DNA of 64,000 nt. It comes from Antechinus flavipes (lineage: Eukaryota). Below, piece by piece: positions 1-64,000 of the stretch. Positions within the stretch are counted from its first letter, which is position 1. Every line of letters starts with the position of its first letter. The notes beneath the pieces were generated by a model. The model was not told the DNA's origin. It did no database searches and was given only the letters and a program-made list of their open reading frames with translations. The DNA is taken from contig NC_067399.1 of the NCBI RefSeq assembly GCF_016432865.1, positions 499,162,001-499,226,000 of the forward strand, read 5' to 3'. The translations under genes and the position numbers were made by a program.

Positions 1-175
1 GGGATACAAGGGTTTTCTCCCAAGCCCCCTGCTCGATCCCTGGGGTTCTGGATCTCCCGCAACAACTGCATGATCTGTTGGGCTGTGGGATCATCTGGGC
101 GAGGTTGGCTCAAGGGGGGCTCACTCACAGCAGACACAAGCTCTGTCTCATCTGCTAGGCTTACTTCCCGAAGGC
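1..175 (-). CDS. GOLGA2: GOLGA2 exon 27 (last, partial)
   Basis: Acceptor ctcttccag; [12 protein letters not shown]...[30 protein letters not shown], open to position 1. Confidence 0.95.
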
Positions 176-3100
176 CTGGAAGAGACAGGGTTTTAAGATA
201 TTTTGGCAGCTTATAATTCACGCCCCCATTGCTATTCTTTTCTTAAGCCCTGTAGCTGCTTTCCCATATTCTACTCACCCTCTTTGTCAGGAAGACTGAG
301 ATCCAGGTGGCTTTCAGGGATAGGGTTGGGGCTGCTCTCCCCAGCAGGCCCTGAAGGTGCCTGGGTGACAGCTAGGAACTTGTTGAACCACTCATTTCGC
401 TCACCCACCAGCCGTAACACCAACTCCTGCAGTTCTAGAAGCTTCATCTGGCAACGAGAGGAGAAATTAAGCTACTGGGCTCCTCCTGGCTTGACTCCAC
501 TCCCTAATTTAAGTATGAAGGTGGACAAAGATGCTGAGAAAAAAGAGGGCAGCCTGGGGTCCTCCCTCCCCAGGAAGGCAGAGCCTGCTAACCTTCATCT
601 CTTCTTTGTCCTGGGCCAGTCGGCTGATATATTCCTCTTTCTCCCGATGTCTCTCCTTTAGCACAGCTCTCTGGCTCTGGTATAGTGCAATGTATTCACC
701 TGGAGTGGGGATGGGAGGTTATCAGAATCAGGTGAGACTTCAACACCCCAAGCTCCCTGATAAAGGACCATTTAGCTTGCTTATGTCATCACAACTCTCT
801 GGCTTCCCTCTGTATCTATCTTCCCCATCAGTCATATCTGTCCCCACCATTGATACCTAATTTTATCCTTCCCCTACCCTCTCCCCATCCTTCTTTCACT
901 CTGTTCCTAATGCCTCTCCTCACCAATAGTGTCTGTTTCTCCAGAGAGCTGGATGCACCGATGCTCCAGTTCCTCCACTCGTTCCTGAAGATCCACTTTC
1001 TCCTGCATCAGTTCTGTGAATCGGGCCTAGGGCCCCAAAAAGGGTCAGTTCCACATTGCAAAAACACCAAACTTGGCTTCCTAACTCTCCTCTCTGTACA
1101 CCTTGAGACCTCACCTGCAACTTCTCCATAGCAGCCTGCAGTGCCTGGTGCACTTCCCTGGGCACATTGTCCCCACTCAGTGAGGAAGGGCTAGGCTGTG
1201 GCTGGGGCTGGGCCATCTCCTGTGCCAGATGCCGGCATCGTAGTCGCTGTTCCTTCAGTTGCTGCCACAGCCGATTCCTCTCTTCTTCCATACTTGATAA
1301 AGCTGAGTTCAAGAATGCTACCTGGGGCCAGAGAGGCAGGAGTGGAGAAGCTGGTGAAGAGTACCAGCATCGGCAGTTTTGAACAAGGGCAAAAAGGACT
1401 GTCAGAGTGGAGGAAAAGGCTATGGAGCAGATACCTTTTACAAGGAAAGCAGTCTGATGGGTTTGGGAATCTTAGATTGAAGAGTATAGAAAAACCTATT
1501 ATAGAGCTGGTGAACAGGAAGAAAATCATGCTCACCATGGCCTCCCGACTTTCAAAGTCCTCAGGAATGCTTAATGCTGGTCGAGGAGCATCCTCCATTT
1601 CTTCTTCAACAACTAATTCATCTCCTGTTGGGGACATTCGGAGAGGCAGCCATGGTATAGTAGGAAAAGCATTTAATGCCAAACAGGATTCTAATCCTAG
1701 ACCTAGCTACAAGATGGCTGTTATATCTTTGGACAGATTGTTTCACACTCGGTTCCAAGTTATTTATTTGTATGAGGGAACTATTCAAAGTAATCCCCAA
1801 AGTTTCTTCTAGTTCTATTGGTCAATCTATAGTTCTAGGAAATGTCCCCCTCCTTCTGCCATCTCCTAGAAGGAATGTAAATACCCCTCACCTTCCCTGG
1901 GTCCTGGCGTAAAGTGGAGCTGGGCCTGCAACTGCTGGTTTTCCTGATTAGCAGCCTCCAGGCGCTCCTGTGTGGGGGAAGGGATGATGTTAGCTTTTGA
2001 GTCCCCTACTCCCTGTCCCTTGGGGAGGGAATCAAAACCCTCTTACCTGTGTTTGTAGCAGTTCCTGGCGGGCCAAGTCAGCCGCTACCTTTCCTTGCAC
2101 TTCCTCATGCTGCAGCCGATCCATAAGCTGGGTCTGCAGAAGGAACTGCTTGTGGAGTTCATCCTTCTCAGCAGCCAATTGCTGGTAGGCTGCCACATAT
2201 TGCTGCAGGTGGCCCAGGTACTGATCCCGCTGCTCCTGGAGTCCCTGGGCTTCCTGGTTCTTCAACTCCATCTATGAAAGAGCACCACTGAGGTCCAGCA
2301 CTCATTTAGCAGTGGGGGTAGGAGGCCTTGTCCACAGCTCTGTCCAGCCTGATCTTCACTCTCTCACCTTGTCTTGTATAGAGCCCTCCCACAGGATAGG
2401 CTTTTCTTTCACATTTTTAGAGCATAGAAAGATGCAACAATGGCTGAGCCAGCTTTCTAGAGATTGCCTTCACTACTTATTGCCTCCATGGTTTACCAGC
2501 CCTCCAGGAACTCAAATCTCGCTAATGAAATCTTTACTTTCTAGTCCCTCCCCACAGGGACCCCCTTTTCATCCAAATCATTGTGTCCCTCCCACAAGCT
2601 GGAATCAGATTCATTCAAACATATCTGACCGTCCTTTGTCTGCAACCAATACCTCTGTGTACCTACATAACTGGGAATGGTGCCTGGTTCTTATGTGTTT
2701 GCTTCTCTCTGTCCAGCTAGCCCCATCCTATTGGCCCCATATAATGCTCCACACATGCTTCCCAAAGGATGCTTATCAATTTCAGATGCTCCAAGGCATT
2801 ACCGTCTCCTTAAGCTCCCCCAGCTTTTCCTGTAGCTGCCCCAGCTTCTTGGCAAGTTCCTTCTTGACGTGTTGCTCTGACTGCAGAGCACTTGTTACCT
2901 CCATATTCTCATTGGTCTGGAGAAATTAAAGGGATAAAGAAGCAATTACTAGGAATCAAGTACCAACTCAGTCCATAGAGGAAGGAACCATATACTGTGT
3001 ACATTAGGGTCACTGAGGTTGGCATGAGAGTCTCTTGTCAGATTTGGCAACAGAAGAGTTTTGAAAATAAGTAAGGTTCATGGAAGAAAAGTTCCCACAG

Positions 3101-6100
3101 GATCTGAGAAATAAGGGGAGTTCATGTGTGGATAGGAGAGCAGACTAGGAGCCAGGAGATCTAAGATTTAATTCTGGCACTGTCACTTACTAGCTTTATG
3201 CTCAAGTGACTTTTACCTTCCAACTTTGGCTTTCTAAATAAAATGAAGTTGTTCAATTAGATTCAACTAGCTAAGATCCCTTCCAGAACTAGTATTCTTT
3301 AACTCTAAGATCTTAGTGTAGAAGGAAAAGTAGGCAGGAAAAGAGAGAGCAGATAGATGGCTCACGTACTAGTTTGACAAAGCCGTTCTGTAGCTCTGCC
3401 AGCTGCTCCTTCAGTTCCCGATTCTGGGTGAGGGCCCGACTGATGGTAGTGCGGTCACTCTGCATGCTTTCCAGGATTTGTTCCCGCTCGGCTGCTTGCT
3501 CCCCCCAGCGCTCAGCTGCACGTTCCAGTTCCAGCAACCTCTCTTCCTGCTCTCGGTTTAAACGGCTGAGGCCCTCATTGTCCTGTACCTGGGCCCGGAG
3601 CTGCCCTGCTAGGCCCTCAACCTCCTTCCGGAGTTGCTCTGCCTCTTCTTGCAATCTTAGCTCTGCCTCCGAGGGTCCACTTGGGGGCTCTGGAGCTGGG
3701 GGTACTGCTAGTTAAAGGAAGCATAAGAACTTCTAAAGAACTTCTAATTGCTCCCCATCTTCAGGCACATAAGACTTTCCTTCAGTCCCTTAGCCATCAG
3801 GTCCCATTCCTTACTGTTTGGGCTCTGACTACTATCAGAGAGCCTAGCATCCAAATGTCCCTATCCCTTGGGGACACATCACAAAGGACAAGGGCTTTGA
3901 GCAAAATCTGAGAGAAGCAGTAACTCTTAAAAGTACTTTAAAGAATCTTCTTAAAACTACTCTAAAACTCTAGTTTTTTTTCAAGTAAATTTTTACTTCT
4001 TATTTCATTTTATTTTTATTCTCATAGCCATATGAAGTAGGGTAAATGTTATCACCCCCATTTTATAAACAGAGAAACTGAGGCTTAGAGAGAAAAGGCT
4101 TGTCCAACATTATTCAGTCCATTGGTGAAAGGTCTTCTGATTCTTGGCTGAAGCCAGATAATTTGCCAAGTTAGAATATTTCTACCTAGCCAAGTTATTT
4201 AAGAGATTTTCTTAAAGTTCAAATCACAAACAGCCTGTAATAAGGCATTAATAACAAATACAAGATTTCTATCTTCAATCCTAAAGAGGGTTATGATTCT
4301 GAATAGAAATGTCTATGGGATTCCTGAGTGCAATACTGAGGGAGGGCTGGATGCTAGGCTTGTGGATTCTAGCTAGACCCCAAATTTCTAATCTCTTGAC
4401 ATTGAAGGGCTCCCTGCCTTGCTTTCCCATCCAAAACTCTTAGGGCACTGCTAAGTGCTGGCTACAAAAAGGGATGGGAGAACCCAAGGAGAACACAGCA
4501 TCTGACTACCAGTGTTTTCAATGCTCCCTCCTAATGTTTTATTCACCCATTATTTCATGTGTTCCCGACCCTCACCACCCTCCCTTGCTTTCCTAGCCCC
4601 AGCCTACCAGACTGGCTCTTCAGTTCAGCCAAACTGGTCTCTAGCTCGTGCACCTGGTTCACACTGTATTCCTTCTCTTCCCCCAGAATCCGCACCTGCC
4701 CACAACATAGTAAGAACAGATGATGAAGGGAAGGATAAGGACATGAAGTTTTACTTCTCCCAATCTTCACCTTCCCATCAATCCCAAGCTGTTCCCTTCT
4801 TGCAAAGTCCTCAGATTATTTGGAAGTGCCAACCTGTTCTGAAAGTTGCTGTACCCGCTGTTGCCAGATGGTGCCCTCCTCCTTTAGCTTCTCTGCATAC
4901 TGGTCCCTCTCTGCCTGGAGCTGCTGCAATGATTCCAACAGCTGGAAGAAAGGAAGGAAAATAAGTTGAAGGGGGATGGCCATGGGTAATGCTAATCATC
5001 TAGGAATTAACCTTTTTCATCTCTGTCCTGCTCACCTGGCCCACATGGGTCTCCAGTTGCATTCGCTCCTCTAGGGCCTGTTGCAGCTGTTGGTTACTAT
5101 CAGGAGCACCCGACTGACTGGAGAACTGGATAAAGAGAAATCAGAGAGGGTCAGAGCCAGGGCCACTGTTGAGATGAAAGGTCAGTTAGTGAAACCCCGC
5201 TTTACAACCTCTAAGTCAGATGGAACAGAGATCCAATTTAGAGCTGACAAAACAATGGGGGAATAACCTGCCCAAGCTGCAAAGTTAGTCAATGGCAGAG
5301 TAGGAACCACATCTAGACAGTGGCCCATATGAGAGAGAGGGAGAGAGAGAAAGAGAGAAAGAGAGTGTTTTCAGACTCTGAGCTAGATGAATCAACTATG
5401 TGACAAGGCAAGCACAAAAATGCTCATATGAACTTGGGTTGCATTGACAGAAGCAGCGTCCACAAAGAGGGAGTATAAGACCCATTACACTTGGCCAGCA
5501 TATAGTTTATTACATCCAGTTCTGGGCACCACATTCTAGGAATGGCACTAACTAGACCAGGGATTCTTCTCTTTACATTACAAACTCCTGAAGCAAAAAT
5601 CCCTAGACCTCTTCTCAAAATAAGGTTGTTAAAATGTGTAAAAGGAAATACATAGAATTACAAAAGAAATACAGAAATGTATAATTAAGAACTTCTGAAC
5701 TAGAGAATATCAAAAGGAGGGCCACAAAGGGACTTGAAAACATGTCACAGAAGGATTTGTTTAAAGACCTAGGGATATTTAACCTGGAAAAAAGAAACTG
5801 AGAGGGGACATGATAGCTGTCTTTGGCTTCATTAACTTGGTCTCAGAGGCCAAGATAAGGAGCAGTGAGTCAAAGATAATGGGCAGCAGATTATAGCTCA
5901 ATATAAGCAAAACACTCAACAATAAGAGTAATAAAAATAAATGGAATGGGCTATGTCAGGAACAGGTGAGTTTTTGAGGAATAAGTGGAGGCTTTTTAAA
6001 TGTCATTGAAACTTATTAGTAACACAGCAGAAGAGATTCCTATTCAGGTATGAACTAAATGACCTTTAGCACCTGTGATCTCTAGCTTCTCTCTATTGTC

Positions 6101-9100
6101 TGCTGCTCAAAACCCAGGCCCATCTCAGAATTCTGGAGCTGGACAAATGGCCGAGAGGCTTGGGTTCCGTGAAATGCCTTCCCTTTTGTTACCTGTTGCA
6201 ACATCAGCTCTGTCATCTCCAATTTCTTATGCAGCTCCTCCACCTCCATCTGTGTAGCTGCCTTCTCTGCCACCAGCACCCGGAGCTTCTCTTCTAGCTC
6301 TGAGTATTGCTGCTTCAGCTCCTCACTGCTCTTGCTGGGACAGGCATCGGTGTGGGATAAAGATAGGAGATATTAGAGAGGAGTATCAGGGGGACCAATG
6401 AGAAACACAGCACCTTCCACAACCTCTCCAAAGACTTAAGAGAATCTGAAAGCTTGAAGAGATTATTATCATGTATTCCTTTATTTCACAAATTAGCAAA
6501 TTTAGGCCCAGAGAGAGACAGGAGCTGAAGTAATTTATTAAGTTCATGCTAGAACTAGAGTAGGACTCCTAAGCCTAGAGCAATTTGGAAAACAAGTTTT
6601 TTGATTCTAACAAGGTTTCAGTCAGTCTTCCCCATAAGAACTCACCCTAATCCATAACCCCTACCCACTTCTGGACTGAGATCCCCTAATCTTTTTGATC
6701 TGCTACCCACTAACCTGTGCTTATATAATTCCAGTTTGAGAGCATCCCGTTCTTTAGTTAACTCCTTGTTATACTGCAAGAAGAGTAAAAATAGTCACAC
6801 AACAGCAAAGAGCAATACACTCAGGAAATGCTATTTATTCATGCTGATAATAAAACTTTATATTAAAAAGTACTTAATATTTCCCAGAACATTTTCATAC
6901 CTACGATCTCACTGGAACCTTTTAATAACCCAGTAATGCAAATGGGGTCAGATATTATACCCATTTTATAGTCTCCGAAATTAAGTGGCTTTCCCATGGT
7001 CCTAAAGATAGGCAGTGCTCTAGCTGAGAATTGCATCTCAGTTGATTGATACCTAAACCTAGTGCTTTTTCCAAAATAACACAACACATATTGCCTACTC
7101 ATCCAAGGACCTATTTCTAATAAGTTACACAGCATGAACATGAGACTCACACCACTATGAAGGAGTAAGAATAGGAGTTACTGTGAGGTGAGCTCACCCT
7201 ATCAGTTTGCTTCTGTTGTGTGGACACTGAAGAAAGTGTCCGCTCCAACTCCCCAACACGTTGCCGAGAGGACTGCAGGCGACTGGCCAACTCTTCTGAC
7301 TCCCCTAAAATGAAATGGGGTAGGAATAAGAGCAAGGTTCCTATTCCAAGAATGTAAGATAAGAAAAATACATGAGCAAGGGTACAGGATGGGACTACAG
7401 AATGGAGAAGGATGGCAGAATCAAGGAATTGCATTATCAAGATAAGGGCCCTTTAGGATAGCATTTAGTGGGGACAATAACTCTCTTCTACCTGATTTCT
7501 GGCGAGCAGCCTGCTGTGTGTGGGCTAGAGCTGTTTGTAGATCTGTCTTCTCTGACACAAGAATCCCAATGGTCTGGATATGAACCTTTAAAAAGAACAG
7601 AAGAATAAGAGGAGAATTTCTATGGGATAGCAGGAAATTTACTTTATTACATTCACTTACCTGTAGCTGTTCCCTTAGGGCTCCCTGTTCCTTGGCAAAT
7701 TTCTGCTCAAATTCTTTCTTCTCCTGTGAAAGAAAGGAGATGTTAACAGTAATATAAATGTGTTATCAAAGGAAATCCCCATCATAGGGGGCAGATGGCA
7801 AGTCTGCCAAGCTGCAACAAGTTCTAATCTAAGGCACCTGTACAAAGTGCTGTCATTTTACCTTCTCCAATTGATCCAGGGCCTCCTGGTTCTGCTGTTT
7901 CTGTGGGAAGAGCAAAAACAAGGTGTTGTTCTCCTAAGAAGTGTCTAGTGTATCCATACTCTCCCAGCCACTGGACAGAGGGAGAGAGAGAGAGAAAAAA
8001 GGCTGATGGGGGAAAAAAAGTTTCCCAGGGCCTAGAGAGACCTATACTGGACTCTTCATTTTTTCTTAAAAATTCTCTGGGGTTTTCCAAGGGATTACTG
8101 AATATACCTAGGAGGCCAGCCTGTATACAGCAGATTGTCCATTATAGAGGACAACCATAGCCACCTCAGAAAAGCAAGCCCAGATATACAAGCCTTAGAA
8201 GAGGAACTGAAAGAAAATTATAGAATCATAAAACTAGAATTGAAAGGGACTTTAGATAATCGAGTCTAGACCCCTCCTATTTTTTAAAATTATTTTTTAA
8301 TTAACTGTCAAAAAACACATATTTCAAATACGTAACAAAAGTGTACTCCTCACTTTATAGAGATGAAAACGTAAACACAGAGGGGTGCATGAAACCATGC
8401 AGAGACCAATTTTCAATCAAGTGCTCTTTCCACTATATCCTAAATGCCTTTCAGAAAAAGTGGGGGAAAGGCAGGTGGTAGGAGGGTCTAAGGAGTAACT
8501 TGGGGAGAAATGTTAAGAGAGTAGCAGACAGAAACAGCCATGCTACATGCTTAATGCCTCAGAAATCATCTTTTTGGAACTTTAATTGCTGCCACCCCCA
8601 AATTCAAAATCCTTTCCTAGTTCCAGTAATGGCTGAGATCTCGTTCTAAGGCCCCTAAAGAAGACTGGAGACTTAGATCAAGATGAGACAAGTTATGACC
8701 AAGTTACCATGCTGGGATCTTACCAATTCCTCTATCTTGCTACCGAGCTGTTTGTTTGTTAGATTGCTGGAATCCAGGGCTACTGCTAGCTCTTGATACC
8801 GACTCTGAGGCGCATGCAGAGAAGAGGAAGAAACAAAGGAAGGATTGGGATAGAAGTGAAGAGAATAATTATTAGAATGGGGAATGGTTAAGACAGTTTT
8901 ATAGGATACAACATATTCTACTTATTCACTATGGCTAAGATTGAGAATCTGATCTTTAGCCTAGCCCACCAAAAGCCCTGAGCTACTTACCTCCAGGTCC
9001 TTCATGCTGGTAGAAGACACTGGGCCCTCCCCATTGATATAGGATGTGGACTGGAAGAAAGAATTTCAGTTGGGATTTTCTTGACCTCATTTCCTATATC

Positions 9101-9190
9101 CTCCAATTTCATTTTTTTCTTTTCAGACACAGACACACACAGACAGTCAGACAGACAGATAGACACACACAGACACACAGACACACACAG

Positions 9191-9221
<31 letters not shown>

Positions 9222-12200
9222 CATTAATTAGCTTGATCCCTTTTCTCTTTAATCCATCAGCCTCTTTCTTCTGGCCCACATATTCTTTACCCAACTAATC
9301 CTACTAATCCATTTTCCCTACACTAATCCATTCAGGATTCCAATGTTAAAACTGAAAGAGAACTAACTTGGAGATCCTCTAATTCAGAGGTTCTTAGCCT
9401 GGAGTCCATAAACTTATTTATAAAAAAATTCTGATAGCTGTATTTCAATATAATTAGTTTCATTTGTAATCCTATGATTTTATTTTGTACACCTAAAAAT
9501 ATTATTGAGAAGGGATCCAGTTTTTACCAGACTGCCAAAGGGGTCCATGACACAAAAAAAGGTTGAGTCCCTGCTCTAGTCCAACTTCTTCATTACACAA
9601 AGGGAAAATGAGATCCAGGAAGATGACATTAATTAACCAAGGTCACACAACTATTACTAATAGCTAGCATTTACACAGTATTTTTTTTTTTAAAAGGTTT
9701 GCAAGTACTTTACATATGTTTACAGAATTTATTTGAGGCTCCCAATAACCCTGGAAGGCAGAGGCTATTATTGTCTCTATTTTATAGAGGAGGAAATTGA
9801 CACTGAGAAAAATTAAATGACTTGATCAGCGTCACACAGTTGGTACATTTGATCCTGGACTTGAATTTATGTCTTTCTCATTCCAAGTCCAAATATTTTA
9901 TGCATTGGGCAGCCTAGCTTCCAATAAGAAACAGAATAAAAATGGAACTCAGTTTCCCTGACTCCCTACACAATATTCTACATCATAAATATTAATCACT
10001 TTTACTGTATTCTCTTTAGTCCTGCCCTAAACTTCCCAGATCAGACTATCCTTCCCTTTGTGTCCCCATATGCCACCCTACCTCAATCCCCATGCTACCT
10101 GGGAAACGAGACCATTGAGTTGTTCTGAGATCTGCCGTAGAGTTTCAGTAGAAGACAGAGATCTGGAAGACATGCAAAAATGAGGTTCAATACAATTGGG
10201 TAGAAAAAGGACACAGAGACTAAGATGACTTAGACCCCTAGGCCTCTTGGGAAGACATGTGCCCTTGATACACTCACTTGCTTTCATCCATAGAACTTGG
10301 ACCGTTTTCAATATCACAATTCTGTTGGGAAGGAAATAAAAAAGGTGAGGTCACAAATTTGGTATAATTACCACTCAGAGACAAAATGGGCCCTGCTAAT
10401 TCTAACATCCCCTCCTTCCTATTCCAGGGCAGCCAAATGTGATAGAAAGCCACAGACTTGGTCTCACCCCAGTCGTAGGTTCACTTAAGCCAAAGGAGTA
10501 GATCCCTTAACTCTGGGAACCAAGCTACCCAGGAAAAGGGAAGAAGGGAGAATCCCAAAGGAATATATGTATCAGACAGTTATAATCCTGTCAGGGACAA
10601 AGTTGCAATGATGAACAACTGGGATGGTAAGAACACAAACCTGAGGCGAGGCCATGCTAGTGGGGCAGGGGGGACTGGTACGGGGGGAATGGGCACTGCC
10701 AAAGGGCACGGTGACATCTGCAGGCAGCAGGGCAGGAGCAGCACTGTCTCTGGATGCCTGTTACAGAACAAAGCAAGGGGGTTACAGGGACATGCAGGGA
10801 AGGAGGTCACTGGCAGATCTCTGGATAAAGATGGAATGTGTGGTGAGGGAGGTGGTGAAGGGGAAAAAATGAAGAGATGTTTTTCTGCTAGGGAAATAAC
10901 CCTCACAGTCAAAGTAATAGCTGCATTCCAGAATTTGGACTGAGTGTCCATTCTATCTTCAGGTCCCTCCACAGGGATGTGTGAGAAAAGGTCAGAGTTC
11001 TGAGCAGGGATGGTACAATCACTTTTACACAGGAAAGATGGTAGTAAAAGACTCCAACTTCTGTAACCGGTACATTGTTAGAGAGAGAGGACAGAACGTA
11101 GCCAAAGGAAAGAGATTACTGTCTAAGAGATTACTGTCTAAGAAATCTAGTTTACTTTCAGAAATGACCCTGGCTCCCTCTGGATCCCTCTCTCTGCTGC
11201 CTATCTAGTAGTGAATTTAGGGACACTCAAACAGATGCAATCATGCTTGGCAGACCTACTTCCTATATACCCTCAGCCCCATTTCTGGGATCAATGGATC
11301 CAGTTCTCCTCAAAGATAAATTATCTAACTAGAGTACTGAGAACAAACTGCAACTATATCTCCATCATCACCCAAACCTCTCCTCTCCAGGAAGATCCCT
11401 TTGGTCAAACAGCCATTCCAGGAGCAAGACAGCAATGGCTATCAAAGACCATTTTCTAGACTTCTAGCATCTTAGAGATTTCAATCCTTCCCTCTTTGAG
11501 GCAGTAAATCCAGAACACTATTATAGTTGGAGATCTGGTATTCTGTAAAATAAGGTATAATCCACTTGCCTTCCCTTACTGGCTCTGCCTAATAACCCTT
11601 ACTCCAAGCCTCAACTTATGAAAGAGATTCAACTCCAGATAAAGCCCAAATTACTCATAATTTATATTAGGAATCCAAGGGACACCCATCTTCTTGGAAG
11701 CTCACTGGGAGAAGAGAACAAGATTTTCTTTATCCTAACTAAGCAAGTCCAGTTTTGGATAGAAGTGGGAGATACGGAAAATGCATCTGTCTGAGGAAAC
11801 TTCAGCATGATGAGGAAAGGAAAGGCATTTTTCTGTGGGAAAAATGGAAGTGCTCCTTTAAATATGCTATGATCATTGCCCATTGGGCCCAGTTTTGCCC
11901 TGCCATTTTCTAAGATTTTGGTCATTGATTAACAAAGATGTAATGCTATTCATTTTATAAGTAAGGAAAATGAGTTCCAGAAATGCTACAGTTAAGGACC
12001 TAAGCCAAAGTACAGGGGCAAGTAGTAATTGGCAACACTGGGATTCAAACCCAGCACCTCACTCTAAATCCTGTGCTTTTTTCACTGTACCAATAAGTTG
12101 CCCTATTATCTGTAAAGGATGGTTTAAAATACCTATTTTTCCATTTGTTCTCTTCCCCACCCAAAATGTTTTCCCCTACCAATGCTTTAATTTCCAGAAA

Positions 12201-12713
12201 TTTTACAATTTTATCTAGGACCACCCCGATTTGCTACTTTTGGAAATAAAGGGCAAAGGAAATGAAAAGGAAACTGCTAAGAGGAAGAGAGAGTCAAAAG
12301 GAAATCCAAATTGGGTGTTCTGGTATGTCCAAGTGATTTCATAAAGCCTTTCAATCTCAAGGTACTTTTGATTATACCTCTATTAAACATATATTCTATT
12401 TTGTGTTGCAGTCACTTGTGTATAAGGTTAATCTCCCCTCCAAGTCTATCAGTTCCATGAGGGGAGAGTCATGTTTTATTTGGTTTTTATCTAGTTCATT
12501 GCTTCATACCATATCTTAAGAAAGGTATTTAATACATTTTAAACGAATTCCCAAAAGGAAGGAGAGAGAGATGGCCAAGAAAGGAAACCAAGTATCCAGT
12601 CATAGAACAAACCTTAGTAATGAAATAGTCCAGCCACCTTCATGATCCATATTAAGACAGAGAGTAAGGTGCCTTGCTTGAGGTCTCACAACTCCTTAAT
12701 GGCAGAATTGAGT

Positions 12714-12772
<59 letters not shown>

Positions 12773-15700
12773 CTCAGTGGTCTTTCTTCTAACACCACAT
12801 TGTCTCTTGCTCAAGTAGACAAGATAGTGCACTTCACTTCTCCCTATCTGGCTAATCATGTGTGAGAAGGTCTGAAAAACTAAAATACCAAGTATTTCTT
12901 TCTTCCTCATCAAAGCCAACAGTTGACCTTCTCCATCCTTTTACCCATGACCATCAGAAACAAGATCTGGCCCAAGTTCAATCTCACTTCTCAGGTCTGG
13001 CAATCATTTCTTGTGCATGCTGCTGCAGAAAGAAGTGCCAATATCATTTCCTGATGTGGATCACCTGCCAGTTGGTTTGGCAGAAGAAATCCAACATTCA
13101 GAAGGTGGGAACCACCACCTGTCCACCTTCCAACTTCACCTGTAGGGAACAGACTGGAACCAGAACTGGCAATCTCCTCCCTCTCCTGCCCCCCCTCTCC
13201 CCCCAATCAATGGCTTGGTCTAACTTCCTGCCCAATCCTTGAGGAATCCTGCCAACTGGTATCCCAAGTACAGCTGGTAGCACTCATCAAGGCTAAGTAG
13301 GCAGTTTTTTCAATTCCACTGAGGCATCCACTCCGCTGCAATTTGGGCTGCAATCCAAAGGGTGCTGTTCTCTGGAATCCCCTGACAATTTAGACTCAGG
13401 CAGCCATTTGCCCAGGCTTCTTTCACTCCTCTGATCACTTTCTTTAATTTCCCTCCTCTTCTGCAAGTAGCAAGAAGCACACTGTCTCATATCAAAGCTC
13501 TCTACCCACTCCTACATTTTTACACCTCAGTATCTCACCCTGCCCACCCAACAAGGCTCTTTTTCCTATGCTTCTTGACCATTTCTTTATGGGAAGACTT
13601 TTTAAGGCACCTCAAAGAGACTCCCCATTTAAAATAATCCTCTACCTGGAAGCACTAAAACCATCTCAGATAGATAACCATCTAGTTCTTTTTTTTAATC
13701 TAGTCTATTCCTATAAGTGCTCTGGAGCAGTTTGGAGTAGTATAAATACCTAATAGCCTGTTTCACTATCACACCTTCCTTACAGAAAAGATAGTCCCTT
13801 CTAAGATCTAACATGAATCTCTCCAGTTACAATATAAATCCACCTTTTATTTCCTTATCCCAAATCATTACTTCTCAAAAATCCAAAATTTCATCCCACC
13901 TTAGTTGGACAGAAGGTCTAAGGACAAACCCAGGGTATTTTTTACATTTTGTATAGTGGCCAACTGAACAGAAATTTTTAAAAGAAGTCTCTCCTGGCTC
14001 TACCATTAGCTACAGAATATATTTCATTTCCTTCTAAATAACAAAGGGATGGGAGAGGGAGGAAATCACAACCAACCAAGTAGGTGAACGTGAAGGAGTG
14101 ATCAGGCCGCCATGGATTAATGACAGCAACAGAAAAATCAAGCAGGAGGTCATCCCCCAACCCAGAGAAGTCTTAGGGGCATGCAGAGCTGGGCAAGCAA
14201 GCCAGTGAGAGGGGACCTCGGCACTGTCTCACCTTCCGCTTGTCCAATGGGGGTAGCGCTACCCCATTGGAACGGTTAAGGTCGGACACCAGCACCTTCA
14301 GAATGTCCTGAATCTATAAGAGGCGAAAAGGGAGAAACAAAAAGGGAGGAAGAGAGAAAGAGAGGTGGCTTAGAGGGAGGAGAAGGAGTTGGGAAGGGTG
14401 AAAGGGATGGGTCTGAGGAAATGGGGATGAGGATGGGGACTGAAGGTAGCTAGAGTGAGGACCCAATCCATAGACAGGGGTTGGGGATAGCCTTCGTAAC
14501 ATTTACTTTTAGCCTTGTCATTTTATTAATACAATTCAGAAGAACTAGCGAGAAGTTCACAGAATTACAAAAACCTAAAACAACAAAGCCAGAAGTCATG
14601 TCTAAAATTATCTAGTACATCTCTTTTACTTCCTTTAAACTTAGGTTTAAAGGAGTGAAGTGACTTGCACAGATCTTACAGTAAGTAGCAGAAAAGGGAC
14701 AAGAAACTAGCTCTCTTTGACTTCCAATTTCCAGGTCTATTATATTTCTTCACTCCCACCATGACTTTGTTAGTATCTCTTAGAGGAAAGGGTAGTTTGG
14801 TACTCTTAATTTGTAAAGTTTCTTCTGGGGATGGGAGAAAACTATCAGCTGAGTCAGGTCACAAATTCAAATAACACTCCCTTTCTCCATTATTCCAAGG
14901 GAGTACTTCTAGTTAAGACTCACATCCTCAGGAGAGTGTCGGCCACCTGATGGAGGAGTCTCGGGGTTACTGCCATCTTTTGTTTTCCTTTTCTTCTTGG
15001 CTCCTGCTGGGGCACTGGGACTGGTCTTCTGTTGATACTCCTTCAACTGCAGGAAGGAAAAGGTTAAGGTTGGAAAGAGTACGGGATCATGATTCAAGTT
15101 CTTGGCAACTACTTCCCCAGGAGAGTACAATTTTACAAAAAGCTGGGCTCAAGAAGAAAGCATATTACGGCTGAGAGATCAAATAGCTAAGTTTGGATTC
15201 CAACTTTGCCCAAAGGCTATCTAGGTGCTGAGAAATGATTCACAGCTCGGATGCTCAGTTTCTTTAATAAGTCATACTTCCATGGTGCTTTAAGATTTAC
15301 AAAGCCTGTTCCTCAGAACTAGTTGGTAAAAGAAGGGGAAATGATTTGCCCAGATAATTGTGAGAAACTGGACTCAATCTCAAGTGTCCTAGCTCTAATA
15401 CTTTTGCCACCCCTTAAAAATAACTTCTCTGACAACCGTAATAGCATTCCTCCCATTTTAAGTCCTCTCCATTCCCTGGCTAGATAAGTATATTTTATCC
15501 CAGAGGGGAATGAATGAAGAGTGTGTGGTAGAAAAGTTTGAAGAAAAAAATCATGGACCTTTCAAAAGAGTTGCAATCTGGGCAGAAACAATCCTCTCAT
15601 TCACTTTTCAAGCATGTTTTGAATCTTTGAGAGCATAAATCAAGGAAGTGGATAAATTTAAGAGATTACTGTTCATCATTATCATCTTCGGTGTTAGGTC

Positions 15701-16826
15701 TCAAAATGTGATGCAGTCATTCCAGTTCTTTTGGGCTTCCTCTGAAAGTGTGTTTCAAAGACAATTTTCCCAGAGGTAGTAATTTTAAAAATCCTGTACG
15801 TTTTCCCAGGCCAGAAGGTTATAATGACAACTTGGAAAGGGGGATGGTTACCTAATCTCATTCCAAATTCTCCCCATGAGTTACTCAGAGGAAAAAAATT
15901 ATCTACTCCCCTCCCATAATATTACCCCTACATGTGTGGGTCCTTCCACACATCCCTTCCAGCCCCCACCATCCTTAACTCTGGACCCCCAGATCTGGAT
16001 CTGAGGCAAAGGGAATCCCCTTCCCTCTTCCCCTCCCCTGCTAATGGAGGACAGGAAGAGTGTAGAACAGGCTGGAAGAGGTTTGGAAAGGGCCCGGAGG
16101 AAGTCCAGGACAGCGTCGGAATCCCACAGAGCGGGTGGGGCAGGCCTAACAGCTGGCTTGCCCAAGCCTTCACCTTGGGGCCCTTCTGGGGTATCCGAGT
16201 TTGGGGGAGTGGGGGTGGGGGGCTCCACGAGCGGCGACACAAGGAGGGGGGCATCTCCCTCCAGGCACCAGCTAGGGGAGCGGGGGGGGGGGGGGAGTGT
16301 AAGGCCTTTCCGGGAGGCCAACAGCTGGGCCTGACGTCACGAGCCTGAGCCCGGGCCCGGGGAGAGGGTGTCACGGGCCCAAAGTCACCAAGGGGGCGAC
16401 GGGAGAGGGGCGTGGGGCGTCAGGATTTTGAGGAAGTCCGGGGGGAGGGGGGGGGAGTTCGAGGCGCGGGACCTATGAGGTTCAAGAACGGAGACTTGCG
16501 AGACTGAAGTCGAGGACCCTGAGGGAATTAAGGAGAAGGAAGGGGGGGGGGGGGGGGGGGAGGGGGAGGGGAGGACGGGGTGCGCTTCAAAGACAGGCGA
16601 AGGAAACCTGAGGAGGATGAGGAGAACGATCTGAAGGGATCCGGAAGGGGATCTGTGAGGATCTGAGAGAACCAGGGAGAGGCTGGATCGGGGAGGGGGT
16701 CTGTCAGGGTCCAGGCGGCGGGGAAGGAAGGGGCGGGGCCGAGCCCGCGAGTGTAGGGGCCGCCTCAAGAGCGTTTACCTTCTTTTTGGCCGCGGCCAAT
16801 TTGCTCTGCCGGGTCTCGTCCGCCAT
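1..16826 (-). CDS. GOLGA2: Golgin subfamily A member 2 (GM130), cis-Golgi coiled-coil matrix protein; 27 exons, last exon truncated by the window edge
   Basis: Exons in transcript order: 16779-16826, 14924-15046, 14233-14313, 10641-10757, 10278-10321, 10099-10162, 8991-9050, 8724-8804, 7862-7900, 7661-7723, 7492-7585, 7198-7304, 6715-6773, 6193-6334, 5036-5125, 4834-4941, 4608-4695, 3370-3707, 2803-2916, 2047-2271, 1892-1967, 1536-1624, 1115-1321, 924-1026, 593-699, 279-447, 1-175. All are GT-AG with consistent phases, 3011 nt open. Peptide [23 protein letters not shown]...[16 protein letters not shown]...NPCIP matches GM130 as recalled. Confidence 0.97.
279..447 (-). CDS. GOLGA2: GOLGA2 exon 26
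   Basis: [27 protein letters not shown]...; cag/gtgagt. Confidence 0.95.
593..699 (-). CDS. GOLGA2: GOLGA2 exon 25
   Basis: [35 protein letters not shown]; cag/gttagc. Confidence 0.95.
924..1026 (-). CDS. GOLGA2: GOLGA2 exon 24
   Basis: [34 protein letters not shown]; tag/gtgagg. Confidence 0.95.
1115..1321 (-). CDS. GOLGA2: GOLGA2 exon 23
   Basis: [25 protein letters not shown]...[10 protein letters not shown]; cag/gtgagg. Confidence 0.95.
1536..1624 (-). CDS. GOLGA2: GOLGA2 exon 22
   Basis: [29 protein letters not shown]; cag/gtgagc. Confidence 0.93.
1892..1967 (-). CDS. GOLGA2: GOLGA2 exon 21
   Basis: [25 protein letters not shown]; cag/gtgagg. Confidence 0.93.
2047..2271 (-). CDS. 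GOLGA2: GOLGA2 exon 20
   Basis: [32 protein letters not shown]...ARQELLQTQ; tag/gtaaga. Confidence 0.95.
2803..2916 (-). CDS. GOLGA2: GOLGA2 exon 19
   Basis: [38 protein letters not shown]; cag/gtaatg. Confidence 0.95.
3141..3305 (+). mobile_element. MIR/CORE-SINE fragment (one of many in the window)
   Basis: ctggcactgtcacttactagct...caagtgactt...taaaatga...taagatcccttccag core pattern; boundaries approximate. Confidence 0.65.
3370..3707 (-). CDS. GOLGA2: GOLGA2 exon 18
   Basis: [24 protein letters not shown]...[30 protein letters not shown]; tag/gtacgt. Confidence 0.95.
4608..4695 (-). CDS. GOLGA2: GOLGA2 exon 17
   Basis: [29 protein letters not shown]; cag/gtaggc. Confidence 0.93.
4834..4941 (-). 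CDS. GOLGA2: GOLGA2 exon 16
   Basis: [36 protein letters not shown]; cag/gttggc. Confidence 0.93.
5036..5125 (-). CDS. GOLGA2: GOLGA2 exon 15
   Basis: [30 protein letters not shown]; cag/gtgagc. Confidence 0.93.
5370..5990 (+). mobile_element. CR1/L3 LINE 3' fragment, decayed
   Basis: catccagttctgggcaccacatt (QFWAPH) and ctagggatatttaacctggaaaaaagaaactgagaggggacatgatagctgtc ([18 protein letters not shown]), typical of the CR1 RT C-terminus. Confidence 0.75.
6193..6334 (-). CDS. GOLGA2: GOLGA2 exon 14
   Basis: [47 protein letters not shown]; cag/gtaaca. Confidence 0.94.
6715..6773 (-). CDS. GOLGA2: GOLGA2 exon 13
   Basis: [19 protein letters not shown]; cag/gttagt. Confidence 0.94.
7198..7304 (-). 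CDS. GOLGA2: GOLGA2 exon 12
   Basis: [35 protein letters not shown]; tag/gtgagc. Confidence 0.95.
7492..7585 (-). CDS. GOLGA2: GOLGA2 exon 11
   Basis: [31 protein letters not shown]; aag/gtagaa. Confidence 0.95.
7661..7723 (-). CDS. GOLGA2: GOLGA2 exon 10
   Basis: [21 protein letters not shown]; cag/gtaagt. Confidence 0.94.
7862..7900 (-). CDS. GOLGA2: GOLGA2 exon 9
   Basis: [13 protein letters not shown]; cag/gtaaaa. Confidence 0.92.
8724..8804 (-). CDS. GOLGA2: GOLGA2 exon 8 (81 nt, frame-preserving, likely cassette)
   Basis: [27 protein letters not shown]; cag/gtaaga. Confidence 0.93.
8991..9050 (-). CDS. GOLGA2: GOLGA2 exon 7
   Basis: [20 protein letters not shown]; cag/gtaagt. Confidence 0.93.
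9125..9216. repeat. Compound (CAGA/CA)n microsatellite
   Basis: Directly visible. Confidence 0.95.
9385..9573. mobile_element. hAT-Charlie type MITE (MER5-like)
   Basis: Termini cagaggttcttagcct...aggttgagtccctg; degenerate 8-bp TSD ctctaatt / ctctagtc. Confidence 0.75.
10099..10162 (-). CDS. GOLGA2: GOLGA2 exon 6
   Basis: [21 protein letters not shown]; cag/gtagca. Confidence 0.93.
10278..10321 (-). CDS. GOLGA2: GOLGA2 exon 5
   Basis: [14 protein letters not shown](K); cag/gtgagt; 44 nt, phase fits exon 6. Confidence 0.88.
10641..10757 (-). CDS. GOLGA2: GOLGA2 exon 4
   Basis: [39 protein letters not shown]; cag/gtttgt; divergent, but the position and the TSMASPQ end fit. Confidence 0.82.
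12720..12771. repeat. (CA)26 microsatellite
   Basis: Directly visible, perfect repeat. Confidence 0.97.
14233..14313 (-). CDS. GOLGA2: GOLGA2 exon 3 (81 nt, frame-preserving cassette)
   Basis: [27 protein letters not shown]; long pyrimidine tract with tag acceptor; gtgaga donor. Confidence 0.9.
14924..15046 (-). CDS. GOLGA2: GOLGA2 exon 2 (basic N-terminal region)
   Basis: [41 protein letters not shown]; cag/gtgagt. Confidence 0.95.
16779..16826 (-). CDS. GOLGA2: GOLGA2 exon 1 coding part from the second ATG
   Basis: ATG GCG in good Kozak context; [16 protein letters not shown] then gtaaac. The upstream ATG at 16863 is out of frame by 1 nt (see findings). Confidence 0.93.
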
Positions 16827-17182
16827 CCCGAGCCGGGGAGGGGGAAGGCGGGGGGGGCCACATCACCGTGATCCCGGCAACCACCGCGGCATTCCATCCA
16901 GCAGCCACCGCGCCGCTCCCGCTCCTCCCATAGGGAGGGTAAAGGGCGGGGTCGGACAGCGTCGCGCATCCCAGCGTCTGCGCCTGCGCCTGCGCCGATC
17001 TCTAGTACTCTCTCGCGCGCGCGTCGTCCAGCCCCGCCCGCGATGCTACTTGGCTCCAGCATTTCTATTCCTTCAGATTACACTCTGACTGGCGCGGGCT
17101 TTCCTACCTCCTCTGCGAGAGTGCGCTCGTCCTAGACCAGGAGCGAGCCTCGGCCTGCCCGCTTCTCTACTCCCTGGCAGTC

Positions 17183-17244
17183 CTGGAGTCCCACTCGCTG
17201 CAGAAACCCTCGGGAGGGGAGCCCAGGACCCCGGGCCTCCGGAG
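17183..17244 (+). CDS. SWI5: SWI5 exon 1 coding part (CUG start inferred)
   Basis: PRTPGLRR followed by the donor AG/gtgcga; CTG in the context gtcCTGg. Confidence 0.75.
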
Positions 17245-20200
17245 GTGCGACGGAGAAGAGTCTCCTCTTGGATCCCTCCCCAGAAATCCGGCATCCTTCA
17301 GAAAAACCCTCCTCAAGAGACCTCCGTCCCTTCCACGACCCGTCCTCCAAACTGAGCGCCTAGCACGGTCGCTGTTTCAGTGGGCGCTTAATAAGTGCTT
17401 GTTCTTCCTTTCCTACTCGCCCATCCTGAGCAGTCCCCATAGATCCTATCCACTTCAGAAACTTCCATCTCAAGATCCGATTCCTCCTTTAACAGACCGA
17501 CCTTCAGCGAATTCTTATCCTAGACCTCAATCCCCTTTAAAGAAACCAATTCAAGGATCCATCCCTTTCCATTGATACATTTTTCCCCCAGGGACCCTCG
17601 GCGCCTCTGAGACACCGCTTATGGATCTCTCCCCTTGGAGTAGACTCTCCTTATCCCTTCCCATCCCATCCCAAATGCCCTGGCCTGAACCACTTGGTCT
17701 AGTTTCCCTTTCCCACCTGTCTTCACTTCCAGAGGGCTCCCGGGCTTTCAAGTCTTCCCTCGCCCCGCAAATCCTGGGTCCTAACCATCCCTTTTCCTTG
17801 GTTGCTTTCCAGGGCACGATTGGGACTCTCCAAACGCCATTCAGCGGCTTTTCGATCCCCTGTGAGTATGTCTGCACGCACTCTTACATCCTTCTTTCCT
17901 CCTCGTGCCATACAGGTGGTATATCTTTCCCCAATCTCTCTGGGCCTCCTCAGTTACATCGCAGCAGTCTTTTTCTTGATCTCTTTGATTCTGTAATAGA
18001 AATTTTCACAGCATCTTTTCCAAATCTTTCCTTTTCTCATGCCTCTAGTGTCTTCTTCCACCTATACAACAAGATGTATGTTGCCATAATAAACATGTTG
18101 CTTATTAAATGTATGATGAAGTGAAGACTTATCTGCCTCCTACTTGTCTAAAGGTAACAGATCCAGGCAGGAAATCTGATGTTATTTCATGTAATTTCCA
18201 CTTATCTCAAAATAATTAGGTTAGCTTTGGACAGCACTTCATCTGAGTAAGGTGAGGATGACAAAACATAGAGGGAGAAATATTTTGAGATAAGTGGAAA
18301 TTACATGAAATAACATCAGATTTCCTGCCTGGATCTGTTACCTTTAGACAAGTAGGAGGCAGATAAGTCTTCACTTCATCATACATTTAATAAGCAACAT
18401 GTTTATTATGGCAACATACATCTTGTTGTATAGGTGGAAGAAGACACTAGAGGCATGAGAAAAGGAAAGATTTGGAAAAGATGCTGTGAAAATTTCTGTT
18501 ACAGAATCAAAGAGATCAAGAAAAAGACTGCTGTGATGTAACTTCCCTCTGCTTTCCTTAGAACCTTGTTCTATAATTTCTCTCTACAATTTTTACCTCC
18601 CAACTGGTTGCTTCCGCTCTACCTTTAAAAACACAGGTCTCCCCAATCTTGAGAGAGGAGAAAAATAGACAAAAAACTTTGTTTAATCCTACTGCCCCAC
18701 TAGTTACCATCCTATTTCTCCTTTACCATTTTTTGCCAAACCAACCTGCTGCCTTCATCACCCACTTGCACTTTAACTCTTGGCAGTCTTATTTCTGCCC
18801 TTTCTACTCATCCCCAGTGGCCTTTTTTTTTTTTAATCCTTCATTCTTCTTACCTCCTTGCAGAAATTCTTTGCTGCTTCCCTCATAGAACTCTCTTCCC
18901 ACTTTATGAGTTAATACTGTTCTGCTTTTTTCAATTACTTGACTATTCATTCCTCTGACTTCTTTTTCTAAATTCCCTATTCTTCTCTTTCTATACTTGA
19001 TAATTTACTCTGTGGTTTTCAATGGTCATTTCTTTTACTGCTTGGTCATCACTTATGCTAATGATTTCCAAATCTGTTTCTTTCATTCAGGCCTTTAATA
19101 TGAGTTTTACATTTCCAACTGCATCCTGGATATTTTTCCATTTAGTGTCTTGCTTTCATCTCACTAGTTACAATCACTGCATCTAAAACTGATCTCATCA
19201 GTTTTGTCTTGTCAGATTTGCGGCTTCTTCCTGACTTCCATGCAATCATCTGTGATCTTTCCCTCTCTCTTATCCCCAGGTTTCTCAGATTCTTTATGTT
19301 CTTCTTTGTAATGCCTTTCTTACCTGTCCCTTTTCATTTCCATTGAAACAGCTCTAGTTCAGGTTCTTAACCTCCTTATATATGAACTATTGGCCTCCTT
19401 ATTCTTATTATGTTTTCCCTCCAGCTCATCATTTACACTGTCATTTCCAGATTAATTTTGTTAAAACGCATCACATTACTCTCAAGCTCAAAGACCTTTA
19501 ATAACGCCTAAATAGCTAAAAGATCAGTTTGATACGCAGAAGCAACTTCTGAGCCAATTATATAAGACTTTATACAATCTGGTCTTGTTCTGCTTTTCTT
19601 TTTTTTAAATTGTAAGTTTATTTTTTCCTGAGACAATTGTATTTAGGTGACTTGCCCAGGGTCACACAGCTAGGTTAAATATCTGAGATCAGATTTGAAC
19701 TCAGATCCTCTTGACCTCAGGGCTAGTTCTCTATCCATTGTACACATAGCTGCCCCCTTATTCTACTTTTCCAATCTCATTTCTAAATGTTTCTTCCAGT
19801 CATGCTGGTTTCATTGTCCCCCCAAAATGCCAAGTTCATTTCCTTCTCTGTATTTACCCCAGCCTGGGATGCTCTTCCTTTTTATTTATCTGAATCCTAC
19901 TTTTTTTTTCCTTAAGAAAAAAAAGTTAATATTATCCCTAATTTTAAGGCAATTTCAGTAGAAGTTAGATTAGAAGCATTTTGTGATCTTTTTAAAAAAG
20001 CAAAATCATGGTGGCTAGCATTAATTAGTCCCAGGTCATTCTCATTTCTTTCTCAAAGCATTCAGTATTTAGCATATCCTCAAATCCCCTGATTTATCTC
20101 CAGGAATGGTTATCATTCTATCTCCATGCGTACCTTCACAATGAAAAGCTCTCATATTCCTCTTGTAGCCTATCATTCCATCTTTCCCTATATTTTACCC

Positions 20201-23200
20201 CTCCTAAATCTGTTCTTCATCTCATAATGACTTCTAGTCTATCCAGTCTTCAGTACTTTCTCTACTTTGATCTTGTGTTAAGCAGTTTGACTCCATTTTT
20301 TCCTTACTGCTTTGTCCCATTGACAATCATGCCTTGCCCAAAATTAACTTCACATTACTCCTACCACCTACTTTTCATAATCCTATTTGTGTTGCTGAAT
20401 AAAGCTGAAGAGTATCATGCAACCAAGCTGACTGGATACATTACGAATTTAGATTATCTAACCTTAATGAGACTCTTCCTGTAGCAAAGCAATCTTTTTA
20501 TTCCTCCCTAATTGATGCTCTATCCCATTTTGCACAGATACTATTTCATGTTTTATCTTCTTTCCTCAAACCTCCCATACCTCCCCCTCTTTTCCACCTT
20601 CTCAGTTAAGGATCTCAACTGTTTTTTCTACACGTTTTAAATATTTTTAAAATTAAGTTTTATATTGGATATTAGACGGGATGAAAGAAAACTGGGATAC
20701 TAATTCATTGAAACAACTGTGTGAACTAATTCTTCCATTTTTTGTTTGTTTTTTGTTTTCTTGGTTCTGCTTTATTTGACTTTGCATCAGTTCATATAAG
20801 TCTTTACGTGTTTCTCTGTATTCTTTTTAGGCTATATTCTAGTGTGTTTTTTTATTTTAAAAAAAATTTTTAAATAACTTTTGACATTCACTCTTGCAAA
20901 ACTTTGTGTTCCAAATTTTTTTCTCCTCTTCATCCTCTGCTTTAGACAGCAAGTAATTGAATATATGGCAATTCTTCTATACATATTTCCTTTTTTTTTT
21001 TTAATTTTTAAAACTTTTTATTTTCAAAACATATGCATGGATAATTTGACAACATTGACCCTTGCATAGCCTTGTGTTTCAGCTTTTCTCTTTACCCTCA
21101 TCCCCTCCTCTAGATGGCAAGCAAACCAATATATATTAGACATGTTAAAATATTTATACATATTTTGACAATTATTCTGCTGCACAAGAAAAATGATCCA
21201 ACCATTCTTGAGAGCAATTTGGAACTATGACCAAAGGGCTATAAAATTGCATATTCGTTGATCCAGCAATAATACTTTGTATCTCAAAGGCATCCAAAAA
21301 AAGGGGAAAGGACCTATTTGCATGAAAGTATCTATAGCAGCTTTTTTTAAAAATTGGAACTCAAAGGGAGGCTCATCAACTGGGTCATAGCTAAATAAGG
21401 TGCAATATATGTTTGAAATGTAATATTATTGTGCTATAAGAAATAACACAGGAAGATTTCAGAAAAACCTGGAAAGATATATGAACTGATTCATAGTGAA
21501 GTGAACAGAACCAGGAGAACTTTGTATATATTAACAGCAATATTGTATGATGATTAATTGTGATGACTTAGTTCTCAGCAATAAATAATTCTAGATGATC
21601 CCAAAAGACTAATGATAAGGCATAGTATCCTCTTCCAGAGAAAGAATTGATATTGATTGAATACTAACTGAAGCATGCTATTTTCTCTTTCTTTCTTTTT
21701 TTTCCTTTTATTTGTGACTAATATGGAAATGTTTCACATAATTGCATATGGATAAGCTATATATCCATCTCAGGGAGTGATGGAAGGATAGAATTTGGAA
21801 CTCAAAACTTTAAATATGTTTTTTTTAAATTGGGGGGGAATATATATTTTTTTAACATTCATTTTTTAAAATTCTGGATTCTCTATTCTCGTTCTCCCTT
21901 ATCCATTGACAAGGCAAGTAATATGAATTATACATATGAATTCATACGAATATATTTCCATATTAACTATGTTGCCAAAAAAAAAAAAAAGGAAAAAAAA
22001 GTATGCTTCAGTCATCCTCCTAATTCAGAATTCATCAATTTTCTTTGTGAACCTTTTGGAATTGTCTTGGATCACTGTATTGATTAGAGTAGCTAAGTCT
22101 TTAACAGCTGAGTCATTACAATATTGTAGTTATTATGTACAATGTTCTAGTTCTGCTCACTTTACTTTGTATTGGCTTATATGAGTTTTAGGTTTTTCTG
22201 AAACCATCCCCTTTATAATTTCTTAAAGCATAATGATATTTCATCAGAATCACATATCACAACTTGTTTAGCCATTCCCTAATTCATAGGCAACCTATCA
22301 ATTTCTAGTTTTTTGCCACCACAAGAAAGAGCTTCTATAAATAGATTTGCTTATGTAAGTTCTTTTCCTTTCATCCTTTTAGGATACAAGACTTAGTAGT
22401 GATTTTGCATAATTCCAAATTGTTCGTTTGCTGAATTTCCATCCATGTTTTCCTCCATCAGCTGCAGGTTTACCCCAGAGTTTTGTCTTATGCTTTTTTC
22501 TTTCTTTGCTACATTCTCTCACCTGGTGAACATATAAACTCCCATGAGTTAAATTGGCAAATTTATGCAAAAGACTTCTAGATCTATATAATCAGTTCTT
22601 GTCTTTCTTAAGCTGAAATTTTGCATCATCAACACTATTCTACATTTTAAACTCTTTTTTTCTTAAGTATCACAAATTCAACATGTCTAAAACAGAATTC
22701 ATGATTTTTTATTTCTTCCCCAAATCAACCCCTCTTCTGAATTACTCCACAGGGCATATTGCTTATCCAGTCACCTAGGTTCACAGGTTATCCCTGACTC
22801 CTCTTTTCCTTTACAGTCTTATTGTTTCTTTCATTACATCATCTTCTCTTGCATCTCTACCCTTCTCTCTGCTTATACAACCTGTCACTCTAGTTCAAAC
22901 CCTCATCACTATTGAAATACCTTACTAATTGGTATTCCTGCCTCAAGTCTCACTTTACTCAAATCCATTTTCCCTCACAGCTGCCAAATGATTTTCTGAA
23001 ACTACAGGGTGATCATATCATTCTTTCCTCTCTTCTCAGTAAACCTGAGTGATTTCCTGTTACTTTAGTATCAACTGTAAATCTCTCTGATACTTAAAAT
23101 TCTTCACAATCTGGTCCCTTCCTATCTTTATAGTCTTTTACCACATCTTTCTTTACTGTCTAACCAAACTGGGGTACTTGTGTCCTTCACACACAGTACT

Positions 23201-25410
23201 CTATCTCCCATCTCTGTACTTTTACACTGGCTGTCCTCCATGCCTGGAGTGCCAATCCATGACTTCTTTCAAAACTCAGTTCAAATGCCACCTTTTTTCA
23301 CAATTCTCTGCTAGCTGTTAATGCCTTCTCAGAGATTATACCTTCATTCTAGTGTGTAGGAGGTGGGGAAGGGCCTGTTTTTTGGTCCATTATAATTTCC
23401 TTTAGTAAATTAAATTTAACAGTCCTTCGTGACTGTTATTTAACTTTTAATCCCTGTTAGCATTCCCACTGTGCTTGGCATAAATCATCTAGTCTAATCT
23501 CATCATTTTATAGATAATTGAGGTCCAGAGATATCAAGGAGATATATGGGATAATCTATGGCAGTTCATTGAACCTCAAGGAATAATTTCATTATTCTTT
23601 GTCAAGAATTAGTTTTTCCTATTCTTCATCTTGAATTATCTTCTTCAATTCCTTCTGAATCATTCTAAGGACATGTTCCAGGGGGGCTACTCTTTAAACC
23701 TTAAGTCTCTCGCTTTCTTATTTTTCCTCCAAGCTGTCTCTAAGAAGAAAGAAAGACTAAAGAGGAAAGTACTGAAAAAACTCTAATCCCAACCCTTGTC
23801 ACTTGGTAGATAGAAAGGTAAAATTCTTATAGCACTTGAAGTTTTACAAAGTCCTTTCTTTACAACAATCCTGGGAAGTAGGTAGTGCAAACTGAGATAG
23901 AGGAATTGTTCTGGGATATCAGATGAGTTAAGGCTATGCATACAGCCTGAAAGTGTCAACTCTAAGCCAAGGGCCTTTCCACTGTACTATTCTGCTTTTG
24001 GCAGGAGAGAATTGGAAAGAGAACTCAGAAATTCAGTTGATATGGATACTAGAAGACTTATTATATTGGCAGATAGGTAGGTCAATACTCACATCTTTTC
24101 TTGTTATGCCATTTAGATGCCTACTCCCAAATTTGGCCAGGCTAATGAGACAAATGAGGAATCCCTAAGGCTGGAAATCCAGGAGCTAAAGCAAAAGAGA
24201 GATACCTTGGATCAAGAGATCTCCCAGTTGATGGCTGAGTACATTTATTACTAAATTTGTTGTGAAACACTTCACCTGTGTCTGGGATTTGTTTATTAAA
24301 TAACATAGTCCGAGGACCCACAATATACAAAGCATCATGTTAAGTGTTCAAAGGATGTTGTAAGAAGGAAGGAAGAATAGTAGCACAGATGTACATCATT
24401 TTACAGTTTATAAACATTAGTTTGAGGCTCACAAAACCTCAGTAAAGTTATAGTACAAACCTTAGTGTCCCGCTTTTATAGATAAAGAAGCTGGGAATCA
24501 GACAGACTTTCCCCGTGTTTTATAGCTAATAAGTAGCAGGGTCAGGACTAGAACCTCATTGTTTTCTGACTCTACATGTGGCCTCTGTGCTATACCACAT
24601 GATCTCTTCCATAGGGAATTTTCCAGTTTATGGAAGGAGGCCCAACCTCTTCCCTTGGGAATACTAATGGTGTGGTAACAAAACGCTAGACCTAACATTT
24701 GACTCTAGAACTAACTTGTTTTATCTGTCACACCTTCATTTTCCTTCTCTAAGAGGGTTGGACTAGATAATTGGAAAGGTTGATTCTACCTCTTAAATTC
24801 AATTATTGAACTAGGAGATACACACCTGAAAAAGATTGTAAGAATACTTACAAAATAGCATCATCAGGCATTTTGGGTACGAGGTTGAGACATAGGAGTT
24901 AGACTGTCATGAGTTTTACTCTTTGAATCGGTGGATTGAGAACTTTGTATTTCTAGAGTTCCTTTCCCTTGTAGAGTTCATAAAACTACTTAAACTTCAA
25001 AGAGTCTTTGGAAGGGAGCTCACAAATTTTGAAAATCAAATCAGTACCTTAACCTATATTTCACTAGCCTCTTAGAATCTATATTATTCCTTCCACCAAA
25101 AGTAAATAGTTTGTAGTTGTTTTTTTTTGTTATAATAAAAAAGAGGAGCGTGAAAAGAGCAGGGACCTAGGTGATAGAAAAGGCACCATTTACAAAGATA
25201 CCTCAAACTTCTATTTTAGTATTTAAGACCCTCTTGGAACTCTTTCCTAAGCTGCTTGTTGGATTAATATTGAATATGATAAATTGGCTAGCTTTTACTG
25301 TTTGAGTAAGAATTGATATTTGCATTCTATATAGATATCCATATTCATGTTGTACTCTCTCCCAAGTACACTATTTTTTAATGTTTTATTTTGACACAAG
25401 TTTCTTCCCT

Positions 25411-25445
<35 letters not shown>

Positions 25446-28400
25446 ATTCCTCCAGAACATTAGAGTGAACCTAATCCAGTGATTGATATTGATCTTGTCA
25501 CTTTCCTCTTTTGTCATTTATCAGTTAATAAAAAGGAAGAATCTATCCTTTAATAATTCTATACCAACATTGCTCATTGAATTTGACCCACAAATAAAGT
25601 ATATGACTTAACTTGGTGTTATTTTTGACATTGTTGTAGTCCCTATGTCCAGCGGTTTTGGCTATGCTTCTTTCATTTGGCATCATGCTTCCTGGACCTT
25701 CCCACACTTATATGAATTCTATGAATGATATCCATCATTCCTTATAGCATAATAACATTCCATGGTATTAATATAGTTTCTTTGTTCAGCTGTTGACCAC
25801 TTGTTGGGCACATATTTTGTTAGCAGCTTTTCTTATTACAGATAATGCTCTTACGAATACATTTGTTACTTAGAGATTGTTTCTCATTCACCCATTTGGA
25901 GTATAAATCCTACAGTGTGTTCCCTATGGCAGACTATAAACAGTTTAATCACTTTTCTTGCAGAGTTCTAAAGTGTTTTTCAAAACAGCACCATGTGGTG
26001 AAATAAATGTGAGATTTGACATCAGAAGATTGGAGTTCAAATGTGATCTGCCCATTCTGCTCTGTGCAACTATGGCCTACTCACTTCACTCCTTCTTTAA
26101 TTTCCCTCAATTATAAAATGAAAGTTGTACATATATAACCTATATCAAATTGCTTGCTGTCTTGGGGATGGGGAAAGGAGAAAAATCTAGAACTTAAAAT
26201 CTTACAAAAGTTTAATGTTGTAAACTATCTTTACATGTAATTGGAAAAAAAACTATTAAATTAAAAAAAGAGAGAGATGTCAGACTAAAGGATCTTTCAA
26301 TTCCCTGAATTTTTGAGCTTTCTCTACAAATAGTTAATGAGAAAAGCATAGCCCTCTCTTTCCTCCTTTGTTCTCACGCAATCCAACCCTAGTTTCTTTG
26401 CTGGGTAACAGTAAATCATATTTCTATAGCTTTTTAAAGACTTCCCTTACAAATTCACTGTAAAGTAGCCTGTATAAATATTAACACCATCTTATAGATA
26501 AGGAAACTGGTTCAGAGAAGTGTTTTGTCAGTGGTCACATAGCCAATAAATGTAGAACTGTTACTATCTAATTCCAATGCTTTATTCATGACCACCAAGC
26601 CCCTGTCTACATGTCATTTTACTTTAGGAGACATGTTATTCTAGATTTCTATTGCAATCTCTAATTTTTTTTTACAACTTTTCTATTATCTCCATGTCTT
26701 TCTGTGTTTCTCAGAGGCTATGTTGTATCTGAGTTGGACGACCACATTTCCCTGCTTCATGAATACAATGACATTAAAGATGTGGGCCAGATGTTAATGG
26801 GAAAATTAGGTGAGTGATTGGAAATTTCCTGAATTCAGATAGCACCTCTATCCTCTCCATATCCATTGTCTTTGTCTTTCCTAGAGTAATCCAATACTTT
26901 CAACTCTGTTGTCACTGCTTTGTGTATATTCTTCTAATTCCTTGTCTTTAACTCAATACCAGTTGCACATTTAAGAAGATTTTAGGGGCTTTTAGGTTGT
27001 GATAGATGTCTGTGATTTCCTTAAGTCTTAAATGGGGATAGTCTTTTGATAATTTCCTCACCCAACTCTGGTAGATAACTGAAGAGCTTTAAATGTTTCC
27101 AGTTGCTAACTTGTTAATGCAGCAACCTTAAAAAAAACAGAACAGCTCTTTTTTGCTCAATTATCCATTTTGTATCTACTAAGAATCTCTTTCTGTGGAA
27201 GCTTTTAGTCATAACTTGGGTGTCTATCTGGGATGACTAGGTATAATCCTGTATGGATGTAGAATAAAGCTATAGATGTGCTTTTAAATTCTTCTTAAAT
27301 TCCTTTTTAATTATGAACTCAACAGACATTTCAAGATACAGAGTAAAAGAGGCTCATATATGAAGCTGAACTTATTTTACATACATTTTTCAAAGTATGT
27401 ATTAAATTTAACAAGGTAGTATTTAATCATACTTTCCCTTTTTTTTTTTTTATAGCATTTCCATCACAACCCAAAAACACCCCCTAAAATGGAAGCTTTT
27501 CATTGTTATAAATGTAAACAAGCAAAATAAACCAACACGTTGGCCAAGTCTGGAAATGCATTTACCATTTTTCCATTATTTCTTTACTAAGGGAGATGAG
27601 ACCTGTTTCATGAAGTCTTTCCTCTTTCACTTTACATTACTGTAATCATCTTGTTAGTTGTTCTGATCCTATACAACTCACTATACATAAGATTGTATAA
27701 GTCTTCCCATATTTCTCGTTAATTCTTCACATTCCTAATTTCTTATGAGACAATAATACACTATTCCATTTTTGGAACATCATTTCATTCAGTCATTCCC
27801 CAAATGAAGAGCATCCAGTTTGTTTCAAGCTCTTTTCTTTTAAGCTCTTCTCCAACTTCATCTACAGTCTATCCTGTTGTATATACACAGAGAGCTATTT
27901 AGCAATTAATAATCATTTTAGATTGTTGTCAGAAGATCTGTTCACTTATTTTATGAGGGCTAGCAGAAGCCCATAGGTCTTTAAGGACAGTTCTGTGAAA
28001 CTTGGAGAATTTCCCTCTTACTATAGCTACGAAAAGGTACCCAATCTGATTCTCTTCTAATTTTTTTAATGATGTGATTTTTAATTGTCAGGTCTCTTAT
28101 CCATTTTGAACTTATACATTATATTGTAGACGTTAATTTAAACTTACTAAACTGCCTTCCAGTTCTTGTCAAATACTTCTCCCAAGTATTTTATGTTCTA
28201 TGGATTATTAAAATTGAGTTAAAAAACACATTTGCATATAGTCTGTTTCTAGATGCAATGTAATAGTCAATGGGGAAAATTTTTTTTGCATCAAGTATGT
28301 CTGATGCATACTTACATATCAGATATATATGTCTAATAATCAAGACATATAAGAAACTATCACAAATGTAGTATATAACTTAAGTCATTCCCCAAAGGAT

Positions 28401-30418
28401 ATGAATAGACATCAAGAGGAAAATTGCAAACAACCATGTGAATAATTGTTCCAAATAACTAATAATTAGAAGTGAAAATCAAAACAATTCTTAGGGTTTC
28501 ACCTCACATCCAAATATGATAAAAGATGGGAATAGTCAGTGTTGGAGGCTTTCAGAAAGAAAGGCATAAGAAAATACTTAATAAAGTTGTGAATTGATCT
28601 AATCAGTTTGGCAAACAGTTGGGATTATACTAAAAAAGTGACTAAAATAGTTGTATCCTTTGATCCAAAGAGACAAGTACTAATTACATACATGCCCCTT
28701 ATATATCAGTAATAAAACAAAAAAGCAACATATACATCAAAATGTTTATAGTAACTTTTTTTAAATAAAAGTTTTTTTCAGTCAGCAAAAATTTACTCTC
28801 ATTCCTACCCCAATCTCCATGTTCCATCTCCCACCCCCACTTCTTCTAATTGAAAACTAGAGGAAAACAAATTTCTATATTGGTCATATCCAAAAAAATA
28901 TTTATCTCATTCTGTACTCTTGAGTCTACCTCCTTGTCAGGAAGTAACATCATGTTTCATCATTAGTCCTCTGGAATCATGTTGGTCATTACTGTGGTAA
29001 AAATTCATAATTTCATTTGATTTTATCATGTTATATAAATTGTTCTCCTAACTTAATTCTGTATCAGTTCATGGAATTTTCCCTAGTTTTCTCTGAACAT
29101 CTCCTTCATTATTTCTTACAGCATAGTAGTGTTTCATCACATTTATATACCATAACTTTTCATCCATTTATGGGCATACCCTCAGATTGCTATGCTTTGC
29201 CCCTCAAAAAAAAACCTCTTAATATCTTTGTATAATTAGAGTTTGTTTTGGTTAGGGTCAATTCTTCCTTTGACCTATCTTCTTTTGAATTATTCTTCCC
29301 CTCTTTTTCTCCTTTCTGTTATTTTCTTCTTGAGAAGTAGCATTTTTCAAAGTAGCAAAGACCTGGAAACAGAGTTCCTGCCCATCCATTGAGGAATGGC
29401 TGAATACATTGTTTGTATATTAACATGATAGAATAATATTGCACTATAAGAAACAATGTCTATGAAGAATACAGAAAAGCAGGTTTATGAACTACAACAA
29501 AAGGAAGCAAGCAGAACCAGGGAAACACCGTGCAATAACAGTGAGAGAGAAAGAACAGTAAGAAATTAAGTGTAATATTATGAAATTATAGTGAACATAA
29601 CAGATTTGTTATCTTTATGTACAATCCAGTGTTTGCTACTAAAGTTCAAAAAAATTATAATGAACAAGTTGACCTCAAAGGAGAGATATGAGAATGCATT
29701 TCCTGACCTTTTTGGTGTGTGGAACAATACTGAATATAACATTTGACTGGATATGTTGGTTTTGTTTGGGGGATTCCCCCTTTTTTTATTCAGTTATAAG
29801 GGAGAGCTCTTTGATAAAGGGGATAAAGCCCTCTGGTATAAAAATATATTTTCTTTCATGCATTTTTTGGAACATGGCTGATGTGGAAATGTATTTTCCA
29901 TGACTGTAAGTTTTTATAACAGATTTTTTATTTTTTTCTCAGTGAAGAGGGGAAGAAGAGGGAGAGAATTTGGAATTGAAAGGGTAAATTGGAGGGAAAA
30001 AAGTGAATTGGGTGTCATCAGACCAGACTTCTTCCAAGAGGAGAATGCTGAGGTGTAATCTTTCAGTATTTGTGCATGGATGAGATGATGATCTGGGCCC
30101 AAAAGAAAAAAGAATTAAGAGCATAGAAATTGGTTTAACCTTGTAGGAAAGAGTCACAGGGAAAAATGAATGGAGTAAAAAATGTGAGGATTGATAAATG
30201 GAAGTCTTGAAACTTTAGGTGAAAAATTTGAATTTGACAAGATGGGTTTGAGGAGTTTGTGTTCAAAAATATCAGGTCATTTTCATGCCAGGATTTTGAC
30301 AGCATCTTCTTTCCTAATTTTCATTTCTCTCATGACATCATTCTGCTATTTTAGCCAGATCAGAGGTGTGACCACCAAGGAGCTGTATCCTGAATTTGAT
30401 CTGGATATGAATGACTAA
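17183..30418 (+). CDS. SWI5: DNA repair protein SWI5 homolog (SWI5-SFR1 complex); 5 exons, predicted CUG start
   Basis: Exons 17183-17244, 17813-17861, 24117-24238, 26715-26809, about 30355-30418. Peptide (L)ESHSLQKPSGGEPRTPGLRR-ARLGLSKRHSAAFRSP-MPTPKFGQANETNEESLRLEIQELKQKRDTLDQEISQLMAE-GYVVSELDDHISLLHEYNDIKDVGQMLMGKL-(AQ)IRGVTTKELYPEFDLDMND. The last exon is 1 nt short of frame as assembled. Confidence 0.92.
17813..17861 (+). CDS. SWI5: SWI5 exon 2
   Basis: ttgctttccag acceptor; ends AFRSP/gtgagt; 49 nt. Confidence 0.88.
17952..18543. repeat. 263-bp near-perfect inverted repeat with a 66-nt spacer
   Basis: Arms 17952-18214 and 18281-18543 checked base by base; only two mismatches (17961/18534 and 17997/18498). 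Confidence 0.98.
18550..19600 (+). mobile_element. L2 LINE fragment, decayed
   Basis: Pyrimidine-rich L2 hallmarks (accatcctatttctcctttacc; atgctaatgatttccaaatctg; atcactgcatctaaaactgatctcatc). Boundaries approximate. Confidence 0.6.
19621..19757 (-). mobile_element. Marsupial tRNA-derived SINE (WSINE1-like)
   Basis: Reverse complement of ggggcagcta...gagttcaaatctg...ctgtgtgaccctgggcaagtcac with an A tail. Confidence 0.85.
21010..22420. mobile_element. Cluster of L1 3'-end fragments in alternating orientation (about 21010-21200 minus, 21201-21830 plus, 21850-22420 minus)
   Basis: Marsupial L1 ORF2-end/3'UTR motifs (gagagcaatttggaactatg; atgaactgat...agtgaagtgaacagaaccaggaga). Confidence 0.75.
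22421..23400 (+). mobile_element. L2 LINE 3' fragment
   Basis: actcccatg...tatgcaaaagacttctagatctata; aaattcaacatgtctaaaacagaa; tcaaaactcagttcaaatgccacct. Confidence 0.7.
24117..24238 (+). CDS. SWI5: SWI5 exon 3
   Basis: ttag/ATG CCT ACT...EISQLMAE/gtacat; 122 nt. Confidence 0.93.
25415..25441. repeat. (CA)n microsatellite
   Basis: Directly visible. Confidence 0.95.
26715..26809 (+). CDS. SWI5: SWI5 exon 4 (Swi5 domain core)
   Basis: GYVVSELDDHISLLHEYNDIKDVGQMLMGKL; ctcag/gtgagt. Confidence 0.96.
27300..29900. mobile_element. Old L1 fragments, mixed orientation
   Basis: Decayed L1 ORF2 3' and UTR motifs (aaggatatgaatagaca; agaagtgaaaatcaaaacaa; ccattgaggaatggctgaata). Boundaries approximate. 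Confidence 0.6.
30355..30418 (+). CDS. SWI5: SWI5 exon 5 (last coding exon)
   Basis: QIRGVTTKELYPEFDLDMND* is the SWI5 C-terminus; junction phase is off by 1 nt. Confidence 0.88.
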
Positions 30419-33400
30419 GCAGAAAGATGGATTTACCTGCACCCTCCCTAGCCAGGGGTAGGTGAAAAGACCCAAGGAAAGCATGAAGAAGAAACCTACA
30501 AGACTTCTAAGTGAGGCCACCAAAGTAGAGAAAGTATTCTTAAGTGCTTTTCTAGAAAAGCTAGACTCATTTAGAAGGAAACATGGGTATGGGCGCATTG
30601 AGGGAGCAAATTTGAATTCTCAGTTCTACAATGCTCTTAATTTTGAGTATTTCGGGGAAATCGATTAGTAGCATCCTTGCGTATACATTATATTTAAAAA
30701 ATCATTTCTCTCATCCATAGTTTTGGAATTTTTATTAATTTGTGTGATGTTTCTTGTATATTCAAACTCATAAGAACAGTTTGGGACTTGAAGGTAATTT
30801 GTCTCCCTTTTTGAGTTACCATTTGCATGTAATCTTCCAGTCTTGAAAGACAAAAGTTTTATTGGTTTCTTATGCTGTGTTACTTATCATTTATTCATTA
30901 TAATAACAAAATTAAAGTGAAATCACTACCCTCGGTGCAGCTCCTCATTTGGCCAAAAATCGAAATGCGCCTTCCAACTTTGCTGCGGGGGGGGGGAGGA
31001 AGGCAGCTTCAAAGATGTCATAGTTTCTGTTTATGCCAGATGGTAAAAATATTTTCAGGGAGCATTTTAATGAATACCTACTATGTGTAAGGTATTTGGA
31101 AATTGTGGTAGTGGCCTTAACCTATTTTCATTCCTTTTAAAAACTGAGAAGAGACCTGATAGGGAAAGGAGATGGAAATCAGGAATTGGATCTTGGTTAG
31201 ACTCCCAAGAATCTCCTTAAAATAAAGCTAAAATAACAGTTCTTAAGACTGATCCCACTTGAGAACATCTTCTTGAGGATGGTACAACAGTGTAGTAACT
31301 CCATACAAGTCAGAATTACTGTTCAGCACAAAAGTCAGTATATAAACAGCCTCCTTCCCCTTGTTCCTCCTTTCTGGCTGGCTGGGAATCCCAACTCCAC
31401 ACTGACACATTCTATCCTTATACTTTGGATTAGCCACACATACCATTGGGAAGAGGCTTGTAGGTCATTAGTGGCTGGAGGACAAAACCTATTCCTAGCA
31501 GCCAATCCATTTCCTGAGCCTTGAGATTTCCCTGTTATAGGTGCAGCACCAGGTGCGGGCCTCTGGGAGGCAGTGTCACCTCAAGGATGAATCCAAGTTC
31601 TTTAGTGCTGACTGCAGCAAGAAAGAGTTCTCTGATGTCTTGCTCATATTCTACAAAGGGTTAGCTGAACAGCCTTGCACAGGACTGTCCAGGCAAGGAA
31701 CTGGTGACATGGCCCGAGGCTTTGTTTTCACTTTTTCAAAGGAAGCTGTTCTCTGCAAACTCCCCTCACCATCTGAAGGGAGCAGGAATTCCAGGAAGCA
31801 ATCATTGGGAGATCTGGATTATGGTCTGAGCTATGGATCCAACTGCTTTAATATCTTAATATGCAAGGTATTCTGGATAAAATTTTCTCAAGTTAAAGCC
31901 TCAGCCATCTAGGTATTCCAGATTCTTAGAGTTGGAGAAGATAATCTTTAATAATGAATGATATTCCATCTTACAGCTTTGTGATAAGAGGAAAAAATTT
32001 CACCATATTGGCTAGATACCAGTTCCTACTTGTCCTTCCATAAGGCCATTTCCCCTCTGACGCAGAAGTCTGTCTGTTAGAATATGTTCCTAAAGAAGCA
32101 AAAGAACAGGGACTACATCTTGTTTTCCCTTTGCAACTTCCTTGTTTTAGAAATTACCTAAAGAGATTATAATTGCTGAGGGTTATAATGCCAATATGTG
32201 TGGGAGGTAAGACATATGTGGGTCTTGCATTTAAGACCAACTCAATCCTTTTTTTTTGATTTGATTGGCTGCCCTTTAAAATAGTGAGTGAAGACTCATA
32301 AAGCAAAGTCCTATGTAAGCTCTCCTTAATGTTCAGGTCTGGAAGAGGTTCAGGGTGAAGTTTTCAGATCTAGACTCTTCAAAGAGCATTGTGAGGAAGC
32401 TGCCTGACTCAAATGTTTTCTGTTGGCCAGTCTGTGTGAAGGGTTAACAAGGATGCAGAAACCCTGGAGGGTGGGTGGGAGCAGTGAACCAGGCAAAAGG
32501 TTAAAATTACAAATCAAAATAGTCATCCATGTAATTAGCACAGCATTCCTCCATAGAAAAGATTTTGACTAGTTAAGTCATCATTGTCCAGAAGAGAAAA
32601 TTTATACTTCCATAATATGCTAGGCATCCAGATACTGGAAGGTCAAAAGATTAGTCAGGAGTAGGGCATACTTCAACCTAATCATCTGCTCCATTTTTCA
32701 GACATCCAAATACTATGCTTAGCATTCTCAAAGACTTCTGACTTGACAGTCAACTTTTTCTTCCCGTCTATAAAAGTGGAATAAGCACTTTTTCTCCTTA
32801 AGATTCTTGTGTTAGAACTGGAAGGCAAAATTAAAATATAAAGAATCCTACTGGTCACCTGAAAGACATCCCAAAATGAAAATTTCCACAAATGTAAGCC
32901 AGAAGTCCATTTCCAGGTTAAAAAGAAGAAAAAAAAATACTGGAAGCATGCAGAAGGAAAGTTCAAGTATCTAGAAATCACAGGACACACAAGATTTGGC
33001 AGCTACTATAACAAATAAGAAAAGTTTGGGATACCATAATCTAAAAGACATAAAGTAAGCTCATAACTAGGAATAACTTGCCCAGAAAAAAAGTGAGTAT
33101 AATTCTCCAGGGAGAAAATGGACTTTTAGATGAAATATGACATCCAAATATTTCTGATGAAAAAAAAAACAGAACTTGGTAAAAACTTTAAAATGAAACA
33201 CAGGAGTTAAATACATTTTAGAAATTTCAAGAGACTAAAAATGAATGAAGTGCTTGTGTTCATTCCTCCAAGTTATATATGATGACCTTGGACAGGGGAT
33301 GTTCATTTAAAGTTCACAATTTTATAGTACCTTAAGTTTTATAGAATGCTTGCTTTCCATATAAGTTAAACATTCTCAAACTATCACAAATTAAACACAA

Positions 33401-35297
33401 CTTTATTCTTAAACAGCAAATTTGCTAATTCTAAAATTAACATCCAATTTGAATCAACTATAAATAAATAGTTTTCTTTTGGTAAATAGTCACTTCAATC
33501 TTTCTCTAATCCTTAAATTTTGAATGAGGAAATATGCTCACTGTTAGAGGTGACTTAGACTGTTTCCTGGCTTCTTTATTCACCTTACCAAAAAAAAAAA
33601 AAAAAAAAAGCAAACCTGTCCAGCTGGTTTGTTAAGGTAAGGAATAGGACTGTTTGCTTCCATTGGCACATTTCTAACTTCACAAAGGAGCTGAATTTAG
33701 ACACTGGGACTCTTTAGAGTATCCTAATTCTTTCAAATGTTAATGATATCAACCTTATACTGTTATATATGTATTCACATATATTCACATACATTCATAC
33801 ATTATATCCTTTGATCATCACAATAACACTATGAAGTATATATTGATTACCTCCATTTTATAAATGAGAAAAACAGTACTCATTCATATTTGGCAATTTG
33901 TCCATGGTTTTATGACTAACAAGTGACTAAAGGACAAGTTTTCTGACCAAGCTGGGGTTTTTTCCAGAGGAAAGGTAACTGACACTAACATGTATTACTA
34001 CATGCAAAAACCTTAGGCAGAAAGGAACTGAAAGATCCAAGACGGTGCTTCCCTCTTAACTACCCAACAGTTGGTATTCTTAACTATCTCCTGTGAGGAT
34101 GCTCCCTTAATAAGTACCATTGTCTCACAACACAAACAGGAAATTCTTAGGGATGACTAATATCAATCCTACCTGTGGACACTGAAACCACTTCCCTGTG
34201 ACCTTGCTGTCACTACAGATAGGAGAGAGCTCCTTCCTATCCTTCATTTCTTTCCTTGGGTGAAATGTAGCAACTACTATCTAGCTGAAGGGCTAGGAAG
34301 AAAGATTTTGATAGAGCACCAGAATATATGCATCTAGGATATAACTATTTTGTGTGAATGCTTTGCAAATTGTGGGCCCTGAGGGTTCTTGTTTTCTTTA
34401 TGTGGGACTTAAGTTAATAAGCATTTATAAAACATCCATAAAAACTGAGGCAGAAAAAAATACCTTAGGAGCCAAAATTAGGATGGAGAGTAACTGAAAA
34501 AAAAAAAATGGATTAAAGCATAGTCAGAGGGGGGAAAAGGGCCTGAGGTTATTTGTAAAGTAAACAAGCAGAGACCTATGACAGGAAACAACTATGTGTC
34601 AAAAACTAAGACTGCTCATGTTTCTTACATAATTAAAACAGCACAGTGCTAAGCATAAAAGTATCCTGAAATGATTATTTTATTCCAATGAAATCACAAT
34701 ATTTGGTACTGCTCTTACAATTCTTTTCATATATCTATTATATTAAATGTATATATCTCTTATTCTACTCCTACCCTCATTACACTGTAAGTTCTAAGAA
34801 GTGTCTTATATGAACATTACCTACAGTCTAGTCAAATGCTCATACATAGAAAGCATTCTATAAACATGTAGGAGTAGATGAATGATACTTAAAAAAAAAA
34901 AAAGTTTTGACTGAAAAATCTAAGCCTTAGTACATGAAAGGGTGGAAATTCAATTCTATTCAGCAGGAACTCTTAAATATCCACTATATGCAAAGTGAAG
35001 GATACACTTGAAATAGAGCTTTCTAAAAATTAGCTATCCAGGCAGAATAGAAATGAGGAAAAGAGAGAAGAAATGAATACTTCTAACCCATCCCTAAGCC
35101 CAAGTTGATAGAGAGAATCAAGACCAAAAGGCATCTGATTTGATTTGGATTTTATGGGAGTTTGTATTTGTTAGAAGTATAACATGCCAAAAGTCTTAGT
35201 TTGCTTAACAAAAGGGGTGGATACCTTCTGGAGGGGACCAGGATGGTATGAGTAATAATGGGTGGAGCTGATGTTTTAAGTTTATCAGCAATTACTA

Positions 35298-35303
35298 TTT
35301 ATT
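35298..35303 (-). terminator. Candidate TRUB2 polyadenylation signal
   Basis: tttatt on the plus strand, i.e. AATAAA on the minus strand, about 660 nt after the stop; other candidates lie further downstream. Confidence 0.3.
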
Positions 35304-35959
35304 GTGACCTATTACTAAGCATAGCCCATATCTTCCTATAAGACTAGGGTTCTAGAAGCTCTGACGGTCTAAATCGGTCTCTGACACCAATATATACAAT
35401 AATCGGGAGGGGTGGGGTCAGGGAGAGGGAGGCTGAAGAAAGAAGGCAGAAGAAAAATTAGAATTACGAAGTCCCTTCAGCAGGGTTTTCTAGTCCCCAA
35501 TCTCTAGGTCATTAGGTAACATACAACATAATCTGCAATCACCTTTCTCTTTACCTCACAACTAGCCCCATCCCAGAAAAAACAGATGAGCCCCAGCCTT
35601 TCTTAAGTTCAGCTAAAAAGTACATCTCTGGAACAGGATTTTAAAATGCTGATTCAGAAGCCCTTTAAGCCCTCTTCTCAGCTATGCTCGCTAGACTAAG
35701 AAGACCAAGTCATTTCCTTATACCAAAGCCAGGGGGCAGGACCTTTTACTTACTAAATACACAAGGATGATTTTTAAAGTGTCCCAAGTCTTCCTCCTGG
35801 CAGTCAGTGAACTCTAACCTCAGTCAGGTCCTGACTTTCAATCCTGCAATCCAGTTATTTGCCAGCTCCCACACCATCTAGCACTCTCTCCTGCTGTTCT
35901 TTCCTAAGGCTGTGGGCCTCATTCTGCCTAGCGCAGGGGAAAAGTTTGTGACCTGGATG

Positions 35960-36231
35960 TTAGGAAACAGATTGTCCCACAGAGTCTGGATGGCCCAGTG
36001 CTACAGTCCGGCATTTTTCAAGCTCTGCTTCTACTCGAGGGGCTGCTTTTTGGATCGATGTCTGAATGTTATGAATGTTCCATTGTGTCCGCAGGAGGGC
36101 ATCCTCCAGGGTGAAGACTCCATCTCGGGTCCGCCGCACCTGGGTACAGACGGCAGACGATTTCAGTTCCAACCCGATCTCATGCACCACTCGACGGAGC
36201 AGCTGCTGGGTCTCATGCATGCACTGAATTT
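35960..36231 (-). CDS. TRUB2: TRUB2 exon 8
   Basis: IQCMHETQQLLRRVVHEIGLEL...SVGQSVS*; tgcag acceptor. Confidence 0.95.
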
Positions 36232-39200
36232 CTGCACAGAGAAAGGAATGTAAGGAAGCATGTGAGTGCAGGAAGCAGGGAAGAAGAAAAGCAATCCATA
36301 AGAGGGAGCAGGAGGAAAGGGAATTGAGCAAGGCCAGAGTGAAAGAAATGCACTGGGGAACTTTTACAAAAAGAGATGCCAACCAACCCTGGGAACATGC
36401 CTCTCAATATAACCTTTGCTCGCTAGGATTCTGCATCAAAGAGTGATCTGGCACAAGATAGGAGTTCACTTGTTCTCTGAGGTCTGTTATCTGGCAATGT
36501 CCTGGCGCAGAGGCTGGGAAGAAGCTGGAGGCCCTAAGAGCCTGAGTAAGCCGCCACGGCATAGGATGATGTCGGGAGACCTCCTCTGCTCAGACCATCT
36601 GGGGTTGTCAGAAAGGGAGGTACTGCTAAGAGGACTGAGAACTGCCTGCCAGCCTTCCCCCAGGGTTACCTTCATGGGAGTCAAGGTCTATCATCCTCCT
36701 GCTCTCAGGCTGAGCAGGTTATCCACAGTCCCAAATCCTACCTAAAAGGAATTCAGGAGGAGCAAATTTGAGACATCGGATTCCTGTAATCAGCATTGGA
36801 CTCTTGTCCATGGGCCGGATTAACCCTTTCACAGCCATTTCATAGGCCTCTTGAGTCTTCAAGTCGAGATTGGAATACCTAGGGAAGAAGATAACAATTT
36901 TCACTGATCACATCACAATAAGAGCTTGGAAATAAAGGTGATACGTTTTCCCATTCCTAACTCCAAATGGGGTTCTCTTGAAAGGTGTCCCTTTCCCTTT
37001 TGCCTAACCAAAAATACTTTAATGTCATGAAGGGCCAAGTAGATTCAATTCAATAAAAATTTATTGAGCAATTACAAGGTACTTTCGAAGATACACAAAT
37101 AAAGACAAAACCCTTGTCCTTGGAGCGCTGATAATCTAATGGAGGAATAGATGAGGCCACAAAGAATACAAGATAAAATATAATCTAAGATGACATAGAA
37201 GACATACACACATCTTATGAAATATGATTCTATAATGGGAGAGATCACATCTGGCTGGAGAGAAATCAGGAAAGGTTTCAAAAAAGATAGCCTTTGACTT
37301 GGGCTTTAAAGAATAGATTAGGGGGCAACTAGGTGGTTCAGTAGATAGAGCATTAGCCCTGAAGTCAGGAAGACCTTAGTTCAAATCTGACCTCAGACCT
37401 AACTGAGTTTCAATTGATAAATGATGGACAGAAGCAGCTACACCCAAAGAAAGAACACTGGGAAACGAATGTGAACTATCTGCATTTTTGTTTTTCTTCC
37501 CGGGTTGTTTTTACCTTCTGAATCCAATTCTCCCTGTGCAACAAGAGAACTGTTCAGTTCTGCAAACATATATTGTATCTAGGATATACTGCAACATATC
37601 TAACATATATAGGACTGGTTGCCATCTAGGGGAGGGGGTAGAGGGAGGGAGGGGAAAAATCGGAACAGAAGCGAGTGCAAGGGACAATGTTGTAAAAAAA
37701 ATTACCCTGGCATGGATTCTGTCAATATAAAGTTATTATAAAATTAAAAAATATATATTTAAAAAAAAAATCTGACCTCAGACACTTAATACTTCCTAAC
37801 TGTTTGACTCTGGGCAAGTCACATGACCACAATTGCATCAGCAAAAAAAAAGAAAGAAAAAATACATTGGATAGGAGGGCAGTCAAGAATAAAGAATAAT
37901 GAGCAAAGACAGAGACATGGTATGGTAATTTAAGGAACAGAAAATATTTCAGCTTGGCAAAAGAAGTAATGGGAGATATGGTTGAAAAGGTAGTTTGAAG
38001 GCATACTATATGGAAATATAAAAATATTTCCCAAATCTTCATACTCGGGATTACTTTTGTTTTCAGAATACTGAGAATTCTTGGCTTTTCCTCTAGAACA
38101 TTGATAGATCAAACTCCTGACAAATGCCTTGAGCATCTCAAACCAGATTAAATGTGTTTGGAAACTGTTTCACAAAATAAACATAAGTGATGTTAATTTG
38201 TGTTTTTTTTATTTGAGTTTGATATCATTGTCATAGGCAATAGGGAACCAATGAAGGTTTTTGAGCAGCCTTTGGGGATGATCAATATGGTATTTTATGA
38301 ACAGGAATCAGATCCAGGAGCAGCTGAAAAATCAATTATGATGTTGTTGCAATAATACAGAATTCTGGTCATAAGGGAAAAGAAATGAGATGAGACAACA
38401 GAACGAAATTCAATGAACATTTATTAAGTGGATACTATGTATACAAGGCCTATGTATAATGACAAAAGCAAAAATAAAATAAAAAAAGGAAAACAGCTGT
38501 TGTCCTCACAGAGCTTACTTTCTTGTGAAAGGGATACATCTGTATGCATATATATAAAAAAATTCCATGAAAGGGCTAAACAACTAAAAGGATGATCGAC
38601 TTGCAAGATCTAGACTATAGGACTTGAAACTAATTTGATGTGAGAGTTGAGGGAAAAGTCATCTGTGACTCCCAAAATGTCAAGATACATTGATAGTCAA
38701 TGATAGACAGAATCAGCTACACCCAGAGAAGGAACACTGGGAAATGAATATGGACTACTTGCATTTTTTCCCCCCAAGTTATTTTTACCTTTTGAATCCA
38801 ATTCTTCTTGTGCAACAAGAGAACTGTTCAGTTCTGCACACATATATTGTCTCTAGGATATACTATAATATATTTAACATGTATAAGACTGCCAGCCACT
38901 TAGGTGAGGGGGTGGAGGGAGGGAAGGGAAAAGTCGGAACAGAAGTGAGTGCAAGGGATAATGTTGTAAATAATTACGCATGCATATGTTCTATCAATAA
39001 AAAGTTATAATTTTAAAAAAAGAGAGATACATTGATAGTGATGATGTCATTAGTTAAAATAGGGTAGTCAGAGAGTAAAACTAGTTTGGGGTGAGGGGAA
39101 GACAATTAGTTTTATTTTGGACTTAAGTCTAAGATGTTGGCAGGACATCTAGTGGATATATGATTTGGGAGCCAACTGTGTAGAAGGGATCATTAAAGCC

Positions 39201-42200
39201 ACAGGAATAGATGAGATGGCAAAGGGAGAAAAAATGGAGAAAGAGGAGGAAATAATAGAATCTTGGTATCAGAAGATCATACATCAGAAGATGACAAATG
39301 TAGAAGCCAGAAAGGTAAAAAATCAGAATCTATAGATCCAAGGAACACTATAAAATTAACAGAAAGAAGGGAGTAAGAGTGCTACAAAGAAATTAAGGAA
39401 GTTGAGAGCTAAAAAATTTGGTAAAAAGGTAACTGGTAATTGGTTCTCCCCGTCTTGCCCAGGATGGAAGTATAGAAGCTAATCACTATTAGATCCTACT
39501 TGAATAGGAGCTCTGACCAGCTATTTTCTCAGTATCCCCCTGCTCCATGGATCTCATCATAGTAATACTGGACTTACTGTGGACACTTGATCAGCTTAGC
39601 AAACAGCTAAGAGCAATTCAGAACTCCCAAATTCAAGAGATCCAACGTCTGTCTTTAACCTCCCTGGTAGAGAACCAAACAAGTGTGCACCTGCTTCACT
39701 TTGCAAAGAACAGCAGTGAGGACTGCTTACAAATATTAGAAAGGTAATGAGTGAAGTAGAGAAGGTAATAATAAAGAGAACTCAAGGGAGTAATGATGTG
39801 AGGATTTGTTGTTCCTGTTTAAAATATAGATCATCTAACTTTGTATATAGACAGAAGGGAAGATGTTAATGAAGAGGAAGTGAAGAAATATGCAAGATAG
39901 CAACCAAAAAAGGAAGGTCTCAGAAGAATAAGGAGAAGATGAGATTGATTATAAATATGTGAGACAACCTAAGAAAGGAAGTCTAGAAAACAATTTATAC
40001 AAGAACAGAAATGGTGTTAAAAAATGAACAAACTCTGAAAGACAAGAACTATGAACAATCAATGATCAACAAGGTCTCCAGAGGACTAGGATGGAGCATA
40101 TTACATACATGCTGATCGAGAAGAAACAAGATGAAATACAAATATATACATCACCACTGTGCATTCCTTTTGCCTGACTATACTTACCTGTTGTGAAATG
40201 TTTTTTTTCTTTCTCGGTTTTCATTTGGAAGGTAGGTTTGGACAAAAGAGGGGGTAGCAGCAGTGAGGCAAGAAAAAAGGCTGACAACATTGTCATTCTT
40301 TTTCCAGTGCACAAAAGAGAACAGAAGGAAGTACAGACAAGTAGGACAATTGTGGTATGAAAAGGAGATTCATGGTTTCATATGAAATCTTTTTTTGTGT
40401 TTTGTGGTATAAAAAAACTTTTTAAAAATTCAGAATAAAAACTATTAAAATTTTTAAAAAGTCCTTTTTCAAGTAAACAAGGGAGATCCCACCAAATAAT
40501 GAAAACACCTAAGCTTTTTCAGAAAAATGAAGCAGGGATGCCAGACCTGCAGGAAAGTGGACAAGTTCTGGGAATAGCAATGTGAGAAATCTGGCAGACA
40601 GAATATCTGAGTGACTTCCCTAGATGCTTTGGAGAATAGACAAGAAAGACATCTCACGACAAGAAGCACAGCCAAGACAGCATGGGTACTGGCGACAGAC
40701 TGGATTCCAGCCTCTCATTGATCACTTCCAGTGCTAAAGGGTGACAGCAGGCAGTCCAGTCTTGACACTTACGTTACCATTGCCTTCTGATGGGAGCCTT
40801 GGATGACTGCCAGGATTCTGCTGAGCTTCTCTGGGGTCACATGATCTGGGAAAACCAATGGATATTAGAGCAGAATCACCTGCATGGCGTGGGGCAAGGG
40901 GAAGTTGCCTTCATCCCACTCAGGCCATGTCTCTTTATAGCTTCTCTAATTCCTCCTATTTCTCTCTCTAACCTCTGAGTGGGCCTGCATCCTGACAAGA
41001 TTGGGCCTCGGCAACAAACAGATTCTGCTGTTCCCACAGCAACCCTCTGGCACATCTTGGGATGCTCACACCTTCCCACACAGCTCATCCATCAGGAGCC
41101 AGGACCCTAGTACTTAATGGTGTCTTTCTTCCCTCTCCCTCAGGGCAAGTGGAATGATAGCTTTGTGAAGCAGAGCATTAGCCAGCAGAGGAAGGGTTCT
41201 CCGGCTGATGCTGAAAAAGGCCTATTGTATATTTACCTGTCTTCCCTCCCTCCCCCCCCCAAACTGTCATAATCACCAAGGTGAATGAGTAAAGTTACTC
41301 AAATTCCACCCACATGCTTCCTTAGGCTCCATGTTTCTCTAATGTGATTTCTCTTCCTTTTAAAATTCTTTTTAGTCTAATTTCTTCATTATTAACACGA
41401 TGTGGGAGAGCCCACAGTTTGATCTGTCCTTGTCCTGTACCTTCACATAAAAGGTTCTGGCAATATATGAGCCTCAGGCCACGGGGGAACTAATTGGAGA
41501 CAAATATATCTGCTGTCACTACCCAAAGGTAAACCACTGGAGAAGTCAAGAGTAGTCTGCCTAGGATACAAGAATTCAGTGGGAATTTTGATTGAGGAGC
41601 AGACCTGCTAAGGAGGACTGAACAAAAGCACTTCAGATTCCTAGAATCTTAAAGTGACAATAGACCTTAGGAGTGCAGACAGCTACAAGATCATTGCAAG
41701 AATCAGAAGATGGATTTCCAGCTCCCATTTAAACATTTTGAGGGACACAAAACTCATAAAGCATCCTATTTCACTGTCAAGGAATTCTTGCTTATTTTAT
41801 AGTGAACCAAAATCTGCTTCCTTAACTTTTGCCATAGCTATTGGCAGTATCCTGAAGACTAAACAGGGATACCAGGATGAAAGACTTTAAAAGCCAGAAG
41901 AGATCTAGTACAGCTCCCCCAGTTTAAACAAAAGAAAAATAAGACCCAGTGAGGTTTTAGGTGGTTTGGTCAAAGTCACACAGGTAATAAATACAAGAGT
42001 TAAGCAGATGGAGAGCATCAATTTTCTCATTCTTTCAACTGAACCCCACAGAAGCAGCTTAGCTTAGGTCTTTGGATCCTAAATTCAATGTTATTTTCTC
42101 TATCTTACTGAAACCCCCTACTCTTCTACTGAGTGTTAGCAAAGAGACTTTAAAGTCAAAACCCTTAAAGTCCTTGGAGAAGGACTAGAAACTTCACACA

Positions 42201-45200
42201 ATTAACAACTCCAAGAATATTTATTCCCTGGTTCACTGGGCTTTCATATGCAATTACCATAAGTTGTCTTTTCAATCAGTCTTCCTTCATCTGAGAAGTC
42301 ATCTGTGGCTTTGCCCAGGAGCCCACGAACTGTGTAATCCTTTGAGAAGGGAGATGGGGAACATCAATTTTCTCATTCTTTCAGCTGAACCCCACAGAAG
42401 CAGCTTAGCTGAACACTACAGCTCTGGAGCACCACTGGGATCACTACCAGATGGCCACTACCTTGCTGACTAAATTCCACAAAGTCAAGTGACAGCAATA
42501 TTTATTATTCACCCACAGGTTAAGACAGTGAAGCAGACCATCAAATATACCATATATACATCAAATGTACCCAGTTTGCTAGGTATAGAGCAGTATATAA
42601 CAGGCAATCCCTTCCCTCAAAAGTAGGTCTTCTTTGTTTCTGACTATTTATTTCTTTTTGGAATATTTCTACCTCCTTGTTGGGATTTAGTTTTTAAGGA
42701 GCACAACTTTTATGAAGGGAATAAAATCCAGGCTACAAAAAGAGCTAAGCGCTATGAAAATAAAATAGGTAGCCCTTTCCCATCATTAAGCCTAACCTTC
42801 TGTATATTTACCTGTCTCCTCTTTCATTCAAAACCTTCCAAAATTTGGTTCAAAGCAGTTTTATCCCCTACACCAAGATAAACTTGAAATGGATTCATGA
42901 CTTAAGACATAAAGGTGATACTATAAACAAATCAGGGAAAGTTTATCAAATCTTTGGAGAAGGGAGGTATTTATGATCAAACAAAAAATAGTATTATGAC
43001 ATGCAAAATGGATAATTTTAATTACATTAAATTAAAAAAACTTTGCACAAACAACCCCAATATAGTCAAGATTACAAAGGAAGCCGAAAGCTGGGAAACA
43101 ATTTTTATAGTCAGTGTTTCACATAAAGATCTCATTTTTAAAATATGGAAAACTCAGTCAAAATTATAAGAATACAAGTAATTCCCTAATTGATAAATAG
43201 TCAAAGGATATGAATAGACACTTTCCAGATGAAATTAAAACTATCTATAGTCATATGAAAAAATGTTCCAAATCACTATTGACTAAAAAATGCAAATTAA
43301 AATAACTCTGAGGTACCAACTCATATCTATCAGATTGGCAAATATGACAGGAAAAGATAATGACAAATATTGGAGGGGATGTAGGAAAACTGATACATTG
43401 TTAGTGGAGTTGTGAATTAATCTAGCCATTGTAGAGACCAATTTGAAACTATGCCCAAAGGACCATAAAACTGTGTGTATCCTTTGATTCAGCAGTGCCT
43501 CCACCACTGAGTCTGTTTCCTAAAAAGATCATAAAAGAGGGAAAAGGACTCACATGTGCAAAAATGTTTCTAGCAGCTCTTTTTGTAGCAAGGAACTGGA
43601 AACTGAGTGGATGCCCATCAGTTGGAGAATGGCTGAATAAGTTATGGTATATGAAGGTTATGGAATATTATTGTTCTGTAAGAAACGATCAGCAGGATGA
43701 TTTCAGAGAGGCCTGGAAAGACTTACATGAACTGATACAAAGTGAAGTGAATAGAACCAGGAGACTATTGCTCATAGTAACAAAAAGACTGTATGATGAT
43801 CAACTATGATAAACTTAGGTCTTCTCAGCAATACAGTGATCCAAGATAATTCTAATAGATTTGGGGTAGAAAATATGCATCATCTGCATCCAGAGAAAGA
43901 ACTATGGAGGCTGAATGTGGATGGAAGAATAGTATTTTCACCTTTTGTTTTTTTTTTTTCCTTTCTCATCAAAGCGTTTTCTCATTTTAAAGAAGTTTTG
44001 ATTTTTTTCTTTCCCAATGTGACTAATATGGAAATATGTTAACAAATTATTGCACATGTATAACATATCAGATTGCTGGCTATTGTGGGGTTGTAGGGTA
44101 AAGGAGAGAGGAAGAAAAAAAATTTTGAACTCAAATTTCACAAAAATGAATGTTTAAAACTATCTTTATACCTAATTAGAAAAAATAAAATACTATTAAC
44201 ATAAAACAAAAACCAGTATTATCTCTTGATGTTCAACTTTGTAAATTCTCTCCTCTTAGCAAACTGGCCTACAATGTTTGGTCCCCCAAACATATTGTAC
44301 AGTGATCCTCCATACTTTCAAGGTCCAATTTCCCCTCCTGCTTTAGCTTCAAATAACATCTTTTCTAAATTTATACCCCAGGTTAATACACTTCATTCCA
44401 TGAACCCTTCCTAATACATAGTGACCTCTCCCTCCCTGCTCTGAACTTCATCAGGGCCTCTCTGTTCTATTCAGTGGACTGCAATGAATCCCACACACCC
44501 AGTGCTGTCTTGCAATATCTTTTTCAGTATTACTTAACTCTTCATGTAAATACATGTGCCTTCTCATGTAAATACATATGCAGGTGATGACTAAGTATTT
44601 TCTGAATGAATAAATGAATGACTTTAAGAGTCTTAAGGACAGGAACTATGTCTTCTGTTCTTTTGCAGTCCTTACAATACCAAACACCTGGCCTTTCACA
44701 CTACAGGTACTTAATAAAAGTTAATTAATTAATTCTCTCCCTAGCTCCTCTTCCCCCCACCAGAAGCTGGATGAATTCCTTTCTTCCAGATTCCAGGTGT
44801 AGGTAAGAGGTTATGAGACCCATTCAGGTGTTATAGCCTGAAGTACCAAGTTCAGGCCTTGGGGAAGAAAAATAATAAGCCCTTACCTTTGAACCCTTGT
44901 ACTTCACAAGGAATTTCACAATCCAAAACCTTTGCAGATTTTCATAACAAACATATGAAGTTCAGTAAAACAGGAATTATGATCCCCACCCATTTTACAA
45001 ATGAAGAAACTGAGACTAATTAAATGATTCATTGGAGATCACTTAGCTAATCACTAGAACTACACACCCACAGCAAGTACCTTGGTGAGATGGGCATTGT
45101 AGATGTCTGTGAGCAGCTTGTTTCCACGTCCCACACCGAGCACTAAAAGATACCAATTTGACAGTTCAATTACAGAGCTCCCCAGACCCTTCAAGCCTAA

Positions 45201-48200
45201 GAAATTTCCACCATTAGAATCACTGTCCAGTAGATGCCTAAGCTATCACACCAGTGGTTCTTGCTCTAATTCTTCCTTGATTTACAAACCTTTTTTCTTA
45301 ACCCTATTGTCCTATCCCATCACAGAAGGGTAATAAGCATATAAAATTCTGGCCTAAGATTTTTCTGGACGAGTTCTGGCCTCAGTTTTTTGATCTGGTT
45401 GAAGGAGAAAATTTCTCCTAATCTCTCATGTAGAGTAAAGAAAAAGGACAGCAAGGGAGGAGAGGGAGAAAAATTTGGAAAACAAGGTTTTGAAAACTAT
45501 CTTTGCATGTATTTGAAAAAATAGAATACTATTAATTTAAAAAAAAAAAAGTACAGCAAAATGAGATTATGTCTGTCCAGCCTGAATCTAACTGGGGATT
45601 GGGGGGTTGGGAGAAATAAAGGAAAAAAATACAAAGGACTGACTATGACTGGACCCATCTAGAGGATGTGGTCACTGACTCCTCAGCCACAAACAGCACT
45701 GAGGCAGCTGCCAGCTGGCTGTCATCCCTCTGAACCAGGACACTGTGCTTTCTGATGACAGATACATCCAAGTGCCTACCGACAGGACCAGAACCACATG
45801 CTCATACATCCTAAATGTGATCATGTACTTCCTGATTCCTGGCCCTAGGACAAATCCAAAAGTTTTAACTACCCTCATTGGCCTATAACTTCTACCCTAA
45901 CATATCAAAGACTTGGGTCAAGTGAGGGTCAGGAAAAGGAATTAGAATAGCAGAGCAAGGAACAAGGAATGACTGTAGGAAAGATTCTAAGCAACTTCTT
46001 TTGGCCTTGACACAAAATTTCACACTCCTTTGATGGGGGTTGGGAGGGACAATTACATTCTCTTTCATCCTTCCCCTCCTCCTTTGGGCAGTTATCGCTT
46101 GTTAATCCCACCCTCCAAGAAGCCATCTTCCTCTCCCACACATCCCAAGACATTACAGCTCTGCCTACCAAGCACTCCAGATGACTTGACATCCAGTCGG
46201 TGCCCAACGCCCACCTTCACACTGGTGTATTTTGGCCCTCTCACTGGAAAGAGATGAGATATGTGAAGTTCCTGGATTAATGTAACAGTAGCATTTCTGG
46301 AGCCCCAGAAAAAAAAGAACTCTTCAGAAATCACTGAGAATTCTGGAAATAGGACTGGGTTTGAGATAGGGGTGGGGTTGTGTAAGGTTTTCCTCCAATT
46401 TTTCAATCAACTTCAGTCAGTGATTGGTTATCAAGACTTTTTTGTTTGAAATATTTTGCTCCAAAGAAATCCAAACCAGAACCAGTTCTGGATTATATAT
46501 CCCATTAGTACTGGTCATAAAAAGTCCACTTTCTTCTCCCTGAAGACATAATTATTTCCTTGAGCCCAGGGATGAAACTGAGCTATGATTGCTTCTAAGC
46601 ACAAATAGGAAAGAAAAAATATACTCAAAAGGATTTTCCTTGTGCATAAATGATTCCCAGACTAACTCTGATCTCAGAGTAAATACTTCTATCAAGGGAT
46701 GGCATAAACCCTGTCATTTGTCCCCATGATTGCAAGGTTTGTCCCCATGATTGTAAGGCTCTGAGAAGACTGAAAATATGAAGTCAGGGCACCTAGTTCC
46801 ATGTCTAGACCCACTTTAATAAGTGTCCCTGGACCTACCCTCCAGGGCAATTGAATTTTTCATCAGAGAAATGACAAAGTAGCATGCAATGCTTATACTT
46901 CTAACCAGGAATTGGCAAGCTACTGCCCTGACTGTTTCTGCATGACTAAAAATGATTTTATCATTTAAAAACGGCTTTTTTTTTTTTTTAGCTCACAGGC
47001 CTCACAAGTAGTGGACCAAATTTGACTCGCAGACAGTAGTTTGCCAACCACTTTTCTAAAGGATGAGGGGAACGCTGTAGAAGTAGCCAGCAGGCCCAGA
47101 ATAAATGACCTGACATCATCAGGATTTTCCAGTGCATTTATTTTGCTTATTTCCTATTTACTTATCTTGGGGCAGCAAAGAGATAGATCAACAGATTCAA
47201 AGTTGTAAGATCTCAGTTCAAATACTAAACTTCACCATTTACTTTCAGCATAGCCTAACAGTAAGTCACTTTTATATCTCTGGGTATCCATTTCTTAACC
47301 TATAGACCAAGGGTACATTTAAAATCCCTTGTAGCTATAAACCTGAGAGTTTGCCTCTTCCTTATCCCACAATCCTTGGCAATTATCCTCCAACAATTTA
47401 TTCCATTATTCTAGTCTTGGATAATGATATGGTATTCCTGAAACCATGTATATACTATAAGTTTATAATATTTAATCTCAATTGAGCCATTAATACAAGG
47501 CATTTTCCCCTAATCATTATGCACTAGTATTCATTTCTAATTGGCTCCCAAAGATACTGGTCTAACCTCTTGCACTATTTATAAACATATGTAATATATA
47601 TACTGGCCCATAATTATAGGAAGCATTAGTTAGGAAATTGCCCAGTGCTTTCAATAACCTCCAGCTTTTTGCCAACAACTCTCTAGAATGATTCCATCCC
47701 CTCTCATCTTTTCAAGCAGATTATTCCCATTCTCACCTCCAACTTTCTTTAACCTTTCATTTCTCCCTACCTATTCTGACCTTGCTGGATATAAACATGT
47801 CAAATCTTCCCCATCCTTAAGAAATATTCACCAGATCCTACCATCCCCATTTCTCCTCCTCCTTCTCCCTTTCTCAATCAAACTTCTTGAAAAAGGCCTC
47901 TACACTTGGCATTCCCAACTTCCCTCCTCTCATTCTTTTCTTTTTTTTTTTCCTTCCTCACATTCTCTTCTACACCCTATGCAATCTGATTTCTTACCTT
48001 ATCATTCAATTGAAACAGTTCTCTCCAAAGTTACAAATAGTCTCTTAATTGCCGATCTTTTCTCTGGAGCTTCTGAAGCTACAGAATACTCATCTCTTGA
48101 TGTTCTAAGACACAGTTCTTTCAGGGTTCTCCTCCTACCCTTCTGGCCCTGCCTTCTCAATCTCCTTTGCTGGATCTTCATCCTGGCTTCCACCCCACCC

Positions 48201-51200
48201 TCAACTGTGGGTAATCCCTGGAGGTTCAGTCCTTTTCTTTAGGGCAAATAAGGAAAAGGCCACTTTTCTTTATTCACCCTACACTCATATGATTAGTGCA
48301 GATCATGGCCAAAAGTATATATCTAGCCCTAATTTCTTTCCTGGATCACCAGCTAAATAGTACATACTTTGAACTCAGCATCTCAAACTCAGAAAGCCTA
48401 AAATAGAACTATTTTCCTTTCCCCCATCCCAGCTCCAACTATAACATTCTCCATCATTTCTCTGTTCCTGCTGCAGATACCTACCTCTACCATCCTTTGT
48501 CACTTGGGACATCTCAGGACACATACTGCTTTCTTTCACTCATCTCATACATTCAATCAGTTACCCAATCTTATCATGTTTTCTTATCTCTCTTTTACTG
48601 ACCTTCTCTCCAATCACAATTTCATTGCCTCTCACCTGCACTACTAAAATAATGTTGGTCTCTAGATCTACTCCAACTAATCTCCTGTGCAACCAATAAA
48701 TGTACTTTCCTAGGGTTCAATTCTGATCCTGTTATCGCCCCCCAAACACACTCAATAAGCCTTCTGACCCTCTTACTTCCACTCTCACAATTTAATAAAA
48801 CATGGTTCTTTATTACCTATAGTATTCAATATAAACTTTTTTGTTAGCTGCTAAAACTCTATACTATCTGGCTTTCTTATACCTTCTCCCCCACATACAC
48901 ACTCTATGACCCTGCCATACTGGCCATATCCACAGTACTCTTACCTTCCGTTTCTGTGGTTTTAATTGGCTGTTCCCCACCTTCAAACCCTCAAGCCCCC
49001 TGCCCAGTGCACTCTCTGAGATTCACTCTATGACTATCTCAGCCTCTTAGATTTCTTAGGCACCTTGAAGACTCAATTCAAGTGCTACTTTCTACACTGT
49101 CCTTCTTCAACAGCCCCACCTGTTGTATCCTTCTTCCCTATACTACCTTGTACATATAGAATGTATAAGCATACATGTACATGTTGTCTCTCCCATTAGA
49201 ACAAGGGCTCTTGACTTGAGGTCCATAGAAAGGAGAGATTTTAGGGGATCCATGAACTTGAATGGGAAAAAAATACAAATTAATTTTAATATAATTGTTT
49301 CCTTTGTGATCCCATTTTATGCATTTAAAAATCTATTCTGAACTAAGAGCTCGTTGTACATAGTAACAGCAAGTTTATGTGATAAATAGCTATGATAGAC
49401 TTAGCTCTTTTTAGCAATGCCTTCATCTAGGACAATTCCAATAGAGTAAGGATGGAAAATGCCATCCGCAACCAGAGAGAGCACTATGAAGACTGAATGT
49501 GGATTACAGTATAGTGTTTTTGCCTTTTTTTTTGCCTTTTTCTTTCTCATGTTTTTTCTCTTTTGATCTGGCTTTTCTTGCACAACACGACAAATATGGA
49601 AATGTCTAGAAGGATTGTACACATTAAACCTATATCGGATTGCTTGCTGCCTTGGGGAGGAAGATAGTGGGGGAAAGAGACAGAAAAAATTTGAAAGATA
49701 AAATCTTACAGAATTGAATGTGGAAAATAAAACAACACAGAAAATCTCCAAAAACAAAAACCTCTTCTGAGATGTGTTCTATCAGTTTCCTCAGATACCG
49801 AAGGATCCAAGACACAAAAAAAGATTAAGAACTGCCTTAGAATGTGAGCTTGAGGGCAGAAACTTTTATTTTAAAAAATTCTTTTCACCAATAACTGTTA
49901 TAGTCTTCATATGTATAATTCTACATTGCTTGTCTTTTTAATGGGTATGAAAGAAGCATGAAGGAGGTTGAGAATTTGGAATTCACAAGTTTTTTTAAAA
50001 CAAATAATTAAAAATCCAGGCCTCTCCCTCCCACCACCCCCCCTCCCAAAAAAAAAATGCCCATGGTTTCTTGGTAGGCACTTAAATAATTGTTGCATTG
50101 AATTGCATCCCTTGCCTGCTTTATGGAGGCAATCCCTCTAACGATCCCCAAAACATCTTACCTAATGAGTGTTCAGAAAGGGCTGGAACACTTTTGGCTA
50201 TGAGGGTTAGTTCTCCCTCTTCACTTTCTTCCTTGGGGGCAAGCAGGAATCTGATGTGCTCTTTAGGGGTATATTGTTTCTTTAAGTTAAGACCTGCAAG
50301 ATGAATAGGTGGTATGGGGCAATAGAGGAAAATTAAAAGATGACACAGTTTGGATTTTAGGAACTAGTTCTGGGCCTGGGGCTATTCTTCTAACCTTGCC
50401 CAAGACACTTCTAATATTAGATACCTGTTTTCCTGGTAAAATGAGGAAAATGGAATCGAGGTGACCTTTTAAAGCCCTAGTCTAATTCAGAGGCCAAGAA
50501 CAGTTCTCAGTGGCAGAAGCCAGAGGATCATAGACAACCTAAGTGTCCAGGAACCAGACTGGTAGCCTTGGAGTTCAAAGCCTTAATTCAGAATCCTCCA
50601 TTGGACACTTACTAGCTGTATGATCCTGGGCAAGTCACTTAATCTCTGCCTTCCAGTTTCCTCATCTGCATTAAAAGGATAACAGTAGTTACTTCACGAG
50701 ATGTTGTCAGAACTAAATGAGATCTATGTAAAGTGACTTGCAAACTTAAAACAGCTTATATAAATATTAGTTCTAAGGGAAGAAGCATGAAAAAACCCCT
50801 GTGGAATGGTTTCCTAGTCTCTAAAAGAGGGGATGGAGAGATTGGTTTATCAGATGTCTGCTATTCTACAATTTTAAAATCTAAAATACTAAAATCTAGG
50901 GCCCTGGGAAGGAGGCAATAAAGGAAATCTTGCTTGAGGAGGGGAGAGGGCCTTGGTAGGGGGAAGGAACGAGGAAATTATAGATAGATTATACTAATAA
51001 GAGTTTACTATTTATTAGAATTGCATATGTACAAGCTATATTAGATTACTTGCTGTCTGGGGGAAAAGGATGCAGAAGAAAAATTTGAAACAAAGTTTTG
51101 TAAGGGTTAATGCTGAAAACTATCTTTGCATATATTTTTTAAAATAAAAAGCTATTATTATTATTTTAAAGAATTTACTATATGGCAGGCACAAAACATG

Positions 51201-52118
51201 CTTATTGTAATGAGAAAGAGCAAGCTACTATAAATAAATCCAAGGAGGAGAGGTCCAGTCACATGGAGAGGGTGGGCTGGGGAGAATGCTAAAAGAGGAG
51301 GTAGGGGGAGGCAGCTAGGGGGCGCAGTGGCTAGAGCACCAGCCTGAAGTCAGGAGGACCTGAGTTCAAATCCAGCCTCAAGACACTAAACACTTCCTAG
51401 CTGTGTGACCCTGGGCAAGTCACTTAACCCCAATTGCCTCAGCAAAGAGGATGTAGGAGATCATCTAGCCAAGACTTCTGAAATTTTTCCCACTTTCAAC
51501 TCTTTTTCACTCAAAAAATTTTACAGGACCCTGGACATAAAAGTATACAAATTAAACATTTACTGATAAGAAATCATAAAGAACTTTATTTAAAAATAAT
51601 TCTTTGGTACACGTATATTGTTTATTTTTACATAAATAATTAAATCCTGAGGGAACATTTTACTTTTACTATTTTTAATTTTTTTTAACTTTTTGCTATT
51701 TTATTATTATTTCTTTTACTATTTTTACTATTGCCAAATTTTTTGTGACCCTCACATTCAGTTACATGACACCAGATAGGGTCGCGAACCACATTTAAAA
51801 AGCTTTGATCTAGTGCAAAACTGCTCGTTTTTAGAGATGACGAAACAGAGGGGAGTGACTTATCCAAGATCACACAGCAAGTCTAACCCATAGAGTGGCC
51901 TCTTACTAAGTGTTCGAAGCATTAAGTGAAATTAGTGCATAGAGCCGGCCATAGAGAAGAGGAAAGGAACCAGGGAGGAGTACAAGGGCCAGGGAACGAA
52001 GTTGTTCACCCTTCAGGAGCTTAAACTCCACAGTGTCCCGCAGATGTTTCCAGTTCAATCCAGGTGGCTTGTAGACCGCGAAGAGTCCATGCAGACGACT
52101 CCATTCTAAGGACCCCAT
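35960..52118 (-). CDS. TRUB2: Mitochondrial pseudouridine synthase TRUB2; 8 exons, 313 aa
   Basis: Exons 52010-52118, 50162-50293, 46169-46243, 45081-45142, 42258-42339, 40773-40845, 36742-36878, 35960-36231 (942 nt including TAA). MGSLEWSRLHGLFAVYKPPG...; catalytic motif VGVGHRLD; ...HEIGLELKSSAVCTQVRRTRDG. Confidence 0.97.
36742..36878 (-). CDS. TRUB2: TRUB2 exon 7
   Basis: YSNLDLKTQEAYEMAVKGLIRPMDKSPMLITGIRCLKFAPPEFLL; tag/gtagga. Confidence 0.96.
37321..37850 (+). mobile_element. WSINE1-like SINE interrupted by an L1 insertion
   Basis: Head gggggcaactaggtgg...gttcaaatctgacctcagac ends at 37398 and resumes at 37784 (acttaatacttcc...gggcaagtcac...agcaaaaaaaaa). Confidence 0.9.
37399..37767 (+). 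mobile_element. 5'-truncated L1 3' end with 16-bp TSD
   Basis: TSD aaatctgacctcagac at 37383-37398 and 37768-37783; A-rich tail. Confidence 0.9.
38698..39024 (+). mobile_element. 5'-truncated L1 3' end with 15-bp TSD (same family as 37399-37767)
   Basis: TSD agatacattgatagt at 38683-38697 and 39025-39039; AATAAA and A tail. Confidence 0.9.
39442..39699 (-). pseudogene. Decayed 7SL (SRP RNA) retrocopy / 7SL-derived repeat
   Basis: The reverse complement aligns by eye to 7SL: gggagg...ggatctcttgaa...gagttctg; gatcaagtgtccacagtaagt; ggagcaggggga; tcctgggcaa at the 3' end. Part of the S domain is deleted. Confidence 0.8.
40773..40845 (-). CDS. TRUB2: TRUB2 exon 6
   Basis: HVTPEKLSRILAVIQGSHQKAMV; cag/gtaagt. 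Confidence 0.95.
42258..42339 (-). CDS. TRUB2: TRUB2 exon 5
   Basis: DYTVRGLLGKATDDFSDEGRLIEKTTY; aag/gtaatt. Confidence 0.95.
42853..44200 (+). mobile_element. L1 fragment of about 1.35 kb (ORF2 C-terminus + 3'UTR), with frameshifts
   Basis: ORF remnants CAKMFLAALFVARNWKLSGCPSVGEWLNKLWYM (L1 ORF2 C-terminus) followed by the L1 3'UTR. Confidence 0.9.
45081..45142 (-). CDS. TRUB2: TRUB2 exon 4
   Basis: LGVGRGNKLLTDIYNAHLTK; tag/gtactt. Confidence 0.95.
46169..46243 (-). CDS. TRUB2: TRUB2 exon 3 (catalytic Asp motif)
   Basis: RGPKYTSVKVGVGHRLDVKSSGVL; cag/gtaggc. Confidence 0.95.
46906..47053. mobile_element. hAT MITE (MER58-like)
   Basis: TIR-like caggaattggcaagctac ... gtagtttgccaaccac, flanked by ttctaa on both sides. 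Confidence 0.6.
47690..49200 (+). mobile_element. L2 LINE RT-region fossil
   Basis: Translation PFSIKLLEK and MQSDFLPYHSIETVLSKVTNSLLIA resembles L2 RT (QSGFRPxHSTETALxKVTNDLL). Confidence 0.8.
49340..49750 (+). mobile_element. L1 3'UTR fragment
   Basis: gaaaatgccatccgcaaccagagagag...aaacctatatcggattgcttgctgccttggggagg. Confidence 0.8.
50162..50293 (-). CDS. TRUB2: TRUB2 exon 2
   Basis: LNLKKQYTPKEHIRFLLAPKEESEEGELTLIAKSVPALSEHSL; cag/gtaaga. Confidence 0.93.
51306..51443 (+). mobile_element. Young WSINE1-like SINE with TSD
   Basis: Intact A/B boxes (ggcgcagtgg; gagttcaaatcc); TSD aaagaggaggtagg / aaagaggatgtagg. Confidence 0.9.
51470..51807. mobile_element. hAT-type non-autonomous DNA transposon
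   Basis: Imperfect TIRs caagacttctgaaa / tttaaaaagctttg, with atctag on both flanks. Confidence 0.6.
52010..52118 (-). CDS. TRUB2: TRUB2 exon 1 coding part
   Basis: MGSLEWSRLHGLFAVYKPPGLNWKHLRDTVEFKLLK; donor gtgaac. Confidence 0.95.
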
Positions 52119-52487
52119 GCTTACGGTCCCTGGAAAACACCGGAAGTGACATAACTAGTGACCAGGAAATCTGGCCCTTCGCTGGGCGCCGCCATACTCG
52201 TTGGCCGGAAGTGGTACTTTCTTACTGTCCTAGAGAGAAACATGATTCAGGCCGAGAATAGGACTGGTTCAATCTGGAGATAACATCCATTTCCTGCGAA
52301 CATTACACCTTCTCTCTAGGTTTATGATAGTAGAATAGGATAGGGAGAGCTCCAAGAAAAGCTGGGAAAACAAAATAGCTGGGAGCGGACGAGTGCGATC
52401 GCACTATTTTTGGTCTCTGCGCGGCTCCGTCGCAGCTGATTAGGAAGTGGATTAATTTTGTTCTTCCTTCCTATTGGGCCTGCTACC

Positions 52488-60932
<8,445 letters not shown>

Positions 60933-61405
60933 TCCAACAGGTTTATGCCAACCCAGTGACACTGGGCAAAGGGCTGCTCTACCCAGGACCTTCGCACTCT
61001 GTTCCCAGGGACATCTAGCTCCTGATAAGAGGAAGAAGAGAGTTCAGCTAAATGGATTTGGAGATATGGGTATCTCCTTATCTGCCAAAAGGGATATGGG
61101 AATCAAAAGAATCTACATATTTGTTCAGATGAAATCTCTTCAGTAAGGCAGAAGCAATCCACTACTCCCATGTAAGTGGAATTGAAGAGGCTCAGTACAG
61201 AGAATTCTCAGGCATTAATTTACCCTTTAGTCACCCTGCTTTCTCCTGGAAGAATTCCTTCTACTTCATTTTCTCCCATTATTTCGCCCTTTCCTCTCCC
61301 CTTATCTCCAAGTTCAAGAATCTTTTTGACTAGTTTGAAGAGGAAAGAAGGGTGTCAACTTTCTGGATCCAGAAGTGGTATAAGGAAGGATGTTTTCATG
61401 GTCTT

Positions 61406-61411
61406 AATAAA
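61406..61411 (+). terminator. Candidate COQ4 polyadenylation signal
   Basis: AATAAA about 470 nt after the stop, followed by U-rich sequence. Confidence 0.5.
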
Positions 61412-63230
61412 TCTCTCTTTTGGTCTCAGATTATTTCTTTCTCCTCTTCTTTTTTGCCAGATAGATTGCTGGCAGTCCTGAAACCTCACTCCATCATTTG
61501 ATCTTAAAGAAAAAGACAACATTTTGCTTCTCCCTGTTTTCTAGGTTCTCTCTCTTCTCCTTCATCCGTACAATAGCCATGCTGGAGGATTTGGGTGAAG
61601 GTTTCAGGGTCTGTCTAAAGGACATTGAGCTAGCATTTTCCTTACATGAAAGCCAGAAAGTAAAGAAGGGAAAGATAGGTTAGTGAAGAATATGACTGAA
61701 TACATGGAACATCTTTTGCTGTGGATCCCTTTTGAAATTGGGAATAGGGGACAGGTGTCTACACAAAGCCAGACTCTGGCTACCTTTCCTTATTGTGTGC
61801 CATAAGGTTTATTGTCTAGTTCCTGCCTACAACTGTCCTCTAAATCACCTGCTTGAAGTCCTCTCAGTACTTTTTGAAAAGTTTAGAGTAAGTAAAAACC
61901 ACGCCTCCTTAATTCATGCTTTGAAGTGCTCTTTAAGACTTTCAAGGTAATTTTTCATACATAGCTCATTTAAGATGCACAACAGCCCCACAGATATTTT
62001 AGATGTTATTCCCATTTTACAGATAAAGAGAGATGCTGAGGCTTAGAAAGATTGACTTGCCACTGTTTAATAAATATCAGAGGCAGAATTCAAACCCAAG
62101 ACTCCTAGACTAAGGTTCTTTACATCATAACACACTGCCCCATTTCACACAGAAGGTGTGAGCCATTAAAATTAGGGATCTCAGTATTCTTTAGAGTTGG
62201 TACAGAAAAGTCACCCAGGATTATATGAATCTAATCATAAAATAGAAATAGAAATACAAATTGTTGGAGAAACATTAATTGCTCATGAGTAAGTCAAGCC
62301 AATATTTATTATATTTTTATTATATCATTTTTATTAAATGATGGTTCTATCTATTTTAATTTGTGTATTCAGTAATCAAACTAGGGAAATACATAATTAA
62401 ATTAATATAAAGGAAAAAAGGCCAAGAATCTCAAAGATAATGATGAAAAAAGTGGTCTATCAGTAGCAGCCCTCTCAAACAGTACCACAAAATAATAATT
62501 AAAATGACATGGTACTAGTTATTTAAAAAAAGAAAAGATCAGCAGAGCAGATCAGGTTCACAACATGGAATTAGATACAGTATTTGATAAACCCTGGGAC
62601 AGTCACTTAATTGCTGTTTATCTCAGTTTCCTCAACTGTAAAAATATACCTTGCAAAGTAGTTGTGAGGATTTAATAAAATATTTGTTTAAAAATGCTTA
62701 GCATAGTTCTTGACACACAGTGGACACTAACATTTATTCTCTTTCTTTTGTTTTCCTTCCATTCCCTTCCTTTTTCTTCCTCCTCTTTTTCCAAAGATTC
62801 CAGTTACTAGGGAAAGGACTCACTGCTTAACAAAAACTGTTGAGAAAACTGGACAGCAGTCTGGTAAAAATTAGGTATTGACCAACATTTCACACTATAC
62901 ACCAAGATAAGGTACAAAACTGATCCATGATTCATGATATTAAAAATCAACAACAAATGAGAAAAAAAGGAAGAAATTACTTTTCAGTTTAACAGATAGG
63001 GAAAGATAACTAAATGTGATAGGTCACAGAGGACAAAATGGACAGTTTTGATTATAGCACATAAAATATGAAAGATTTTGTACATACAGATCTAATGTAG
63101 AAAAATGTAAATGGAAACAGGAAAATGACTTAAATAATTATTTTTTAGTGGTGAGGAAATCTAGGGTTGTTTCCCCTTTCTATTTCCTCATTCAAAGCCA
63201 ATTTCCTGAGAAGGACTGAGCCCAATAATA

Positions 63231-63985
63231 TCAATAATAAATATATATATATGCACTAAGTGGTGTAGCCTTCAAATTCCTAAAGGAGAAGTTAAGAGAA
63301 CTGCAAGAAGAAATAGACAGCAAAACTTTACTAGAGAGGGATCTCAACCTTGCTCTATCAGAACTAGATAAATCGAATCACAAAATAAAGAAGAAGGTAA
63401 ATAGATTTTTGAAACGGTACGTATGATAGGCTTTTAGAGAAAATTGGGGATGGAAAGGAATATATTTTTTCTCAGCAGTATATGGAACTTACACAAAAAT
63501 TGCTCCATGTCTTAGGGCGTAAAAACCTCAAAATCATATTCGGAAAGGCAGAAATAGTAAATGCATCTTTTTCAGATCTTGATGCAATAAAAATTACATG
63601 TAATAAAGGATCAGGGAAAAATAGAGCAAAAATTAATTGAAAATTAAATAATCTAATCCTAAAGTATGAGTGAAACAACAAATCATAGACACAATCTATA
63701 ATTTCATCCAAGAGAATGACAGTAATGAGATGACATACCAAAATTTATGAGATGGAGCTAAAGAAGTTCTTTAGGGGAAATTTTGTGTCTCGAGATGCTT
63801 GACTAAAATAAAGAAGATCAATGGATTGGACATGCAACTAAAAAAGCTAGAAAAAAAAATTGAAAACCCCCAATTAAAAATCAAATTTGAAATTCTGAAA
63901 ATAAAAGAGGAAATTAATAAAATTGAAAGTAAGAAAACTATTGAACTAATAAACAAAACTAAGAGTTGATTTTATGAGAAAGACT
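63231..63985 (+). mobile_element. L1 ORF2 endonuclease-region fragment, frameshifted
   Basis: NIYALSGVAFKFLKEKLRELQEEIDSKTLL...DLN...LSELDKS; FSDLDAIK; TYQNL: L1 APE-type endonuclease and linker. Confidence 0.9.
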
Positions 63986-64000
63986 GGGCCAACCATGAGA

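Follow-up and report, generated by a model that had tools for sequence, protein, structure and literature searches.

The question raised by this locus is where translation begins on the SWI5 mRNA of the marsupial Antechinus flavipes, the first two exons of which contain no in-frame AUG. The DNA analyzed, referred to here as the window, is a stretch of 64,000 nucleotides, and all positions are given in its numbering. From an earlier sequence-only reading of the window it had been proposed that SWI5 is initiated at a conserved CUG in exon 1. The comparisons described here make it probable that the codon at 17183-17185 is the ancestral translation start of mammalian SWI5 and that, in antechinus, initiation most likely takes place there at CUG.

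The SWI5 Locus and Its Exons

SWI5 is encoded by the plus strand and GOLGA2 by the minus strand, the two genes forming a head-to-head pair on a CpG island, with a GC content of 0.66-0.67 across window positions 16000-17000. The coding part of GOLGA2 exon 1, recognized by its translation, occupies 16776-16826 on the minus strand and is followed by a GT donor; because the GOLGA2 ATG is only 356 nt from the SWI5 CTG, the two genes appear to have a common CpG-island promoter. The head-to-head order is kept in all 11 of the mammalian loci that were fetched, and the minus-strand gene matches the GOLGA2L5/GM130_C Pfam families. Exon 4 of SWI5 alone matches the Pfam family PF07061 (Swi5) with a score of 47.2 bits, against a cut-off of 22.1, and an E-value of 2.4e-12, and the wombat orthologue matches PF07061 over residues 54-129 (90.8 bits, E = 6e-26). 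By homology and gene order, with a Swi5 domain above the Pfam gathering threshold and synteny with GOLGA2, the gene is the mammalian SWI5 orthologue, encoding a small RAD51 cofactor of the Swi5/Sae3 family. A Pfam search with the exon-1 peptide of antechinus SWI5 matched no family.

The exon model was taken from the window sequence together with orthologues, and all exons are on the plus strand. The coding part of exon 1 (LESHSLQKPSGGEPRTPGLR plus 2 nt) extends from 17183 to 17244 and is followed by the donor GT at 17245-17246, the sequence immediately after position 17244 being GTGCGA. Exon 2 (17813-17861, 49 nt) is bounded by an AG acceptor and a GT donor, both of which are found in all of the species compared; it completes an Arg codon and then encodes ARLGLSKRHSAAFRSP, contains no ATG, and continues the exon-1 frame. 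Exon 3 (24117-24238, 122 nt) is in the same frame as exon 2, and its first codon is an ATG, at 24117-24119. The core of the Swi5 domain, as defined by PF07061, is encoded by exon 4 (26715-26809), and comparison with orthologues places exon 5 at 30355-30418, with a TAA stop codon at 30416-30418.

The Region of the Proposed Start Codon in Antechinus

The SWI5 frame is closed upstream by an in-frame TAG on the plus strand at 17003-17005, found with a script run on the window; this stop codon and the CTG at 17183-17185 are in one frame and are 180 nt apart. None of the 80 in-frame codons in exon 1 between 17003 and 17242 is ATG, in agreement with the sequence-only reading, which had found no in-frame ATG between the TAG and the exon-1 donor. 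The proposed CUG start codon, at 17183-17185 on the plus strand, lies in the context gcagtcCTGgag, with G at both −3 and +4, and its description as a strong Kozak context is correct. The count of 13 codons ahead of PRTPGLRR is likewise reproduced, as the CTG plus 12 codons (LESHSLQKPSGGE; the residues after the CTG are also given as ESHSLQKPSGGE). Exon 1 of antechinus contains further in-frame near-cognate codons, namely CTG at 17174, CTG at 17198, and AGG at 17225.

The sole ATG in exon 1 opens an out-of-frame uORF of 30 codons on the plus strand (17043-17135), which stops 48 nt before the CUG. This ATG at 17043 is specific to antechinus, being ACG in the devil and Sminthopsis, and the uORF is relevant only if transcription starts upstream of 17043. 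It should be recognized that the open frame of exon 1 is by itself weak evidence for translation, because GC-rich exons seldom contain stop codons; what rises above chance, on comparison of the sequences, is the pattern across species and not the open frame. RNA structure on the 3′ side of the CUG was considered as support and was discarded, as the predicted fold of 17160-17244 is no better than those of shuffled sequences (z = −1.0) and no special structure was found downstream of the CUG in this interval.

Comparison of the Proposed Start Codon across Mammals

Marsupial SWI5 proteins were identified through a search with the last-exon frame, and the 130-residue wombat protein, used as a query, gave 236 homologues. 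Genomic loci were compared for 11 other mammals: wombat, Dromiciops, Gracilinanus, devil, Sminthopsis, Petaurus, platypus, elephant, European hare, gray whale, and a Bos hybrid. The homologous codon was defined as that 16 codons ahead of the Pro of PGLRR, or nine codons in platypus. This codon is CTG in nine of the 11 (devil, Sminthopsis, Dromiciops, Gracilinanus, Petaurus, platypus, elephant, gray whale, and Bos) and ATG in the remaining two, wombat and European hare (Lepus europaeus), so that with antechinus included the counts are 10 and two of 12. No other leucine codon occurs at this position in the 11 other mammals, although leucine codons elsewhere in exon 1 vary synonymously. The nucleotide at +4 is G in 12 of 12 mammals, and the sequence xTGGA is invariant; position −3 is a G or A in 11 of 12, with A in the elephant, C in the hare, where the start codon is ATG, and G in the others. 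In marsupials other than antechinus, the start codon is preceded by GCAGCC, and the spacing between the start codon and PGLRR is identical in all therians. In platypus the CTG and its context (gcgCTGgat) are retained, and there is a 21-nt in-frame deletion within the coding part of exon 1.

These results bear on the proposal, made from the antechinus sequence, that a non-AUG start is conserved between marsupials and placentals. Conservation of the CTG across marsupials, which had been put forward as a check, is observed in five of the six other species, the wombat having ATG at the same codon; CTG is also present in elephant, gray whale, and Bos, as well as in platypus, with ATG in the hare, and the proposal is therefore supported. 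Among 75 database SWI5 proteins that read through the position, the residue is Leu in 63 and Met in eight, and all eight of the proteins with Met start exactly there. Between the upstream stop codon and the conserved region, there is no in-frame AUG in antechinus, devil, Sminthopsis, Dromiciops, Gracilinanus, Petaurus, gray whale, or Bos. The wombat and Lepus europaeus codons represent two independent changes of CTG to ATG; the rabbit and pika proteins still have Leu. Database models from Tenrec, Echinops, and Elephantulus begin at a Met four codons downstream of the CTG position, and those from lemurs at a Met 11 codons upstream of it.

The human side of the comparison consists of proteins from non-human primates together with a published human peptide, and a cluster represented by a bonobo sequence, which probably contains the human 235-residue form, was used as a protein. 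The human N terminus given in the earlier reading agrees with the bonobo-represented cluster, with the macaque, mandrill, and Aotus proteins, and with the published peptide MDPLAPLNPLIR. However, the view that the residues between the start and the conserved region have diverged needs to be modified, as marsupial LEPRALQRPSGGEPGTPGLRR and placental LDPPALQTPPRRGPRTPGLRR are about half identical and so are not very diverged.

Coding Signal Downstream and Its Upstream Boundary

For the analysis of coding signal, the extension was defined as the sequence running from the start codon through exon 2; marsupial counts are over seven marsupials, and substitutions were counted by script. The extension is 111 nt long in all therians and 21 nt shorter, in frame, in platypus. 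Within the 111 nt, the numbers of variable sites at codon positions 1, 2, and 3 among the seven marsupials are 9, 3, and 18, respectively (chi-square p = 0.003), and pN/pS, summed over species pairs, comes to 0.28 in the proposed frame, as compared with 0.76 and 2.71 in the shifted frames. There are no indels among the seven marsupials in the extension and no ATG, in any frame, in the extension of any of them. For exon 1 alone, the corresponding numbers of variable sites, 6, 3, and 9, give a weak and underpowered test (p = 0.11), much of the codon-position signal coming from exon 2. The exon-2 peptide is recognizable as far as turtles, in which the N terminus of SWI5 is longer and AUG-started. 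By these measures of substitution and length, the stretch from the CTG to the end of exon 2 evolves as protein-coding sequence in marsupials.

The sequences on the two sides of the codon differ sharply among the seven marsupials: in the 62 alignment columns from the start codon to the donor, 43 are invariant and none is gapped, whereas the 62 columns upstream of the start codon include only 16 invariant and 25 gapped ones. The upstream indels, of 1 nt (dasyurids versus the rest), 6 nt, and 13 nt, are reported as frame-breaking, and Sminthopsis has an in-frame stop eight codons upstream of the CTG. From the upstream gaps, the indels, and the Sminthopsis stop, it follows that the conserved frame starts no more than a few codons away from 17183.

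The ATG of Exon 3 and the Predicted Products

Exon 3 opens with ATG in antechinus only; all six of the remaining marsupials have GTG in this position, the platypus has CTG, and the elephant and whale have CGG. In the antechinus SWI5 mRNA, no in-frame AUG precedes that at 24117-24119, which is located 37 codons after the CUG. It had been regarded as a conventional alternative start, a view that is not sustained by its restriction to antechinus, where it is a novelty. The next in-frame ATG of these six marsupials falls within the Swi5 domain (in QLM), as it also does in the platypus, elephant, and whale, and a full Swi5 domain therefore needs an upstream non-AUG start or, in the wombat, the ATG that replaces it. 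The expected length of 130 residues, once the defect in the last exon discussed below is corrected, is borne out by exon arithmetic (37 + 40 + 1 + 31 + 1 + 20 codons), and this corrected antechinus length equals those of the wombat, hare, cattle, and Panthera proteins.

In the mechanism that we favor, a scanning 43S complex would meet no in-frame AUG in exons 1 and 2, and Met-tRNAi would most likely initiate at the CUG at 17183, aided by its Kozak-type context. The product would be a 130-residue protein in which the Swi5 domain comes after the first 37 residues, encoded by exon 1 from the CUG and by exon 2. In antechinus, what appears to be a recent change of GTG to ATG at the first codon of exon 3 would add an in-frame AUG, and ribosomes that scan past the CUG would be expected also to yield a 93-residue form, giving two proteoforms of 130 and 93 residues. 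Given this usable in-frame AUG, antechinus may no longer need the CUG.

In antechinus, the CUG is presumably included in the mRNA and used for initiation. An indirect indication of where transcription starts is given by the 5′-partial models of NCBI, which usually open with the first nucleotide of the modeled transcript: in Dromiciops, Gracilinanus, and Petaurus, they start 114-130 nt upstream of the CTG. One partial NCBI model for the devil, in which exon 3 is skipped and the frame is different, begins 19 nt downstream of the CTG.

If exons 1 and 2 of antechinus were instead an ordinary 5′ UTR, the only protein would be the 93-residue form initiated at the exon-3 AUG (24117), and the similarity in exon 1 would reflect constraint on a promoter or UTR. 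The AUG at 24117 is indeed the first in frame and is in frame with the Swi5 domain, GC-rich leaders are often open by chance, and an AUG-initiated 89-residue form of the mouse protein complements Swi5−/− cells, indicating that the extension is dispensable in that assay (PMC2954829). However, the exon-3 ATG is missing in the six other marsupials, in platypus, and in placentals, and after splicing the context of the antechinus AUG is weak, with C at −3 and C at +4. A UTR would also have to account for the third-position bias, the pN/pS of 0.28, the complete lack of indels, and the conserved length of the extension, and for an exon-2 peptide that is kept as far as turtles. This explanation is considered to be unlikely.

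Initiation might also take place at a different near-cognate codon, the CTG at 17174 (three codons upstream) or that at 17198 (five codons downstream), either alone or together with 17183. Both are in frame, and the CTG at 17198 (−11 codons) is found in most species and that at 17174 (−19 codons) in the three dasyurids. However, the CTG at 17174 has T at −3, does not occur outside the dasyurids, and is at the boundary of a 1-nt indel, whereas for that at 17198 the context is T at −3 with C at +4, Petaurus has CTT in its place, and neither Lepus nor platypus has retained it; moreover, it is at the position of 17183 that the wombat and hare have ATG and that the human peptide starts. A start at one of these codons thus has only a small probability. 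A main product initiated at an AUG that is supplied by an alternative first exon, as for the mouse 121-residue and primate MGEG... forms, which would reduce the exon-1 frame to a minor isoform, is very improbable: mouse cDNAs with alternative first exons are known (PMC2954829), many database models have other N termini, and the NCBI Sminthopsis model begins at an intron-1 ATG that is homologous to the window ORF at 17621, but such N termini are not conserved between orders, the intron-1 ORFs of antechinus and Sminthopsis diverge in frame after about 21 residues, and both AUG-initiated mouse forms ran smaller than the endogenous protein (PMC2954829).

Initiation at the CUG of 17183 in antechinus may be part of a wider pattern. 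A more tentative reading, toward which we incline less than not, is that SWI5 is obligately non-AUG-initiated in all three mammalian lineages and that the strength of its start has been repeatedly re-tuned, which would point to control of the dosage or the proteoforms of a RAD51 cofactor. The start would be obligate in that, in most species, no AUG would give a complete Swi5 domain. Possible instances of re-tuning would be the replacement of CUG by AUG in the wombat and European hare, the nearby AUGs in tenrecs, sengis, and lemurs, and the downstream AUG in antechinus.

Relationship to Known Non-AUG Starts

Previously, Akamatsu and Jasin (2010; PMC2954829) found that endogenous mouse Swi5 runs above the AUG-initiated forms of 89 and 121 residues and suggested the use of a non-AUG codon. 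The mouse and antechinus genes are alike in this respect, the endogenous mouse protein exceeding in size any AUG-initiated cDNA product, with a non-AUG start proposed, but in that study the mouse start codon was unmapped. The codon homologous to 17183 is a candidate answer to this puzzle of 2010, in which endogenous mouse Swi5 was larger than the cDNA products (PMC2954829).

For the human gene, Supplementary Data 3 of Fedorova et al. (2022; PMC9789052) lists NM_001040011, SWI5, with start codon CTG, the peptide MDPLAPLNPLIR, position +196, and the class n-term-trunc. This is an N-terminal peptide, with Met at the same CUG that was named in the sequence-only reading, where it had been suggested that the human CUG start may already be annotated. 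The human CUG is in the same gene and at the same codon position as that of antechinus, 15 residues before TPGLRR, and is followed by Asp/Glu; as in antechinus, it has a purine at −3, G at +4, and the same downstream frame. The two differ in that human SWI5 has an annotated upstream in-frame AUG (235 residues), so that its CUG is classed as a truncation, whereas the antechinus gene has a stop codon at 17003 and no upstream AUG, has acquired a new AUG in exon 3, and has a start that is predicted from sequence. It should be noted that the sheet containing this SWI5 row is labeled “Overlap with Yeom et al” and is headed PMC4014282 (Van Damme et al., 2014), and that its gene list fits the account of the latter study in the text of the paper; two sheet labels appear to have been swapped. 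In the literature searched, an explicit statement of a CUG start for SWI5 was matched in no main text and in one supplementary table row only. SWI5 was not found in those supplements of Yeom et al. that were examined, nor in the main text of Ivanov et al. (2011; PMC3105428), and no human 130-residue SWI5 entry was listed in a search with a New World monkey query.

Database entries for several placentals already begin at this codon. The 130-residue cattle protein G5E6J4_BOVIN in UniProt has Met where the Bos DNA reads CTG and offers no in-frame ATG farther upstream, and both this entry and Panthera A0A8C8XXS7 (also 130 residues) begin exactly at the CTG-homologous codon, although they are models and not experiments. 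Capra A0A8C2SF78 is a further model with Met at the CTG position, but it is a 176-residue splice variant. The residue at this position differs between goat models, being Met or Leu, and similarly is Met in Panthera and Leu in Lynx. The Met in the cattle, goat, and Panthera models presumably reflects existing annotation of a non-ATG start. Elsewhere, many NCBI models of SWI5 are labeled partial or are begun at unrelated upstream ATGs; that for Petaurus makes use of a GGTGAG splice donor on the 5′ side of the CTG. The discordant 5′ ends of the NCBI models for Petaurus, devil, and Sminthopsis look like pipeline work-arounds for a missing AUG.

Among conserved non-AUG extensions described previously (PMC3105428; MYC, TEAD1, and EIF4G2), the arrangement is similar to that in SWI5: coding-type conservation ends on its 5′ side at a near-cognate codon in good context, and no in-frame AUG lies upstream. 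SWI5 differs in that most species lack the downstream AUG, and the CUG would therefore be the main start as opposed to an optional extension.

The CUG start of SWI5 is thus not new for placentals, having been seen in human N-terminal proteomics and being implied by the cattle and goat models. What is new, from the genomic comparison, is its apparent conservation in marsupials and a monotreme, the exchange of CUG and AUG at one codon, and a possible second start that is specific to antechinus. A start at this codon would give the correct protein for a DNA-repair gene that is mishandled by annotation pipelines, with a 37-residue N-terminal part that has probably been under selection since before the divergence of monotremes and therians, and for studies of translation, SWI5 would offer, at a single codon, a clean series of natural exchanges between CUG and AUG. 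In the antechinus genome, SWI5 should probably be annotated as beginning at 17183.

The Last Exon and Minor Features of the Window

The antechinus assembly does not carry an intact SWI5 frame through the last exon. In exon 5, at window positions 30355-30362, one G is missing next to 30358, the sequence being CCAGATC as compared with CCAGGATC in the devil and Sminthopsis. The resulting frameshift precedes the conserved IRGVTTKELYPEF tail, and the other 57 coding nucleotides are identical to those of the devil. We consider the missing G more likely to reflect an error of assembly than a real, very recent lesion; if the frameshift is real, SWI5 would be broken in the sequenced animal.

Two other features are found near the start of the gene pair. 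On the plus strand at 16540-16570, within the first intron of GOLGA2, there is a run of more than 20 G with GGGGA repeats. Just 5′ of SWI5 exon 1, at 16981-17041, there are tandem TGCGCC repeats (CTGCGCCTGCGCCTGCGCC), of which other marsupials have one unit fewer; these repeats are kept among marsupials together with a CCCCGCCC box, and we take the two, from their resemblance, to be NRF1-like and Sp1-like elements of the common GOLGA2/SWI5 promoter.

What the first reader, a model, noticed from the sequence alone, without database searches (positions are those of the whole stretch)
17952..18543. 263-bp near-perfect inverted repeat (99.2%) in SWI5 intron 2: potential long dsRNA hairpin or cruciform
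Seen: arms 17952-18214 and 18281-18543 are exact reverse complements except at two positions, with a 66-nt spacer, starting only 90 nt after the exon 2 donor. Both mismatches (G17961:T18534, T17997:G18498) are G-U wobbles on the plus (SWI5 sense) strand, so the pre-mRNA could form a fully paired 263-bp duplex. Two transitions on the same strand is weak evidence alone. I recognise no transposon in the arms, and there is no TSD. Knowledge: duplexes this long are substrates for ADAR1 and Dicer and can activate PKR or MDA5, and long close inverted repeats are fragile, recombinogenic DNA. Inference: a very recent inverted duplication, or one homogenised by gene conversion, that may affect splicing or editing of a homologous-recombination gene.
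Basis: partly seen in the sequence, partly recalled or inferred. Interest (0 to 1): 0.85.

Follow-up and report, generated by a model that had tools for sequence, protein, structure and literature searches.

The report
Template-switch hairpin in antechinus SWI5 intron
A 263-266 bp near-perfect inverted repeat in intron 2 of the yellow-footed antechinus SWI5 gene is present as described, and comparison with three other marsupials shows it is a young, lineage-specific copying error (a 329-nt stretch re-copied backwards in place), an unusually long case of a known kind of mutation, with no evidence that it does anything.

Summary
The inverted repeat is in the sequence as described. The arms are 17952-18214 and 18281-18543, with two mismatches that are both G·U on the + strand. 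They extend to 266 nt with one more mismatch, leaving a 60-nt loop.

The window is Antechinus flavipes (assembly GCA_016432865.2). The repeat lies in SWI5 intron 2, 90 nt after the exon 2 donor.

Orthologous introns from Tasmanian devil and monito del monte hold one forward copy of the left arm. It is followed by the reverse complement of the antechinus spacer, then the right flank. Dunnart also has a single forward copy of the left arm joined to the left flank, but a deletion of its own removes the spacer region.

The ancestral order was therefore L-A-S'-R and antechinus now has L-A-rc(A+S')-R. One event re-copied about 329 nt in reverse complement, which inverted the spacer and duplicated the arm.

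This fits the four-point template-switch model (order 3-1-2-4), with a 2-nt microhomology at the return junction. It is not a MITE, not a snap-back duplication, and not an insertion into a pre-existing small hairpin.

All three arm differences are derived changes in the left arm.

The event is young, but it rests on one assembly. Effects on RNA editing, small RNAs, splicing or DNA fragility are untested.

It is a new, very long member of a known kind of mutation.

The parts
17805..17861 (+). SWI5 exon 2 (..RARLGLSKRHSAAFRSP), donor GT at 17862-17863
   Evidence: tblastn of devil SWI5 P0265 on the window; sequence read
17952..18214 (+). Left arm (A): the ancestral copy, in its original place and orientation, continuous with the left flank in all outgroups
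   Evidence: Collinear forward alignment to devil L002 11017-11275, dunnart L001 10339-10554 and monito del monte L004 about 10940-11173. Its purine content (0.418) is at the median for this intron.
18215..18217 (+). ATT: forward copy of the first 3 nt (TTT) of the ancestral spacer with one T>A change. It marks the first switch point and extends the arms to 266 nt.
   Evidence: Outgroups have TTT after ..CTCAAAATA; the reverse-complement copy has AAA at 18278-18280
18218..18280 (-). Spacer or loop: the ancestral 63-nt segment S', now present only in reverse complement (inverted in place)
   Evidence: Window 18218-18543 aligns in minus orientation as one block to devil 11017-11338 (92.3%) and to monito del monte 10940-11237 (71.9%). 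The spacer is purine-rich (0.652, top 1.3% of 66-nt windows in the intron).
18281..18543 (-). Right arm (A'): the derived reverse-complement copy of A. It keeps the ancestral base at both arm differences.
   Evidence: Purine content 0.582, top 2% of 263-nt windows of this pyrimidine-rich intron.
18542..18550 (+). Return junction: the arm ends ..GTAACT and joins TCCCTCT. Devil and monito del monte have GTGTCT before TCC(C/T)TCT, so CT is a 2-nt microhomology (4 of 6 with GTnnCT) and about 4 nt (GTGT) were lost.
   Evidence: Alignment A2; devil sequence
24117..24239 (+). SWI5 exon 3, the acceptor end of the intron that holds the repeat (intron 2 = 17862-24116)
   Evidence: tblastn

Best explanation
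The repeat is the product of one local rearrangement on the Antechinus lineage. The ancestral intron read L-A-S'-R, where A is 263 nt and S' is 63 nt. In antechinus about 329 nt (A plus S') were re-synthesised in reverse complement and put in place of S', giving L-A-rc(S')-rc(A)-R. This yields a 263-266 bp perfect stem whose loop is the inverted S'. The most likely mechanism is an inter-strand template switch during DNA replication. The nascent strand leaves its template at the end of A (point 1) and lands on the opposite-sense strand at the far end of S' (point 2). It copies backwards through S' and A to the start of A (point 3). It then returns to its own template at the start of R (point 4) through a CT microhomology, dropping about 4 nt. 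Shown here: the ancestral order, the inverted spacer, the direction of copying (left arm to right arm), the junction sequences, and lineage specificity. Inferred: the replicative mechanism; a young age, at very roughly one tenth to one sixth of the antechinus-devil divergence; and near-neutrality. The consequences are also inferred. The SWI5 pre-mRNA should fold a fully paired 263-bp intronic duplex, which is a likely ADAR substrate that is removed with the intron. The DNA is a close long palindrome that is prone to deletion. I see no evidence of a selected function.
For: The window is 100% identical to A. flavipes GCA_016432865.2 (L003). Devil L002 shows window 17372-18214 forward, window 18218-18543 as a single minus-strand block onto 11017-11338, and window 18542-19600 forward from 11343. 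Monito del monte L004 shows the same single-copy order and aligns collinearly with devil. Dunnart L001 has A forward and joined to L. Both arms share 5 derived substitutions and 2 indels of the antechinus lineage. The 3 arm differences are all derived in arm 1, and arm 2 has the ancestral base each time. Composition predicted the result before the orthologs were seen: the spacer and right arm are purine-rich in a pyrimidine-rich intron. The devil sequence has no long hairpin (-76 kcal/mol), against -484.9 in antechinus. The template-switch model and its creation of perfect hairpins in one step, including loop inversion, are described in PMC10710096 and PMC7954356.
Against: Only one antechinus assembly was available, so neither independent reads nor other Antechinus species were checked. 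The first junction shows no microhomology when devil is used as a stand-in for the ancestor, and it carries one unexplained T>A change. At 326-329 nt the copied stretch is far longer than typical short-range template switches (median 12, maximum 128 in great apes). Product structure alone cannot separate a replicative switch from break-and-rejoin routes. A. flavipes is reported to be highly heterozygous, so the three arm differences could be allelic variants sorted by polishing, which makes the age estimate soft.
Confidence: 0.8

Rival explanations
1. The same product arose by breakage and rejoining, not replication. In this model a 329-bp micro-inversion of A+S' had a staggered break across A, with nicks 263 nt apart. 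Fill-in and end joining then left A duplicated in inverted orientation on both sides of the inverted S'. This is the staggered-break model proposed for inversion breakpoints in Drosophila (from my own knowledge).
For: The topology (inverted centre flanked by inverted duplicates) is exactly what that model predicts. The junctions carry a small loss (GTGT), a 0-2 nt microhomology and one odd base, all compatible with end joining.
Against: The stagger (263 nt) would be four times longer than the double-stranded core (63 nt), which is an awkward intermediate. Nothing in the sequence requires a double-strand break. Local template switching is documented to give this pattern.
Confidence: 0.12
2. The repeat is an assembly artefact: a chimeric or fold-back long read, or a consensus or polishing error, in the PacBio CLR + wtdbg2 + Pilon assembly.
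For: Only one assembly supports it. CLR libraries do contain palindromic chimeras (my own knowledge). Many first-reader notes report near-perfect local inverted copies of 76-548 bp elsewhere in this same assembly (unverified).
Against: The structure is embedded between unique collinear flanks and returns to forward orientation. The loop is genomic sequence (the inverted S'), not an adapter. Coverage was about 100x long reads plus 50x short-read polishing, so one chimeric read should not win the consensus. The arms differ at three sites.
Confidence: 0.07
3. The repeat is a palindromic non-autonomous DNA transposon (MITE or foldback element) inserted into the intron.
For: It has long terminal inverted repeats with a short loop, and near-identical arms as in a fresh insertion.
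Against: There is no target-site duplication and no other copy in 64 kb. Decisively, the orthologous site is not empty. Devil, dunnart and monito del monte carry the left arm in place and joined to the left flank, and devil and monito del monte also carry the spacer in the opposite orientation.
Confidence: 0.01
4. The hairpin is a selected RNA element, such as an endo-siRNA or miRNA-like source or a regulator of SWI5 splicing or editing, and pairing is kept by selection, which would explain why both mismatches are G·U.
For: Both stem mismatches preserve pairing on the sense strand. Template-switch hairpins have seeded miRNA genes (PMC10710096).
Against: Two transitions would keep pairing by chance about one time in four. 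The third difference (18215) is an A·A mismatch. The element is too young for conservation to be informative. Rfam gives only a sub-threshold chance match (MIR1435, 27.8 bits against a gathering score of 94). A 263-bp stem is far from the roughly 35-bp stem of miRNA precursors.
Confidence: 0.04

Closest known systems
Template-switch mutations under the four-point model (Loytynoja & Goldman; Walker et al. 2021, PMC7954356; Monttinen et al. 2022/2023, PMC8794818 and PMC10710096)
   Same: A stretch of the descendant aligns as the reverse complement of adjacent ancestral sequence. One event creates a perfect inverted repeat and inverts the segment that becomes the loop. The switch points lie within a few hundred bases of each other, and the flanks stay collinear.
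   Different: Scale. The copied stretch here is 326-329 nt and the stem 263-266 bp, against a median of 12 nt and a maximum of 128 nt in the great-ape gold-standard set and 30-55 nt stems in the miRNA study. Point order is 3-1-2-4, whereas 1-4-3-2 and 3-2-1-4 are reported as the majority patterns.
Fold-back (snap-back) inverted duplications and templated inverted insertions at double-strand breaks (e.g. PMC11724301, PMC10622511, PMC7467729)
   Same: Local inverted duplication with a short spacer, and little or no microhomology at the junctions.
   Different: Snap-back priming keeps the spacer in its ancestral orientation and adds the copy next to it. Here the spacer is inverted and its forward copy is gone. 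The yeast events are about 5-34 bp or else chromosome-scale.
Inverted duplications at inversion breakpoints (staggered-break model, Drosophila and Anopheles; my own knowledge)
   Same: An inverted central segment flanked by inverted duplicates of sequence from one breakpoint.
   Different: Those inversions span kilobases to megabases with duplications that are short by comparison. Here the duplication (263 bp) is four times the inverted core (63 bp).
Closely spaced inverted Alu pairs and other intronic long dsRNA (ADAR substrates; my own knowledge)
   Same: An intronic inverted repeat predicted to form a long duplex in the pre-mRNA.
   Different: Made from unique sequence by one duplication, not from two transposon insertions. 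About 99% paired, against roughly 80-90% for Alu pairs. No editing data are available for this locus.

Membership tests
Template-switch mutation (four-point model) | A descendant segment aligns in reverse complement to nearby ancestral sequence, while a forward alignment fails | tested here: met
   Window 18218-18543 aligns only in minus orientation to devil 11017-11338 (92.3%, 326 nt) and to monito del monte 10940-11237
Template-switch mutation (four-point model) | Outgroups show the simple linear state, so the change is derived on one lineage | tested here: met
   Devil and monito del monte both have L-A-S'-R, and dunnart has L-A in single copy. Shared antechinus-specific changes occur in both arms.
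Template-switch mutation (four-point model) | Three collinear fragments (L to 1, 2 to 3, 4 to R) explain the whole region with no leftover sequence | tested here: met
   Every base of 17952-18543 is accounted for. The only extras are one T>A at 18215 and the loss of about 4 nt (GTGT) at the return junction.
Template-switch mutation (four-point model) | It arose during replication, not during break repair | not testable with these tools
   Product structure alone does not tell the two apart
MITE / palindromic DNA transposon | Target-site duplication flanking the terminal inverted repeats | tested here: not met
   The flanks are ..CCTCCTC and TCCCTCTG.., with no direct repeat
MITE / palindromic DNA transposon | Orthologous empty site lacking the whole element | tested here: not met
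   The outgroups retain the left arm in place, and two of them retain the spacer as well
MITE / palindromic DNA transposon | Multiple dispersed copies in the genome | tested here: inconclusive
   There is no other copy in the 64-kb window. Exact-word scans of metagenome and viral collections were blank, which is uninformative for a marsupial. No genome-wide search was possible.
Snap-back (fold-back) inverted duplication at a double-strand break | The spacer between the arms keeps its ancestral orientation | tested here: not met
   The spacer is the reverse complement of the devil and monito del monte sequence
miRNA or other described RNA family | Match to a curated covariance model at its gathering score | tested here: not met
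   The best hit, MIR1435, scores 27.8 bits against a gathering score of 94 (E = 0.24)
SWI5 (Pfam PF07061) host gene | Exons encoding the Swi5 domain on the + strand, with the repeat between exon 2 and exon 3 | tested here: met
   Exon translations match marsupial SWI5 proteins that carry PF07061

The most novel reading that the evidence does not exclude
The antechinus lineage, or dasyurids more widely, may undergo unusually long (100-550 nt) local template-switch copying at an appreciable rate, seeding many near-perfect long hairpins in introns. This SWI5 event would then be one verified example of a genome-wide class. First-reader notes list more than ten similar near-perfect local inverted copies in about 40 Mb of the same genome, none of which I checked.
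Probability: 0.15. Interest if true: 0.6.

Novelty: new member of a known kind. Interest (0 to 1): 0.38.

Why it matters
This is a cleanly resolved natural example of a single mutation creating a 263-bp perfect hairpin from unique sequence. Two outgroups fix the ancestral order, and both junctions are readable to the base. It extends the observed size range of local template-switch events well beyond what primate surveys report, towards the FoSTeS/MMBIR class of rearrangements. It also offers a natural test case. A fully paired 263-bp duplex inside the pre-mRNA of a widely expressed DNA-repair gene can be examined for ADAR editing, small-RNA production, splicing effects and palindrome instability in an outbred wild mammal. 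It is not a new kind of element, and nothing indicates function.

Tried and rejected
1. **MITE or foldback transposon.** Rejected: there is no target-site duplication, and the left arm and spacer are present in situ in the orthologs.

Rejected: the AGAGGGA in the spacer is the reverse complement of an ancestral direct TCCCTCT at the start of S'. Ancestrally the two heptamers were direct repeats, not inverted ones.

3. **Snap-back synthesis with a 66-nt loop.** Rejected because the spacer is inverted.

4. **Old repeat homogenised by gene conversion.** Not needed, because the second arm is absent from all three outgroups.

5. **Independent reads through called ORFs.** A protein search with the 167-aa ORF 17621-18121 spanning the flank and arm found nothing.

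6. **Exact 22-25-mers of the arm** in metagenome and viral contig collections found nothing, which is uninformative for a marsupial.

7. **Rfam** gave no match at threshold.

8. **More outgroups.** DNA for wombat, brushtail possum, sugar glider and Gracilinanus SWI5 loci could not be fetched because the files were too large. P0004 is not on record.

9. **Spliced SWI5 protein.** I did not type it into any tool. Orthologs were reached through an exon-4 translation given by reference.

Full report
**1. The observation**

The inverted repeat is in the sequence as described. The repeat finder and a base-by-base comparison give arms at 17952-18214 and 18281-18543. They are 263 nt long and reverse-complementary except at two positions:
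- 17961 G against 18534 T
- 17997 T against 18498 G

On the + strand both are G·U pairs. The match runs three more bases inward (18215-18217 against 18278-18280) with one A/A mismatch. The arms can therefore be read as 266 nt around a 60-nt loop. Nothing outside the arms pairs.

Several checks show this is far from chance:
- Neither the arm nor the loop has another copy in the 64-kb window.
- The next-best close inverted repeat in the window is 46 nt at 72%.
- The + strand RNA folds as one uninterrupted stem at -484.9 kcal/mol, against -142 for shuffles (z = -66.7).
- Rfam gives only a sub-threshold chance match.

**2. Where it sits**

The window is Antechinus flavipes, assembly GCA_016432865.2, chromosome CM028218.1. 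Locus L003 from that record is 100% identical to window 17000-19600, so L003 is not independent evidence.

SWI5 lies on the + strand. By comparison with devil and dunnart SWI5 proteins, its exons are at:

| Exon | Window coordinates |
|---|---|
| 1 | about 16872-17244 |
| 2 | 17805-17861 |
| 3 | 24117-24239 |
| 4 | 26714-26810 |
| 5 | 30360-30415 |

The exon 2 donor GT is at 17862.

**3. A clue from composition**

The intron is pyrimidine-rich on the + strand.

| Segment | Purine fraction | Position in the intron's distribution |
|---|---|---|
| Left arm | 0.418 | at the median |
| Right arm | 0.582 | top 2% of 263-nt windows |
| Spacer | 0.652 | top 1.3% of 66-nt windows |

They suggested that the spacer as well as the right arm is in inverted orientation. 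The orthologs then confirmed this.

**4. Orthologs**

No eukaryotic genome collection is directly searchable here, so I reached the orthologs in three steps:
1. I searched with a translation of SWI5 exon 4 given by reference.
2. I picked out the marsupial SWI5 proteins from the results.
3. I fetched their genomic loci.

*Tasmanian devil (L002)* aligns in three blocks:
- window 17372-18214, forward, onto 10432-11275
- window 18218-18543, as one block in minus orientation, onto 11017-11338 (92.3%)
- window 18542-19600, forward, from 11343

Devil therefore has a single A, followed by the reverse complement of the antechinus spacer (S', 63 nt), then GTGTCT, then the right flank.

*Monito del monte (L004)* is a distant outgroup. 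It has the same single-copy order and aligns collinearly with devil.

*Fat-tailed dunnart (L001)* has A forward and joined to the left flank. A deletion of its own then removes the end of A, S' and about 185 nt of right flank. It also carries a separate retroposon insertion.

The ancestral order is therefore L-A-S'-R, and antechinus has L-A-rc(S')-rc(A)-R.

**5. Direction and timing**

I polarised each difference using the outgroups. Both arms share five unambiguous derived substitutions and two indels of the antechinus lineage. The copy was therefore made from the antechinus-lineage left arm.

The three arm differences are all derived in the left arm, and the right arm keeps the ancestral base each time:
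- 17961 A>G
- 17997 C>T
- 18215 T>A

Divergence figures:
- arm against arm: 0.76%
- arms against devil A: 7.3-8.1%
- flanks against devil: 4.3-7.7%

This places the event at very roughly one tenth to one sixth of the depth of the antechinus-devil split. Taken at face value, that is after the roughly 5.9 Ma split of A. flavipes from A. stuartii and A. argentus.

With two or three events the error is several-fold. The species is also reported to be highly heterozygous. The differences could be allelic variants sorted by polishing, in which case the event could be younger still.

**6. Junctions**

*Inner junction.* Here ..CTCAAAATA is followed by ATT and then AGGTTAGC... The outgroups have TTT after ..AAAATA, and the reverse copy has AAA at 18278-18280. 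ATT is therefore a forward copy of the first three bases of S' with one change. I see no microhomology here when devil is used as a stand-in for the ancestor.

*Outer junction.* The right arm ends ..GTAACT and joins TCCCTCT. Devil and monito del monte have GTGTCT before TCC(C/T)TCT. CT is therefore a 2-nt microhomology (4 of 6 bases match as GTnnCT), and about four bases were lost.

This is explained away: the AGAGGGA is the reverse complement of an ancestral TCCCTCT at the start of S'. Before the event the two heptamers were direct repeats.

**7. Mechanism of origin**

One event explains everything. About 329 nt (A+S') were copied in reverse complement and replaced S'.

In the four-point description of template switching (PMC7954356) the points lie in the order 3-1-2-4:
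- Point 1: the nascent strand leaves its template at the end of A.
- Point 2: it lands on the opposite-sense strand at the far end of S'.
- Point 3: it copies back through S' and A to the start of A.
- Point 4: it returns to its own template at the start of R.

Template switching is documented to create perfect hairpins and to invert loops in a single step (PMC10710096; PMC8794818).

The devil sequence has no long hairpin (-76 kcal/mol over 356 nt), so the structure was created de novo.

What is unusual is the size. The copied stretch is 326-329 nt, against a median of 12 and a maximum of 128 in the great-ape gold-standard set.

A break-and-rejoin route gives the same product and cannot be excluded. 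That route would be a micro-inversion with a 263-nt staggered break. Snap-back priming at a break is excluded, because it would leave the spacer in its ancestral orientation.

**8. Is it an artefact?**

The assembly used about 100x PacBio CLR reads (canu correction, then wtdbg2) and was polished with Pilon using 50x short reads.

Points against a chimeric-read artefact:
- The structure is embedded between collinear unique flanks.
- The loop is genomic sequence, not an adapter.
- The arms differ at three sites.
- High coverage argues against one chimeric read winning the consensus.

Points that keep the possibility open:
- Only one assembly supports the structure.
- Unverified notes list many similar near-perfect local inverted copies in this genome.

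I put the artefact risk at about 7%.

**9. What it does**

Nothing tested here shows a function. The following rests on established knowledge and is not tested here:
- The SWI5 pre-mRNA should form a fully paired 263-bp intronic duplex, which is the kind of substrate that ADAR enzymes edit heavily. It would normally be removed with the intron.
- At the DNA level, a 99% identical palindrome with a 60-nt spacer is expected to be prone to hairpin or cruciform formation and to deletion.

The G·U pattern is weak evidence for selection. Any transition in one arm keeps pairing on one strand or the other, two transitions would both favour the sense strand about one time in four, and the third difference is an A·A mismatch.

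**10. Verdict**

It is refined to a single template-switch-type event that also inverted the spacer. The functional suggestions remain untested.

This is a new and very long member of a known kind of mutation. It is of moderate interest as a clean worked example and as a natural test case for the handling of long intronic dsRNA and for palindrome stability.

Noticed in passing
window 24117-24119 (start of SWI5 exon 3): Antechinus reads MPTPKFGQ where devil has VPAPKFGQ and dunnart VPTPKSGQ, so a Val-to-Met change creates an ATG at the first codon of exon 3. The NCBI model for A. flavipes SWI5 (XP_051836061.1, 82 aa, P0266) starts at this ATG, omits exons 1-2, and ends in a different C-terminus (..KLAFPSQPKNTP) instead of IRGVTTKELYPEFDLDMND.
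   Followed up: partly
L001 10554-10557 (Sminthopsis crassicaudata): Dunnart has an independent deletion of about 295 nt of ancestral sequence, corresponding to window 18174 to about 18728 without the duplicated arm. It removes the end of A, the spacer region and about 185 nt of right flank. It is unrelated to the antechinus event.
   Followed up: partly
L001 10597-10760 (Sminthopsis crassicaudata): A dunnart-specific insertion of about 165 bp that begins with a T-run and is flanked by a 12-nt direct repeat (ATCACCCACTTG). It looks like a retroposon fragment inserted in reverse orientation with a target-site duplication.
   Followed up: no
window 16000-17400: A CpG-island-like GC peak (0.62-0.69) lies between the 5' end of GOLGA2 (minus strand, upstream) and SWI5 exon 1, which suggests a shared bidirectional promoter. 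GC skew changes sign near 16800-17000.
   Followed up: no
L004 1-37124 (Dromiciops gliroides): The record carries a gene call of 114 aa (PF15060 PPDFL) whose range spans the whole GOLGA2-SWI5-TRUB2 locus. This is probably an over-extended gene model.
   Followed up: no
other windows of the same genome (notes s1-179139, s1-189084, s1-189057, s1-189045, s1-196627, s1-198807, s1-215361): First-reader notes describe many near-perfect local inverted copies of 76-548 bp in this assembly. If these hold up, they are the same class of event as the one resolved here. I could not read those windows.
   Followed up: no
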